Of a stretch of 64,000 bases of DNA, positions 1-64,000 are shown one piece after another; the stretch's first letter is position 1, and each line of letters begins with the position of its first letter. Position numbers and translations under genes: made by a program. Under the pieces are notes generated by a model that worked only from the letters and a program-made list of their open reading frames with translations, had not been told where the DNA came from and ran no database searches. Origin of the DNA: an uncultured Mycoplasma sp. (GTDB taxonomy: Bacteria > Bacillota_I > Bacilli_A > RF39 > UBA660); assembly GCA_902493595.1 (NCBI GenBank), contig CABUPU010000002.1:73942-137941 (forward strand), written 5' to 3'.

Positions 1-1
1 A

Positions 2-2005
2 GGAGAATTTAATATAACTCCTGGTAATTGTGTAAAAACTGGAAAACAAAGAACTGTAATATGGGATGGTGAAATAAAAATATATGATGAGTATTCGTAT
101 GAAGATAGAAAGTTTATTTTTATAAACAATGATCCCATTGAGATAAAGCCTCTTGAATGGGAATACAATGATATAACAAATAGTCTAATATGTAAACAAA
201 TTATTTGTGATAGTCCTAAAAGTGATTCAATTCTATTTTCTTATATATATATGAATTACTATCTTTTTAGAGAATTATTAGAAAATTACGAAGTAGATGC
301 AACAAATTCTATAAAACTTGTTGATGGAAAAAATGGTACTGTTTTTGCTTATCCTTATGATAATTATATGGAAATAGATGAAAATGGTAATGCAGTATGT
401 CATGATGCAAAGTCATATAATTTGATTATTCCGAAAGGCGTGAAAAAAGTCAAACTAGCGGCCACTAATTCAATTGTTGATGGTGATAATTATGAGTTAA
501 ATTTAAATATCGATATCGATGGAGAGAATTTAAAAATTGGTACAGAGACATTTGATTTTGATTATTTAGATATTGATGCTTCAATTAATAGTTTAACCGT
601 TCGTAATATTACTAAAAGTGTAGAAGATTATTCTTTTAGCTGTAAAAATTTAATAAATAATATCACTATTCCATGTGACTTTACACTTTTCTCTAGACTA
701 TATTTAGGTGGTAATAATAAAACTTCTAAAAATTTGTTTAGGAGTACGAATTTAACTCTTACTTATAAAAATGAAAAAGAATTAATTAATTTCATAAGTG
801 ATGTAAATAGATTTTTAAGTCTTATTATTAAAAGTAACAATAAATGTGCATATACAAATCAATGTGCCGGCTTTGGCTATCATTCTACAAAGGTTGATTT
901 TACATATAAACATAATTTGTATATGTGTAAAGATGTTACTGAGTGTATGCCAAGTGAACGGCTACTAGTAAATAAAGAAATATTATCTATTTTAAAAGTT
1001 AGCTATTTTACTTTAAAAGGCCCGACTATTAGTGATGAATTAATATCAAAATTATTTCCTAATTTTGCAGTAAAAAAGGATTTTACTGATTTAGTTCAAA
1101 AAGAGGATAATACTAAACAAATAAAGGAGTCTAAAGATAAGGAAGAAAAGCCAAAACTTTCAAAAGAAGCAGAACACATACTAGATTTAGCTAGAGAAAT
1201 AATGAGTATTGATTATATAGGCCTTGATAAGGAAGATGTCAGAAATAAAGTAAATGTTATAATTGATGAATATAATACTTCTTATGTAGTCGAAGAGAAT
1301 GGGTTGTCATTATCTACGAATAACGGATTATATACTAATACGATTATTAAATTAGAAAACTTAAGAGATACTTTATATCATAACTTTGAAAAAAATCTTG
1401 AATTTTATGATATCTTAGATTTAATAGAAAGTATGATTAATAAATTAAATGGTGGAGAAGTTAAAATAGATTATGAAATTTTAAAGGACTTAGATACTTT
1501 GACTAAAATAATTAAGTATAGCAAGGATGAACAAACTAAAATAGAACTTATTACTTATTTAGAAAATGAAAAGCAAAATATTATTGATTATTTATGCGGT
1601 AAAAAAGAAATGGATTATAAAAATATAAATGATTTTATTAAAAAATTTAGATTATATTTGATGCCAATACTTACAAAAGTATCTGGTAATGTGTCAAAAA
1701 TTGATGTAATAAAACAAATTAAAAATTATGCTTTAAGTGAAATGAATGATAAAGTAGAAACAAATACAAATAGTTATATAAAAGTTATATTAAGCGAGAT
1801 AAATAAGCTTAAACAAGATATCATTAAGCTTGATGAAAATTATACTTTCGAAGAACTTGATTATTCAGATTTTGCTTCAGGAAAAGAAATAATTGATTAT
1901 TTAGATAATCTATATATAAAATATTATAAAGATTACACTATTTTGCTAAATAAAAAGCAGAAATATGAAGACTATCAAAGTAATATGATTCCTAAAATAT
2001 ATTAA
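2..2005 (+). CDS. paralog-family protein A (5' end outside window): BspA-type LRR-like region plus conserved C-terminal domain
   Basis: The frame of ORF 251..2005 stays open back to position 2. Upstream residues (..IEIKPLEWEYNDITNSLICKQIIC..) align with an internal segment of paralogs B/C/D (e.g. VTPLNWFYDEVSHSLVCKDIIAGF). The IPCDFTLFSRLYLGGN block and the C-terminal ~290 aa (LSKEAEHILDLAREIMSIDYIGLDKE...) are ~80% identical to B/C/D. Confidence 0.75.
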   Translation, partial: GEFNITPGNCVKTGKQRTVIWDGEIKIYDEYSYEDRKFIFINNDPIEIKPLEWEYNDITNSLICKQIICDSPKSDSILFSYIYMNYYLFRELLENYEVDATNSIKLVDGKNGTVFAYPYDNYMEIDENGNAVCHDAKSYNLIIPKGVKKVKLAATNSIVDGDNYELNLNIDIDGENLKIGTETFDFDYLDIDASINSLTVRNITKSVEDYSFSCKNLINNITIPCDFTLFSRLYLGGNNKTSKNLFRSTNLTLTYKNEKELINFISDVNRFLSLIIKSNNKCAYTNQCAGFGYHSTKVDFTYKHNLYMCKDVTECMPSERLLVNKEILSILKVSYFTLKGPTISDELISKLFPNFAVKKDFTDLVQKEDNTKQIKESKDKEEKPKLSKEAEHILDLAREIMSIDYIGLDKEDVRNKVNVIIDEYNTSYVVEENGLSLSTNNGLYTNTIIKLENLRDTLYHNFEKNLEFYDILDLIESMINKLNGGEVKIDYEILKDLDTLTKIIKYSKDEQTKIELITYLENEKQNIIDYLCGKKEMDYKNINDFIKKFRLYLMPILTKVSGNVSKIDVIKQIKNYALSEMNDKVETNTNSYIKVILSEINKLKQDIIKLDENYTFEELDYSDFASGKEIIDYLDNLYIKYYKDYTILLNKKQKYEDYQSNMIPKIY

Positions 2006-2008
2006 GTG

Positions 2009-2042
2009 GTTACTTGCAAAGTAACTGCTTTTTTTATATAAT
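2009..2042 (+). promoter_or_regulatory. terminator hairpin fused to a sigma70-like promoter (copy 1 of 3 of a repeated cassette)
   Basis: gttactt-gca-aagtaac stem-loop followed by T7. TTGCAA (inside the hairpin) - 17 nt - TATAAT, then AAAGGA RBS and the ATG at 2066. Confidence 0.55.
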
Positions 2043-2065
2043 TGTTATAGTAAAGGAAAATAGAT

Positions 2066-4474
2066 ATGAATAAAGTATACATGACTTTTTTAACAGAAAT
2101 GTCATCCTTATCAGAACACAAAAATAGGACGACAACTTTATATGAACCTTTTAATGTAAGCGAAAATGGAACAATGCAAACTGATTTAACAGAGTTTTTA
2201 TATGGTAAAAGAAATGATTATTTTGTATCATATGAACCAGTTAATGATATATGTAGTAAAAAGAAATTAAAAAATAGTTTAGGAATAAACGAGCGCCAGT
2301 TCAAAGGCGATAAAGAAGTATATTATGGTATTAGACCAGTTATTAAAACAACTGGCTCACTTGAAACTTTCATAAGAAAAAATAGTATTAAAGATTTAGG
2401 CAATGATGAATATATGCTTGGCTATTATCCACAAGAGGTTGTTACTGATAAAAATTTAATTCAAGAATTAAGAGTATTTTCTGATTATAATGAAAAAGAT
2501 TATTCTATTCCTAAATATTCTTTTATAGTGCCATGTAAGGGAGTTACATATAAAGGCGAAGATTATATTTATATAAGTGGAAAGAATACTACTTATGTAA
2601 AGGTACAACCGTTAATATGGAAGTATGATAAAGAAAGTAATAGCCTAATTTGTAAAAATATTATCGCGGGTTTTTTAACCAAAACCAAGCCAAAGGCGTT
2701 TTTACATGAGGGATTTGACTTTTTAAATGAATATTTGTTAAGGGATATTTTCAAAGGTAGTATTAAAAGTTTAACCGATAATGTGAAAGTTTGTAATGAA
2801 ATTATACATGATGACTTGCAACGATTTTATCTTCCTTATGAAGGAACTATTGAAATGGATGAGGAAGGAAAATTATATTCACATGATGAAAAAACATATG
2901 AAATTAATATAGGCCCAAAAGTAAAAGTTATATCTAGTAATGCTGTAGAAAATTTATTTGATAATTGCCATAAAGATGGAACATTTGGTGTTGACATTAA
3001 TATTAAAAGCGATGATCTTACTATTTTATCACAAGCATTTGATTTTTCTAAGTCAGGTATTGATGTTTTCATTAGTCATGTAAATATAGATGCAAAAAAA
3101 CTTTCTTTAGCAGAAAAGGTATTTTCAAATGCAAACATGCAAGTAGTTCCAAGATGTGATGAGATATCTATTCCGTGTGATATTAAACTATTTGCAAGAC
3201 TTTATTTGAGTGGAAATAAAGTTGCTAGGAATTTACTTGATAGATCCTTTTTAAAAATTAATTATACATCAGAAAAAGAACTTGTTTCATTTTTAAATGA
3301 TGTTCAAAGATTTGTTAATTTGTTTTCCAAATATGGAGAAAAGTATACTAAAAATGAATATAATCCAAAAAAACGAGGAAATAATAAAATTGATTTTGTT
3401 TATAAACATGATTTATATGAATTTTCCCATTTTGATCTTGTTACATATAATTGTAAAAGTGAAAATTTATTTTACAAACTTAACACTTATGAAATTGTGC
3501 TTTCTGGCCCAAAAATTAATGAAAAACGCGTGTCATCATTTTTCAAAGATTACGCAAGAGTTAAATTTGAGTTCACTGATAAAAAAGCTAGGGAAGAATC
3601 TGCTGATATTAGTAATGATGAATCTCTTACTAAAGAAGCAGAACACATACTAGATTTAGCTAGAGAAATAATGAGTATTGATTATATAGGCCTTGATAAG
3701 GAAAATGTTAAAACAAAAGTCAAAAATATTGTAGGTGAATATAATAATAGTTTGTCGAAGAAAACTGAAGGACTTTCATTAACTACGAATAATGGAGTTT
3801 ATACAAATGCAGTTATTAAGTTAGAAAATTTAAGGGATTCACTGTATTATAACTTTGAAAAAAACCTGGATTATTATGATATTTTAGACTTAATAAAAAA
3901 CATGATTAAAAAACTAAATGATGAAAAGGTTAATTTAGATTATGAAATTTTGAAAGATTTAGATACGCTTAATAAAATTCTTGATTATAATAATGATAAT
4001 AATACGCGAAAAGAACTTATTACTTATTTAGAAAATGAAAGTAAAAGAATAATTGACTATTTATCTGGAAAGGCAGAAATTGATTATAAAAATATAGATG
4101 AATTTGTTAAAAAGTTTAGATTATTTTTAGTACCAATACTTGCAAGAGTAAGTGGTGATGTATCAAAAATTGATGTGATGGAGCAAATAAAAGATTATGC
4201 TATTGAGAAAATGAACAATAAAACTTCGGAAAATACAAATAATTATATAAAGATTATCTTAAGTGAAATAGATATAACGAAGCATCTTATTTTAGAACTT
4301 GATAGTAATTATACATTCGAAGAACTAGATTATTCATCATTTAAAACAGGTAAAGAAATAATTGATTATTTAGATAAAAAATATATGGAGTACTACAAAA
4401 TATATTTAAATCTTATGGAAAATAAGGTTAATGAAGAAAATTATGAAAATAGTAAAGTTCATTTAAATATTTAA
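2066..4474 (+). CDS. paralog-family protein B (802 aa): LRR-like N-terminal/middle region plus conserved C-terminal domain
   Basis: Full ORF with an SD-like AAAGGAAAA upstream. It shares the MxxVYMTF N-terminus, IPCDxxLFxRLYLxGN and the C-terminal 290 aa with C and D. IPxxVxxIxxxAF-type spacing is suggestive of BspA-type LRR (LRR_5). Confidence 0.8.
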   Translation: MNKVYMTFLTEMSSLSEHKNRTTTLYEPFNVSENGTMQTDLTEFLYGKRNDYFVSYEPVNDICSKKKLKNSLGINERQFKGDKEVYYGIRPVIKTTGSLETFIRKNSIKDLGNDEYMLGYYPQEVVTDKNLIQELRVFSDYNEKDYSIPKYSFIVPCKGVTYKGEDYIYISGKNTTYVKVQPLIWKYDKESNSLICKNIIAGFLTKTKPKAFLHEGFDFLNEYLLRDIFKGSIKSLTDNVKVCNEIIHDDLQRFYLPYEGTIEMDEEGKLYSHDEKTYEINIGPKVKVISSNAVENLFDNCHKDGTFGVDINIKSDDLTILSQAFDFSKSGIDVFISHVNIDAKKLSLAEKVFSNANMQVVPRCDEISIPCDIKLFARLYLSGNKVARNLLDRSFLKINYTSEKELVSFLNDVQRFVNLFSKYGEKYTKNEYNPKKRGNNKIDFVYKHDLYEFSHFDLVTYNCKSENLFYKLNTYEIVLSGPKINEKRVSSFFKDYARVKFEFTDKKAREESADISNDESLTKEAEHILDLAREIMSIDYIGLDKENVKTKVKNIVGEYNNSLSKKTEGLSLTTNNGVYTNAVIKLENLRDSLYYNFEKNLDYYDILDLIKNMIKKLNDEKVNLDYEILKDLDTLNKILDYNNDNNTRKELITYLENESKRIIDYLSGKAEIDYKNIDEFVKKFRLFLVPILARVSGDVSKIDVMEQIKDYAIEKMNNKTSENTNNYIKIILSEIDITKHLILELDSNYTFEELDYSSFKTGKEIIDYLDKKYMEYYKIYLNLMENKVNEENYENSKVHLNI

Positions 4475-4477
4475 GTG

Positions 4478-4511
4478 GTTGCTTGCAAAGTAACTACTTT
4501 TTTTATATAAT
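4478..4511 (+). promoter_or_regulatory. terminator hairpin + TTGCAA-N17-TATAAT promoter cassette (copy 2)
   Basis: gttgctt-gca-aagtaac stem (one G.U pair), then a T7 run and TATAAT at 4506-4511. The cassette is near-identical to copies 1 and 3. Confidence 0.55.
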
Positions 4512-4534
4512 TGTTATAGTAAAGGGTGTAAGAT

Positions 4535-6850
4535 ATGGATAGAGTATATATGACATTTTTAAGCAAAATAGATGTGGAGACTCCTTCGATGTTAAATATT
4601 TTAAGAAAAAAGGGACTTATTGCAACTCCAACTGATTTTGTTAAGTATTTATATGGTAATTATTCATATTTAATTGCTAGTGAGCCTTTATATAAAAAAC
4701 AATTTTTAACTACTTTTGATAAATCGTATCCAGATGGTATTAAAAACTATTTTGGAATAAGACCACTTATTGATACAAATAATATGCAAAGTTTCATAGA
4801 AAAAAATGCTATCTCTATTAATGGTAATGAAATTAAATTAGGTAGTTATCCAACAAGTGTAATTAAAGATGAAGCATTAATTCAAAAATTAAGTAATGCA
4901 TATAAAGAAAATAAGTTTAATGATAAAAAGTATCATATACCAATAGGAGATGAAATAATAGAGTGTAATTCAATTACTTTAGATGGCGAAGATTATGTTT
5001 ATATTAAAGAAAATGGTTTATATGTTAAAGTAACGCCACTTAATTGGTTTTATGATGAAGTATCGCACAGTTTAGTTTGCAAAGACATTATTGCAGGTTT
5101 TTCGATAAAACTTTCTGATAGAGCTTTTGAAAAATATGGTTACAACTTTTTAAATGAATATTTATTAAGGGATGTACTTCAAGATAAAATAACTAGATTA
5201 ACAGAACCAGTAGATTTAGTTAACCAAAAGTATTTAGATGAACTGCAGCAAATTGATTTCCCCTTTAAATCTGACTTTGAGGTAAGTAATGAAGGAAAAC
5301 TTTATTTTCACGATGAGAGGGAATATAATATTAACATCGATGACGAAAGCGTGAGAAAAATCGGTGAGTTTGCTCTTGAAAATTTAGATGCTTATGTTCA
5401 TAGAACTAATCCTGTGTTTAATATTAATATAAAAGGTAAAAAGAAAATCGTTGGCCTTCAGGCTTTTGATTTTTCCTCTTTAGGTTTAAATGCTAAAGTT
5501 AAAAGCCTTAATATTGATGTAGATGAACTTCGTGTAGCGGATCCGTTTATATGTGTTAATAGTCAAATTGAAAATGTATCAATGCATTGCGACTTTACTC
5601 TTTTTACAAGACTTTATTTTTGTGGCAAATATTTGGCTCGTAACTATTTAAAAGGTTCTAATTTAACTATTAAATACAAAAATGAAAAAGAACTTATAAT
5701 CTTTTTTAAAGATGTGCAAAGGTTTATTAATTTGCTAGCTAAATCAGATGAGAGAAATAAAATTGACTTTACTTATAAACATTCATTTTATGAGTGCCAT
5801 TCTCTTGCAGAATATAACTACAATTTTAATGCACAAACATTATTTTCTAAAATTGGTTTAGGTAGCATTAAGTTAGTTGGCCCTAGTATAAACAAAGATA
5901 GAATTGCAAATATTTTAGGAGAAATCCCTAATATTAAATATATTTTTACCGATACTCTTGAAGAAGAGACTAAAGAAAAAGATAAAGAGGAAAAACCAAA
6001 ACTTTCAAAAGAAGCTGAACATATACTTGATCTTTCTAGAGAAATATTAAGTATTGAATATATAGGACTTGATAAGGATAGTGTTAAAACAAAAGTCAAA
6101 GATATTGTTGATGAATATAATAATGGTTTATCAAAGAAAAATGAGGGGCTTTCACTAACAACAAATAATGGAGTATACACAGATGCAGTTATTAAGTTAG
6201 AAAAGTTAAGAGATACACTATACCATAATTTTGAAAAAAATCTTAATTATTATGATATTTTAGATTTAATAGAAAACATGATTAAAATGCTAAATAATGA
6301 TGAAGTTAATATAGATTATGAAATTTTAAAAGACTTAGAAACTTTAAATACTATTTTAAAATACAGTAAAGATGAACAAACTAAAGAAGAAATTATTACT
6401 TATTTAGAAAATGAAAGACAATTCATTACTGATTATTTATCTGGTAAGGCAGAAATTGAATATAAAAATGTAGATGAATTTGTTAAAAAGTTTAGATTAT
6501 TTTTAGTACCAATACTTACAAAAGTATCTGGTGATGTTTCAAAAATAGATGTAATGAGGCAAATAAAAGATTATGCTTTTAATGAAATGAATGATAAAAC
6601 TACAGAAAATACAAATAATTACATAAAGCTAATATTAAGTGAAATAGATAAAATTAAGAAAAACATTTTAGAACTTGATAGTGAATATGCATTCGAAGAC
6701 TTTGATTATTCATCATTTAAAACAGGAAAAGAAATACTTGATTATTTAGATAAAAAATATATGGAATATTATAGAGTATATTTAGATCTTATGAAAAATA
6801 AAGCTAACGAAGAAAACTATGAGAATAGTAAAGTGCCTTTAAATTTCTAA
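4535..6850 (+). CDS. paralog-family protein C (771 aa)
   Basis: Full ORF with RBS AAAGGGTG. Its C-terminal domain is ~80% identical to B and D, and it shares the N-terminal motif MDRVYMTFL. Confidence 0.8.
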   Translation: MDRVYMTFLSKIDVETPSMLNILRKKGLIATPTDFVKYLYGNYSYLIASEPLYKKQFLTTFDKSYPDGIKNYFGIRPLIDTNNMQSFIEKNAISINGNEIKLGSYPTSVIKDEALIQKLSNAYKENKFNDKKYHIPIGDEIIECNSITLDGEDYVYIKENGLYVKVTPLNWFYDEVSHSLVCKDIIAGFSIKLSDRAFEKYGYNFLNEYLLRDVLQDKITRLTEPVDLVNQKYLDELQQIDFPFKSDFEVSNEGKLYFHDEREYNINIDDESVRKIGEFALENLDAYVHRTNPVFNINIKGKKKIVGLQAFDFSSLGLNAKVKSLNIDVDELRVADPFICVNSQIENVSMHCDFTLFTRLYFCGKYLARNYLKGSNLTIKYKNEKELIIFFKDVQRFINLLAKSDERNKIDFTYKHSFYECHSLAEYNYNFNAQTLFSKIGLGSIKLVGPSINKDRIANILGEIPNIKYIFTDTLEEETKEKDKEEKPKLSKEAEHILDLSREILSIEYIGLDKDSVKTKVKDIVDEYNNGLSKKNEGLSLTTNNGVYTDAVIKLEKLRDTLYHNFEKNLNYYDILDLIENMIKMLNNDEVNIDYEILKDLETLNTILKYSKDEQTKEEIITYLENERQFITDYLSGKAEIEYKNVDEFVKKFRLFLVPILTKVSGDVSKIDVMRQIKDYAFNEMNDKTTENTNNYIKLILSEIDKIKKNILELDSEYAFEDFDYSSFKTGKEILDYLDKKYMEYYRVYLDLMKNKANEENYENSKVPLNF

Positions 6851-6853
6851 GTG

Positions 6854-6887
6854 GTTACTTGCAAAGTAACTGCTTTTTTTATATAAT
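6854..6887 (+). promoter_or_regulatory. terminator hairpin + TTGCAA-N17-TATAAT promoter cassette (copy 3)
   Basis: gttactt/aagtaac stem, T7 run, TTGCAA at 6859-6864 and TATAAT at 6882-6887. Identical to copy 1. Confidence 0.55.
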
Positions 6888-6910
6888 TGTTATAGTAAAG
6901 GGTGTAAGCT

Positions 6911-9202
6911 ATGAATAGAATATATATGACATTTCCTACTGAAGATGAAGTTAAATTTTTTCCTTGGTTAAAAGATGCAAATTCTTCTGCATTAGTGAGA
7001 GAATTGTTAAAAGATTTATACTATGAATCAGAAACTTTAATTGTGAATAAAAATGATACTTTAAATATTAAGAATAAACGCTTAGGCATTATAGTAAGAC
7101 CGGTTATTAATTCAAATGAATCTCTTGTTCCTTTTATTGAAAAAAATAGAATTAACAAGGGAGGTTATGATAGCATTTTACTTGGAACTTTTCCATTAAA
7201 AGTAGCAAATAATATAGACAGGGGTACGCTTACAGAAACAAATAAAAAAAGAACCATTCCGATTAATTATTCTATGGTAACTTTAAATGAATATACGGAT
7301 GGCAATCGAAATTTTGTTATTGTGGGTGATGATATTATTGAAATATTGCCTATTGAATGGGAATATGATGAAAGCATAAATAAATTATTTTGCAAAACTA
7401 GTATTTTTAAATGTAATACTAGTAAGACAAATGATTTATTGATGGCTTATAATTATATGAATAATCAACTTTTTATGGAAATGCTAGATGATTATACCGT
7501 TATAAAGGATAATTCTGATATAAAATTAATTGATGACAAAGGATACATATCATTTGATTATCCATATAGTTCCTTTATAGAGTTTGATGATTTAGGTAAT
7601 ATAATATTTCATGGTAATGAATATAATCTAACTATACCAAATACTGTAAGAAAAATAGATGAATATGCCTTTGATAAAATTCTTGGAAATGATAGTTCAA
7701 AATTATCTTTAAATATAGATATTGATGGTGATGATTTATCAATACCACCATATGCTTTTAATTTAAATACTATTCGTGCTAATGTACATATTGTGTATTT
7801 AAATGTTCATAACGAGTTAAGTGCAATCGGACAAGCCTCATTTAATACTAATTTTCCTATTGATAATATTACAATTTTGTGCGATTTTGCTCTTTTCTCT
7901 AGACTTTATTTAAGTGGTGATAATTTTGCAAAAAATCTTTTTGAAAATTCAAAATTTACTTTAACTTATACAAGCGAAAATGAATTAGTGAAATTTGTAA
8001 GTGATATAAATAGATTTTTTGAATTAATATATAAAAGTTTGCAAAAAGAAAAAAACAAACGATTTTATTCCAATGATGTAACCTCTATTGATTTTAGTTA
8101 CAAATTTAATACATATAAATATATAGATGCTTCAACTTGTATACCAAATATTGAACTTCTAAAAAACAAAGAAATTTTATCTATTTTAAAAGTAAGCTCT
8201 TTTACTTTAAAAGGTCCGACTATTAGTGATGAATTAATATCAAAATTATTTCCTAATTTTTCAGTAAAAAAGGAATTTACTGATTTAGTTCAAAAAGAAA
8301 AAACTGCAACTAAACAAATTGATGAACCAAAAAATAAAGAAGAAAAGGCAAAACTTTCTAAAGAAGTAGAGCACATACTGGATCTTGCTAGAGAAATAAT
8401 AAGCATCGAATACATAGGTCTTGATAAAGAAACAGTTCGTAAAAAAGTTGATGAAATTGTTATTGAATATAATAATGGATTATCTAAAAAAAGTGGGGGA
8501 TTATCATTAACAACAAATAATGGAGTGTATACAAATACTATTATTAAATTGGAAAACCTAAGAGATGCATTATATCATAATTTTGAAAAAAATCTTGGGT
8601 TTTATGATATTCTAGATTTAATTTCTAGTATGATTAAAAAACTAAATGATGAAGAGGTTAAAATAGATTATGAAATCTTAAAGGACTTAGATACTCTGAC
8701 TAAAATACTTAAGTATAGTAAAGATGAACAAACTAAAAATGAACTTATTTCCTATTTAGAAAATGAAAGCAAAAGAATAGTTGATTATTTATCTGGTAAG
8801 ATAGAAATTGATTATAAAAATATAGATGAATTTGTGAAAAAATTTAGATTATTCTTAGTACCAATACTTACAAGAGTATCTGGTAATGTATCAAAAGTAG
8901 ATGTAATGGAGCAAATAAAGGATTATGCTTTAGATGCAATGAATGATAAAACTACAGAAAATACAAATAATTACATAAAGCTAATATTAAGTGAAATAGA
9001 TAAAATTAAGAAAAACATTTTAGAACTTGATAGTGAATATGCATTCGAAGACTTTGATTATTCATCATTTAAAACAGGAAAAGAAATACTTGATTATTTA
9101 GATAAAAAATATATGGAATATTATAGAGTATATTTAGATCTTGTGGAAAATAAAGTTAATGAGGAAAACTATGAGAATAGTAAAGTACCTTTAATTTATT
9201 AA
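6911..9202 (+). CDS. paralog-family protein D (763 aa)
   Basis: Full ORF. The N-terminus MNRIYMTFP, the IPNTVRKIDEYAF LRR-like units and the conserved C-terminal domain are present. A 205-nt tract is identical to gene C. Confidence 0.8.
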   Translation: MNRIYMTFPTEDEVKFFPWLKDANSSALVRELLKDLYYESETLIVNKNDTLNIKNKRLGIIVRPVINSNESLVPFIEKNRINKGGYDSILLGTFPLKVANNIDRGTLTETNKKRTIPINYSMVTLNEYTDGNRNFVIVGDDIIEILPIEWEYDESINKLFCKTSIFKCNTSKTNDLLMAYNYMNNQLFMEMLDDYTVIKDNSDIKLIDDKGYISFDYPYSSFIEFDDLGNIIFHGNEYNLTIPNTVRKIDEYAFDKILGNDSSKLSLNIDIDGDDLSIPPYAFNLNTIRANVHIVYLNVHNELSAIGQASFNTNFPIDNITILCDFALFSRLYLSGDNFAKNLFENSKFTLTYTSENELVKFVSDINRFFELIYKSLQKEKNKRFYSNDVTSIDFSYKFNTYKYIDASTCIPNIELLKNKEILSILKVSSFTLKGPTISDELISKLFPNFSVKKEFTDLVQKEKTATKQIDEPKNKEEKAKLSKEVEHILDLAREIISIEYIGLDKETVRKKVDEIVIEYNNGLSKKSGGLSLTTNNGVYTNTIIKLENLRDALYHNFEKNLGFYDILDLISSMIKKLNDEEVKIDYEILKDLDTLTKILKYSKDEQTKNELISYLENESKRIVDYLSGKIEIDYKNIDEFVKKFRLFLVPILTRVSGNVSKVDVMEQIKDYALDAMNDKTTENTNNYIKLILSEIDKIKKNILELDSEYAFEDFDYSSFKTGKEILDYLDKKYMEYYRVYLDLVENKVNEENYENSKVPLIY

Positions 9203-9211
9203 ACTTCATAT

Positions 9212-9243
9212 AAAAAGTAGGATTAATAAAAATCCTATTTTTT
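9212..9243. terminator. bidirectional rho-independent terminator between the convergent gene D and the membrane-protein gene
   Basis: taggatt-aataa-aatccta hairpin flanked by an A5 run upstream and a T6 run downstream. Confidence 0.6.
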
Positions 9244-10059
9244 GTAAATAATACTGATTAATTTATTGAGTTCTTCTTTAGCTTCAACTGATAAACTACT
9301 GCTTTCATTTAAAATAATAGCATAAAGTATATATTCATTCCAAAGAGATATTTCTTTTAAAGACTTATCATTGAAATTGCCAAAATCTTTAAGATAATTT
9401 TTTAATCCTTTGAGTTTTAAATATATTTCTTTGCCTTTTTCAGTCTTTACTAGGCTTGCCTCTTTTAAAGAAAATCTTATCATTATAAAACTAATAATCC
9501 AAAATAATATAAATAGTATAATTTCTTGCTTTAAATAATTACTGTGTATTGTAATAAAATAAAAACAAATACCTCCGAATATAATGAAAGCTAAAAAATA
9601 AATCATTGTTGTAAAAGGATTATCTTTAAAGTAATATTTTTTTATACAGTTCTTTTGTTTTAGAGAATTTTCAATTTCTTTTATATAGTATTTATCAAAT
9701 TCCTTATCATTTATAAATTTATAATGATTTAAAATGTAAGATTGTTCTTGATTAACAGAAACATTATTAATTACATTTATTTCATCTTTTGCAAAAGATA
9801 TATATTTTTTGTTTTTTAAGTATTCAAGTTCTGCCATTTTTATTTGAGTAATATTTCTTTTGTTAAACAAATAACCAAGTTCACTAATTGAATAATCTTT
9901 TAAAATGTCCCTAAAATATTTGAATTTGTTTTCATCATTTTTATCAATCTTAATGCTTTTATAAAATAGTAGGTTTCTTTTTAAAACACTAATTATAAAA
10001 CACATTATGTAAATAATTAAAACTATAATTTGAATTTTTAATAATAAAATTTGACTCAC
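9235..10059 (-). CDS. hypothetical integral membrane protein (274 aa, GTG start)
   Basis: ORF with RBS GAAGGAAG 9 nt upstream of the GTG. It has an N-terminal TM helix and two central TM helices. The C-terminal region is loosely reminiscent of DUF2207-type proteins, but this is not verified. Confidence 0.5.
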   Translation of the reverse strand: MSQILLLKIQIIVLIIYIMCFIISVLKRNLLFYKSIKIDKNDENKFKYFRDILKDYSISELGYLFNKRNITQIKMAELEYLKNKKYISFAKDEINVINNVSVNQEQSYILNHYKFINDKEFDKYYIKEIENSLKQKNCIKKYYFKDNPFTTMIYFLAFIIFGGICFYFITIHSNYLKQEIILFILFWIISFIMIRFSLKEASLVKTEKGKEIYLKLKGLKNYLKDFGNFNDKSLKEISLWNEYILYAIILNESSSLSVEAKEELNKLISIIYKK

Positions 10060-10214
10060 AATAGCACACTTCCTTCTAAGAATATAATACCAGTAACAGA
10101 ATTATTTTTAAAGATTATTAAATATATTTACAATTAAAATATGTAAAGTTGAATTTTTTTATAGATTAATTTATAATTATCCTATATTATTTAATTGCTA
10201 AAGGAGAATTTATT

Positions 10215-10829
10215 ATGGATGAATATTTAAAATTAATAGTAAGACTTCAGTCACTAAGTCAAAATGGTCTTGCTTATGCAAATAATGAATATGATAAGGA
10301 AAGGTATGAAGAAATAAGAAATATTGCTTGTCATCTAATGGAATATAAAACTGATTTACCTTTTGAAAAAATAAAAGATTTATTTGGTAGTGAAAAGGGT
10401 TATCAAACACCTAAAATAGATACAAGAGCCGCTATTTTTAAAGATGATAAAATACTACTTGTACACGAAAATAATGATACTTGGGCTCTTCCTGGTGGTT
10501 GGTGTGATAATTTAGAAAGTGTAAAATCAAATACACTTAAAGAGGTAAAAGAGGAAGCTGGACTTACCGTGGAGGCTATAAAGTTAATTGCTGTTCAAGA
10601 TAGAAATAAACATAATACCCCAATTTATGCTTATGGTATTTGTAAAATATTTGTATTATGTAAAGTAGTAGGAGGCTCTTTTAAGAAAAATTGTGAAACA
10701 ATAGAAATGGGGTATTTTTCTTTGGAAGAGATTCCTAAGAATTTAGCTAATGAAAAAACTACTTTAGAACAAATTAAACTTTGTTTTGAGGCAAATAATA
10801 ATCAGAATTTTGAAACATATTTTGACTAA
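10215..10829 (+). CDS. NUDIX hydrolase (ADP-ribose pyrophosphatase-like) with Nudix N-terminal helical domain
   Basis: Nudix box GGWCDNLESVKSNTLKEVKEEAGL fits GX5EX7REUXEEXGU. RBS AAAGGAG lies upstream. Confidence 0.8.
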   Translation: MDEYLKLIVRLQSLSQNGLAYANNEYDKERYEEIRNIACHLMEYKTDLPFEKIKDLFGSEKGYQTPKIDTRAAIFKDDKILLVHENNDTWALPGGWCDNLESVKSNTLKEVKEEAGLTVEAIKLIAVQDRNKHNTPIYAYGICKIFVLCKVVGGSFKKNCETIEMGYFSLEEIPKNLANEKTTLEQIKLCFEANNNQNFETYFD

Positions 10830-10968
10830 TGTATTGCATAAAAATAAATATATTTAAATATGTTTGGATTTAAAATGAACTATTTAACATATGCACTAGA
10901 TATATTTTTATACTCATTTTATACAAATTTGAGTTTAAAAGAGTACTGCAAAAATATTCAGAAAATGT

Positions 10969-10998
10969 AAATAATTTGCAATGTATTGCAAATTATTT
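10969..10998. promoter_or_regulatory. perfect 14-2-14 palindromic operator overlapping the -35 of the ATPase gene promoter
   Basis: AAATAATTTGCAAT gt ATTGCAAATTATTT. The TTGCAA inside the right arm is followed after 17 nt by TATATT, then the RBS AGGTGA and the ATG at 11032. Confidence 0.55.
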
Positions 10999-11031
10999 TA
11001 TTTTGTGATATATTATATTTAGGTGAGATAT

Positions 11032-12219
11032 ATGATAGAGAGAAATGAATACTTAGAAGCATTAAAAAATTGGAAAGACAAAGATTTGATAAAAGTAGTT
11101 ACTGGTATAAGAAGGTGTGGTAAATCTACTTTATTTGAATTATTCGTAAATTATTTAAAACAAATAGGCGTTAATGATGAACATATAATATTTTTAAATC
11201 TTGAATCTCCTGAATATAATTTTAATGATTACATGGAACTTTATAATTATGTTAATGATAAAATAAAGGACAAAGATATGTATTATGTATTTTTGGATGA
11301 AGTTCAAGTTGTTCCACAATTTGAAAAGGCAGTCGATGGTCTTTATATAAAGAAAAATGTAGATGAATATATAACAGGTTCAAATGCTTATCTTCTATCT
11401 GGAGAACTTGCTACATTTTTATCTGGAAGATATGTGGAGTTTAAAATGTTTCCTTTATCATTTAAAGAATATGCAAATTACTACAAACAAGAAGGGGATG
11501 AGAAACTATATTTAAAATATATAAATAATAGTTCTATGCCTTATGCCTTAAAATTAGATAATCAAGATGAGGTTGATAAATATTTAGACAGTATATATAA
11601 TACAATAATAATTAAAGATATAGTAACTAGAAAAAAAATTGCTGATACAGGTATGCTTAGAAGCGTTTCTGAATTTATGTTTTCTAGTGTTGGTAACCTA
11701 TTATCTGTAAAAAAGATAGCTGATACATTAACATCTGCTGGAAGAAGTATATCAGTACATACAGTAGAAAACTATTTGGATTCTTTAGTAGAAAGCTTTA
11801 TTTTTAATAAGGCATCTAGATATGACATAAAAGGGAAACAATACTTAACTACTGGAGAAAAATATTATGCTACCGATGTTACTATGAGATATGCTTTGTT
11901 GGGTAGAAAATATATCGATTTAGGATGTATTTTAGAAAATATAGTATATTTGGAATTAGTAAGAAGAGGATATAAAGTATATATAGGTAAATCTGGTGAT
12001 AGAGAGATAGACTTTGTTGCAGAAAATAGTAAAGGAGTACAATATTTTCAAGTTGCATATACAGTAAGAGATAAAAATACATTAGAAAGAGAATTATCAG
12101 CTTTAGAATCCATAAATGATCATTATCCAAAATTTATATTAACAATGGATATAGATCCAGAAGTTGATTATAATGGAATAAGAAAAATTAATGTACTTGA
12201 TTGGTTGTTGGGCAAATAG
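11032..12219 (+). CDS. AAA+ ATPase of the COG1373 / AAA_14 + DUF4143 family
   Basis: Walker A GIRRCGKST and Walker B-like VFLDEVQ. The overall pattern is typical of the DUF4143 ATPase family. RBS AGGTGA is 5 nt upstream of the ATG at 11032. Confidence 0.75.
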   Translation: MIERNEYLEALKNWKDKDLIKVVTGIRRCGKSTLFELFVNYLKQIGVNDEHIIFLNLESPEYNFNDYMELYNYVNDKIKDKDMYYVFLDEVQVVPQFEKAVDGLYIKKNVDEYITGSNAYLLSGELATFLSGRYVEFKMFPLSFKEYANYYKQEGDEKLYLKYINNSSMPYALKLDNQDEVDKYLDSIYNTIIIKDIVTRKKIADTGMLRSVSEFMFSSVGNLLSVKKIADTLTSAGRSISVHTVENYLDSLVESFIFNKASRYDIKGKQYLTTGEKYYATDVTMRYALLGRKYIDLGCILENIVYLELVRRGYKVYIGKSGDREIDFVAENSKGVQYFQVAYTVRDKNTLERELSALESINDHYPKFILTMDIDPEVDYNGIRKINVLDWLLGK

Positions 12220-12227
12220 TTAGAGGA

Positions 12228-12500
12228 GTGATTAAATGTACTCCACAGCATGGTTTAATTCTTACAATGGATCCTCAAAGTGGGAAAATACTTGCTATGG
12301 GTTCAACTTTTAAAATAATTACTTTTACTGGCAATGATTCTATTATTGTAGGTGCAACACTACACTGCTGGAAATACGGAAGGACATTGAGTCCAAGCAT
12401 ACATTGAGGTTGCCAAAAATTCTTGCAATCAAGGATTTGTATCATTTGGTCAAAAATTAGGTGTACAAAAACTAATGCGTTTATTTATAAATTATAGTAA
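12228..12500 (+). pseudogene. decayed partial duplicate of the transpeptidase region of the downstream PBP gene
   Basis: DNA at 12228-12500 aligns with 13352-13750 of the PBP gene (HALILAMDPQSG.ILAMGS, STFKIIT, GATLHCWK, ENSCN.GFVS.GQKLG.QKLM), with two internal deletions between short direct repeats. ORF 12201..12407 is this remnant. Confidence 0.75.
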
Positions 12501-12641
12501 GAAACTTAAATGCGTAAGAAATGTGGAGATTGAGGATACTATTGATGCAATAAAACAGATAATTGAGATATTAGATTCAAAAATTATTGAGGTATAATAA
12601 TATTCTAATAAAAAAATAAATATATTTAAATAGGTGATGAT

Positions 12642-14543
12642 ATGTTTTATAAACTAATTCATACACGTATTAGATATATTTTTTTATTTGTATTTATAAT
12701 TCTTTTATGTGTAATAATAAAAGTATTTTATATTGAGGTAATAAGCTATAATAAACTTAAAAGTTTATCAGATGATTTATACTCAAGAAATCTTCCTATT
12801 AAAGCTGATAGGGGTAAAATAGTAGATAGAAATGGGTTAGTACTCGCAGATAATATTACAACTACCTCGCTTGTTTTAGTGCCAAGACAAATTAAAGATA
12901 AAGAAAAAGTAGCTAAAGATTTATCTGATATTTTAGGCACTTCTTACGAAGATATGCTTGCTCATGTAAGTAAGAAAACCTCAATTGAAAGAGTTCATCC
13001 TGAGGGAAGAAGACTTTCTTATGAAATCTCAGACAAAATAAATGATTTAAATTATGATGGAGTTTATCTTCTAAAAGAAAGTAAAAGGTATTATCCATAT
13101 AAAGAACTTTTATCGCATACTTTAGGTTATGTTGGTATAGATAATCAGGGCTTAAGCGGTCTTGAACTTATTTATGATGAATATTTAAAAGGTGAAGATG
13201 GCTCTATTAAATATTTTTCTGATGGTAAAGGAAATCGTCTTGAAATGGCGCAGGTTTATGAAAGCCCGACTGATGGGATAACTATAGGCTTAACTATAGA
13301 TTTAAATTTGCAAAAAGCAGTTGAGGGTGCCCTTGATGAAATAGTTTCTAAATATACTCCAGAACATGCTTTAATACTTGCAATGGATCCGCAAAGTGGA
13401 GAAATACTTGCTATGGGTTCAAGACCAGGATTTGATCCAAATAATTATAAAGATTATGATACTGAAACCATTAATAGAAATCTTCCTATTTGGATGACTT
13501 ATGAACCAGGTTCAACTTTTAAAATAATTACACTTGCCTCTTCGATTGAGGAAAAAACTATTGATTTATTCAAAGATACTTTTACTGATAGTGGTTCAAT
13601 TAATGTTGAGGGTGCAACACTACACTGTTGGAAACATGGGGGTCATGGAACGCAAACTTATCTTGAGGTAGTGGAAAATTCTTGCAACCCGGGATTTGTA
13701 TCAATGGGTCAAAAACTTGGTACACAAAAACTTATGAGTTATATAAAAAGTTTTGGTTTTGGTAAAAAAACAGGAATAGATTTAAATGGTGAAAGTAATG
13801 GAATACTTTTTAATATAAATAAAATGGGCCCAGTGGAAACTGCAACAACAGCATTTGGACAAGGAATAAGTGTTACTCCGTTGCAACAAATAACCGCAGT
13901 TAGTGCAGTCGTAAATGGAGGGAATTTATATAAACCTTACATAGTTAAAAGTTTAATGAATGAAAGTGGTGCACTTCTTGATTATAATGAAAAAGTTTTA
14001 GTAAAAAAAGTTATTAGTAAAGATACTTCCTCTCTTGTTAGATTTACTTTAGAGAGTGTTGTTGCTAATGGTACAGGAAGAAATGCATATATTGAAAATT
14101 ATCGTGTTGGTGGTAAAACAGGTACTGCTCAAAAAGTTGTTGATGGAAAATATTCATCCTCAAGTTATATTTTATCTTTTGTTGGTTTTATGCCTGCGGA
14201 TAATCCTAAAATTGTTATATATGTTGCAATTGATGGTGCCAAAAATGTAACTCAATATGGTGGTACTGCCTCTGCTCCAGTTGCTAAAAGTATTCTTACA
14301 AGTGCAATAGATATTTTAGGTATAAAGCCCTCAAAAGAGGGAATGCCTAAAGAGTATAATTATTTAGATAAAAAATATACCTATGTTCCTGATGTTACAG
14401 GAATGAGTCTTGAGGATGCTAAAAAAACTTTAAAAGGATTTAAAATTGAACTTTCTGGTAATGGTGAAAAAGTGTTTTATCAATCACCTGAAGTAGGTAC
14501 TTATATAGAGGAGGGTTCAACCGTAATGTTAATGCTTAAATAA
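12642..14543 (+). CDS. class B penicillin-binding protein (FtsI/SpoVD-like transpeptidase) with C-terminal PASTA domain
   Basis: SxxK (STFK), SxN (SCN) and KTG(T) motifs. N-terminal TM anchor, dimerisation domain, and a PASTA-like C-terminus (YVPDVTGMSLEDAKKTL...). Confidence 0.85.
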   Translation: MFYKLIHTRIRYIFLFVFIILLCVIIKVFYIEVISYNKLKSLSDDLYSRNLPIKADRGKIVDRNGLVLADNITTTSLVLVPRQIKDKEKVAKDLSDILGTSYEDMLAHVSKKTSIERVHPEGRRLSYEISDKINDLNYDGVYLLKESKRYYPYKELLSHTLGYVGIDNQGLSGLELIYDEYLKGEDGSIKYFSDGKGNRLEMAQVYESPTDGITIGLTIDLNLQKAVEGALDEIVSKYTPEHALILAMDPQSGEILAMGSRPGFDPNNYKDYDTETINRNLPIWMTYEPGSTFKIITLASSIEEKTIDLFKDTFTDSGSINVEGATLHCWKHGGHGTQTYLEVVENSCNPGFVSMGQKLGTQKLMSYIKSFGFGKKTGIDLNGESNGILFNINKMGPVETATTAFGQGISVTPLQQITAVSAVVNGGNLYKPYIVKSLMNESGALLDYNEKVLVKKVISKDTSSLVRFTLESVVANGTGRNAYIENYRVGGKTGTAQKVVDGKYSSSSYILSFVGFMPADNPKIVIYVAIDGAKNVTQYGGTASAPVAKSILTSAIDILGIKPSKEGMPKEYNYLDKKYTYVPDVTGMSLEDAKKTLKGFKIELSGNGEKVFYQSPEVGTYIEEGSTVMLMLK

Positions 14544-14631
14544 CTTCCGCTTGAATTTTAAAATATTTTTAAGACACTTTTAAAAAGCCTAAAAGTATTG
14601 TATACTAATTATAGTAAGATAGGTGATATTG

Positions 14632-14889
14632 ATGAGACAAACAAAAGGAATAGTTACTGAGGTATTTATGCCAAATGAATATAGAGAAGAGTTACTTCTT
14701 GATACATTAGATAATAATGTAATCGGCTTTAAAGTAAATACTAGTGATGGAGAAAGAGTAATAATCGAAGAAATTGATGAATTTAATAGTCAAATAATGA
14801 AGGATGACTTAGTTTTGATTACTGAGCAAACTATTGATGGTCATTATTTTATAGATATAGAACTTACTGAGGATGAAAATGAAATATGA
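14632..14889 (+). CDS. small acidic hypothetical protein (85 aa) immediately upstream of and overlapping the helicase gene
   Basis: ORF with AGGTGA 5 nt upstream of the ATG at 14632. It overlaps the helicase start by 17 nt, which suggests coupling. Confidence 0.45.
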   Translation: MRQTKGIVTEVFMPNEYREELLLDTLDNNVIGFKVNTSDGERVIIEEIDEFNSQIMKDDLVLITEQTIDGHYFIDIELTEDENEI

Positions 14890-17800
14890 TGTAGTAGGAT
14901 TATATGAACATAATGAAATAAGTTATGATAAAGTAAAAGAAGCTTTTAAAACTAGCGATGTTGTGGGAATAGTTCAAGCAACAGGTACTGGTAAAAGTTA
15001 TAATGCTTTACAGATTTGTTATGATAATCAGGGCAAAAAAATAATATATGTTGTGCCATCTTTAGGAATTATTGAACATATTAAATCAATAATCGAAGAA
15101 AATCCTAACTTATCATTAGATAAAGATTTTAAAAATGTTGAATTTAGAACCTATCAAAGTTTTTTAAACCTTTCAAAAAAAGAAATGGAAAGCATACCTT
15201 GTGATTTAATAATAGATGATGAATTTCATCATCTTGGAGCACCTGTATGGGGACAAAGAGTTAAAACATTTATAGAACTTCATCCAGGTGTTAAAGTATT
15301 TGGAATGACTGCTTATACTGTAAGAGATCGTGGAACAATATATGAAAGAGATATGGCTAATCCTGATACTGATGAATTGTTTTCAAATAAAATAGTTAGT
15401 AAATATGATTTATGTGATGCAATGGTTGATAAGGTATTACCAAAACCAATATATAAATGTGCTTATATAGGGTTAGAAAAAATGTTAAATGAATTCGAAG
15501 CCAAAGTAAAAGAAAGTAGCAAAGAAATAAATGAACTACTTGAAAGTGCTAGAAAGAAAGTCCACGAAGCACCAAGTATTAAAGATTTAGTAATAAAATC
15601 AATTAAGAAAAATGGTAAATATATTTATTTTTGTCCGCCATATTCAGAAAAAGGTGAAAATGATATTGAAAGTATAAAAAAGGAAGCCTTAGAATGGTTT
15701 AAATCTATTCTTCCCGAAGAAGATATTGTATTTTATACCTCGACAAGTGATATGGGAACATTTGGAAAGCAAAATAGAAAAGCTTTTTACAATGATTTAG
15801 ATTTAGAGGGTAAAGATGCCAAAGGAAAACTTCGTGTAATGTTTGCTATAAATCAATATAATGAAGGAATACATGCTCCCAATGTAGATGGAGTAATAAT
15901 GGGAAGAACAACTACATCAGATATAGTATTTTTTGAGCAGTTAGGAAGAGCATTGTCCGTAAAAGGAAATACTTTCGAAGAATATAATCATTTAATAAAT
16001 TTAAGTTATGAACAGTTACTCCAATTGTGTAAAGATAAAGATATTCCAGTAAAAGAAGATGCTACTAAAGAAGATATGATAGAAAGTTTACTTGCACCAG
16101 TGGTAATCGATTTAGTGGGAAACTATGAATATATAAAAGAACTTGAAAATAATTTACAAAATAGAGTTAAGGAAATTCAAAGTAAAGGCCCAGGTAATGA
16201 AAGAGTTATTAAATTAAAAAATCCTACATTTGATATTGAAGTTGAAAATAAAAACTTATATGAAATGTTAGAAAATTTAAGAGAAAAATTAACACTTTCT
16301 TGGAATGATATGTATGAATATGCAAAAAAATATTACGAACATTATGGAAATCTCGATGTACAGTATAAATTTAAAACCAATGATGGCTTCACTAAAAATG
16401 ATGATGGTAAAATAAATCTTGGGGTGTGGATTACTAATCAAAGACATAAACTTACTCCAGAAAGTGAAAAAGGAAAATTATTATTGCAAATAGGAATGAG
16501 TTTTGAAAATAAAAAAAGTACTTTTTCTTGGGAAGAAATGTATGAGTATGCAAAAAAATATTATGAGCATTATAAAAATCTTGAAGTTCCTCATAGGTTC
16601 AAAACCGATGATGGTTTTTCGTCAAATGAATATGGAAAAATAAATCTCGGAGTTTGGATTCAAAATCAAAGATATAAAATTTCTGTAGATAGTGAAAAAG
16701 GAAAGTTACTTTCTCAAATAGGAATGCGTTTTGAACGGAAAAAAATCTCTTGGGAAGAAATGTATGAATATGCAAAAAAATATTATGAACATTATAAAGA
16801 TCTTGAGGTGCCTATCAAATTTAAAACAAACGATGGTTTTACTAGAGATGACAATGGCAAAATAAACTTAGGAGCTTGGCTTCAAAATCAGAAATATATT
16901 ATTTCCCCGGATAGTGAAAGAGAAAAGTTACTAATGCAAATAGGAATGCACTTTGAGCGAAAAAATATTTCTTGGGAAGAAATGTATGAATATGCAAAGA
17001 AATATTATGAACATTATAAAGATCTTGAAGTACCTGCTAAATTTAAAACAACTAATGGATTTACTAAAGATGACAATGGTAAAATTAATTTAGGAATATG
17101 GATCTTGTCTCAAAGGCATAATATTTCTCCGGACAGTGAAAAAGGAAAGTTATTATCACAAATAGGAATGAGTTTTGAAAATAAAAAAAGTACTCTTTCC
17201 TGGGAAGAAATGTATGAATATGCAAAGAAATATTATGAACATTATGGAAACCTTGAGGTATCTGCCAAATTTAAAACGAATGATGGTTTTACTAGAGATG
17301 ACAATGGTAATATTAATTTAGGTGCTTGGATTTCATATCAAAGAAAAAGAGTTTCTCCAGAAAGTGAAAAGGGAAAACTACTATCACAAATAGGAATGCG
17401 TTTTGAAACAAAGAAAAATGTTTCTTGGGAAGAAATGTATGAGTATGCAAAGAAATATTATGAACATTATGCAAACCTTGAGGTACCTAACAAATTCAAA
17501 ACCAATGATGGTTATACCTTTGATGAGAAAGGTGAAATAAATCTTGGAAATTGGATTATTGCACAAAGGCATAATATTTCTCCGGACAGTGAAAAAGGCA
17601 AACTACTTTCACAAATAGGACTGCGTTTTGCAAATTTAAGAAGTCTAATTTCATGGGAAGAAATGTATGAGCAAGCTAAAAAATATCAAAAATATTATGG
17701 CAATCTTGAAGTACCTAAAAAATTTAGAACTGATGATATTTATACTTATGATAAAAATGGTAAAATTAAATTGGGATTATGGGTAGATAGAATGCGTAAA

Positions 17801-18634
17801 ACAATTGATCTCCAAAGTGAAAAAGGCAAGCTACTTACGCAAATTGGTATGAGATTTACTGAAGAAGTTCCGGATGAAGTTTGGTTAAATATGTATTCTT
17901 ATGCAAAAAGGTATTATGATACATGGGGATATTTAGCAAATATGAACTGCGAATTTAAAACCAATGATGGCGTTAATTACGATAAGTATGGCAAAATTAA
18001 TTTGGGATTATGGGTAGATGAACAAAAAAATCTTATTGCTCCGGAAAGTAAACGAGGTAGAATGCTTGCCCAACTTGGTATGGATTTTCCTAAAAAGAAA
18101 ATGACCTGGTTTACAATGTATGAACTTGCAAAAAAATATTATGAATACTACGATAATCTTAGAATTCCTATAACTTTTAAAACTAACGATGGAATTAATT
18201 ATGATAAAAATGGTAAATTTGACTTAGGACTGTGGTTATTTCGCCAATTTGAAAACAATGACCCGACTAGTGAACAAGGTATTTTACTTTCAAATATTGG
18301 AATGATATGGAACAATGATATAAGACTTTTACAACTTCATATAGCGTGTGATGCTCACAAAATAGACTTTGAAAAGTATAAAGATGAGCTTTTCAAAATT
18401 CCAATTTCCTTGTTATGTGCCAAAATGGATTTTTTATACTTTAATTCTATTCCAATTATAGATAGTGAAGGCAATCTTAATGAAATATTTAATTTAAATA
18501 GTACTGAAATTTATGAAAAATATAATATTACAATTAAACAGTTACTTTCTAAATATAAGTCTACTTTAAACTTTTGCAGTTATATTCTTAAAAAACGATT
18601 AAGTGAGAGTGAAAAAAATAAAAAAGTTTTATAA
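14873..18634 (+). CDS. DEAH/ResIII-type SF2 helicase with nine C-terminal helicase-associated (HA, PF03457-like) domains
   Basis: Walker A-like ATGTGKS and motif II DDEFHH (DEAHH-like) at the N-terminus. Then nine ~73-aa units of pattern SWEEMYEYAKKYYEHYGNLEVPxKFKTNDGFTxDDNGKINLGxWIxNQR...EKGKLLSQIGMRF. Confidence 0.75.
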   Translation: MKMKYDVVGLYEHNEISYDKVKEAFKTSDVVGIVQATGTGKSYNALQICYDNQGKKIIYVVPSLGIIEHIKSIIEENPNLSLDKDFKNVEFRTYQSFLNLSKKEMESIPCDLIIDDEFHHLGAPVWGQRVKTFIELHPGVKVFGMTAYTVRDRGTIYERDMANPDTDELFSNKIVSKYDLCDAMVDKVLPKPIYKCAYIGLEKMLNEFEAKVKESSKEINELLESARKKVHEAPSIKDLVIKSIKKNGKYIYFCPPYSEKGENDIESIKKEALEWFKSILPEEDIVFYTSTSDMGTFGKQNRKAFYNDLDLEGKDAKGKLRVMFAINQYNEGIHAPNVDGVIMGRTTTSDIVFFEQLGRALSVKGNTFEEYNHLINLSYEQLLQLCKDKDIPVKEDATKEDMIESLLAPVVIDLVGNYEYIKELENNLQNRVKEIQSKGPGNERVIKLKNPTFDIEVENKNLYEMLENLREKLTLSWNDMYEYAKKYYEHYGNLDVQYKFKTNDGFTKNDDGKINLGVWITNQRHKLTPESEKGKLLLQIGMSFENKKSTFSWEEMYEYAKKYYEHYKNLEVPHRFKTDDGFSSNEYGKINLGVWIQNQRYKISVDSEKGKLLSQIGMRFERKKISWEEMYEYAKKYYEHYKDLEVPIKFKTNDGFTRDDNGKINLGAWLQNQKYIISPDSEREKLLMQIGMHFERKNISWEEMYEYAKKYYEHYKDLEVPAKFKTTNGFTKDDNGKINLGIWILSQRHNISPDSEKGKLLSQIGMSFENKKSTLSWEEMYEYAKKYYEHYGNLEVSAKFKTNDGFTRDDNGNINLGAWISYQRKRVSPESEKGKLLSQIGMRFETKKNVSWEEMYEYAKKYYEHYANLEVPNKFKTNDGYTFDEKGEINLGNWIIAQRHNISPDSEKGKLLSQIGLRFANLRSLISWEEMYEQAKKYQKYYGNLEVPKKFRTDDIYTYDKNGKIKLGLWVDRMRKTIDLQSEKGKLLTQIGMRFTEEVPDEVWLNMYSYAKRYYDTWGYLANMNCEFKTNDGVNYDKYGKINLGLWVDEQKNLIAPESKRGRMLAQLGMDFPKKKMTWFTMYELAKKYYEYYDNLRIPITFKTNDGINYDKNGKFDLGLWLFRQFENNDPTSEQGILLSNIGMIWNNDIRLLQLHIACDAHKIDFEKYKDELFKIPISLLCAKMDFLYFNSIPIIDSEGNLNEIFNLNSTEIYEKYNITIKQLLSKYKSTLNFCSYILKKRLSESEKNKKVL
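16293..18310 (+). repeat. nine tandem ~220-bp coding repeats (HA-domain units); the central six are near-identical at the DNA level
   Basis: Units start near 16297, 16527, 16749, 16968, 17199, 17420, 17652, 17880 and 18105. The block tcttgggaagaaatgtatga(a/g)tatgcaaa(a/g)aaatattatgaacattat recurs. Confidence 0.8.
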
Positions 18635-18644
18635 TATTTAAAAA

Positions 18645-18670
18645 TGTAAAGATAATTCTTTGCATTTTTT
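18645..18670 (+). terminator. rho-independent terminator after the helicase gene
   Basis: tgtaaag-ataatt-ctttgca hairpin (one G.U pair) followed by TTTTTT. Confidence 0.5.
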
Positions 18671-18740
18671 ATTTGCTTTTAGTATTTTAAAGAATAGTTC
18701 TATTTACTTTTGAAATTCATAAAATTTAATGAGGAAAAAT

Positions 18741-19724
18741 ATGATTTTAACTAAGACTATTTTATGTTTAATATTAGGTTTTTTATCTTCATTAGTATTA
18801 GGCTTTTTAGTAGTACCATTTTTTAAGAAATGTCATATGTATCAAAGTATATCAAAAACTATTTCTAAAAGACATCTTTTAAAAGAGGGGACTCCCACAA
18901 TGGGAGGAGTTATTTTCATAATTAGTACATTATTTATAATTATTTTTTTGTTTTTAAATAAGAATATTCATTTTAATTTAAATTTATTTATAATATTATG
19001 CATATTTATTTTGTATGCATTTCTTGGATTTATTGATGATCTTCTTAAAATAAGATTTCATAATAATAAAGGACTATCAATAATTTTAAAGTTTTTTATT
19101 CAAGTTATTATTGGAATATTTTTCTTTGTTTTATTTTTAATTTCAGGAAATAATACAGTTCTTAATTTTTATTTATTTTCAATAGATTTAAAATATTTAT
19201 ATGGTCTTTTAATTTTATTTATGCTTGTTGGTGGTTCTAATGCAGTAAATATTACAGATGGTCTTGACGGTCTTGCTGCCGGATTATGCACGATATCATT
19301 TATTTCTTATGGAATTATTGCCTTTAATAGTCCATTTATTTTGGGTTATGAAGAAATAGGTATTTTTTGTTTTACTTTGGCAGGAGCTTTAATAGGATTT
19401 TTGTTTTTTAATTTTTATCCTGCCAAAATATTTATGGGTGATTTAGGTTCCCTTTCTTTAGGTGCCACTCTTGCATCGGTATCTATTTTGCTTAAATGTG
19501 AACTTTCCCTTGTTATAATTGGTTTAGTCTTTATCATTGAAACTCTTTCAAGTTTTATTCAAATTATTTCTATAAGATACTTTAATAAAAAAATATTTTT
19601 AAAAAGTCCACTTCATCATCATTTTGAGATGCTAGGTTTTAAAGAAACAGATATTATAAAACTATTTTATTTAGTCTCTTTAGTATGCTCTTTAATAACT
19701 CTTATTTATATATTAGTTCATTAA
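18741..19724 (+). CDS. mraY: phospho-N-acetylmuramoyl-pentapeptide transferase
   Basis: Polytopic membrane protein with MraY hallmarks (TPTMGG, NAVNITDGLDGLA, HHHFE). GAGG RBS 6 nt upstream of the ATG at 18741. Confidence 0.85.
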   Translation: MILTKTILCLILGFLSSLVLGFLVVPFFKKCHMYQSISKTISKRHLLKEGTPTMGGVIFIISTLFIIIFLFLNKNIHFNLNLFIILCIFILYAFLGFIDDLLKIRFHNNKGLSIILKFFIQVIIGIFFFVLFLISGNNTVLNFYLFSIDLKYLYGLLILFMLVGGSNAVNITDGLDGLAAGLCTISFISYGIIAFNSPFILGYEEIGIFCFTLAGALIGFLFFNFYPAKIFMGDLGSLSLGATLASVSILLKCELSLVIIGLVFIIETLSSFIQIISIRYFNKKIFLKSPLHHHFEMLGFKETDIIKLFYLVSLVCSLITLIYILVH

Positions 19725-19756
19725 AAATCAGATTTTAAAAATAACTTTACAATGAT

Positions 19757-19785
19757 TTGCCATTACGCTTAAAATATGATAGTAT
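19757..19785 (+). promoter_or_regulatory. sigma70-like promoter TTGCCA-N17-TAGTAT with TG extended -10 (copy 1 of a duplicated promoter module)
   Basis: The block ctttacaatgatttgcca...aaaatatgatagtat is conserved with 20685-20725. Confidence 0.5.
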
Positions 19786-19802
19786 ACACGGCGGGTGGTT
19801 TT

Positions 19803-20684
19803 ATGAAAAATAGTAATAGTTTTGAATTATTAATTGCACATGATAAAAAGATTGGCGAAGCATATAAAAAACTATGTATGGATTTAATAAATAATGATTT
19901 TGAACAATCCAAAGTATCTTGCAAAAATATTCTTGAACTTATTAAAATTGAAACGAGCATGCTAGATAAAATGACAAAGGAAGAACTTGAATATTATGTT
20001 GATCTTGCAGATATTATATTTACAATGGATGAAGTTGATGATGAAACATATAGAGCTAGTGAAAAGATAGTGCAAACCTATATGGCTAAATTTGAAAAAC
20101 CATTAGAATATGATTTTTCTGATGAAGAGGAAGACTTTGAAAAACTTTCGCGAATTATCCCTGATTTTGCTTTTACTCAAAAAGAACTAGATAGATATTT
20201 TCAATATAATCAAACTTATAAATATAATGCAATGTGCTATGCTAGTAAGATAATTTTAAATGACGAATTAGGTATTAAGTCAAATAATTCTAAATTTTAT
20301 GATTTATTAAGAAAAAAATGCATTCATAACTTAATTTATTATGCTTACCATAGTTATGAAGTTGAATGTTATATTTTAAGCCATAATATGCAAATGGATT
20401 ATGTACCTGAAATTTATGATGATTATTTTAATCCTCTTAATGTAGAAGAATGTAAAAAGATTATTTCTAAATGGAAAGATGCTAGTGATAATCAAAATCC
20501 TGATTGCTGTTTTACAAACTTAGAGGATACTTATAAATTAAAATGTTATTTACATAGTTTAGAAAGAACAGAACTTACAAATATATTTGATTATATTCTC
20601 CATCTTAAAGAAGAACATTCAAGCAAAATGCTAGACTACTATGAAAATATTGTATTAGAAAAAATAGATGATTTATCTAGATAA
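19803..20684 (+). CDS. hypothetical cytoplasmic protein (293 aa)
   Basis: ORF downstream of promoter copy 1. I recognise no domain. Confidence 0.5.
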   Translation: MKNSNSFELLIAHDKKIGEAYKKLCMDLINNDFEQSKVSCKNILELIKIETSMLDKMTKEELEYYVDLADIIFTMDEVDDETYRASEKIVQTYMAKFEKPLEYDFSDEEEDFEKLSRIIPDFAFTQKELDRYFQYNQTYKYNAMCYASKIILNDELGIKSNNSKFYDLLRKKCIHNLIYYAYHSYEVECYILSHNMQMDYVPEIYDDYFNPLNVEECKKIISKWKDASDNQNPDCCFTNLEDTYKLKCYLHSLERTELTNIFDYILHLKEEHSSKMLDYYENIVLEKIDDLSR

Positions 20685-20696
20685 CTTTACACTGAT

Positions 20697-20725
20697 TTGA
20701 CATTTTTGTGAAAATATGATAGAAT
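20697..20725 (+). promoter_or_regulatory. sigma70 promoter TTGACA-N17-TAGAAT with TG extended -10 (copy 2)
   Basis: ctttacactgatttgaca...aaaatatgatagaat, followed by the RBS AAGGGGGG and the ATG at 20750. Confidence 0.55.
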
Positions 20726-20749
20726 GTTGATAACTAAGGGGGGTTAGTT

Positions 20750-21253
20750 ATGAAAAATAATAAAATATTTAAGGGAGTATTAAGTATTTGTTTAGTGGCT
20801 AGTATAAGTGCTACTTCATATTGCATTAAGAAAAGTAATGAAGAGCAAAGTAATATATATGAACCAAATTATTTATATAGTGAAGAAACATTTGAAGTAA
20901 GTAAAGAATCTCGTGAAAAAATGATGACAATAGTTATGAATGAACCAAGTTATGGTTTAGAACCTGAACTTACTTATGATGATGCTTTAGAGTATTTCTG
21001 GGGTAGACCATTTCAACATTTAGAGTCAATATTAGAGAAATTTTATGAAGGTCAAAATGTACCAGTATTTAAAAATAGTGATGAGGTTTCTGGCTATTTT
21101 AAATTAAATGGAATAGATAGTTATGCATACTCCATTGAAGATGACCTTATATGGCATTTAAATGGTGATGGTGAAATAGAAAGTATTCAAAATACTCATG
21201 AAGCGGTAAGTAATTATAATAAATATTGTTTATCTTTAAATAGAAAAAGATAA
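20750..21253 (+). CDS. secreted/lipoprotein-like hypothetical protein (167 aa)
   Basis: N-terminal signal peptide MKNNKIFKGVLSICLVASISATSYC. Strong RBS AAGGGGGGTTAGTT. Confidence 0.6.
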   Translation: MKNNKIFKGVLSICLVASISATSYCIKKSNEEQSNIYEPNYLYSEETFEVSKESREKMMTIVMNEPSYGLEPELTYDDALEYFWGRPFQHLESILEKFYEGQNVPVFKNSDEVSGYFKLNGIDSYAYSIEDDLIWHLNGDGEIESIQNTHEAVSNYNKYCLSLNRKR

Positions 21254-21270
21254 TAAGGGGGGTTAGTTTA

Positions 21271-21366
21271 ATGGAAAGTTCATCTGAAAGAAAAGAGCTT
21301 TTATATATAATATTATTTTTAACATGTTTTAGTTTAATTATGGAGTTTATTAAAAACTTTATATAG
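21271..21366 (+). CDS. 31-aa hydrophobic micropeptide preceded by a duplicated RBS
   Basis: The identical 14-nt AAGGGGGGTTAGTT (as at 20733) sits 3 nt upstream of the ATG at 21271. Product MESSSERKELLYIILFLTCFSLIMEFIKNFI. A terminator follows. Confidence 0.35.
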   Translation: MESSSERKELLYIILFLTCFSLIMEFIKNFI

Positions 21367-21375
21367 TAAAAATAG

Positions 21376-21409
21376 GGCACTTGCTACTTGATTTAGTGTG
21401 CCTTTTTTT
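21376..21409 (+). terminator. rho-independent terminator
   Basis: GGCAC-17 nt loop-GTGCC followed by T7, then TATAAT at 21411-21416 for the next gene. Confidence 0.55.
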
Positions 21410-21446
21410 GTATAATAAAAATAGTTTTAAAAGAAAAGGGAAATAA

Positions 21447-22037
21447 ATGGATCATTATTTTACAAATAATCAAAATTTAAAAAGTGAAATTAGGACACTT
21501 AGTTATAATTATAAAAACATAACTATTGATTTTTTTAGTGATAACGGAGTATTTAGTAAAAATCATTTAGATTATGGAAGTAGACTTTTAATAGAAACAT
21601 TTTTAAAAAATGAATCTGATTATGAAAATATCTTAGACTTAGGTTGTGGTTATGGATTAATAGGAATATCACTTGCTAAGATAACTGGTAAAAATATAAC
21701 TATGTGTGATGTTAACAAAAGAGCATTACATTTATGTGAAAGAAATATTGCTGCAAATAAAGTTAATGCTAAAGTAATTGAAAGTAATGTGTATGAAAAT
21801 ATTTTAGATAAATATGATGTAATTATCACAAATCCACCGATAAAAGCTGGTAAAAAAGTTATATTAGAGTTTCTTATTAATGCTAAAATACATCTAAATG
21901 ATGGTGGAAGGCTTTGGTTTGTAATGCGTAAGGACCAAGGTGCTAAATCTATACAAAAACTGTTAAATGAACATTACAATGTTGAAATAAAAGAAAAAGA
22001 TAAAGGATTTTACATTTTTTGCTGTAAAATGTCTTGA
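21447..22037 (+). CDS. small-domain class I SAM-dependent methyltransferase (RsmC/YbxB-like), in the conserved position upstream of rpoB
   Basis: Motif I LDLGCGYGLIG and the NPP motif IITNPP. The ybxB-rpoB-rpoC arrangement is known from Bacillus. Confidence 0.75.
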   Translation: MDHYFTNNQNLKSEIRTLSYNYKNITIDFFSDNGVFSKNHLDYGSRLLIETFLKNESDYENILDLGCGYGLIGISLAKITGKNITMCDVNKRALHLCERNIAANKVNAKVIESNVYENILDKYDVIITNPPIKAGKKVILEFLINAKIHLNDGGRLWFVMRKDQGAKSIQKLLNEHYNVEIKEKDKGFYIFCCKMS

Positions 22038-22133
22038 CAAAATACTTTATTCTTTGCTAAAATTATTTAATGTTGACGTGTTTATTTTTAACATAAAAAT
22101 AGTCCAAAAAAAATAAGATTATGGGGTGAGATC

Positions 22134-25100
22134 GTGGCTTATAAAAAACAAAAATTCGGAGACTATCGCGAAAGAATTAATTTCGCAAAATCAAGTAACA
22201 CTCTTGAACTTGCAGACCTTTTGGAAATCCAAAAGAAAAGTTATCAAAATTTCATTGAAAATGGAATCAAAGAAGTATTTGAGGATCTTTTTCCAGTTGA
22301 AAGTTTTACTGGAAATATTTCACTTGAATTTACTGACTATTCTTTAGATGAACCAAGATATTCAATTAAGGAAGCAAAGGAAAGAATGGTTAACTATGCT
22401 GCACCACTTAAAGTGCAAGCAAGACTTTACCTTCATGAAACTGGTGAAGTAAAAGAACAAGAGATATTCTTAGGTGATTTACCACTTATGACAGATGCTG
22501 GTACATTTATCATAAATGGTGCTGAAAGAGTAATTGTATCTCAACTTGTTCGTTCTCCATCTATTTATTTCAAAAGAGAAATAGATAAAAACGGTAGAAG
22601 AATTGTTAGTGGAGAAATAATCCCTAATAAAGGTACATGGCTTGAATATGAAACAGATGCTAAAGGTGTAATCTATGTAAGAATAGATCGTACTAGAAAA
22701 GTAGCTGTTACAACATTCTTACGTGCACTTGGACTTTCCACTGATGAAGAAATCATTGAATTATTTGGTGATAATGAATTTGTAAAAAATACTTTAGAAA
22801 AAGATATTACAAATAATACTGATGAAGCACTACTTGAAATTTATGAAAAACTTCGTCCAGGAGAACCTGCAACAATTGATAGTGCTAAAAACCAATTAAT
22901 CACTAGATTCTTTGATAGATTCCGTTATGATTTAGCAAAAGTAGGAAGATACAAATTTAACAAAAAAATGTTTATTTGTGAAAGAATACTTGGATGTACT
23001 TTAGCTGAAAACATTAAATTTAATGGTGAAGAAATTGCTAAAAAAGGTGATGTTATTACTAAAGATATTCTTGAAAAATTAAAAGTTGCTTTTGCTGGTG
23101 GATTAAATTTAAAAGAAGCTACAATTAATGAAGAACTTGATGATTTTAAAATGATTCAAACTTTAAAAGTTTATGATAAGATTGATGGTAAAAAAGTTCT
23201 TACTTTAATTGGAACTGATAGTAGTGTAACTGAAAAAAGACTTACTATTCCTGATGTATATGCATCTTTATCATATTATATTGATTTACATTATAATATT
23301 GGTAATGAAGATGAAATCGATCATTTAGGAAATAGACGTGTAAGACAAGTTGGTGAGCTAGTTGAAAATCAATTTAGGGTTGGTATGGCTCGTATGGAAA
23401 GAGTTATTCGTGAAAGAATGACTACTCAAGAACTTGAAAATGTTACACCAAAAACATTGATTAATATTAGACCTGTAACTGCAGTATTAAAAGAGTTCTT
23501 TGGTTCATCACAACTTTCTAAGTTTATGGATCAAGTTAACCCAATTGCTGAACTTACAGATAAAAGAAGACTTTCTTCTCTAGGACCAGGAGGACTTTCA
23601 AGAGAAAGAGCTGGTATGGAAGTAAGAGATGTTAACTCATCTCACTATGGAAGAATATGTCCAATTGAATCACCAGAGGGACAAAATATAGGTCTTATTA
23701 CATCACTTGCTGGTTATGCTAAAGTAAATGAATATGGATTTATTACAACTCCTTACCATAAAGTAAATAATGGTGTTGTTGATAAAGATATAATTTATAT
23801 GACTGCAGATGAAGAAACTGATTATTATATTTCTCAAGCAACTGTAAAACTTGATAAAGATAATAGAATTATTGATGATGAAGTTCTTGTACGTGTTAAT
23901 GGTGATAACGTAATTGTTAAACGTGAAGAAGTTGATTATGTAGACGTTGCTCCAAGTCAAGTTGTTGCAGTAACTACAAGTTGTATTCCATTTTTGGAAT
24001 TCGATGATGCAAAAAGAACACTTATGGGTGCTAACATGCAAAGACAAGCAGTTCCACTTCTTACAAGTGAAGCTCCAATAGTTGGTACTGGTGTTGAATA
24101 TATCGCTGCATCATCATCAGGAAGTTGTGTACTTTCTAAAACTGCTGGTGTAGTTGATTATGCTGATAGTAAAAAAATTGTTATAAATAATGGTAAATCA
24201 TGTGATACTTATTATCTTTCTACATTTGAAAGAAGTAATGCATCAACATGTGTAAACCATAGACCAATTGTTAAAGCAGGCGATAAAGTTCATGCTGGAC
24301 AAGTTATTGCAGATGGTCCTTCTTGTGATAAAGGAGAACTTGCTTTAGGTAAAAATATGACAGTTGCTTTCATGACATTTGAGGGTTATAACTATGAGGA
24401 TGCCGTAATCTTAAATGAAAGACTTGTTAAAGATGATGCATATACTTCACTTCATATTTCCCATTATGATATTGAATGTCGTGATACAAAACTAGGACCT
24501 GAAGAAATTACTCGTGATATACCAAATGTTTCTGAAGATGCTCGTAAAAATCTTGATGCTGATGGTATTGTAAGAATAGGTACTGAAGTTAGAGAAGGTG
24601 ATATTCTTGTTGGTAAAGTAACTCCAAAAGGAATGCAAGAACTTACTTCTGAAGAAAAACTACTTCATGCAATCTTTGGTGAAAAAACAAGAGAAGTTAG
24701 AGATACTTCACTTAGAGTAGATCATGGTGCTGATGGTATTGTTCATGATGTACAAATTTATACAAAAGAAAACTCAGATGAACTTGCTGCTGGTGTTCAA
24801 AAAGTTATAAGAGTTTATATAGTTCAAAAGAGAAAAATTCAAGTTGGAGATAAAATGTCAGGAAGACATGGTAATAAAGGTGTTATTTCTTTAGTAGTAC
24901 CTGAGGAAGATATGCCATTTATGCCAGATGGTCGTCCAGTAGACATTATGCTTAACCCACTTGGTGTTCCATCTCGTATGAACGTTGGTCAAATTCTAGA
25001 ACTTCATTTAGGAATGGCTGGTAAGATTTTAGGTAGACATTATGCTACTCCAGTATTTGATTCTGCTACTTGGGAAGATGTATCAGAGCAAATGAAAGAT

Positions 25101-25751
25101 GCTAAGATGAGTCCTGATGGTAAGATGACTTTATATGATGGACGTACAGGTGAACCATTTGATAATAAAATTGCCGTTGGTGTTATGTATATGATTAAAC
25201 TTCACCATATGGTTGATGATAAACTTCATGCAAGAGCAACAGGACCTTATAGTGTTATTACACAACAACCATTAGGTGGTAAAGCACAATTTGGTGGACA
25301 AAGATTTGGAGAAATGGAAGTTTGGGCACTTTATGCTTATGGTGCTGCTCATGTACTTCAAGAAATTTTAACTGTTAAAGCCGATGATATTGTAGGTCGT
25401 GTTAAAGTATATGAAGCTTTAGTAAAAGGTAAACTTGTTAATCAAGCAGGTGTTCCAGAAAGCTTTAGAGTACTTGTTAAAGAATTCCAAGCATTATGCT
25501 TAGATGTACAAGTTCTTACAAATGATGATGAATTATTAGAATTTAAAGATATTGAAGAAAAAGATGATGAATCTAATGATAATTTAAGAATTGATGAGAT
25601 TGATTTATCTAATGAAGAAGAAGTACTTCCAGAACCAAGTGAACCACTTGATGAAGAGGAAGATGACTTTGATGATGAAGATGAAGAACCATCACTTGAT
25701 GATTTGGAATTTCCAGATGATTTAGATGACATGAAAGGGGAAGGTGAATAA
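22134..25751 (+). CDS. rpoB: DNA-directed RNA polymerase subunit beta, with ~70-aa acidic C-terminal tail
   Basis: GTG start with RBS GGGGTGAG. Conserved blocks throughout (e.g. [22 protein letters not shown]). The C-terminus is a D/E-rich low-complexity tail. Confidence 0.95.
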
Positions 25752-25753
25752 TA

Positions 25754-28700
25754 ATGATAGATGTTAGTAACTTTAAAGGAATTAAAGTTTCCATAGCATC
25801 CCCTGAAAAAATTCGTTCTTGGTCTTATGGCGAAGTTAAAAAACCTGAAACTATTAACTATCGTACATTAAAACCTGAAAGAGACGGATTATTCTGTGAA
25901 AAGATTTTCGGACCTACAAAAGATTTTGAATGTAGTTGTGGAAAATACAAAAGACTTAGATATAAAAATATTATATGTGATAGATGTGGTGTAGAAGTTA
26001 CTCTTTCTAAAGTAAGAAGAGAGAGAATGGGACACATTGAACTTGCTGCACCTTGCTCTCACATCTGGTTCTTTAAAGGTGTTCCATCTAAAATGGGCCT
26101 TGTACTAGATATGTCTCCAAGAGATTTGGAAGAAGTTTTATACTTTGTAAGCTATGTAGTAATTGATCCAGGAACTGCTCCACTTGAGCATAAACAAACT
26201 ATTTCTGATAAAGAATATAGAAGTTTATATGAAAAATATGGTAATACATTTAAAGTTGGAATGGGTGCTGAAGCTATTAAGGAACTACTTAAACAAGTTG
26301 ACCTTAAAAAAGAAATTGAAAAAGTTCATGATGAACTTGAAAATACAACTGGACAAAAAAGAGTGCGTCTTGTTAAAAGACTTGATTGCTTAGATTCATT
26401 TATTGAATCTGGTAATAAACCTGAATGGATGGTACTTGATGTTATTCCAGTTATACCTCCAGAGCTTAGACCTATGCTTCAACTAGATGGTGGTAGATTT
26501 GCTACATCTGATTTAAATGATCTTTATAGAAGAATTATTAACCGTAATAATCGTCTTAAAAAATTACTTGAACTTGGAGCACCATCAATTATTGTTCAAA
26601 ATGAAAAGAGAATGCTTCAAGAGGCAGTTGATTCACTACTTGATAATGGTAGAAGAGGAAGAAGTGTAACAGCATCTTCTAATAGACCACTTAAGAGTTT
26701 ATCTTCAATGCTTAAGGGAAAACAAGGTCGTTTTAGACAAAACTTACTTGGTAAGAGAGTTGATTACTCTGGCCGTTCAGTTATCGTAGTTGGACCAAGC
26801 CTTAAAATGTATCAATGTGGTCTTCCAAAAGAAATGGCCCTTGAACTATTTAAACCACATGTTATTCATGGTTTAGTAGAAAGAGGACTTGCTCATAATA
26901 TTAAAGGAGCAAAAAAATTAATTGAAACTAGAAATGAATGTGTTTGGGATATAGTCGAAGATGTTATAACAGAACATCCAGTAATGCTTAACCGTGCACC
27001 AACCCTACATAGACTTGGTATTCAAGCATTCGAGCCAGTATTAATTGGTGGTAAAGCAATAAGACTACATCCACTTGTATGTGCTGCATTTAACGCTGAT
27101 TTCGATGGTGACCAAATGGCTGTTCACGTACCACTTTCTGAGGAAGCAAAAGCAGAAGCAAGACTTTTAATGCTTGGTGCTAACAACATTTTAAATCCAA
27201 AAGATGGAAAACCAATTGTTACACCTTCACAAGATATGGTACTTGGTAACTGTTATTTAACTATTGAAAAAGCTGGTGAAGAAGGCGAAGGTAGAGTATT
27301 TAAAGATGAAAATGAAGCATTAATGGCTTATGAAAGAAGAGAAATTACTTTACATACAAGAATTGCTATTCCTGCTAGTGCATTTAAACATAAATTATTT
27401 ACTGATGAACAACAAGGTAAATATTTAGTTACAACTGTAGGAAAACTTAAATTTAATGAAATATTCCCAGATTCATTCCCATTTATGAATGAACCTACAA
27501 AAGATAATATCGAAGGTATTACTCCAATGAAATATTTCTTAGAACCTGGAACTAATATTCCACAGGCTATAAAAGAAATGCCTTTAGTATCACCTTTTGT
27601 AAAAGGAACATTAAAATCATTAATTGCTCAAGTATTTAAAAGATATCGTACTACTGAAACTTCTATAATGCTTGATAAATTAAAAGATCAAGGATTTAAA
27701 TATTCAACTATCGCAGGTATTACAGTATCTTATGCAGATATTAAAACTACTCATAAAAAAGAAGAATTTATTGCAGAGGCAAAAGCAGCTGTAGATAAAG
27801 TTAATAAACAATTTAAACGTGGTATTATTACTAAAGAAGAAAGACATGAAGCTGTAATTGCAATTTGGTCTAAATGTACTGAAAATGTTAAAAATGAATT
27901 TAAAGAAATGAGTGCTGGTGATTTTGATAATCCAATATTCATGATGATGAATTCAGGAGCACGTGGTGAGGTTACAAACTTTACTCAACTTGCAGGTCTT
28001 AAAGGCTTAATGGCAAAACCAAATGGTGATACAGTTGAAATCCCGATTACATCATCATTTATGGAAGGACTTTCAGTTCTAGAATTCTTCTTATCAACAC
28101 ATGGTTCAAGAAAAGGTGTTGCCGATACTGCTTTAAAAACTGCTGACTCTGGTTATTTAACAAGAAGACTTGTAGATGTTGCTCAAGATATTATTGTTAA
28201 AGAACATGATTGTGGTTCAATCCATGGTGTAGTTGTTAAAGACTTACTAAATGATAAAGATGGTTCAGTTATCGAACCTCTTGAAGAAAGAATTTTAGGA
28301 AGATTTGCCGCTAAAAAGATTATTGATCCAGAAACTAAGAAAGTATTATGTGAATCTGGTGAAATGATTACTGAAGCTGTTGTTCAAAAAGTTAAAAAAG
28401 CTGGCATTAAACAAGTTGAAATTCGTTCTTCACTTACTTGTAAAACTGAAAACGGTGTTTGTCAAAAATGTTATGGTAGAAACCTTGCTACAGGTAACTT
28501 AGTTGAAACTGGTGAAGCAGTAGGTATTATGTCTGCTCAATCAATTGGTGAACCTGGTACACAGCTTACAATGAAAAACTTCCACAAAGGTGGAGTTGCT
28601 GGTGAAGATGATATTACACAAGGTCTTCCAAGAGTTGAAGAATTATTTGAGGCTAGAACGCCTAAATATAAAGCTACTATTTCTGAAATTACTGGTACTG

Positions 28701-29461
28701 TAACTAAAATTGAGGAAAACGGTGGTAAACATATTATTACAGTTGCAAACGATGCTGGTTCAAGAGAACATACAACACTTTATAATATGAAACTTAGAGT
28801 TAGTGTTGGTGATAAAGTAGAAGCAGGAGATAAACTTACTGAAGGTGTTATTGCTCCTAAAGAATTACTTGCTGTTACTGACCCACTTACTGCTCAAGAA
28901 TACATTCTAAAAGAAATTCAAAGTGTATATAAACTTCAAGGTGTTGATATTAATGATAAACATATTGAAATTATTGTTAAGAGAATGATTAATAAGATGA
29001 GAATCTTAGATCCAGGAGATACTAAATTTGTTGAGGGCTTATCTGTTTCACTTAAAACATTTAATGAAGGAAACAAACCAGTACTTCTTGCAGGTGGAGT
29101 TCCTGCTAAAGGACTTCCAATTATGCTTGGTATTACTAAATCATCTCTTGAAACTGATTCATTCTTATCAGCAGCTTCATTCCAAGAGACTACAAGAGTA
29201 CTTACAGATGCTGCTATTAAAGGTAAAGTTGACTACTTAAAAGGTTTAAAAGAAAACGTTATTATTGGTAAACTTATCCCAGCAGGTACTGGTGCTACTG
29301 AATATTCAAATATTGATATTGCTCTTGAAAAACAATTTATGGAAACTGATGCAACTGAAGCTTTAGAGGAAAACTTAATGGATGAAAAACCTGAAGTTAT
29401 TGATGAAACTAAAGTTGAAGAAGTAAATTCTGAAAAAATAAACGAAGAGGAAACAAATTAG
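25754..29461 (+). CDS. rpoC: DNA-directed RNA polymerase subunit beta'
   Basis: Zn-finger [24 protein letters not shown], and a trigger-loop region. RBS GAAGGTGA. The C-terminus is acidic. Confidence 0.95.
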
Positions 29462-29480
29462 TTTCCTCTTTATAATTTTT
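29447..29480 (+). terminator. rho-independent terminator of rpoBC
   Basis: Perfect 8-bp stem gaggaaac-aaatta-gtttcctc followed by TTTATAATTTTT. Confidence 0.7.
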
Positions 29481-29548
29481 GCAATAAATGTTATAATATA
29501 AAATGTAAACAAAGTAAAAAATTGGAATTTGTTGAAAGGATGGTATTT

Positions 29549-30319
29549 ATGAAAAAAACAATTTTAACTATTTTAATTTGTGGGTTTATGGTTTTAGGAA
29601 TAACAGGGTGTGGAGGAAAGAAAAAGTACGAATTATCAATTCCTAAAGAAGAAAATGTTGAGAGCATTTTATTTGAAAAAAATGATAATAAAAAAGAAAT
29701 TACAGATACCGAAGAAATCAAAGATATTATTTATGTATTGAGTGGTAGTGGTAAAGGAAGAACTACAGATGAAGAAAGCATACAAGACTATCCAGTAAAT
29801 GCAGAAGATATTATAAAAATTGAATTTGATTTGAAAGATGATAAGCAATCAACATTATTTGTTTACAAGAAAAATGGGAAAATGTATATTGAAATACCTT
29901 ATAATGGAATTTATAGAATAAATGGCGATGAATATAATTCAATGGAAAAATATATTAGAAGTAATAATGAAAGTATTTTAATGACAATTAAGAACAATAC
30001 ATTAACTAATAGTGGATTAACCTTGCTTATGAAAAATAATACTGATCAAACATACTATTATGGACCACAATATTCGTTAGAAAAATACGAAAATGGCAAA
30101 TATGTTTCATTAGAGCCAAAAGAAACTTTGACTTGGAATTCTATTTTATATAATATAAAAACAAATGAAGAAAAAGAAGAAACAATTGATTGGACTTATG
30201 GATACGATAAATTAAAGAGTGGTAAATATAGATTGGTAAGGTATTTTACCTCAGAAGAAAATCTTCCATACTCATCAAATGTCGCAGAAAAAATTTATAT
30301 TGAATTTGATATAAATTAA
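29549..30319 (+). CDS. lipoprotein, unknown function (257 aa)
   Basis: Signal peptide with lipobox MKKTILTILICGFMVLGITGC. AAAGGA 8 nt upstream of the ATG at 29549. Confidence 0.65.
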   Translation: MKKTILTILICGFMVLGITGCGGKKKYELSIPKEENVESILFEKNDNKKEITDTEEIKDIIYVLSGSGKGRTTDEESIQDYPVNAEDIIKIEFDLKDDKQSTLFVYKKNGKMYIEIPYNGIYRINGDEYNSMEKYIRSNNESILMTIKNNTLTNSGLTLLMKNNTDQTYYYGPQYSLEKYENGKYVSLEPKETLTWNSILYNIKTNEEKEETIDWTYGYDKLKSGKYRLVRYFTSEENLPYSSNVAEKIYIEFDIN

Positions 30320-30341
30320 TCTCAAATTACAATTAATCGAG

Positions 30342-30370
30342 CAGATCATAAATTTATGGTCTGTTTTTTT
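30342..30370 (+). terminator. rho-independent terminator
   Basis: cagatcata-aattt-tatggtctg stem (one G.U pair) followed by T7. Confidence 0.55.
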
Positions 30371-30395
30371 ATACAATAAATTAAGTAAAGGAGGA

Positions 30396-30606
30396 ATGTT
30401 TATAAATAAAATTGGATATTTAATTAGACAAGATAGAATAAATAGAAAATTATCTTTAAAAACACAATCAAAATTATCAAATATTTTTATTTCCACCCTT
30501 AGTAGTATTGAAAATGATAAAACTAGAAATGTTAATAGAGTTTTTTTTGTATAGATTATGTAATATATTAAAAATTGATTATGAATATATGACTAGGAAA
30601 AAATAG
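30396..30606 (+). pseudogene. XRE-family HTH regulator gene interrupted by a frameshift in a T8 homopolymer
   Basis: Frame 1 reads MFINKIGYLIRQDRINRKLSLKTQSKLSNIFISTLSSIENDKTRNVNRVFFV and stops at 30552-30554. The +1 frame continues as ..LYRLCNILKIDYEYMTRKK, the typical XRE C-terminus. A single T deletion in the run at 30541-30548 restores a 70-aa HTH protein. Confidence 0.5.
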
Positions 30607-30682
30607 GTACTAATACTATACCATTTACCTATTTAAAATCATTACTATTTATAGTATAATATTAATTACCTAAGGAGGGTTT

Positions 30683-30916
30683 ATGGAATATACTGAAGAT
30701 GAGTTAAAATATTATAAAGGTATGCTTGAATATGGACTTTTAATTAGACAAGATGAAATTAATCGTTATAATAAGCAAATTTATGAATGTATGCGAAATG
30801 GTCAATTTATAATGATACCTTATATTAAAAGAAAAATTTATAATTGTGAGAGAGTCATTGATGAAATAAAAGATGCACTTTTAAATTATGAAAAAACTTA
30901 TGGAAAGGGAAGATAA
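30683..30916 (+). CDS. small hypothetical protein (77 aa)
   Basis: RBS AAGGAGGG 5 nt upstream of the ATG. Confidence 0.5.
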   Translation: MEYTEDELKYYKGMLEYGLLIRQDEINRYNKQIYECMRNGQFIMIPYIKRKIYNCERVIDEIKDALLNYEKTYGKGR

Positions 30917-30917
30917 T

Positions 30918-31175
30918 ATGAATAATTTTACTGAGGAAGATAAACAAAAAATTAATTATTTAAAAAGAAAACTTTTAGAACTTTATGGAAGATGTGATAG
31001 TTCTACAGAAGTTGCATGTAAAATAGCTATTGTACATCAATTATTTTTAAATATTTTTGAAAAAGAAGAAAAAGATACAAGATTTATTAATATGAAACTA
31101 AATTTAATTTATAATCTTGTAAGTGAATGTGAAAATGAATTAAATCTTTATGAAGATAGTAAACTAAAAATGTAA
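30918..31175 (+). CDS. small hypothetical protein (85 aa)
   Basis: ATG 2 nt after the previous stop codon, so likely coupled to the 77-aa ORF. Confidence 0.45.
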   Translation: MNNFTEEDKQKINYLKRKLLELYGRCDSSTEVACKIAIVHQLFLNIFEKEEKDTRFINMKLNLIYNLVSECENELNLYEDSKLKM

Positions 31176-31228
31176 ACTATCTTTTTTTTTTAGTCAAAAT
31201 CATATATAATATTTTATAGGTGATAATG

Positions 31229-32344
31229 ATGGATAAAAAAATATATGAAAATATGCGTAAACATAATAAATATTTAAGTGATTATGCTTGTACGGATGAT
31301 AAAGTAATTAGATTCGAAGAGGAATCCGAGGATTTTAGACCAGGCTTTTTTAGAGATATAGATAGAATTATTTATTCACTATCTTATGTAAGATATATGG
31401 ATAAAACTCAAGTTTTTACTGAAACTAAGAATGATCATATTCAAAAAAGAATGATTCATGTACAGTATGTATCTAAAATTGCAAGAACTATAGGAAGAGC
31501 GCTTAATTTAAATGAGGATTTAATCGAGGCGGCAGCCCTTGGCCATGATCTTGGACATACACCTTTTGGACATGTAGGGGAAAGAGTATTAAATGAAATA
31601 AGTAAAGAAGTAGGCGAAGGATATTTTATGCATAACATAAACAGTGTTAGAAACCTAATGTTTGTTGAAAACTATGGTAAAGGTCAAAATATTAGCCTTC
31701 AGGTGCTTGATGGAATAATGTGTCATAATGGTGAACTTGTTTCAAATGAATATTATATTAAACCAAAAACTAAAGATGATTTTTTAAAGGAATACTTTGA
31801 ATCTTATAAATCTTTAGAGGTAGCCAAATATTTAAGACCAATGACCCTTGAGGGATGTATAGTAAGAATAAGTGATATAATTGCTTATTTAGGAAGAGAT
31901 ATCGAAGATGGTGTAAGAATGGGACTTGTATCTTTCGAAGAAATTCCCAAAGAAATAGTAAATGTTTTAGGTAAAACTAATAGAGAAATAGTTAATACAA
32001 TAATTACTGATATAATAACTGAAAGTGAAGACAAAAGTTATATAAAAATGAGTGATGAAGTATTTAATGCAATCTCTAAATTAAAGGACTTTAACTATGA
32101 ACATATTTATGGGAAGGCTTATACAGTTAAAGAAAGAGAACTTATTAATAAAATGTTTAGAACAGTATTTAATGGCTACTTAAATGATTTACAAACTAAA
32201 AATTATGATAGTCCAATATTTTATTCTTACTTAAATAATATGGATAAAAAATATTTAGAAAGTTCTAATGAAAGAATAGTACTTGATTATATATCAGGTA
32301 TGACCGATGATTATTTTATATCATCTTATAAAAAATTTGTTTAA
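31229..32344 (+). CDS. HD-domain phosphohydrolase, dGTP triphosphohydrolase-like
   Basis: HD motif H..AALGHDLGHTPFGH. AGGTGA 5 nt upstream of the ATG at 31229. Confidence 0.7.
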   Translation: MDKKIYENMRKHNKYLSDYACTDDKVIRFEEESEDFRPGFFRDIDRIIYSLSYVRYMDKTQVFTETKNDHIQKRMIHVQYVSKIARTIGRALNLNEDLIEAAALGHDLGHTPFGHVGERVLNEISKEVGEGYFMHNINSVRNLMFVENYGKGQNISLQVLDGIMCHNGELVSNEYYIKPKTKDDFLKEYFESYKSLEVAKYLRPMTLEGCIVRISDIIAYLGRDIEDGVRMGLVSFEEIPKEIVNVLGKTNREIVNTIITDIITESEDKSYIKMSDEVFNAISKLKDFNYEHIYGKAYTVKERELINKMFRTVFNGYLNDLQTKNYDSPIFYSYLNNMDKKYLESSNERIVLDYISGMTDDYFISSYKKFV

Positions 32345-32383
32345 ATAAATAAAATTAATACATAATAATTAAGAAGGAGAGTT

Positions 32384-33658
32384 ATGGAATATAATACTAT
32401 AGATAAAAGTTCATACAAAATTCATACTTTAAAATACGATAGATTTAAAACTAGTGATATTGAGGTTATATTTAGATTTAAAACTGATAAAGAAAGATTT
32501 CCTATTGTAAGTCTTTTGTGTGAGGTAATGGGAACTTGTAATAAACATTATAATTCACTTAGAAACTTAGCACTTAAAAAAGAGGACTTATATAATATAT
32601 ATTATTCTACAGGTATAAGTAGAAAGGGGTATGTTACCTCACTCACATTTAGAGTAAATTTTATTAATCCAGAATATATTAGTGAAAATGATTATCTAGA
32701 AAATGTCGTAAAATTCTTATTTGATATGATATTATTTCCTAATGTAAAAAATAATGAATTTGCTGAAATCCCTTTTGAAAATGGTAAAAATGAACTTTAC
32801 CTTGATATTGATAGTACAAAAGAAAATGCTATGCAGCTTGCTTTTGATAATGCTTTTGACACTCTTGATAAAAATTCAATATCTGCTTTATCAGTAACTG
32901 GTACTAAAGAGGAAGTTAAAGCTATAACTAGGGAAGCATTATATAAAGAATATTTATATATAATGCAAAATAGTATTGTTGATATCTTTGTAATGGGTAA
33001 TTTAGATATGAATAAGGCAGTATCTTTAATCAAAGATAATTATCATAATAACAGAGTAAATTATATAAATTTTAATTATTATGTAAAAAATATTGAAAGA
33101 AAGAAACCAATAGTTAAAATGGATGAATCTACATTTAAACAATCATCTTTAGTAATGCTTTATAATATTAATGATATTACCGAGGAAGAAAGAAGAAGTG
33201 TATACCCAGTATTTAATTATATTATAGGTTCTGGGGGACTATCCTCAAAACTATATAAATATTTACGCGAAGAAAATGGTTTATGCTATAGAGTATCAAG
33301 TGTTTTAAATGTTTTTGATAATGTTTTCGAGGTAGATGTTTCCCTTAGTAAAGAAAATATTGATAAAGCAGTTACTTTAATAAAAAAAAGTGTTAGTGAA
33401 ATGGTCAAAGGTAAGTTTACTGATGATGATGTAAATAATGCAAAAAATAATATAATAAATAATATTGAATTAAATTCAAATAGTCAATCAGGAATAAATA
33501 ATAACTATGTTTCACAAAAATTTGTAAATGATTATACATTCGAAGAGAAAAAAGAGCATATAAAAAAAGTTACAAAAAGTGATATTATTACTTTTGCAAA
33601 AAAATTAAAATTAAATGTAGTTTATGCTTTGTGTGAGGATCAAAATGGAAAAAATTAA
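32384..33658 (+). CDS. M16-family peptidase-like protein lacking the HxxEH motif (non-catalytic partner)
   Basis: Has an M16-type fold pattern but no HxxEH. It is paired with the active M16 gene downstream, as in ymfF/ymfH. Confidence 0.55.
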   Translation: MEYNTIDKSSYKIHTLKYDRFKTSDIEVIFRFKTDKERFPIVSLLCEVMGTCNKHYNSLRNLALKKEDLYNIYYSTGISRKGYVTSLTFRVNFINPEYISENDYLENVVKFLFDMILFPNVKNNEFAEIPFENGKNELYLDIDSTKENAMQLAFDNAFDTLDKNSISALSVTGTKEEVKAITREALYKEYLYIMQNSIVDIFVMGNLDMNKAVSLIKDNYHNNRVNYINFNYYVKNIERKKPIVKMDESTFKQSSLVMLYNINDITEEERRSVYPVFNYIIGSGGLSSKLYKYLREENGLCYRVSSVLNVFDNVFEVDVSLSKENIDKAVTLIKKSVSEMVKGKFTDDDVNNAKNNIINNIELNSNSQSGINNNYVSQKFVNDYTFEEKKEHIKKVTKSDIITFAKKLKLNVVYALCEDQNGKN

Positions 33659-34919
33659 AATAGAAAGAACTGATGAAATAGTTTATCATCATAAATTAGA
33701 TTGTGGTCTTAATATTTATATTTGGGAGTGTAAGGAATCTAGTGATATTAATCTAACCTTAACAGTTAAATATGGTAGTGTTCATACTAACTTTGAGGTA
33801 AATAAAAAAGATATTAAAGTACCAAATGGAATGGCTCATTTTTTAGAGCATATTAAATTTAATGAAGAGGATAATAAAACCTCACATGATTATTTTTATA
33901 AAATTGGTAGTTATGTAAATGCCTATACAACCTTTGACCATACATGTTATGAAGTTACTACAAACGATAATTTAAAAGATAACTTAAATCATTTACTATA
34001 TTTTGTTAATAATGATTATTTTACAAAAGAACTTGTAAGTAAAGAAAAACCTATTATTATTGAGGAAGCCAAAATGACTAAAAATAATCCCTTTAATGAA
34101 GGATATTTTGAACTTCTAAATAATATTTATAAATATGATAATCATAAGTATTTAATTACGGGTGATGAAGAAGATATAAAAAGTATTAGTATAGAGGATG
34201 CTAAAAATGTATTTGATGCTTTTTATCATCCAGAAAATATGTTTTTAGTTGTAACTGGTAATGTAAATCATTATGAAGTAATAAAACTTTGTGAGGACTT
34301 TTATGAAAGTTTTGATAAAAAATATTTAAATCCAAAGATAATTTCTATGAAAGAACCTAAAAAAGTTAATATTCCTTATTCAGTAATAAATACCAATGTT
34401 ACAAAAGAAAACCTTTATTATGGTTTGAAAATAGATAAAAAGAAATATAAAGATTATAGTAAATTAGAACTTAGTATGTATATGAATATACTTCTTAGAA
34501 ATAATTTTAGTGGTACATCAGAGTTTTATGAACATATTCGTAATAACCATTTAGTTGATGATTTTTCTTATACATTTACGCAAAATGATGATTATGCTTT
34601 AATTTTATTTGAAGCTGTTACATCTTATGCTAAAAAACTTATTGAACTTTTAAAGGAAAAACTTAATAATTTAGATATCAATGAAAATGATTTTAATCGA
34701 AAGAAAAAAGTTTTTATTGCAAATGCAATAGTGGATTTTGAAAATGCTTATCAAGTTAATAATGAAATAAGATCTAGCATCTTAAAATATAATAAAATGC
34801 TTAATGATATACCATCATCAATAGAAAATTTGAAATTTGATAAATTTGCTAAAGTAAAAGATAATCTAGGTAATGAAACTGCATATGTTATTTTAAAACC
34901 AATAAAAAAAGAAGAGTGA
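33645..34919 (+). CDS. M16-family zinc peptidase (pitrilysin-like), active-site HFLEH present
   Basis: Inverted zincin motif HFLEH..E. Overlaps the upstream partner gene by 14 nt. Confidence 0.7.
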   Translation: MEKIKIERTDEIVYHHKLDCGLNIYIWECKESSDINLTLTVKYGSVHTNFEVNKKDIKVPNGMAHFLEHIKFNEEDNKTSHDYFYKIGSYVNAYTTFDHTCYEVTTNDNLKDNLNHLLYFVNNDYFTKELVSKEKPIIIEEAKMTKNNPFNEGYFELLNNIYKYDNHKYLITGDEEDIKSISIEDAKNVFDAFYHPENMFLVVTGNVNHYEVIKLCEDFYESFDKKYLNPKIISMKEPKKVNIPYSVINTNVTKENLYYGLKIDKKKYKDYSKLELSMYMNILLRNNFSGTSEFYEHIRNNHLVDDFSYTFTQNDDYALILFEAVTSYAKKLIELLKEKLNNLDINENDFNRKKKVFIANAIVDFENAYQVNNEIRSSILKYNKMLNDIPSSIENLKFDKFAKVKDNLGNETAYVILKPIKKEE

Positions 34920-34931
34920 TCTTCTTTTTTT
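34905..34931. terminator. bidirectional terminator between the M16 gene and the convergent rpsD
   Basis: aaagaag-agtgat-cttcttt hairpin with T7 downstream and an A-run upstream. Confidence 0.6.
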
Positions 34932-34933
34932 GA

Positions 34934-35536
34934 TTATCTATTGTAGAACTCAACGATTAATTGTTCATTAATTTCTTGATTTAATTCACTTCTATCTGGA
35001 ACTCTAACATATTTTCCAGTAAGTTTTTTAGAATCGAATTCTACATAAGCAGGAGTTTTAATTCCTAGTTCAATTGTTTCTCTAATACCAGCATGGTCTA
35101 AAGAATTTTCTTTAACTGAAATTACATCTCCAGGTTTACAAGTATATGATGGAATGTCAACTTTAACATCATTTACTAAAATGTGTCCATGGTTAACAAT
35201 TTGTCTTGCAGCTCTTCTTGTTCTAGCAAGTCCCATACGATAAACTAAATTATCTAGTCTTGATTCAAGTAATACTAGTAAGTTTTCACCAGCAATACCA
35301 TGCATTTTAGATGCTCTATCAAATACTTTTCTAAATTGTTTTTCAGTAAGTCCATACATAACTCTAACTTTTTGTTTTTCTTGAAGTTGGATTCCATATT
35401 CACTTAATTTTCTTCTTTTGTCTTTACCATGTGCACCTGGTGCATAAGGTCTTTTTGCAAGTTCTTTACCAGTTTCAAGTGTAGAAAAACCATATCTTCT
35501 TGATTTTTTATATGTAGATCCTGTATATCTAGCCAT
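34934..35536 (-). CDS. rpsD: 30S ribosomal protein S4
   Basis: [14 protein letters not shown]..., an S4 domain, and RBS AGGAGG upstream. Confidence 0.95.
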
Positions 35537-36124
35537 ATCTATTTTCCTCCTTTCAAATATTACAAATAAAAAGATAGGTATTAATTTAGTATAGGGAGTT
35601 TACAATAATTTCATCTTAGGCAGAAGATTACTTTATTTTGAAGTAAACACATTATACAAATTAATATCACTGCCAATTTAAATTGCATAATTATTATAAG
35701 ATTTATATACTTTAATGTCAAGTATTTCATAAAAAAACCTACATAAAGTAGGGGATTTTTCTTTAGATGATGTCATAGATTAAAAATACAAATATTAAAT
35801 TTGAAAACAAATTAAATTTTTTTAATTACTTAATATCAATTAAATTTTTATTTAAAGTTTCTAATTATTTAATTGTTTTATCATTTTCTAATTAAAATTT
35901 TCAAAGGTTGTAAATTCGTGACCTTTAGATTTTTTTATTTTTTACACATAAGCCTAAATAAGCAATAACATCTTTATTTCTCATCTAAGTTTGTATTGGT
36001 ATCTTTGGTTCCACCGAATTTACATATCTTGCTAAGTTTATTAGCAATATAAATTCTTTATTGTTTATGGTTATTACTTTAATTTTAGTATTATTAACAT
36101 CTAATTCTAATTTCATTTTATTGT

Positions 36125-36159
36125 ATATTAAAACTCGAACCTTTTTATTAGATCGAGTT
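36125..36159 (-). terminator. putative terminator downstream of tRNA-Arg
   Basis: aactcga-14 nt loop-tcgagtt stem. On the minus strand it is followed by a U-rich run. Confidence 0.35.
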
Positions 36160-36170
36160 AATTATCAATT

Positions 36171-36247
36171 TGGCGTCCTCGGGGGGATTTGAACCTCTGA
36201 CCTACCCCTTAGGAGGGGGTCGCTCTATCCAGCTGAGCTACGAGGAC
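36171..36247 (-). tRNA. tRNA-Arg (anticodon CCU), CCA encoded
   Basis: Minus-strand sequence GUCCUCGUAGCUCAGCUGGAUAGAGCGACCCCCUCCUAAGGGGUAGGUCAGAGGUUCAAAUCCCCCCGAGGACGCCA. It has a 7-bp acceptor stem, a canonical D-arm, an anticodon loop CU-CCU-AA, and T-loop UUCAAAU. By my folding the T-stem has two A.C mismatches. Confidence 0.8.
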
Positions 36248-36258
36248 AAGATGCTATA

Positions 36259-36378
36259 TTATATAAACATATAGCAAATTAGAAATACGATTACAGCCGC
36301 TAAAACAGCAGTTACCATAAGTAGGGCATAAAACTTACTTTTCTCAATCATTTCTGGTTTTTTAGTACTTTTTTTCAT
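36259..36378 (-). CDS. 39-aa putative membrane micropeptide ending 12 nt upstream of the tRNA
   Basis: MKKSTKKPEMIEKSKFYALLMVTAVLAAVIVFLICYMFI. An AAAGGGA RBS-like element lies upstream. Confidence 0.3.
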   Translation of the reverse strand: MKKSTKKPEMIEKSKFYALLMVTAVLAAVIVFLICYMFI

Positions 36379-36618
36379 CTTCAATCCCTTTCTATAAGAA
36401 TTATAGCACATATTTATTTATTTTTTAAGTCTAATACTTTTATTTTTTATCTTTTTCATGTCTTGTTTTGACATGTAATGCCCGAAGTCCTTGCAATCAT
36501 AAATTTTATATGTATAATAAATACTCGAACGTGCAGGAATGGCGCTACTTTTCCAACAGTCCAGAGGGTTTTGGGTGTAATTTTGCATCTTTGATTTCAA
36601 TGGAGAGGAGGAATGTGT

Positions 36619-36765
36619 GTGAAAAAGAGGACGTATGAAAGACTACTAATCTGGATCATATTATTTTGCTTGGTTGTAACAAATCAAGACAAAATAAGAA
36701 GCGTCATCCGTAGTATAATAGAATTCATCATTTGCTTATTACAACTTTTGAATTCTAAAATATAG
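36619..36765 (+). CDS. 48-aa putative small membrane protein with perfect SD
   Basis: AGGAGG is 7 nt upstream of an in-frame GTG (an ATG lies 1 nt after the SD). A candidate promoter TTGCAA-N16-TATAAT sits at ~36491-36518, leaving a ~95-nt leader. Confidence 0.25.
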   Translation: MKKRTYERLLIWIILFCLVVTNQDKIRSVIRSIIEFIICLLQLLNSKI

Positions 36766-36859
36766 GATAACGCTGCCTTTGAATAAACTTAGGTAACGTG
36801 ATATCTTGCACGTTCCTTAATATTAATATAACATTTATTTATATAATTATGCAAGATGT

Positions 36860-38155
36860 TTAGTGTCTAAAATATTTATTAATGTAATAATAATTAAGAG
36901 AAACCACTAAAATGATATTTATAATTTCAGCAATTAAAAGACCATATATACCAATTTCTAAAAAAGATAATATACTTAAAAATAATAATTTAACAATACC
37001 AGAAAATATAGTTATTTTAAGTGTTACTTTAGCTTTACCAATCCCTTGCATAAAAGAGGCAAATATACTTTCAAAATAAAACAATATAAAAAATGGAGCA
37101 AGAAGTTTTATATAATCAGTACCAAGAGTTGTTTTATATAAAAAGAATAATAATTCATTTCGAAAAATAAAAATGCAAAAAGTTGAAATAAGTCCAATAA
37201 TAAATGTATATATACATGCTTCTTTTAATCTTTTTTTAACATAATATGTATTATTATTTTCATTATATTTTGATATTTCAGGAATAAGAGCAAGAGAAAT
37301 AGCACTTATAAAAAATGATGGTATTGTTAAAGTGGAAATTGCATAAGCATTATAAGCACCATATTCTGTTAAAATAAAATAATGGGAATAACCTTTATAT
37401 AATAATATATTAGTAAGAATAATTGGTTCAAAAAAATAGCATATATTTCCAATAATTCTACTTGTAACTGTTGGTATAGATAAATTTAAAATATCTTTTA
37501 TATCACTTTTTGAATATGATAATTTATACATAGTCTTAACATCTTTTTTATTCATACATATAGAAAATACTATTATCGATGCAGCCTCAGTAAAAAGAAA
37601 TGTTAGTATTAAACCAACAGCTGCATGAACATAAGAAATTTCAATTAATTTAGGTATAACTGTAAGAATTAAAATAAGTCTTATTAATTGTTCTACAGTA
37701 TTTGAAAGTACATGAGGATAATTTTTTTGTATACCATAAAAGTATCCTTTGAATATACAAGCTATCGAAGAAAAGGGTAATGTTAATGCCATAGCAATTA
37801 ATAAATAATATGTTTTAGGTTCCTTTAAAAGATTATTTGCTATAAATGGACTTACTATAAACATAATTATTATTAATGAAATATTTAATACTAATATTAT
37901 ATTTAAAGCATTATTTAATATTTTTTTATCTTTATTTTGAGCAATTAATTTAGCAATTGTAGTAGGCATAGCAAATGTACCAATAGTTAAAAGTAAAGAA
38001 TATGTTGGCATTACAATTGTATATAAACTTATAGTTGTATTTCCTACAATTCTTGTAAATATTATTTTTATAATAAGACCTAATACTTTAGTAGAAAGTC
38101 CACTTAACATAAGAATAAATGTAGATGTAAAAAATTTATTTTTAAATAATTTCAT
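36860..38155 (-). CDS. MOP-superfamily flippase (MurJ/SpoVB/Wzx-like polysaccharide or lipid II flippase)
   Basis: Twelve or more predicted TM helices. The N-terminus LSGLSTKVLGLIIKIIFTRIVG...YTIVMPTYSLLLTIGTFAMPTTIAKLIAQ matches the MurJ/SpoVB family pattern. Confidence 0.7.
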   Translation of the reverse strand: MKLFKNKFFTSTFILMLSGLSTKVLGLIIKIIFTRIVGNTTISLYTIVMPTYSLLLTIGTFAMPTTIAKLIAQNKDKKILNNALNIILVLNISLIIIMFIVSPFIANNLLKEPKTYYLLIAMALTLPFSSIACIFKGYFYGIQKNYPHVLSNTVEQLIRLILILTVIPKLIEISYVHAAVGLILTFLFTEAASIIVFSICMNKKDVKTMYKLSYSKSDIKDILNLSIPTVTSRIIGNICYFFEPIILTNILLYKGYSHYFILTEYGAYNAYAISTLTIPSFFISAISLALIPEISKYNENNNTYYVKKRLKEACIYTFIIGLISTFCIFIFRNELLFFLYKTTLGTDYIKLLAPFFILFYFESIFASFMQGIGKAKVTLKITIFSGIVKLLFLSILSFLEIGIYGLLIAEIINIILVVSLNYYYINKYFRH

Positions 38156-38311
38156 TATATTAAATTTTATTAAATAAATCTAAATTCTTTACAACTATAT
38201 TAGTTTAGTTAAATTATTTATAATCTCAGTATTAACCTTGTTCGTATTTTTCCAAAATATATAGATTTAAGAAAAACTATCTCACTATTTATAAGGTATT
38301 GTAGAGTACAT

Positions 38312-38539
38312 ATGATAAAAAATAATAAAGTAAAAATAATAGGTGTAATTTCAAGTATAATACTGTTGGTAATAGTAATAACTGCATCATTTGCATATTT
38401 GGGTTTATTTAATATAAATTTAACTGGAACTGCTAATCTTAGCACAACTTGTACTTATGACATTGTTCAGGAATATGATAGTTCATTTTATATTTATGGA
38501 AGAACAGGAACAATTCTAGATCCATATCATATTGGTTAA
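38312..38539 (+). CDS. possible small membrane-anchored protein (75 aa)
   Basis: N-terminal TM helix, no clear RBS. I kept it because it has intergenic space of its own. Confidence 0.2.
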   Translation: MIKNNKVKIIGVISSIILLVIVITASFAYLGLFNINLTGTANLSTTCTYDIVQEYDSSFYIYGRTGTILDPYHIG

Positions 38540-38614
38540 GTTCAAAGTCTATAATCAAAGTTATAGACTTTTTCTATGTTTTTTAGTAAAATAAATATAG
38601 AAAGAAAATGTGTT

Positions 38615-38854
38615 ATGGAAGAAATAAAATTTGAATCATTAAATGAATTATTTAATAGGTTATATCCTGCTTTTAATACGAAAGTTTGTGAGTTAAAAAG
38701 ATCTGGTATTAATGTAAGTGAAGTTAAACTATGGAATTATTTAAAAGAAAATAAATGGTCAAATAGTAAAAATCTTACTTTATATGATATGGTAAGTGAC
38801 ATATTAAATCTTTCTAAATCTGATTTTGAAGGTGAAAAAAATGATGACATTTAA
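38615..38854 (+). CDS. small hypothetical protein upstream of relA (80 aa)
   Basis: ORF whose end overlaps the relA start. The start codon choice is uncertain (ATG 38576 or 38615). Confidence 0.4.
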   Translation: MEEIKFESLNELFNRLYPAFNTKVCELKRSGINVSEVKLWNYLKENKWSNSKNLTLYDMVSDILNLSKSDFEGEKNDDI

Positions 38855-40928
38855 TTATATATTAAATAAAATTAAGAATCCTGATGATATAAAAGATATT
38901 AAAGCATCTTATGAATATGCAAATTCTAAATTATCAGGTATTATGCGTAAAAATGGAGATACGGAAATATCTCATTGTCTTGAGGTAGCAAATATATTAA
39001 TTGATTTAAACGTTGATAAGGAAACAATAATATGTGCAATACTTCATAGTGTCCTTGATTTTAATGATATTGATGAAAAAGAAATTGTAGAAAATTTTTC
39101 ATTAGAAACCTATAAAATAATTTTTTCTTTATCAAAAATTAATAATCTTGAGATGGTAGATGACTCTGAAAGTGCTGCTTTATATCTTCGTAAAGTAATG
39201 GTTGGTTTAAGTGAGGATGTAAGAGTATTATTTATTAAACTTGCAGATCGTCTTCATAATATGCGTACTTTTGATGCAATAAGTACTGAAAGACAAAAAA
39301 AAGTTGCAAATGAAACTCTTTCTGTTTTAGTGCCAATTGCTCATAGACTAGGTATTAACTCTATAAAAAGTGAACTTGAAAACTTATGTTTATATTATTT
39401 AAAACCTGATGTTTATAATGACATTTTAGAAAAGTTAAATGCAACTGTTGATAGTTTAAATAATTATTTAATAGAAATGCAAGAAAGTATTTGTGATTTG
39501 TTAAATGAAAATGAAATTAAGTTTGAAATAAAGGGTAGAGTAAAAAGCGTATATAGTATCTATAATAAATTAAGTGCTGGTAAAAAATGGGATGATATTT
39601 ATGATATATTAGCCCTTAGAATTTTTGTAGATAAAGAAAGTGATTGTTATGCAGTAGTTGGTTTAATTCATTCAAAGTTTAGACCAATACCATCAAGGTT
39701 CAAAGATTATATTGCAGTTCCAAAGGAAAATATGTATCAAAGTTTACATACAACAGTATTTGGTCCAGGTGGTAAATTTTATGAAATCCAAATTAGAACA
39801 TATGAAATGGATGAAATTGCCGAAAAAGGAATAGCATCACATTGGTCTTATAAAGAAAAAGGTGCTAAAAAGATCCAAACTTATATGGAACAAAAACTTG
39901 AAATATATCGCTCAATAATTGAAAATAGTGAAAATGATACTGATGAAGTATTTAATGAAGTTGTGGGAAGTAATATTTTAGGAAATTTAATGTATGTATT
40001 TACTCCTAAAGGAGATGTTATTGAACTACCCGAAGATGCAACACCAATAGATTTTGCTTATAGAGTACACTCAAAAGTAGGTGATACAATGACTGGGGCT
40101 ATTGTAAATGATATAATGGTTTCTATTAATACACCACTTCATGATGGAGATATTTGTAAAATTCTTACCAATCCAAATAGCACGCCGTCTAAAGAATGGT
40201 TAAATATTGTTAAAACTACCCAGGCAAAAGATAAAATTAAAGCTTATTTTTCAAAAATAGATAAACAAAATTATATTGAAAGAGGTAAAAATATTTTAGA
40301 AAAAGAACTTCGCAAAAGAAAAATACCTCAAAATATGGTTACTTCTCAAGAAAATTTAAAACTTATTTTAAAGGAATTAAAACTTAAAGATTTAGATGAT
40401 CTATATTTTAGTATTGGATCTTATAAATATACAGTTACTCATATAGTTAATATCATTATTCCAAAAGAGGAAACTAGTGCTATTAAGAAAAATATTAATA
40501 TTAAAACAGGTAGTGATATATTAATTGATGGTAAAGTGAATATTCTTACTCATTTAGCAAAATGTTGTAATCCTGTAAAAGGTGATGAAATAGTCGGAGT
40601 TATTACTAAAAATGATGGTATATCAGTTCATCAAAAAAATTGTGAAAATGTTATAAATTCTGATGAAAAAATAGTATCTGCTTCATGGATTGAAAGTGTT
40701 CATAATGACTATATTTGCTCTATTAAAATTACCTTAAGTAGTAATAAAAATAAGTTATCTGATATTATTGCCAAAATATCAATTCCAAAGGTTTATATAA
40801 TATCTATTGAAACAATTGATGAAATAAATTATTTAGTTAAAATTAAAGTTGAGGATAATTCATATATTGATTTAGTTATTAAAAATGTTAATAAACTAAG
40901 GTATGTAAAGGATGTTAAAAGAGTATGA
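38841..40928 (+). CDS. relA: RelA/SpoT-family (p)ppGpp synthetase with TGS and ACT domains; hydrolase HD motif degenerate
   Basis: Synthetase motifs are present (RVKSVYSIYNKL, LALRIFV, YQSLHTTV). TGS block VFTPKGDVIELPEDATPIDFAYRVHSKVG. In the HD region the HD dyad reads HS (ILHSVLD). GAAGGTGA 5 nt upstream of the ATG. Confidence 0.85.
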   Translation: MMTFNYILNKIKNPDDIKDIKASYEYANSKLSGIMRKNGDTEISHCLEVANILIDLNVDKETIICAILHSVLDFNDIDEKEIVENFSLETYKIIFSLSKINNLEMVDDSESAALYLRKVMVGLSEDVRVLFIKLADRLHNMRTFDAISTERQKKVANETLSVLVPIAHRLGINSIKSELENLCLYYLKPDVYNDILEKLNATVDSLNNYLIEMQESICDLLNENEIKFEIKGRVKSVYSIYNKLSAGKKWDDIYDILALRIFVDKESDCYAVVGLIHSKFRPIPSRFKDYIAVPKENMYQSLHTTVFGPGGKFYEIQIRTYEMDEIAEKGIASHWSYKEKGAKKIQTYMEQKLEIYRSIIENSENDTDEVFNEVVGSNILGNLMYVFTPKGDVIELPEDATPIDFAYRVHSKVGDTMTGAIVNDIMVSINTPLHDGDICKILTNPNSTPSKEWLNIVKTTQAKDKIKAYFSKIDKQNYIERGKNILEKELRKRKIPQNMVTSQENLKLILKELKLKDLDDLYFSIGSYKYTVTHIVNIIIPKEETSAIKKNINIKTGSDILIDGKVNILTHLAKCCNPVKGDEIVGVITKNDGISVHQKNCENVINSDEKIVSASWIESVHNDYICSIKITLSSNKNKLSDIIAKISIPKVYIISIETIDEINYLVKIKVEDNSYIDLVIKNVNKLRYVKDVKRV

Positions 40929-41368
40929 AAGTAGTTATTCAAAGAAGTAAAAAATCAAGTGTAAGTGTTTCTGGAAAACTTATAAATAAAATCGATAAAG
41001 GCTTATGTATTTTAGTGGGAATCACTCCCGAGGATACTGACGAAGATATTAATTACTTAGTAAAAAAAATTGTAAATCTTCGCATTTTTGATGATGAAAA
41101 AGGAGTTATGAATAAAAGTATTTTAGATAGTGGTGGAGAAATACTTTTAATAAGTCAGTTTACCTTAATGGCTGATACTTCCAAAGGAACTAGACCAAGT
41201 TATATTGGTGCCGCTAAAGGAGATGTTGCTAAACCATTATATGAAAAAATGCTTAACGAGCTAAATAATCATGTTAAAACTTATGGTGGCGTTTTTGGAG
41301 CAGAAATGCTTGTAAATATAGAAAATGATGGTCCAATAACTATTATAATAGATTCTAAAAATAAATAG
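40925..41368 (+). CDS. dtd: D-aminoacyl-tRNA deacylase
   Basis: MKVVIQRS..., SQFTLMADTSKGTRPS and GPITII motifs. Overlaps the relA stop codon (ATGA). The relA-dtd pairing is conserved. Confidence 0.9.
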   Translation: MKVVIQRSKKSSVSVSGKLINKIDKGLCILVGITPEDTDEDINYLVKKIVNLRIFDDEKGVMNKSILDSGGEILLISQFTLMADTSKGTRPSYIGAAKGDVAKPLYEKMLNELNNHVKTYGGVFGAEMLVNIENDGPITIIIDSKNK

Positions 41369-41417
41369 TAATAAAATTAAAGTCATCTTCATATCTTTTG
41401 ATAGGAGATGATTTTTT

Positions 41418-42065
41418 ATGAATTTAATTATACCTTTTGAAAAAGTAGTTAAGTTTGATACCCCAGTAAGTGAAATATCTAGTATATCTTTAGAACATGA
41501 AATTACTAAAAACGAAAAAGAGGTTCTAGGAAATTTTATTATAAAAGGAACTTATAAAGAATATGAACTTAGTTTAAATAAAAAAGACTTTTCATTTACT
41601 TTACCTTTTAGTGTAGAAATTGCTAGCAACATTGATATTAATACATTAGACTTTACAGTAGATAATTTTACTTATGATTTAAAAGATAAAGATTTAACTG
41701 TTAAAATTGATTATATTGTGAAAGCTGATGAAAAAAAAGAGGAAACAACCTTTGAAAAAACTGATAGACTTCCCGAACCACTTGATTTAATCGAGGAAAG
41801 AACTGATGTTATAGAAATGCCTGAAATTAATAAAAACCCAGTCAAAATTGATGATAAAATAAATGATAATATGATTACTACAGTTACTGGTATTAATGCA
41901 GAAAATGATTATATTTCTTATCATGTTCATATTGTGAAAGAAACCGAAGATATTGATTTTATATGTAAAAAATATAATATTTCTAAAGAGGAACTTTTAA
42001 ATATAAATGGAATTACAGATGTGAATATAAATGATAAATTACTTATTCCTATTATAAATGAATAG
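41418..42065 (+). CDS. hypothetical protein with C-terminal LysM-like domain
   Basis: The C-terminus YHVHIVKETEDIDFICKKYNISKEELLNINGI..NDKLLIP resembles a LysM domain. RBS TAGGAGA. Confidence 0.5.
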   Translation: MNLIIPFEKVVKFDTPVSEISSISLEHEITKNEKEVLGNFIIKGTYKEYELSLNKKDFSFTLPFSVEIASNIDINTLDFTVDNFTYDLKDKDLTVKIDYIVKADEKKEETTFEKTDRLPEPLDLIEERTDVIEMPEINKNPVKIDDKINDNMITTVTGINAENDYISYHVHIVKETEDIDFICKKYNISKEELLNINGITDVNINDKLLIPIINE

Positions 42066-42954
42066 TTTAGAATATATCAAAAACCTATATAAACCCTACA
42101 GAATAACCAAATTAAAAAATGCCACGATAATTGATTCCTCCGAGGGTAAATTTGTTTTAAAAAAGGAAAATAAAGATTTATATTCACTATTCAATTATTT
42201 ACAAAAAAGAGGATTTACAGGTTTTCCAAAACTAATAAAAAACTTTAGAGATGAGGAAAACCTTTTCGAATTTGTAGAGGATGAACCAATATTTACAGAA
42301 CAAAAGTTGCTTGAATTATCTTCGGTTATTGCAAGTCTTCATAATAAAACGGTTTATTTTAAAAATTCCAAACTAGATGACTACAAAGAAATATATGAAA
42401 ATATAGATAACAACATCAGTTATTTAAAGACTGTTTATAATTCTCTTTTTTTAAAGTATTTATCATATGAATATCAAAGCCCTCCGCAATATTTGTTTTG
42501 TCGTAATTATTCAAAATATAATGCAGCCTTAAATTTTTGCAAAGAAAGATTAGATGTTTGGTATGAAAAAGTTAAAGATCAAGAAAAAGTTAGGGTAAGT
42601 GTTGTTCACAATAACCTTGAAATGGACCACTTTATGTATTCAGAAAGAGGCCCTGCATTAATAAGTTGGGATAATTATAAAATAGACACGCCAGTACTTG
42701 ATTTTGTTAATTTATTTCATAATGAATATTTAACATGTGATTTTTCACCATATTTAGAAAATTATCTTAGTACATTTGAACTTAATGATGATGAAAAAGA
42801 CTTATTATTTATTCTTTTGAATATTCCTCTTAATTTGGAAAAAAGTGATAACATTCAAAAAAATACTATTAATATTCATAATAATATTTTATATCTTTTA
42901 AAAGCGGAAAAATTAACGAAGGAGTATTATAGTAATAATAGTGATAATAAGTAG
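42058..42954 (+). CDS. CotS/aminoglycoside-phosphotransferase-fold (kinase-like) protein, motifs degenerate
   Basis: Kinase-like N-lobe pattern (KFVLKKE) and HNNLEMDHF / WDNYKID resembling the HxDxxxxN / DFxx of the CotS family. Overlaps the upstream gene. Confidence 0.4.
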   Translation: MNSLEYIKNLYKPYRITKLKNATIIDSSEGKFVLKKENKDLYSLFNYLQKRGFTGFPKLIKNFRDEENLFEFVEDEPIFTEQKLLELSSVIASLHNKTVYFKNSKLDDYKEIYENIDNNISYLKTVYNSLFLKYLSYEYQSPPQYLFCRNYSKYNAALNFCKERLDVWYEKVKDQEKVRVSVVHNNLEMDHFMYSERGPALISWDNYKIDTPVLDFVNLFHNEYLTCDFSPYLENYLSTFELNDDEKDLLFILLNIPLNLEKSDNIQKNTINIHNNILYLLKAEKLTKEYYSNNSDNK

Positions 42955-43162
42955 TATAACTGTAACCTTAAATATAAATATATTCGATTTGAATGGAAAT
43001 ACAACCATAAAACATAGTTCGTAAAATATTACAATTATAAATAAACTAACTATACTTATTAATAATATTTTTTTAATTAAATCGTCCATATAATATTATA
43101 TACATTATAATGTAAATTGACATTTGTAAGTTTATTTGCTAAACTTTATAGTAGTGATAGGT

Positions 43163-44038
43163 ATGAATAATAATAAGGGTTTTATATTTCTTGAAACAAT
43201 CATTATTACTGTTGTTTTAACAACAACTCTTATTTTTTTGTATTCAAATTTTAGTAAGAATATTAATGATGAAAAACGAAGACTTTATTATGATGATATA
43301 GCATATGTATATAAAACTATTTTTATTCGTAATGCTGTAAAAAGTACGATTAATAATGCTGTTTTTGAAGAAGCAATTAATGATGATAAAGCAGATAATC
43401 AAAATAGTTTAAAAAATAATTTTGTGTTCTTATTTAACTCTGAATCGAAGTTTTGTACTGAATATTTTATTGATACTACGGATGGAAATAAAATTAAATG
43501 TGAAGCTAAAAATTATCGTTCACTATACTTTGACAATAAATATATAAGTGATTTAAATAATATTTATAAATTTAAAACTCTTGTATATTTAAAAAACGAT
43601 GATATTTCTAAAATTAAGAAATGCATTAATAGTGGTATAGATAGTTTCGAGGATACTGATGCTGATAAAAAAAGATGCCAAAATTTTTTAGAATTTACAA
43701 ATGAGTATTCAGAAATAAACTTGAATGAATATATGCTTACAATTAACTCAGTTGATACAAATGCAGTTAATCCTAGTTCACAGCAGAGTATAATGATTGC
43801 AATTTTTAATGAAAGAAAGAACGGAAATGCTATTAGTTTTAATGATATATCTTCGGATGAAGATACCATACCTAATGATAGCTATAAAAGTTGTTTAAAT
43901 TATTATATAAATAAAAATTTTAATTGTCCAGATTGTAATCTTAAAACTAAAATTGAAAATTATTATGATCAAGATATTATAAGGTATAATATGGCTTGTG
44001 AAAAAGCTTATTATGTTTCGTGGGTGTATTATGAATAA
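43163..44038 (+). CDS. type IV pilin-like (pseudopilin) protein, 291 aa, class III signal peptide
   Basis: MNNNKG|FIFLETIIITVVL has G-1/F+1/E+5 followed by a hydrophobic helix. Cys-rich C-terminal region. Confidence 0.65.
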   Translation: MNNNKGFIFLETIIITVVLTTTLIFLYSNFSKNINDEKRRLYYDDIAYVYKTIFIRNAVKSTINNAVFEEAINDDKADNQNSLKNNFVFLFNSESKFCTEYFIDTTDGNKIKCEAKNYRSLYFDNKYISDLNNIYKFKTLVYLKNDDISKIKKCINSGIDSFEDTDADKKRCQNFLEFTNEYSEINLNEYMLTINSVDTNAVNPSSQQSIMIAIFNERKNGNAISFNDISSDEDTIPNDSYKSCLNYYINKNFNCPDCNLKTKIENYYDQDIIRYNMACEKAYYVSWVYYE

Positions 44039-45311
44039 AAAAGGATTTATATCAACAGCATCATTATTTTCATTTTTTCTAGTTTTTTGCACTTTATTAA
44101 TACTTATTATGACTACATATACTAATAATAGAGTTAACTTTAAAATGATAAAAAATGATTTAAAAAAATATTTAATTACTGATAGCAATACTTTCCTTAA
44201 AAGTCGTTATAAAACTTTACCCGAGGAAATTATTGAAGGTGAGGGACCAGATGGTCCTCAAAGTCCGGATACACCAAGTAATCCAGATGTTCCAACTGAT
44301 CCTGATAATCCTCCGAGTCCAGATCCAGTAATTCCTTCATATAAAGCGTATGAAAAAGTTTTATTAGACAATAGTGCAGGAGCTTCAACAGTTAGTAATG
44401 CTATAAGCTTTATTAAAGAAAGAGGTACACCAAACTTTAATAGAACTGCCACAACTAATGAAAGAATGTTCTTTGCAGAGGATAACTTAGGTTCATCATA
44501 TTATTTCAGAGGGGCTGTAGACAATAACTGGGTAAAATTTGGTAAAGATGATAGTAGCAAAGATATGTACTGGCGAATAATAAGAATCAATGGTGATAAT
44601 TCAATAAGAATGATATATTCAGGAACTAATGCTCCTACTGCTGCGACAAGTGTTATCATGACTGGAGATACTACTGCAGTTGGACATAGTGTTTATAATA
44701 CAGTAACTAGTGGTGCAGAATACACTGGTTATATGTATCAAAAAAATTATCAAAGAAATAATGTAAATAATAGTACAATCAAAAATAAAGTTGATGAGTG
44801 GTATGCTAAGACTACATTAGCTAGTACTGATTCTATAAAAGTTGTAGATTCCATCTTTTGCAATGATCGAGACACTGTCACAAATTGGGCTAGTAAACCA
44901 GGTGCAAATTTGATGTTTAATGGGCGTGACAGGAATGTTAATAGCAAAAATCCTTCACTTAAATGTAATAATGATGCTGATAAGTTCACTGTATCAAAAG
45001 ATAAAAGCAATAAAGCTCTTAGATATCCTGTTGGATTAATTACGATTGATGAAGTTGCAATGGCAGGTGGATGTTTCTTGAATACTAATAAAAATTATTA
45101 TTTATATACTGGAATATTTTATTATACAATGACTCCAAATTTTATACGAAGAGGGGGAGCCGCATTTGTGTTCCTTGTTGATCAAAAAGGAGATTATCCA
45201 AACTATGCAATTGGTTCTGACATCTACATTAGACCAGTTATTAATTTAAATGGTGATGTTAAATTTAAGGGGTCAGGAACATATGATGATATTTATGAGG
45301 TAGTAGAATGA
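44031..45311 (+). CDS. large minor-pilin-like protein (426 aa) with prepilin-type leader lacking E+5 and a Pro-rich linker
   Basis: MNKKG|FISTASLFSFFLVFCTLLILIM, then the linker GPDGPQSPDTPSNPDVPTDPDNPPSPDPVIP. Its ATG is embedded in the upstream stop region (8-nt overlap). Confidence 0.55.
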   Translation: MNKKGFISTASLFSFFLVFCTLLILIMTTYTNNRVNFKMIKNDLKKYLITDSNTFLKSRYKTLPEEIIEGEGPDGPQSPDTPSNPDVPTDPDNPPSPDPVIPSYKAYEKVLLDNSAGASTVSNAISFIKERGTPNFNRTATTNERMFFAEDNLGSSYYFRGAVDNNWVKFGKDDSSKDMYWRIIRINGDNSIRMIYSGTNAPTAATSVIMTGDTTAVGHSVYNTVTSGAEYTGYMYQKNYQRNNVNNSTIKNKVDEWYAKTTLASTDSIKVVDSIFCNDRDTVTNWASKPGANLMFNGRDRNVNSKNPSLKCNNDADKFTVSKDKSNKALRYPVGLITIDEVAMAGGCFLNTNKNYYLYTGIFYYTMTPNFIRRGGAAFVFLVDQKGDYPNYAIGSDIYIRPVINLNGDVKFKGSGTYDDIYEVVE

Positions 45312-45910
45312 AATTAAATAATAAAGGTGTAACAATAGTGGAGCTTTTAGTTAGTATGGCACTTTTATCAGTAATACTTATGTTTTTATACAACTTACTT
45401 TCTAATGTTACTTTTGAAAAAAATAGTGATTTTATTGCATCAGCTAATCAATCAAATAGAATTGATATTATAATGACAATTGAAGATGATTTATTAAAGG
45501 ACAATAATGTAACCATAGTCTCAAAATCTGATAATGGTAATGAACTTATATTAAAAGGATCATTAAAAAAATATAAAATCACTTTAGTGGATAATAAAAG
45601 TCTTGCTTACGATGTTAGTGAACTATCTCGAGATAATTGGCAAATCCAAAATACTTGGAAAATTAAAAATGGTACTTTGGGAAAAATTGATTGTGGAAAT
45701 ACTAATATGAGTTCTTTAGAAAGTAATGTTAACGCAAGTGAATGTAAAAGCGGGTCTGCAAATAGTAATCTTACTTGTCGTGATGTAATAAACAGCTATG
45801 AATCAATTGTAATAACTGAATGTAAAATACCGGTTTATACAACTAATGTTAATAATACTAAAGATAATAATAATACTTTAGATGATATAATATTCTCATT
45901 TATACAATAA
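45308..45910 (+). CDS. type IV pilin-like protein (200 aa) with canonical prepilin leader
   Basis: MKLNNKG|VTIVELLVSMALLSVIL has G-1 and E+5. ATGA overlap with the upstream gene. RBS GAGGTAG. Confidence 0.7.
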   Translation: MKLNNKGVTIVELLVSMALLSVILMFLYNLLSNVTFEKNSDFIASANQSNRIDIIMTIEDDLLKDNNVTIVSKSDNGNELILKGSLKKYKITLVDNKSLAYDVSELSRDNWQIQNTWKIKNGTLGKIDCGNTNMSSLESNVNASECKSGSANSNLTCRDVINSYESIVITECKIPVYTTNVNNTKDNNNTLDDIIFSFIQ

Positions 45911-46766
45911 GTATAATTATTATTCCAGTAATTATTAAAAAAAGTCTTGATAAATAAAAGTATTTATAATCTATATTAAATTTTTCTAAGATTATGCTAA
46001 TTTGCATTTGAATAGAAAATCCCATAAAGGAAATAATTATGAAACTAATTATTTCCTTTATTTTTATGGAAACATATATAGTGTTTAAACTGTTTAATCC
46101 GGTTGTTACCTCAATTAACCCCTTAAATATTACGAATAAAAGACTATTTTTAGTCATTGTTAAATCAAGAATAATTTTAAAAAATACAATGATACCCATA
46201 ATTTTAATTAAATTTTGCATACTATCATAAATACTATTAAATAATTCTTTCTTTAAATTATAATCTTTATAGTTTTGCTTTACTGATATTCTCATTTTAT
46301 TTGTTAAATAAATGAATATTACTATATTAAGAATATATAATATTGCCATTATTTTAATTACACTATGGATATTATTAAAAATTAAGAATAGATAACTATA
46401 TAGAAAAAGGGGATTATTAAAACATGTGCATGAAAGTAGAATACTTGCTTCTTTCAAAGAGATATATTTACTATCTAGAAAGTTTTTTAAGATAATTGCA
46501 TTTATTGGGCTACCAGAAATAATAGAGCTAAAAAAAATATAAAGATTTTGATTTTTAAATATTTTATTAAAATAATATGGTAAATTACATTTAATAAGAA
46601 AATTATTTAATGTCATCATGATAAATAAAAAAGGAAAAACCTTAGTTATAAATATTTTTAAACTTAAAAAAGTAATATTTGATAAAGCAGAGTTTTTCTT
46701 AAATATTAAATAAATAAAAAAGTATATTAAGATAATTAAAATAAAATTTATTCTTTTTTTATTCAT
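45900..46766 (-). CDS. polytopic integral membrane protein (288 aa), family uncertain (possibly nucleoside-recognition/Gate-like)
   Basis: Eight or more hydrophobic helices. It lacks the prepilin-peptidase GGGDxKL signature. Confidence 0.45.
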   Translation of the reverse strand: MNKKRINFILIILIYFFIYLIFKKNSALSNITFLSLKIFITKVFPFLFIMMTLNNFLIKCNLPYYFNKIFKNQNLYIFFSSIISGSPINAIILKNFLDSKYISLKEASILLSCTCFNNPLFLYSYLFLIFNNIHSVIKIMAILYILNIVIFIYLTNKMRISVKQNYKDYNLKKELFNSIYDSMQNLIKIMGIIVFFKIILDLTMTKNSLLFVIFKGLIEVTTGLNSLNTIYVSIKIKEIISFIIISFMGFSIQMQISIILEKFNIDYKYFYLSRLFLIITGIIIILIV

Positions 46767-46808
46767 ATTTTTCTTTATTTTTGTTATAATTATTTAGGTG
46801 ATAATTAA

Positions 46809-47810
46809 ATGTATAATAAAATATATGAAAAAATTAAAGATTTTATTAAGAATAATTTAAAAGGTTTAATAATTCTTGCAATAATTGTGTTTTTATGTTT
46901 CTATAAAACTCCCTATGTTATTTATACCCCTGGAGGTAGTATTAATTTAAATAATAGAGTTTCAATTGAAAATGAAAATAATATAAGTGGTAATTATTAT
47001 ATGAGCTATGTTTCTGTAATTAAGGCTAATATTCCTACGATTGTCTTATCTTTATTTGTTCCGAACTGGGATATTTATAATGAACAAGATTTAACGGATA
47101 TGGATTATGATACGCTTCTTAAAATAGAGCAAATTGATTTAAAAAATTCCATTTATTTAGCTAGTTTGAATGCTTATACAAAAGTTGGGAAAAAGATTGA
47201 TGTAACCAATGAAATTCCATATGTTACCTTAATTAGTGAAGAAAGTAATACTAATTTACAACCTTTAGATGAAATTATTACTATTGATGGTAATAAATTT
47301 ACTAAACTTGAGAATTTTCAAGATTACATTTCTACTTTAAACATTGGTGATAAAGTTTCATTTACAATTAAACGCAGTGGCAAAGAATTAAATAAATATG
47401 CTTATGTTACTGAAATTGATGGTGTGAAAAAGATTGGTGTAGGTATTGTTACAGCATATGAATTTGAGTCTAGTCCTAAACTTGAAATGAAGACTAAATC
47501 TTCTGAAGCTGGTTCTTCAGGAGGACTAATGCTATCCCTCGAAATATATGATAAATTAAATGAAAAGGATTTATCTCATGGTAAAAAAATTATGGGTACG
47601 GGAACTATTGATGAAACTGGTAATGTTGGACAAATAGGCGGAATAAAATATAAACTATTTGGAGCAGAAAATGATGGTGCAGATATTTTCTTTGTACCAA
47701 AGGATAATTATGAAGAAGCAAAAAAGGTTTATAAAAAGAATAATTTAAGTTTTGATCTTGTTATGGTTGAAACTTTTGATGATGCAGTAAATTATTTAAA
47801 TAGTTTATAA
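46809..47810 (+). CDS. YlbL/SepM-like PDZ + Lon-C (S16) peptidase-domain membrane protein
   Basis: N-terminal TM anchor, PDZ-like middle region, and a Lon proteolytic domain (SSEAGSSGGLMLSLEIYDKL ... KIMGTGTIDETGNVGQIGGIKYK). AGGTGA RBS. Confidence 0.7.
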   Translation: MYNKIYEKIKDFIKNNLKGLIILAIIVFLCFYKTPYVIYTPGGSINLNNRVSIENENNISGNYYMSYVSVIKANIPTIVLSLFVPNWDIYNEQDLTDMDYDTLLKIEQIDLKNSIYLASLNAYTKVGKKIDVTNEIPYVTLISEESNTNLQPLDEIITIDGNKFTKLENFQDYISTLNIGDKVSFTIKRSGKELNKYAYVTEIDGVKKIGVGIVTAYEFESSPKLEMKTKSSEAGSSGGLMLSLEIYDKLNEKDLSHGKKIMGTGTIDETGNVGQIGGIKYKLFGAENDGADIFFVPKDNYEEAKKVYKKNNLSFDLVMVETFDDAVNYLNSL

Positions 47811-47839
47811 TATTTGTTATAATATTTTAAGGAGGGTTT

Positions 47840-48616
47840 ATGGAATATTCTTATGCTGAAAACTATTTACTAAATTTGTATGCTTCTCTTGTTAAAGAGA
47901 AAAGTTATGATAAATTTAAAAAAATATATGATAATATTGTAATTTTATATACTAAAAAAGATACTTTTATTGCAAGTAATATTATTAAGACTCTTAATTT
48001 TTATTATGCTGTAAGTTTTAATAAAACAGTAAATGAAGACTACATCTATAATGAATTTCTTAATAATGAAGAAGAAGCATTAGACCTTATTATAAATTTT
48101 TATAGTAAAATAATTATTAAGGATAAAATAATGGATTTAGCTAGTGATAATTTAAAAGAACTTACTTATGAAGTAAGAAGTTTAAATGATTTTTTAAGAT
48201 TTACTTTGATGGAAGTTTTTAGTGCTATACTTCACAGTATTCAAACAGATCCTTTTATAGAATTAGAACTATTTTTAAATAGTAATGTAGAAACTAGTAA
48301 TGATATTGTAAATGAAAAAATAAATATTTTACGTAATTATAAACCTTATTTAGCAAATATAATTTATAGTGATTTATTTGAACACTTATCTTTAGTTAAT
48401 GATAAAGAGATTGTAGAAATTAAAAATATGATAAAACATATAATTTTAAATAGAGAAATTTTTGAAACTGAAGTACTTCTTCGAAAAGAAATATTAAAAT
48501 TATATGTAAGTTTAAATATGAATAATTATAAAAGAAAGGAAGCAAGAAAAAAGTTTAGTGAGGAAGATTTTTCTTTAATAAGAAGGATAAATCCTTTATA
48601 CAAACTAGATAGTTAA
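47840..48616 (+). CDS. hypothetical protein (258 aa) immediately upstream of mutS
   Basis: ORF with RBS AAGGAGGG. Its stop is 1 nt before the mutS ATG. Confidence 0.5.
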   Translation: MEYSYAENYLLNLYASLVKEKSYDKFKKIYDNIVILYTKKDTFIASNIIKTLNFYYAVSFNKTVNEDYIYNEFLNNEEEALDLIINFYSKIIIKDKIMDLASDNLKELTYEVRSLNDFLRFTLMEVFSAILHSIQTDPFIELELFLNSNVETSNDIVNEKINILRNYKPYLANIIYSDLFEHLSLVNDKEIVEIKNMIKHIILNREIFETEVLLRKEILKLYVSLNMNNYKRKEARKKFSEEDFSLIRRINPLYKLDS

Positions 48617-48617
48617 T

Positions 48618-51134
48618 ATGAAAAGATGTGAAGTAGATAGAAATAAATTAAGTCCAATGATGGCTCAATATATGCAGATAAAAGATAAATATGCTGATGT
48701 GCTATTATTTTATCGTTTGGGTGACTTTTATGAGCTTTTTTTCGAGGATGCATTAATTGCCTCAAAAGAGCTTGAACTTACTTTAACTGGTAGAGTTGCG
48801 GGTTTAACTGAAAGAGTACCAATGTGTGGTGTTCCTTATCATGCTGTAAAAAGTTATATTGAAAAAGTTATAAATAAAGGATATAAAGTAGCAATATGTG
48901 AACAACTTGAAGATCCTAAAACCACTAAAGGTATGGTTAAAAGAGGAGTAACAGATGTTATTTCTAAAGGCACAATTGCTGACCTTGAACTACTAAAATC
49001 CTATGAAAACTCTTTTGTAGCCTCACTTTTAGTTTATCCTGATACATATATATTAACGGCTTTGGATATTTCCACAGGAAGACTTATAAGTTCTAAAGTT
49101 TCTAAAAGTGTAAATAAAATTATTACTGAAATATTTAAATATAATATTAAAGAAATTATTTTTAATGGTAATGAAGAAGTAACTCTAATAAATACTTTAA
49201 AAAATGATTATAGTATTGAAATTGATTATTATACAGGGCTTGCTGACACTCTTCCTGAAAATATTGATAATAAACTTAATGATATAAGATGTAAAATGGG
49301 CGTCAGACATTTATTTGGTTATTTAACTTTATCACTTAAAGATTTGTCGACTATTAATGATATTGAAATTGTTTCTAATGAAGATTATTTATATATGGAT
49401 GCTTATAGTGCAAATAACCTAGAGCTTACCGAAACAGTTCGTAATAAAGATAGAGAATTTTCTCTTTTATGGCTTTTAGATAAATGTAAAACCGCAATGG
49501 GAAGTAGAAAGATGAGAAATATGCTTCTTTCACCACTTAAGGATATATCACAGTTAAACAAAAGATATGATATGATTGAAAAACTTAATGATGAATTCAT
49601 TTTGAAGGATAATCTTATTACACTTCTTGATGAAATATATGATATAGAGCGTCTTACTGGTAAACTTACAAATGGCTCATTTAATGCAAGAGATATGCTC
49701 CAGTTAAAAAGAAGTTTAAAACCACTTCCGGAAATAATTGAAATAGTTAAAAAACTAAATTTTGATTTAGAAATTAAGCCATTTAAAGAAATTTATGATT
49801 TACTAGAAAAAAGTATTTATGAAGATCCACCAATCACTTTAAAAGAGGGTTATCTTATTAAGGAATGTTATAATACTGATTTAGATAGCCTTCGTGAAAT
49901 AAAGAAAAATGGTAAAGACTTTATTGCTAAATTTGAAAATGAAATTAAGAAAAAAACAGGATTTAAAAATTTAAAAGTTGGTTTTAATAAAGTATTTGGT
50001 TATTATATTGAAATAAGTAAAGCACAGGCAAAAGATGCCGAGAAGTTTGGCTTTGAAAGAAAACAAACTCTTGCTAATGGCGAAAGATTTATATCTCCTG
50101 AGTTAAAAGAAAAAGAAGATATGATTTTAAATGCTGAGGAAAAGATAATTGATCTTGAATATTCGCTTTTTATGGACATTAAAAATGAAGTTAAAACTTA
50201 TGTCGAAGATATGCGTAAGACTGCAGATAGTTTAAGTTTTCTAGATGTAATGGTAGCATTTTCAATTGATAGTGAAAAATATAATTTAGTAAGACCACTT
50301 CTTAATGAAAGTCACGATTTAGAAATTATCGAGGGAAGGCATCCTGTTGTAGAAAATACTTTAAAAGGTTCATTTGTGGCAAATGATTGTAAAATGAATG
50401 AAAATATTTGTGCTTATTTAATAACGGGACCAAATATGAGCGGTAAATCAACTTATATGAGACAGATTGCCATAACAATAATTATGGCTCAAATAGGATG
50501 CTTTGTTCCTTGCAAATCTGCAAAATTGCCGATAATAGATAAAATATTTACAAGAATTGGTGCATCTGACGACCTTGCCGGAGGTAAGTCAACTTTTATG
50601 GTTGAAATGAGTGAGGCTAATAATGCAATTAGTAATGCGACTAAAAATAGTTTAATAATATTTGATGAACTAGGAAGAGGGACTGCTACATATGATGGTA
50701 TGGCAATTGCTCAAAGCATAATTGAATATATATGCGATAATATAAAATGCAAAACTTTATTTTCAACTCATTACCATGAACTTACTGTTTTAGATAAAAA
50801 ATATAAGTCTATTAAAAATGTTCATGTTGACGCAAAAGAAGAAAATGGTAATTTATACTTTCTTCATAAGGTTAAACCTGGTGCTATTGATAAAAGTTAT
50901 GGTGTTCATGTTGCCTCTTTAGCGGGACTTCCTGAAAGCCTTATTAAAAGAGCAGATGAAATATTAAATAATCTTGAAAATTCAAATAAAAAAGAGCCAG
51001 TTAAAGAACAATTATCATTTGACTTTGAGGAAAAGAAAGAAAAACCAAAAGATATTCTCGAAGGAATTGATATTTTAAATACAACGCCAATCGAAGCATT
51101 AAATATTTTATATAAGTTAAAGGAAAATAAGTAA
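48618..51134 (+). CDS. mutS: DNA mismatch repair protein MutS
   Basis: N-terminal mismatch-recognition block LSPMMAQYMQIKDKY..LLFYRLGDFYELF. Walker A GPNMSGKSTYMRQ, and the ABC signature/Walker B region. Confidence 0.95.
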   Translation: MKRCEVDRNKLSPMMAQYMQIKDKYADVLLFYRLGDFYELFFEDALIASKELELTLTGRVAGLTERVPMCGVPYHAVKSYIEKVINKGYKVAICEQLEDPKTTKGMVKRGVTDVISKGTIADLELLKSYENSFVASLLVYPDTYILTALDISTGRLISSKVSKSVNKIITEIFKYNIKEIIFNGNEEVTLINTLKNDYSIEIDYYTGLADTLPENIDNKLNDIRCKMGVRHLFGYLTLSLKDLSTINDIEIVSNEDYLYMDAYSANNLELTETVRNKDREFSLLWLLDKCKTAMGSRKMRNMLLSPLKDISQLNKRYDMIEKLNDEFILKDNLITLLDEIYDIERLTGKLTNGSFNARDMLQLKRSLKPLPEIIEIVKKLNFDLEIKPFKEIYDLLEKSIYEDPPITLKEGYLIKECYNTDLDSLREIKKNGKDFIAKFENEIKKKTGFKNLKVGFNKVFGYYIEISKAQAKDAEKFGFERKQTLANGERFISPELKEKEDMILNAEEKIIDLEYSLFMDIKNEVKTYVEDMRKTADSLSFLDVMVAFSIDSEKYNLVRPLLNESHDLEIIEGRHPVVENTLKGSFVANDCKMNENICAYLITGPNMSGKSTYMRQIAITIIMAQIGCFVPCKSAKLPIIDKIFTRIGASDDLAGGKSTFMVEMSEANNAISNATKNSLIIFDELGRGTATYDGMAIAQSIIEYICDNIKCKTLFSTHYHELTVLDKKYKSIKNVHVDAKEENGNLYFLHKVKPGAIDKSYGVHVASLAGLPESLIKRADEILNNLENSNKKEPVKEQLSFDFEEKKEKPKDILEGIDILNTTPIEALNILYKLKENK

Positions 51135-51161
51135 ATTTTTCCTTTTTTCATATAATTAATT

Positions 51162-51848
51162 ATGAAAAATGTTTTAAAATATATTTTAGTTTTATGTTTA
51201 CTATTGATAATGATTTGTTATCCTAAAAGTATTCCTGTTTTAGGTGAAAATAATACTACCTTAATATTTACTTTTGATGATGGACCAAATGGCGAAAATA
51301 CCTTAGAAATATTAGACTATTTAGAAAACCATAATATGTCCGCAACATTTTTTATGGTTGGAAATAAAATGGCAAGTCAAAAAGATATAGTAAAAAAAGT
51401 ATATCACTCAAATAGTGAAATAGGGTACCATAGTTACAATCATACGCTTTTTACAAAAAATAAAATTAAGAAAATTGAAAGTGATTTTGATAAAACAAAT
51501 AAAATATATTATGATATTACAGGTGATTATCTTTCTCTTACAAGGCCTCCATACGGAGCATATAATAATAGAATTTTAAAAGCACTTAATACATCATTTA
51601 TTTTATGGGATAAAGATACACACGATTGGAAATATAAAGACACAGATTTCATAGTTAAATATGTTTTAGAAAATGCAAATGATAAAGATATTATTCTTTT
51701 TCATGATTCATATAAAACCACAGTCGAGGCAGTTAAAAAATTAATTGATATCTTATATGAAAATGATATAAAAGTATTAAGTGTAACAAATTATGCTAAA
51801 GAAAATAATATAAAACTTGAAAATAAAGTTTACTATTCGTTTAAATAA
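51162..51848 (+). CDS. polysaccharide deacetylase (NodB homology domain), secreted
   Basis: Signal peptide. NodB motif FTFDDGP, then the His motifs HSYNH and LFHD. Confidence 0.75.
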   Translation: MKNVLKYILVLCLLLIMICYPKSIPVLGENNTTLIFTFDDGPNGENTLEILDYLENHNMSATFFMVGNKMASQKDIVKKVYHSNSEIGYHSYNHTLFTKNKIKKIESDFDKTNKIYYDITGDYLSLTRPPYGAYNNRILKALNTSFILWDKDTHDWKYKDTDFIVKYVLENANDKDIILFHDSYKTTVEAVKKLIDILYENDIKVLSVTNYAKENNIKLENKVYYSFK

Positions 51849-51921
51849 TTTTAAAATTTATATTGCAAGTTATAAAATTATTTGTTATATTTAAATAGTC
51901 AGAGTTTAGAAAGGACTAAAT

Positions 51922-52761
51922 ATAAAAAAGTTTGATAAATTATATTCAAAATCTGGCTTTATTAGAGATTTGGCTTTTAAAAAACTATTTATAGATAACT
52001 ATGATTTATTATTTTATGTAGTGATGAAAACATTAAATAGTTTAAATTTACCTATGAATAGTGATATCACTGTTTTAGATAATTTAGTTAGTGATAAAGT
52101 AACGTTAAAGAAAAAAGAAACTGATTTACTTTATGAAACTAGTGATTATTTAATAAATATCGAAGGAAATAGTGAATACTCAAATACCGTAAATGTAAAA
52201 ATATGTCATATGTTTTGGCACTACTTTTAAGGCAGTTAAAACCTGGTGAAAATAATAAAATTAAAAAGATTTTACAAATAAACATAAATAACGAAAATTC
52301 TTTGAATAATGGTGAATTTATGGGAGTATCTTTATTTACAGATGTCTTAAGTGGAAAAGTAAGATATGAGGATGCTATAGTCGTAGACTATAATCTTGAA
52401 TATTTAAATAAAATGACATATAGTGAAATTGCAAGTTTACAAGATGATGATATAAAGAAAATATTTTATGCATTTACCCGGGATAATAATGATAAATATT
52501 ATGATTTATATAATAATAATGAACTTGGACAAGAGTTATTAAGGAGAATGGAAAAAAATGATGGAAAATATTGATAGTATATTTTATTATGATAAGGTGG
52601 AATTTGCTAAAACTGTAGGCGAGGAAATTGGCTTTAATAACGGAAAAATTGAGACAATTAAAAGTCTAATCAAAAATAAAATGCCAGAGGAAGATATAAT
52701 AAAATTCGTAGGAATATCCAAAGAAGAATTGGATGAAATTAAGAAAAGTATGGGTAAATAA
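51922..52761 (+). pseudogene. Rpn/YhgA-like (PD-(D/E)XK, transposase_31 family) nuclease gene inactivated by start-codon loss and two frameshifts
   Basis: AAAGGA RBS 6 nt upstream of ATA (not ATG) at 51922. The reading IKKFDKLYSKSGFIRDLAFKKLF... continues through ORFs 51970..52230 (frame 1), 52203..52574 (frame 0) and 52558..52761 (frame 1). Y..L...QLKPGE..KIKKIL.ININ and a C-terminal helical tail are typical of the family. Confidence 0.55.
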
Positions 52762-52774
52762 AACTCATACATTT

Positions 52775-53113
52775 TTATATAATACCAACTTCAATTTCAT
52801 TTTGTCCTTGATATTCAATATATAAATAAATGGTACCAGCAATAAAAAACATAATCGAAGCAAACTCTCTTAAAGAACCATATTTACTATTTCTAATATT
52901 TTCATAGTTAATAATTACAAAATATAAGTATATTAAAAGACCTATTACAAGTACTGTAAGATTAATATTTTTATATACTTTTTTTGATTTATAATCTTTA
53001 GTAAAAAGATATTTTTCTTCATAATAATTTGATACTATTGCCATTACAAAAATAAATATATATATAAGCCAAATAATATTTTCTTTATCTAAATTTTTTA
53101 GTTTATCTTCCAT
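52775..53113 (-). CDS. small membrane protein (112 aa, 3 TM)
   Basis: ORF with three hydrophobic helices. Confidence 0.4.
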   Translation of the reverse strand: MEDKLKNLDKENIIWLIYIFIFVMAIVSNYYEEKYLFTKDYKSKKVYKNINLTVLVIGLLIYLYFVIINYENIRNSKYGSLREFASIMFFIAGTIYLYIEYQGQNEIEVGII

Positions 53114-53135
53114 ATTAAAAAATATGTAATAAAGT

Positions 53136-53438
53136 CTATATTTTATTCTTTATTACATATTCATTTATCTTTTTAACTTCAATTTTTCTGATTGCAATTA
53201 GAAATCCTATTCCTATTAAAAGGATGCTTATATTATAAAAATAATCAATAAATTTAGGATCTTTAGTACTTATTAATAGATAAATTCCAATACCTATACA
53301 TAAAATTCCACATACAAATGAAGAAATAAGTTTCTTTTTAACATATTTGCCTAAAGAGGTTTCATAATATTTTTGCTTTACTTCTTTTCTTTTTTCTTTA
53401 TCTAATCTTAAATATTTAACTTTCAATTCAATCACCAT
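53136..53438 (-). CDS. small membrane protein (100 aa, 2 TM)
   Basis: ORF with two hydrophobic helices. It is in tandem with the previous ORF. Confidence 0.4.
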   Translation of the reverse strand: MVIELKVKYLRLDKEKRKEVKQKYYETSLGKYVKKKLISSFVCGILCIGIGIYLLISTKDPKFIDYFYNISILLIGIGFLIAIRKIEVKKINEYVIKNKI

Positions 53439-53504
53439 ATTTATGATACCAAATTAATATTAAAAAGTATAGATTTTTTTATAAAAATAAAGTACAATTA
53501 AATT

Positions 53505-54377
53505 ATGGAAAGTATAGAAAAAAATATTGATAAATATATAGATTATTTAAAATATGAAAAAAAATTAAGTAATAATACAATTATCTCTTATTATGAAAAT
53601 CTTAAGAAATTTTATAGTCATTTTGAAAAGAAAAATATTTTAAATTTAAGTACTGATGAAATTAGAGATTTTCTTTATGATGATGGTATAGTAGCTCGAA
53701 CTAGAGCACATTACTTAACTGTTTTAAATTCATTTTATAATTATATGATAAGTACTGCATATGTAAAAACTAATCCTTGTGAAACCATTAAACTTCCGAA
53801 ACTTGAAAAAAAATTACCATCTTTTTTAACAATCGAGGAAGTAGATAGGCTTTTAAATATTAATCCAGTTAAAATATATGATTATCGTAATATTGCAATG
53901 ATGGAAACGCTATATGCCACTGGTATAAGAGTAAGTGAACTATGTAATATGAAAATATCTGATATTGATTTTAATGAATGCACTATAAAAATATTTGGTA
54001 AAGGTAGCAAAGAAAGAATTGTTCCTATGAATGATAGCACTTATAATGCCTTAAAAAATTATATTGATAATTATAGGCCATTTTTACTAAAAACTAAAGT
54101 TAGTGATTATGTATTTATAAATAATTTTGGTAATGTTATAAGTAGAGTAGGTTTTTTTAAAATACTTAAAAAGTTATGTAAGGATGGTGGAATTAACAAA
54201 GATGTTTCACCGCATACATTAAGACATTCTTTTGCTACTCATTTACTTAATAATGGTGCCAATTTAAGAGTTATTCAGCATCTTTTAGGGCATAGTAATA
54301 TAACTACTACTCAGATTTATTCTCATCTTTCTAATGAATCTTTAAAAGAGGATTATAAAATGCATCCAAGAGATTAA
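53505..54377 (+). CDS. tyrosine recombinase, XerC/XerD family
   Basis: N-terminal SAM-like domain (YLKYEKKLSNNTIISY) and C-terminal catalytic RHSFATHLL..G..LRVIQHLLGH..ITTTQIYSH with Tyr. Confidence 0.8.
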   Translation: MESIEKNIDKYIDYLKYEKKLSNNTIISYYENLKKFYSHFEKKNILNLSTDEIRDFLYDDGIVARTRAHYLTVLNSFYNYMISTAYVKTNPCETIKLPKLEKKLPSFLTIEEVDRLLNINPVKIYDYRNIAMMETLYATGIRVSELCNMKISDIDFNECTIKIFGKGSKERIVPMNDSTYNALKNYIDNYRPFLLKTKVSDYVFINNFGNVISRVGFFKILKKLCKDGGINKDVSPHTLRHSFATHLLNNGANLRVIQHLLGHSNITTTQIYSHLSNESLKEDYKMHPRD

Positions 54378-54387
54378 CTACATACAA

Positions 54388-54414
54388 AAGGGAAGGGGTT
54401 ACCTTCCTTTTTTC
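54388..54414 (+). terminator. rho-independent terminator after the xer gene
   Basis: GGAAGG-ggtta-CCTTCC followed by T6. Confidence 0.6.
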
Positions 54415-54425
54415 ATATATAATGC

Positions 54426-54548
54426 TTATTTAGATCTTGAGTTAGCTCTAGCATTTGTAGAATTATTTCTTGCAGATTGTGAATTACTTCTAGCGTTGTT
54501 TCTTGCTTTAGCTTTACAAGTTCTAGCATTACTTCTTGAATTACTCAT
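54426..54548 (-). CDS. 40-aa highly basic low-complexity peptide with NAR/SNS repeats
   Basis: Perfect SD AGGAGG 6 nt upstream of the ATG. Product MSNSRSNARTCKAKARNNARSNSQSARNNSTNARANSRSK, with 12 of 40 residues R/K and no hydrophobic core. Confidence 0.45.
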   Translation of the reverse strand: MSNSRSNARTCKAKARNNARSNSQSARNNSTNARANSRSK

Positions 54549-54615
54549 TTATTTCCTCCTGATATTATTATGGATAGTTTTGATAAAAATACTATGGAAA
54601 TAATTGGTATATATT

Positions 54616-55083
54616 TTATTGAAGTTTCTTTAATAATTCTGCTTTAATAGAATCTATATCAGTAAAAAATAAGTTTAAACCATTTTCTTTTAAAGATAGC
54701 ATATATTTAAAATTATTTAGAATTTCTTTACATACTGCAGATGGAACTTTAACAACTTTTCCATTAATAGTATGCCTGTTTTGTATATACTTTTCTAATG
54801 TTGGAAATGCATTTTGAATTAAGATTGCTTCCTTATTTCCGGCTATTTCTTTAATTAATATTGTTTTACATTCACCATATTTTTTAATTTTTCTATTAAC
54901 AATTTTCTGGTATTTTTGAATTTTAGAACTTAAAGGAATAAACCAAAGAATTTTACCATCTTTTATTGCTAGGTATGAAGGTCTAGAATGACCATTTTTA
55001 TGATTAATCATTACACTTTTAGCATTAATTTTATCAAAAAATTCATCTTTAATATGATATAAATATCCCGTTATTACTTTCAT
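54616..55083 (-). CDS. ToxN/AbiQ-family endoribonuclease toxin (type III TA / abortive infection)
   Basis: 155 aa. MKVITGYLYHIKDEFFDKI.. and the ..RPSYLAIKDGKILWFIPLSSK block resemble the ToxN/AbiQ pattern (Y.I...Y..YL..FD.KV ... RPY.G.......YF.PLSS). AGGAGG 9 nt upstream. Preceded by tandem repeats and a terminator, as at toxIN loci. Confidence 0.65.
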   Translation of the reverse strand: MKVITGYLYHIKDEFFDKINAKSVMINHKNGHSRPSYLAIKDGKILWFIPLSSKIQKYQKIVNRKIKKYGECKTILIKEIAGNKEAILIQNAFPTLEKYIQNRHTINGKVVKVPSAVCKEILNNFKYMLSLKENGLNLFFTDIDSIKAELLKKLQ

Positions 55084-55098
55084 AATTTCATTTCCTCC

Positions 55099-55147
55099 TT
55101 AAAAAAATAATAAAAATGGAAACTCTAATATAGATTTAGGGTTCCCA
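55099..55147 (-). terminator. rho-independent terminator between the repeat array and the toxin gene
   Basis: Minus-strand UGGGAAC-17 nt loop-GUUUCCA hairpin followed by UUUUUAUUAUUUUUUU. Confidence 0.6.
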
Positions 55148-55251
55148 ACATTTGCAACCGAGATCATTTATTGCTCGCACCACTCGGAGGCGATTAACAT
55201 TTCACGACTAGGATCATTTATTGCTCGCACCACCTAGAGGCGATTTACATT
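55138..55251 (-). ncRNA. ToxI-like antitoxin RNA: 2.3 tandem direct repeats of ~50 nt
   Basis: Units at 55138, 55188 and 55238 (acattt...). The core gatcatttattgctcgcaccac(t/c)(c/t)(g/a)gaggcgatt(a/t)acattt is 42/42 conserved apart from 4 positions. It lies between a promoter and the terminator, upstream of the toxin gene on the same strand. Confidence 0.6.
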
Positions 55252-55269
55252 TGCATTAGCATTCATTGA

Positions 55270-55298
55270 ATGCAATAGTAATATAACATTATTTTTAC
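55270..55298 (-). promoter_or_regulatory. sigma70 promoter for the ToxI-toxN transcript
   Basis: On the minus strand TTGACA (55298-55293) - 17 nt - TATATT (55275-55270). The palindrome GCATTCATTGAATGC (55249-55263) lies at the predicted transcript start. Confidence 0.5.
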
Positions 55299-55351
55299 AA
55301 TCTGTCAATTAAATTTATTAATAATTATTTACAAAAAAAATATAATTTATT

Positions 55352-56092
55352 ATGAATATAATTAATGCTTTATTAGTATCTTTATTTGCATCATTTTCAA
55401 CTTGTTTAGGTTGCGTGTTTTTGTTTGTTAAAATTAAAAGTCAAAATATAAATAAATTTATTACCTTTTCTTTATCATTTTCGATTGCTATTATGATAGG
55501 AATTAGTATATTTGATTTACTTCCAAGTTCAATATTCATAATAATTAATAGATATAAAATATGGTCAATACTGCTTTTTAGCTTACTATTTTTATGTAGT
55601 TATTATCTAATTAAATACATCAGTAATCTTTTGTCAAAGTATGAAAATAACCTATATAAATTAGGTGTTTTATCAATGGTTGTTTTAATTATGCATAATC
55701 TTCCTGAAGGAGTAATTACATTCATAAGTAGTTATAAAGACTTAAATTTAGGTATTAAGATGGCCTTAGCGATAGCACTTCATAATTTTCCCGAAGGCAT
55801 TGCTATCGCAGTTCCAATATATTATGCCACTAAAAGTCGCAAAAAAGCCTTTTTAAATACATTTTTAAGTGGTTTTTCAGAGTTTATTGGAGCAGTGCTA
55901 TCATATTTGTTTTTAGCAAGATTTGTTAGCGAAATAACCCTTTCTTTAATACTTACTGGTGTTGCATTTTTAATGATAACTTTATCTATTGAACAAATGC
56001 TTCCTAAGGTACTTTCTTATAAAGAAAATAAAATTATGAATGTAGGACTTATTTTAGGCTTTATTATTATCTTAATTAGTATTATAATTTAA
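55352..56092 (+). CDS. zupT: ZIP-family zinc transporter
   Basis: HNLPEGV and HNFPEGIAIA motifs, 8 TM helices. Confidence 0.8.
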   Translation: MNIINALLVSLFASFSTCLGCVFLFVKIKSQNINKFITFSLSFSIAIMIGISIFDLLPSSIFIIINRYKIWSILLFSLLFLCSYYLIKYISNLLSKYENNLYKLGVLSMVVLIMHNLPEGVITFISSYKDLNLGIKMALAIALHNFPEGIAIAVPIYYATKSRKKAFLNTFLSGFSEFIGAVLSYLFLARFVSEITLSLILTGVAFLMITLSIEQMLPKVLSYKENKIMNVGLILGFIIILISIII

Positions 56093-56094
56093 TT

Positions 56095-56697
56095 ATGAAG
56101 AGAGTAGGAATATTAACAAGAGAAGAAAATTTAAATAATAAGAAAATATTATATATACCTAAAAATATATATAATAAGTTAAATGGTAAAGCCCAGGTTA
56201 TTTTAATACCTTTTGATTTTAATGATAATTTTAATAAGGTTAAGGGAATAATTGATATTTGTGATGGAATAATTCTTCCAGGTGGGGATGATATTTATCC
56301 TTTAGAACTTGAGGTAGCAAAATACTTACATAAATTAAATAAACCACTTTTAGGAATATGCTTAGGCATGCAAACGATGGGTGTAGCCTTTAATGGTAAA
56401 TTAGGCCATTTAAATACTTTAGCTCATAAGAGTAAAGATAAGTATGTACATAGTGTAGATATAAATAAGGATAGCTTACTATACTCTATTATTGGGAAAG
56501 AAAATATAATGGTTAATTCAAGGCATAAAGATTATGTAGAAAGTACAGGATTAACTATAGGAGCTGTTTGTAATGGTATTATTGAAGAAGTAGAAGACAA
56601 AAACAAAAGATGTTTTATTGGAATGCAGTGGCATCCTGAAGACTTAAAGGACGAAAATTCTGAAAAATTATTTAATTTTTTTATAAATAAATTATAA
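56095..56697 (+). CDS. class I glutamine amidotransferase-like / peptidase C26 (gamma-glutamyl hydrolase-like)
   Basis: Nucleophile elbow GICLGMQ, a His in WHPE, and PGGDD. Confidence 0.65.
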   Translation: MKRVGILTREENLNNKKILYIPKNIYNKLNGKAQVILIPFDFNDNFNKVKGIIDICDGIILPGGDDIYPLELEVAKYLHKLNKPLLGICLGMQTMGVAFNGKLGHLNTLAHKSKDKYVHSVDINKDSLLYSIIGKENIMVNSRHKDYVESTGLTIGAVCNGIIEEVEDKNKRCFIGMQWHPEDLKDENSEKLFNFFINKL

Positions 56698-56736
56698 AGT
56701 GTGGTATACTAAATATATATAGTAAAGGTGGTAAAA

Positions 56737-58062
56737 GTGAAAAAAATTATTATTTTAATTATTATGATGGTATTACCTATAATGGTAAATGCAAAAGATA
56801 TTACAAGCAAGTGTACTATAAAAGTTGGTTATTATCCTACAAAGGACATAACTGATGATAATTCCTCAACTTTTTTAACTAAATCAAAAAATTATGCTGT
56901 AAATGTCGAGTGTGAAGAAGATATTAAAAATGTTTATATTATGTATCACGATCATTCTACAAAAGGAAAAATTCTTTTTGAAAATTATGAAAATATTGTA
57001 GGCCAAAATGGTTATTTGCATGAACTTATCAAAGTTAATAATAATGTTAAAACATTCAAAATACAATATGAAGATGAATTTTCTATAGCGGATATTTATA
57101 TTTATAATGATGATAATTTGCCTGATATGGTTCAAGATTGGAAAAGCTTGGATACTGCAGATTTAATGTTATTTACAACTCACGCCGATGATGAACAGTT
57201 ATTTTTTGCTGGACTAATACCAACTTATGTAGATGCTGGCAAAAAAATTCAGGTTGTTTATTTTACAAGACATACAAATAATGTTTTAAGATATCATGAA
57301 CTTTTAAATGGCTTATGGGCTGTAGGAATCAAATATTATCCAGTTGTAAGTGATTTTCCAGAGGCTTGGGCATCAACAAGAGATGGCGCATTATTAAATT
57401 TACAGAATGCAGGATTTTCTATAGAGGATGCAGTAAGATATGAAACAACTCAAATAAGAAAATATAAACCTTATGTTGTTGTAGGTCACGATGAAAAAGG
57501 GGAGTATGGTCATGGACAGCATATGCTTAATACTTATGTACTTGAGAGTGCTTACAAACTAGCTAGTGACAAAAATTATGTGATTGATGGAGTAGGGTAT
57601 GAACCTTGGCAAATTCAAAAACTATATTTACATTTATATAAAGATAACAAAATTGTTTTAGATTATGATAAACCACTTACATCATTCGGTGGTAAAACAG
57701 CTTATGAAGTATCTAAAATAGGTTATTCATACCATTTATCACAACAAGGCACTAGGTTCACTGCTTGGATTAATGGAAAGGATAAACCCTATACTAGTGC
57801 AACACAAATTAAAACATATAGTCCTTGTGAATATGGTTTATATTATAGCGCTGTTGGCGAAGATGAAGAAAAAAATAATATGTTTGAAAATGTTAAAGAT
57901 ACAAAAAATACTAATGAATCAATTAAAGATGATCATAATCAAGACCAAAATACTACAGTCGACTTAAATGACCATTCTATAGGAGGTAATATACTTTTAT
58001 ATGTTTCTATTGGAATAGTCCTTGTTATAATAATAATATTAATAATCAGTTTAGTTAGATAA
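56737..58062 (+). CDS. PIG-L/LmbE-family deacetylase with N-terminal signal peptide and C-terminal TM anchor
   Basis: GTG start 9 nt after AAAGGTGG. Signal peptide, the TTHADDE (PIG-L HxDD) motif, and a C-terminal hydrophobic helix LLYVSIGIVLVIIIILIISLV. Confidence 0.6.
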   Translation: MKKIIILIIMMVLPIMVNAKDITSKCTIKVGYYPTKDITDDNSSTFLTKSKNYAVNVECEEDIKNVYIMYHDHSTKGKILFENYENIVGQNGYLHELIKVNNNVKTFKIQYEDEFSIADIYIYNDDNLPDMVQDWKSLDTADLMLFTTHADDEQLFFAGLIPTYVDAGKKIQVVYFTRHTNNVLRYHELLNGLWAVGIKYYPVVSDFPEAWASTRDGALLNLQNAGFSIEDAVRYETTQIRKYKPYVVVGHDEKGEYGHGQHMLNTYVLESAYKLASDKNYVIDGVGYEPWQIQKLYLHLYKDNKIVLDYDKPLTSFGGKTAYEVSKIGYSYHLSQQGTRFTAWINGKDKPYTSATQIKTYSPCEYGLYYSAVGEDEEKNNMFENVKDTKNTNESIKDDHNQDQNTTVDLNDHSIGGNILLYVSIGIVLVIIIILIISLVR

Positions 58063-58412
58063 TAAAAAAGAAGCATAAGTTAACATAATATATATTATAC
58101 GAAGTTAATAATTGATATAGAAATTATAGATAATTTAAGCATTAATTGATTAATTCATTGATGCTTTTTTTATAGTAAATATCAATTTAAATTTGTAATT
58201 CAAATTATAATTTAGTTATAACAAAAAATAATTTTAATATAAAAATTTTATTTAATTTTAAAATTATGAATTATATAGAACATTATTAATAATAAATAAA
58301 GTAATATTTACCTTATTAAATATAAAATAAGGTTATAATATAATACCTTATTAATATATAAATAAGGATATATACGCGTATACTTTATTTCACTAAAAAA
58401 TAGGGTAGTCCC

Positions 58413-59210
58413 CTATTTCTTTTTATCTTCATTAATACCACACATTTTTCTAGATTCAATTTCAGCAATCTTTTCAAATACTTCAGTAGCATTTTCTGTA
58501 TTTATATCTGAATATCCAAGTTCATGTAATGCTTGAACTCTAATTGTATTTAATGCTTGTGTACGGCCAATTTTTTCTTGTTTTTTAAGTTCAATTTCAC
58601 GAATAAATCTTTTTCTTGATTCAGCAACTTTACTCTTTGAGGCTCCTCCATTGTTATATAAAGTTAAACCAGAATATAATATTCCCTCGAAAATAAATTG
58701 TTTATCTTCATTATAAAGAAATTCGTCTGGATCAATAAATCCATTTGTTTTGGCTATATAGGCAAGCATATATTTAATTTCTGGTACATTTTCCATTGAG
58801 GAAAGTAGGTAATAAATATATTGTACTGTCCCCTTCTCTGCTTTTGAGCCATCAATTAACTTTTCCTTAAGTAAATAAACTATATCAGATAAAAGACATT
58901 TATCATCTCTTGTTATGCCACTTAAGTCAAAATTATTTGTCATATTTTCTTCCTTTTGTGATGTATTATTTAATTTCTTTTCAATTCTAAGCATATATTC
59001 AGTTGTCACTTTAATTTTATCAAAACCTTTAAAAGAGGAAGAATCTATTTCTAATAATTGAAATAGTAATGCTTTCTTTTCTTTTGGCCAATTATTGATA
59101 TCCTCAAATGTCAAATAATTGTAAACCATTTGCCTCGATACTCCTAAATATTTTGCTAATTTTACTTTAGATATTCCTAAATCTTGTAATAATTTGTTTA
59201 ATGTGTCCAT
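58413..59210 (-). CDS. N-terminal HTH (XRE-like) domain protein, unknown function (265 aa), downstream of smc
   Basis: HTH KVKLAKYLGVSRQMVYNYL. AAGGA 6 nt upstream of the ATG. Confidence 0.5.
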   Translation of the reverse strand: MDTLNKLLQDLGISKVKLAKYLGVSRQMVYNYLTFEDINNWPKEKKALLFQLLEIDSSSFKGFDKIKVTTEYMLRIEKKLNNTSQKEENMTNNFDLSGITRDDKCLLSDIVYLLKEKLIDGSKAEKGTVQYIYYLLSSMENVPEIKYMLAYIAKTNGFIDPDEFLYNEDKQFIFEGILYSGLTLYNNGGASKSKVAESRKRFIREIELKKQEKIGRTQALNTIRVQALHELGYSDINTENATEVFEKIAEIESRKMCGINEDKKK

Positions 59211-59281
59211 AAATTATCCTTGTACTCCTTTACATTTTTATTATACATTACTTAACAGTATTTTGTAAACCTATTTTAATA

Positions 59282-62203
59282 TTATTCGATATTATTTTCA
59301 AGTTTTACGCTTACTAGCTTAGATACCCCACTCTCTTGCATTGTTACACCATATAAGTTACTTGCATATTCCATCATTTTCTTTTTATGAGTAATTAATA
59401 TAAATTGACTAATATTTTGCATACTTTTTAAATAATCACCAAACATTGATACATTTTCTTCATCAAGTGGTGCCTCAACCTCATCTAAAACAATAAATGG
59501 AGCTGGTTTAACATTAAGTATTGCAAATATAAGACATATTGCAGTGAGTGCTTTTTCTCCTCCGGAAAGCATTGATGTAGAATTAAGTTTTTTTCCTGGA
59601 GGAACTGCTAAAATAGAGATTCCTGTATTAAGTAAATCATTTTCATCAGTTAGTTTTAAAACACCATTTCCACCTTTAAACATCTTCCTAAATACAATAG
59701 AAAATTCAGTAGATATTTTATCAAAAGTCTCTTTAAAACGTTTTTTCATAATATCATCCATTTCATCAATAATATTATAAAGTTCTTTAGAGGATGACTC
59801 TAAATCATCTTTTTGACCTGCTAAAAAGTCATATCTTTTACTTAATCTATCATATTCAAAAATACTTCCTGTATTAATATTTGTAAGTCCTTTTAAATCA
59901 TTTTTATATTTAATTACAATTTCCCGAGCCTCTTCAGGATCCATAGTAAGTTCATATGATTTTAAGGCATTTTCATAAGTCATATTATACTCATTTTGAA
60001 GATTTTCAAGAAGTGAGTCCATTTTTACCTCTAACTTACCAATTTCAATTTCATTATTTTTAATTAAGCTTTCATTTTTATTATATTTACTATTTACTTC
60101 ATTAATCTTTCTTTCCAAATCTTCAATCTTATTATTTAAATCAAACTTTCTAGATTTCAAAGAAATCAAATTATTTTCAAGGATCTCTTTTTCTTTAGAT
60201 TTACTATTAAGTGTATATAATATTTCCTCGATTTTATCATTTAAAGTATTATTATTAAGGTTTTTAAAACCATCAATATTGCTTTCAGTGTATGTTAATT
60301 TATCTTTTGTTTCCGATAAAACTCTTTCTTTATTTTCAATTAAAACTCTTTTTTCAGTTAATTTATAATTAATTTCATTAATCTCTTTCTCAAGTTCTTC
60401 ATATTTATCATTAGCATTATCTAAAGTAACAGATATACTTTGTAGTAATCCTTTTTTATCATTATATTCATTTTGCATATGTAAAAGGTTTAATTTATCA
60501 TCATTATTTGTATTTACTCTACCACCACTTACTGCACCGCCTGAATATAGGATATCTCCCTCTAAAGAGACAATTTTATATTTATAATCAGTCTTTTTAC
60601 CAATTTTATTTGCATCATCAAGACTGTCTACAATAATAACATTACCAAGTTGATTTTCAATAATATTTTTATATTTTTTATCATAACTTACAAGATCAGA
60701 TGCAATTCCTATGAAACCAGTTAAATCTTTAATACTATTTAATGCTATATTATCAATATAACGAGATTTTATAGTATCAAGAGGAAAGAATGTACATCTT
60801 CCTAAATCAAAGTTTTTAAGATACTTAATAGCTCTTTTTGCACTATCAAAGTCAGTTGTTACTATAAAGTTTTTAGCGGCTCCTAAAGAAGATGAAATGG
60901 CTATTTTATGAGCATCATTTACTTCGATTAAGTTTTCAATACGATCACAAATACCACTTAAAGCTTTTGAATTTAAAACTGCTGCAATACTTTTTGGTAA
61001 AAATGAGTTGTTTTCAATATTACTTTTAGCAATATTAATTTTATTTTCTAAGTCAAATAGTTCTTTGGATTTAACATTATAATCACTTTTTAAAGTTGTA
61101 ATTTTAATTTTTTCTTTTAACTGTGCATTATTTTTATCATTATATTCCTTAATTAAAATATTGTATTCATCCTTTAAAGATTTTATTTCACTATCAAGGA
61201 CAGCAATATTTTTTTCAATAGATAGTTTTTCTTCCTTAAGTCTAAGTAGGTTTTCATTAATTGCACTTTCGTTTACACTTAATTTTACTCTTTCTAAATT
61301 AATTTGTTTTTGACTTTGAAGTCTTGATATATCATCATTAATTTGAATAATTTGTTCATTTGATTTGGTTATTTCTTCATCCATTTGTAAAAGGATTAAT
61401 TTAAGTTTTTCAAGTTCCTCAGGATGCAGAAAAACATTTACCTCTTGCTCTTTTTTTAATTTGTTATTCTCAAGTTTAATGTTTTCATATCTTTCTTTTA
61501 TATTTGTTATATCACTGGCAATTAAAGATACCTCAATATTTTCAAGATTATCTTTTATTTTGATATATTTTTCGGCCTCTTTTTTTTGTTTTTCTAATGG
61601 CTTTAATGAAGACATAACTTCCTTGATTATTAGGTTTAATCTAGTGATATTTTCTTTGGTATTATCTAGTTTTTTTAATGTTTCCTCTTTTCTTTTTTTA
61701 TATTTTAATACTCCTGCAGCATTTTCAAATAGAACTCTTCTTTCTGAGGATTTATTATCCACTAATGCATTAATATTTCCTTGAGTAATTATGTTGAACT
61801 TTGATGAAACATCAAGTATAAGGTCAGTAATATCTTTAAGTCTTACTCTTGAATTATTTATGAAATATTCATTTTCGCCAGTTTTATAAATAGTTCTTTT
61901 TATTTCAACTTCACCAAACTCTGATGGTAAAGTATGATCTTCATTATCAAATAAAATACTTACACTTGCTTTAGTTAAACCCTCTCTTGATTTAGAACCA
62001 CTAAAAATGATGTCGCTCATTTTGTCATCACCACGTAAAGTTTTGACACTTTGCTCTCCTAAAACCCATAAAAGAGCATCAACAACATTACTTTTACCGC
62101 TTCCATTAGGTCCAACTATTGCACATATATTTTTATCAAAATCTAATTCTGTTTTATCAGCAAAGGACTTAAATCCTTGCATTTTAATATTTTTTATATA
62201 CAT
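59282..62203 (-). CDS. smc: chromosome segregation protein SMC (short, 973 aa)
   Basis: Walker A GPNGSGKSN, a coiled-coil, hinge, signature LSGGEK, and Walker B VLDEVEAPLD. Confidence 0.9.
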   Translation of the reverse strand: MYIKNIKMQGFKSFADKTELDFDKNICAIVGPNGSGKSNVVDALLWVLGEQSVKTLRGDDKMSDIIFSGSKSREGLTKASVSILFDNEDHTLPSEFGEVEIKRTIYKTGENEYFINNSRVRLKDITDLILDVSSKFNIITQGNINALVDNKSSERRVLFENAAGVLKYKKRKEETLKKLDNTKENITRLNLIIKEVMSSLKPLEKQKKEAEKYIKIKDNLENIEVSLIASDITNIKERYENIKLENNKLKKEQEVNVFLHPEELEKLKLILLQMDEEITKSNEQIIQINDDISRLQSQKQINLERVKLSVNESAINENLLRLKEEKLSIEKNIAVLDSEIKSLKDEYNILIKEYNDKNNAQLKEKIKITTLKSDYNVKSKELFDLENKINIAKSNIENNSFLPKSIAAVLNSKALSGICDRIENLIEVNDAHKIAISSSLGAAKNFIVTTDFDSAKRAIKYLKNFDLGRCTFFPLDTIKSRYIDNIALNSIKDLTGFIGIASDLVSYDKKYKNIIENQLGNVIIVDSLDDANKIGKKTDYKYKIVSLEGDILYSGGAVSGGRVNTNNDDKLNLLHMQNEYNDKKGLLQSISVTLDNANDKYEELEKEINEINYKLTEKRVLIENKERVLSETKDKLTYTESNIDGFKNLNNNTLNDKIEEILYTLNSKSKEKEILENNLISLKSRKFDLNNKIEDLERKINEVNSKYNKNESLIKNNEIEIGKLEVKMDSLLENLQNEYNMTYENALKSYELTMDPEEAREIVIKYKNDLKGLTNINTGSIFEYDRLSKRYDFLAGQKDDLESSSKELYNIIDEMDDIMKKRFKETFDKISTEFSIVFRKMFKGGNGVLKLTDENDLLNTGISILAVPPGKKLNSTSMLSGGEKALTAICLIFAILNVKPAPFIVLDEVEAPLDEENVSMFGDYLKSMQNISQFILITHKKKMMEYASNLYGVTMQESGVSKLVSVKLENNIE

Positions 62204-62206
62204 AAT

Positions 62207-62854
62207 CTACCTTGCACTTTTCCTTAAGGCATCTTTTGCTGCCATTTGTTCTGCTTCTTTTTTAGATTTACCCGTGCCACTTCCTAGTGTTAAACCATCT
62301 ACAATAGCATCAGCTTTAAATAAAGGTTTTCCTTCTTCATCTGTAATGCTTTCTACTTCATAAATTACTGACCTTTGACTTGTTTGAACAACCTCTTGAA
62401 AAGCAGTTTTATAATCAGCAAAGAACTGTTCATTTCTTTGAATGTGAGGTATAACAACAGCATAAATATATCTTTTACAAGTTTCAAATCCTTGATCAAT
62501 ATATATAACCGCTAAAATAGCCTCAAAAACATCTGCAATTATTGTTTCATTTGCTTTACCATGAAGACCATTGCCAACCTTAATAAATCCAGCATAACCT
62601 ACTTCTTTAGCATAAACATTTAAAGCATCCTCACATACATAACTAGCTCTAATTTTAGTCATTTGGCCCTCTTTTAAGTTATGCTTATTATATAAATACT
62701 CACTTACTATTACACTTAATACTGCATCTCCCAAAAACTCTAGTTTTTCATATGAATTTATATTATTTTCATATGCATAAGAAGAATGTGTTAATGCTTC
62801 TGATAATAACATTGCATTATTAATTTTAATGTTATATTTTTCTAAGAAATTCAT
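62207..62854 (-). CDS. rnc: ribonuclease III
   Basis: ERLEFLGDA signature and a dsRBD C-terminus. AGGTGAGT RBS upstream of the ATG giving MNFLEK. Confidence 0.9.
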   Translation of the reverse strand: MNFLEKYNIKINNAMLLSEALTHSSYAYENNINSYEKLEFLGDAVLSVIVSEYLYNKHNLKEGQMTKIRASYVCEDALNVYAKEVGYAGFIKVGNGLHGKANETIIADVFEAILAVIYIDQGFETCKRYIYAVVIPHIQRNEQFFADYKTAFQEVVQTSQRSVIYEVESITDEEGKPLFKADAIVDGLTLGSGTGKSKKEAEQMAAKDALRKSAR

Positions 62855-62949
62855 ATACTCACCTACTACTTTCCTTAGTAAGTATAACATATTATTAGGT
62901 AATTGTAAATTTTAAAAATATATAGTATAATACTAATTATGGACGAAAT

Positions 62950-63156
62950 ATGAAAATGATTATAATATATTTAATAAGAGGTTATCAAATTATTCCAAAT
63001 ATATCACATAAAATGTGTAGATTTACTCCAACATGTAGTGAATATATGATTGAATCTATTTATAAGTATGGCGTAATTAAAGGCTTAAAACTTGGTTTTA
63101 AAAGGTTAAAAAGATGTCGTCCAAATGGAAAATGTGGATATGATCCTGTTCCATGA
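62950..63156 (+). CDS. yidD: membrane protein insertion efficiency factor
   Basis: YQ..SP.....CRFTPTCSEY...I.KYG..KG..LG.KR..RC.P. Confidence 0.85.
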   Translation: MKMIIIYLIRGYQIIPNISHKMCRFTPTCSEYMIESIYKYGVIKGLKLGFKRLKRCRPNGKCGYDPVP

Positions 63157-63170
63157 AAGGAAAAAATTAA

Positions 63171-64000
63171 ATGAAATTAAAATTATTTAAAACATTTTGC
63201 TTGCTAACCTTATTTGCATTAATATTATCTTCGTGTTCAATTAAAAAAGATGACCTCGAAGGTGCCACTATTTATACTACGGTTTACCCAGTAAACTATT
63301 TAGTAAAATATTTATATAATGATTATGGGCAAATAGATAGTATTTATCCAAAAGATTGTGATTTAAATACTTATAAATTAACAGGAAAACAAATTACAAA
63401 TTATGCAAATGCTAACCTTTTTGTTTATAATGGTTTAACTAAAGAAAAAGAGATTGCTAAAACTTTATTAAATAAAAACAAAAATCTTTTGATAATTGAT
63501 GTTTCTTATGGATTGTCTTATGAAAATGATCCTGCTGAACTTTGGTTAAGCCCTAAAAATTATTTAATGCTTGCTAAAAATATTAAAGAGAATCTTACAA
63601 ATTATTTGACAAGTAAATATATTATCGAAGAGGTTAATAAAAATTATGCTGATTTCGAGGAAAAAATATCTCTTATGGATGCTAACTTAAGAAGTATAGC
63701 AAATGAAGCACAATCTAATGGTAAATATACAATTATTGCAAGTAGTAAAGTATTTAACTTTCTTAAAAGCTATGGATTTGATATAATTAGTCTTGATGAT
63801 GCAGATAATTTAAAAGAAAACAAATATAATAATATAAAATCTAAATTTAAAAATAAAAAATATACATATATCTTATGTACAGAAAATGATAAAGATAATG
63901 AAAAAATAAAAGAGTTAGTTAATAATAATGCTAAATTAATTGATGTTAATCTAATGACCTTATCTATGGATGATGATTATTTCAGTACAATGACTTCTTT
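63171..64000 (+). CDS. metal ABC transporter substrate-binding lipoprotein (ZnuA/TroA family), 3' end outside window
   Basis: Lipoprotein signal LFALILSSC. YTTVYPVNYLVK and AELWLSP blocks resemble ZnuA/TroA. No stop before position 64000. Confidence 0.7.
   Translation, partial: MKLKLFKTFCLLTLFALILSSCSIKKDDLEGATIYTTVYPVNYLVKYLYNDYGQIDSIYPKDCDLNTYKLTGKQITNYANANLFVYNGLTKEKEIAKTLLNKNKNLLIIDVSYGLSYENDPAELWLSPKNYLMLAKNIKENLTNYLTSKYIIEEVNKNYADFEEKISLMDANLRSIANEAQSNGKYTIIASSKVFNFLKSYGFDIISLDDADNLKENKYNNIKSKFKNKKYTYILCTENDKDNEKIKELVNNNAKLIDVNLMTLSMDDDYFSTMTS

Follow-up and report, generated by a model that had tools for sequence, protein, structure and literature searches.

The window, by which we mean the entire 64,000-nucleotide stretch of DNA analysed here, very probably carries a type III toxin-antitoxin module, chromosomal in location and belonging to the previously described CptIN family, and we infer that this module works in the same way as CptIN-Er, the system of E. 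rectale. Judged by its sequence, the module appears complete, well preserved and intact, and looks like an ordinary member of its family. Promoter, repeats, terminator and toxin gene are all present, as an initial annotation of the locus had proposed when calling its architecture type III, and their arrangement fits the operational definition of that type, in which a toxin homologue follows a terminator that itself follows tandem repeats (PMC5086642). The same annotation assigned the protein to the ToxN/AbiQ group and the locus to abortive infection; on both points our analysis leads elsewhere. The elements of the module, in order of transcription, are:

55303..55308, minus strand: -35 hexamer TTGACA, separated by a 17-nt spacer from the -10 (promoter scan)
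55280..55285, minus strand: -10 hexamer TATATT with TG ahead of it, i.e. an extended -10 (promoter scan)
55259..55273, minus strand: 5' leader hairpin GCAUUC-AAU-GAAUGC, 6-bp stem and 3-nt loop (fold)
55203..55252, minus strand: CptI antitoxin unit 1, 50 nt (sequence, repeat search, covariation)
55243-55240 with 55228-55225, minus strand: helix S1 of unit 1
55237-55233 (CUAGG) with 55212-55208 (CCUAG), minus strand: helix S2 of unit 1, with the A-rich loop at 55224-55213
55154..55202, minus strand: CptI antitoxin unit 2, 49 nt (sequence, repeat search, covariation)
55193-55190 with 55178-55175, minus strand: helix S1 of unit 2
55187-55183 (CCGAG) with 55162-55158 (CUCGG), minus strand: helix S2 of unit 2
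55147..55153, minus strand: truncated start of a third unit, AAAUGUU, 7 nt (AAAUGU stands at all three unit boundaries)
55101..55146, minus strand: predicted intrinsic terminator between antitoxin and toxin, hairpin 55146-55118 and T-rich run 55117-55101
55094..55100, minus strand: Shine-Dalgarno sequence AAGGAGG, 10 nt ahead of the ATG (sequence)
54616..55083, minus strand: cptN toxin gene including stop codon, 155 aa (open reading frame, NCBIfam NF047359, PDB 4RMO)
54391..54407, minus strand: terminator-like hairpin GGAAGG-UAACC-CCUUCC with T-run (terminator scan)

The promoter that had been read on the minus strand is indeed there: TTGACA (55308-55303), a 17-nt spacer and TATATT (55285-55280) match the consensus at 11 of 12 positions and make up the best promoter-like site of the region in the promoter scan. 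A promoter of the form TTGACx-17-TATAyT recurs in 62 of 65 distinct related loci, where the -10 is kept as TATATT or TATACT. The initial annotation ended the locus at 55300, and that boundary falls short, since the -35 hexamer reaches 8 nt past it; the elements placed within the locus stand. The leader hairpin (GCATTCAATGAATGC; -5.7 kcal/mol, z = -2.25) would sit at or near the transcript start and may help to stabilise the 5' end. What had been described at this site as a 7-bp palindrome, GCATTCATTGAATGC, has a stem of 6 bp and reads GCATTCAATGAATGC, at 55273-55259. Relatives carry a short hairpin at the equivalent site with varying stem sequence, e.g. GCACUU..., UACAUUAAAGG... and GCUACU....

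Within the array, AAATGT begins at 55252, 55202 and 55153, giving periods of 50 and 49 nt, and the 2.3 tandem copies of a 50-nt repeat originally counted are made up, more exactly, of a 50-nt unit, a 49-nt unit and a further 7 nt. These last 7 nt provide unit 2 with its 3' junction motif, and presumably with a cleavage site. A repeat search recovered a 41-nt stretch at 90% identity and 50-nt spacing, close to the 42-nt core first reported as near-invariant, but over their full length the units are just 40/50 identical. A degenerate core motif occurs at two places in the 64-kb window, both of them in the array (0.00 expected from shuffles), and Tandem Repeats Finder reported nothing at the array. 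The strong hairpin and U-run expected after the repeats were found at 55146-55101, reading GGGAACCCUAA...UUAGAGUUUCC and then AUUUUUAUUAUUUUUUU, with a fold of -9.9 kcal/mol (z = -2.18); a simple terminator scan missed the 55146-55118 hairpin because of an internal mismatch. A strong hairpin and T-run follow the second unit in all distinct related loci (median -14 kcal/mol, n = 65). In relatives a TGnTAnnnT element lies beyond this terminator and may be a separate promoter for the toxin. The Shine-Dalgarno-preceded 155-aa protein is likewise as annotated (AAGGAGG at 55100-55094, reading frame at 55083-54616). The terminator scan returned no candidate between the cptN stop and the hairpin at 54391..54407, which is the first terminator-like site 3' of cptN and probably where a read-through transcript ends.

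The toxin and its family

The protein supports the assignment to CptIN. It scores 153.3 bits over 150/150 positions against NF047359, the NCBIfam equivalog for the 'type III toxin-antitoxin system CptIN family toxin' (cutoff 90). The structure of CptN, 4RMO, is matched in the PDB at E = 1e-17 by the single sequence and at 7e-23 by a profile of 30 homologues. Identity to CptN-Er is 35%, at the lower end of the 35-44% that separate the three validated CptNs from one another (PMC4627078). A match to ToxN, AbiQ or CptN had been set beforehand as the point on which the initial annotation could fail, and the toxin fits CptN by both model and structure.

The narrower placement in ToxIN/AbiQ (PF13958), perhaps as a long-repeat subfamily acting by abortive infection, retains hardly any probability, and family membership is refuted. 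Its appeal is understandable: the order of promoter, repeats, terminator and toxin is identical, and CptN and ToxN have a common fold and active-site cage (PMC4627078), so that 'ToxN-like' is a correct description of the superfamily. However, the N-terminal pattern taken as ToxN/AbiQ-like has no counterpart in the searches: Pfam returned no family for the toxin at E ≤ 1, and hence no PF13958 match in the HMM comparison that had been suggested as a check; no PADLOC model matched; and a PDB search with the 30-homologue profile at E ≤ 10 recovered 4RMO as its sole structure, and neither ToxN nor AbiQ. The CptIN model, in contrast, matches at 153 bits, and published identity between CptN and ToxN is below 15% (PMC4627078). 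Nor does repeat length mark out a toxIN subfamily, as had been entertained for the 50-nt unit, because the family is CptIN, with repeats of 40-48 nt (mean 44.8) in a survey of 33 loci (PMC3401426); the unit exceeds by 2 nt what is a descriptive range and not a criterion. As for abortive infection, the CptIN loci of E. rectale and R. torques, the two tested, gave E. coli no phage protection (PMC3401426; PMC5086642). The label is therefore unestablished for CptIN and should go unasserted here.

At the active site, the IPLSS motif (S52, S53) and R34-P35 of the window toxin correspond, in the alignment with 4RMO, to its IPLSS and NRP motifs. Across 30 homologues neither S52 nor R34 varies and S53 is S or T, indicating, by motif mapping, that the Ser-Ser/Thr-Arg triad of CptN-Er is conserved. 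Homologues of 69-97% identity have 58 invariant toxin positions, the catalytic motif among them. The residues by which CptN-Er specifies adenine are another matter: Asp81, Ser85 and Tyr104 read the scissile adenine there (PMC4627078), and all three are unmatched in the window toxin, with Tyr104 opposite an invariant His104, Asp81 opposite a gap and Ser85 opposite Glu85. Because these residues have changed, the cleavage site of the window CptN may differ and cannot be read from sequence; the three residues describe the specificity of one member, not that of the CptIN family. An AlphaFold2 model built on an alignment of 30 close homologues (pLDDT 51, pTM 0.36) was too poor for use.

Pseudoknot fold of the antitoxin units

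The fold of the antitoxin was read from the two window copies and then tested on an essentially ungapped alignment of 104 distinct units from the window and related loci. Each unit forms an H-type pseudoknot in this model, with helix S1 pairing positions 10-13 with 25-28 (4 bp) and helix S2 pairing 16-20 with 41-45 (5 bp). These partners are paired in 97.8% of cells, a figure that falls to 27-53% if the 3' strands are offset by 1-3 columns, and none of the column shuffles attained the observed pairing or covariation score. In S1, pair 10-28 is U-A in 68 units, C-G in 36 and unpaired in 0, the other three pairs being invariant; in S2, all five pairs vary on both sides yet stay paired, bringing the covarying pairs to 6/9 across the two helices. 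RNAalifold, which is blind to pseudoknots, independently recovers S2. Covariation over 104 units thus supports the earlier suggestion that the repeats encode a pseudoknot RNA. Outside the helices, A32, A34, A35 and A39 are invariant in the 12-nt loop between the 3' strands of S1 and S2 (GCAAUAAAUGAU in the window). An invariant 4-nt UGGU junction lies between the 5' strand of S2 and the 3' strand of S1, and in the single-stranded tails columns 1-8 are at least 90% conserved and G48 is invariant.

Single-sequence minimum free energy folds of the array and of each unit gave z = -1.0, -0.85 and -0.03, and were counted neither way because nested folding cannot represent a pseudoknot. A local hairpin (columns 9-14 with 19-24), chosen by the minimum free energy fold of unit 1, was rejected as a conserved structure: it is pairable in 89% of cells, which does not exceed column shuffles (66/500), sets C13 opposite A20 in 57/104 units and shows no covariation beyond shuffles. 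It may represent a transient alternative fold that competes with the pseudoknot. Rfam searches of the locus at permissive E-values, and of three related loci at gathering thresholds, gave chance-level matches at the repeats, and no Rfam family covers the antitoxin RNA.

The same data bear on a different account of the locus, in which the repeats merely control the downstream gene, acting in cis as a leader or attenuator or serving as operator sites in the DNA, in place of a trans-acting antitoxin, or in which the module is a decayed, non-toxic remnant. A terminator does stand between repeats and gene, making attenuation part of the design, and the competing local hairpin is pairable in 89% of cells. 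Against this, changes are compensated on both strands of two helices, which implies selection on RNA structure and not on DNA sites, and each unit is a pseudoknot in its own right whose single-stranded tails are conserved, resembling what is seen in the solved CptI-CptN complex. Decay might be suspected from comparison with a Hadza gut MAG (L001, CAKOIF010000001) that is 97.3% identical over the entire locus and probably belongs to the same species as the window: its toxin gene differs at 5 codons non-synonymously and at 6 synonymously. However, 3/5 of these substitutions fall in the variable C-terminal tail, and the window toxin is full length with its invariant positions and catalytic motif in place. 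We consider this account, in any of its forms, very improbable, and continue with the reading of the locus as a CptIN module with an RNA antitoxin.

Relatives and the two non-identical copies

Relatives of the toxin are numerous, with 2596 found at E ≤ 1e-3 among 90%-identity clusters, mostly metagenomic and with the few named ones belonging to 'Bacilli bacterium' MAGs. Among contigs representing one genome per species, at least 334 loci encode a relative. The best 80 of these at least 334 loci (toxin identity 61-97%) were compared in detail, and almost all come from gut MAGs labelled uncultured Bacilli, Tenericutes or Erysipelotrichaceae. Exactly two repeat cores lie upstream of the toxin in 69/81 loci, the window included, and the cores are 50 nt apart in 69 cases and 49 nt apart in 4; loci departing from two cores are mostly on contigs that end short upstream. 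The repeats are therefore kept in orthologous loci, where their absence had been named as grounds for abandoning the proposal, and the layout of promoter, leader hairpin, two ~50-nt units, terminator and toxin is nearly universal among the 80 relatives.

The genomic setting gave no sign of a phage or defence-island context, which was considered and rejected. Housekeeping genes surround the module, encoding MutS, a polysaccharide deacetylase, a XerC/D-type recombinase, a ZIP transporter, a C26 peptidase, a PIG-L family protein and SMC. In viral sequence, relatives turned up on only 2 contigs out of 2.9 million. The locus of one of these relatives, which is 44% identical, contains three diverged units of ~50 nt whose helices keep the topology but differ in sequence. 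In being chromosomal, the window locus agrees with the 2012 survey, where every one of the 33 cptIN loci lay on a chromosome (PMC3401426). A 40-aa reading frame downstream was rejected as a third component: the window and L001, its 97%-identical twin, are the only loci to have it, and the remaining 79 lack it.

Between the window units, six of the ten differences are accounted for by three S2 pairs changed on both strands, giving CUAGG/CCUAG in one copy and CCGAG/CUCGG in the other. The 5' strand of S2 differs between copies in 56/59 distinct arrays, and the counts of inter-copy differences are equal at paired columns (27/27 for 10-28, 49/49 for 17-44 and 24/24 for 20-41). The nearest neighbour of a unit in another locus holds the like position for 45/57 copy-1 units and 49/57 copy-2 units, and pair 10-28 is mostly C-G in copy 1 and mostly U-A in copy 2. 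By these sequence comparisons, copies 1 and 2 are conserved as distinct positional types. A 2025 survey reported the repeats of toxI and cptI to be near-identical and non-identical repeats to be a trait of tenpI (PMC12283969), and because published cptI repeats are near-identical, the CptIN clade of gut Bacilli is a mild exception.

The simplest reading of this pattern is neutral, structure-preserving drift of stems in which the toxin does not read the sequence, together with conserved single-stranded tails. We have also considered that the antitoxin of the gut-Bacilli clade is a fixed pair of different pseudoknots, copy 1 and copy 2, each keeping its position from species to species, whose S1 and S2 have been made mutually non-interchangeable by compensated substitutions; we think this unlikely. 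If it were true, the inhibited complex could be an obligate asymmetric particle of 2 toxins and one each of CptI-a and CptI-b, or the helices could be kept orthogonal, preventing mispairing between neighbouring units of the precursor; either would amount to a design rule undescribed for toxI or cptI arrays.

Proposed mechanism and comparison with known systems

On the pattern of CptIN-Er, the sigma-70-type promoter would drive a short RNA consisting of the 5' hairpin and two tandem ~50-nt units, with most transcripts ending at the intrinsic terminator. Because of this terminator, mainly short antitoxin precursor would be made, and occasional read-through would yield an mRNA for CptN, a 155-aa endoribonuclease with a predicted ToxN/Kid-like fold. 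Each unit would fold into its H-type pseudoknot with the 12-nt A-rich loop lying along S1, and CptN would cleave the precursor within each of three conserved, A-rich junctions to release RNAs of 50 and 49 nt with 2',3'-cyclic phosphate ends; our guess at the cut site, from the motif common to the three junctions, is N-A/AAUGUU. The tails of each RNA would then hold two toxins, with the 3' end in the active site of one and the 5' end on the second, closing an inactive ring; the CptIN-Er complex contains 2 proteins and 2 RNAs (PMC4627078). Should the supply of antitoxin stop, the RNA would decay and free RNase would arrest growth. Processing, exact cut site, stoichiometry, toxicity and physiological trigger are thus carried over to the window module by analogy. 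CptIN-Er stabilised plasmids (PMC3401426; PMC5086642).

The locus leaves the understanding of type III systems unchanged, and its practical value lies mainly in annotation. The NCBI CptIN model can name the toxin itself; genome annotations, however, show an orphan toxin, because Rfam has no family for the antitoxin RNA and the array escapes Tandem Repeats Finder. The 104 distinct units apparently provide the first covariation-level support for the CptI pseudoknot beyond a single crystal structure, and could seed an RNA family model for a clade that is plentiful among MAGs from the human and animal gut, as the protein clusters and species-level genomes counted above attest. Positional, non-identical units combined with changed base-specifying residues also offer a convenient natural data set on the co-evolution of an RNase and its RNA inhibitor. 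Interest is modest, and attaches to the covariation of the CptI fold, the positional non-identical pair, the replacement of Tyr by His at the position that reads the base, and the absent Rfam model.

Among known type III systems, ToxIN (Pectobacterium, Bacillus thuringiensis) and AbiQ/antiQ (Lactococcus) have their operon logic in common with the window locus, and, like CptIN, employ a pseudoknot RNA antitoxin processed by its own toxin and, according to the literature, a common endoribonuclease fold. The window toxin has no detectable sequence similarity to theirs by PF13958. ToxI and antiQ units are 34-36 nt long and present in 2.8-5.5 near-identical copies, whereas the window has two units of 50 and 49 nt that are 80% identical; the complexes of ToxIN and AbiQ are heterohexameric triangles, and ToxIN-Pa and AbiQ, unlike CptIN, have been demonstrated to act by abortive infection. 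TenpIN (PMC12283969) also has few repeats, long (~50 nt) and non-identical, that contain a conserved stretch of A and are proposed to form pseudoknots, but its toxin is of another sequence family, and the CptIN model alone matched the window protein.

The closest parallel is CptIN-Er (PDB 4RMO; Rao et al. 2015, PMC4627078), whose homologous toxin is, like that of the window, 155 aa long and has the Ser-Ser/Thr-Arg motif in common with it. The family is likewise chromosomal, with two tandem repeats and an intrinsic terminator before the toxin (PMC4627078; Blower et al. 2012, PMC3401426). CptI-Er, like the window unit, folds as an H-type pseudoknot in which L1 is very short and L2 is long and A-rich, a comparison drawn from the published description. 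In the crystal structure, the A-rich L2 of CptI-Er forms an A-minor twist along S1, and the invariant loop adenines of the window clade parallel this loop (PMC4627078). There are also differences: units are 50 and 49 nt in the window compared with 45 nt in CptI-Er, and L2 is 12 nt compared with 9 nt, with an invariant 4-nt UGGU junction in the window. In both length and identity the window units lie outside the 2012 survey description of 40-48 nt and near-identical copies, and their compensated stem differences and distinct positional types are unlike cptI as described. Unit length and divergence, the UGGU junction with its competing hairpin, the changed adenine-specifying residues and the lack of an Rfam family are the points that weigh against the CptIN assignment. 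The window toxin has His104 for the Tyr104 of CptN-Er and no equivalent of Asp81. Finally, the hosts of the window clade are uncultured, low-GC gut Bacilli or 'Tenericutes', represented by MAGs, and not Lachnospiraceae.

Sequences flanking cptN

Downstream of the toxin gene cptN, the window carries a short reading frame, a terminator-like hairpin and a convergent recombinase gene:

54426-54548, minus strand: 40-aa ORF (MSNSRSNARTCKAKARNNARSNSQSARNNSTNARANSRSK) with a strong Shine-Dalgarno sequence, AGGAGG
54407-54391, minus strand: terminator-like hairpin 3' of the 40-aa ORF
53505-54377, plus strand: XerC/XerD-type tyrosine recombinase, 290 aa, with Phage_integrase and SAM_1 domains

Because only 67 nt separate the cptN stop codon from the 40-aa ORF and no terminator intervenes, the two are probably carried on one transcript. 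R, N, S, K and A make up 85% of the residues of the predicted peptide, which had no match in Pfam. Across the 81 loci compared, the ORF was found only in the window and in L001, the relative that is 97% identical to it, and was not found 3' of cptN in the remaining 79; the two copies differ by two synonymous and two non-synonymous substitutions.

The recombinase gene is convergent with the cptN transcription unit, and the size and domains of its product fit a housekeeping Xer type rather than a mobile-element integrase. Base composition gave no island boundary. In the MAG that carries L009, a glmS ribozyme (RF00234, 82 bits) occupies 672-812 on the minus strand of the L009 sequence, with ~2.2 kb between it and cptIN; it is incidental, with no relation to the cptIN finding.

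Possible joint variation at two antitoxin columns

One pair of positions stood out in A2, the alignment of 104 distinct antitoxin units:

Columns 15 (pseudoknot loop L1) and 38 (loop L2); window unit 1, 55238 and 55215

On visual inspection, column 15 (U/C) and column 38 (G/U) tend to vary jointly, U occurring with G and C with U. This joint change, a non-Watson-Crick pattern, could reflect a tertiary contact, or merely common ancestry.

Promoter-like sequences 5' of the toxin gene in relatives

An extended -10-like motif, TGnTAnnnT, occurs 17-26 nt 5' of the toxin start codon in 57 of the 74 distinct relatives (L002-L081), between the terminator and the start codon and immediately 3' of the former (e.g. 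L005, L010 and L016). In some relatives it is accompanied by a -35 element (TTGACA/TTGCAA) at 17-nt spacing, and a full -35/-10 pair precedes the toxin gene in L009, L057 and ~25 further relatives. Neither the window nor L001 has the motif. A single relative carries a longer sequence in this interval:

L029, 590-800: insert of ~230 nt that separates the antitoxin terminator from the toxin gene

Within it lie a promoter of consensus sequence, TTGACA-17-TATAAT, and a segment that is richer in GC and of structured appearance (GUACGGCAGCGACUGUCGG...GGCCGUGAGGCUUAUC); the insert had no match in Rfam at gathering thresholds.

Judged from these motifs, the toxin in relatives with TGnTAnnnT would have its own promoter, which, if true, would not follow the model in which type III loci work by a 'single promoter plus read-through'.
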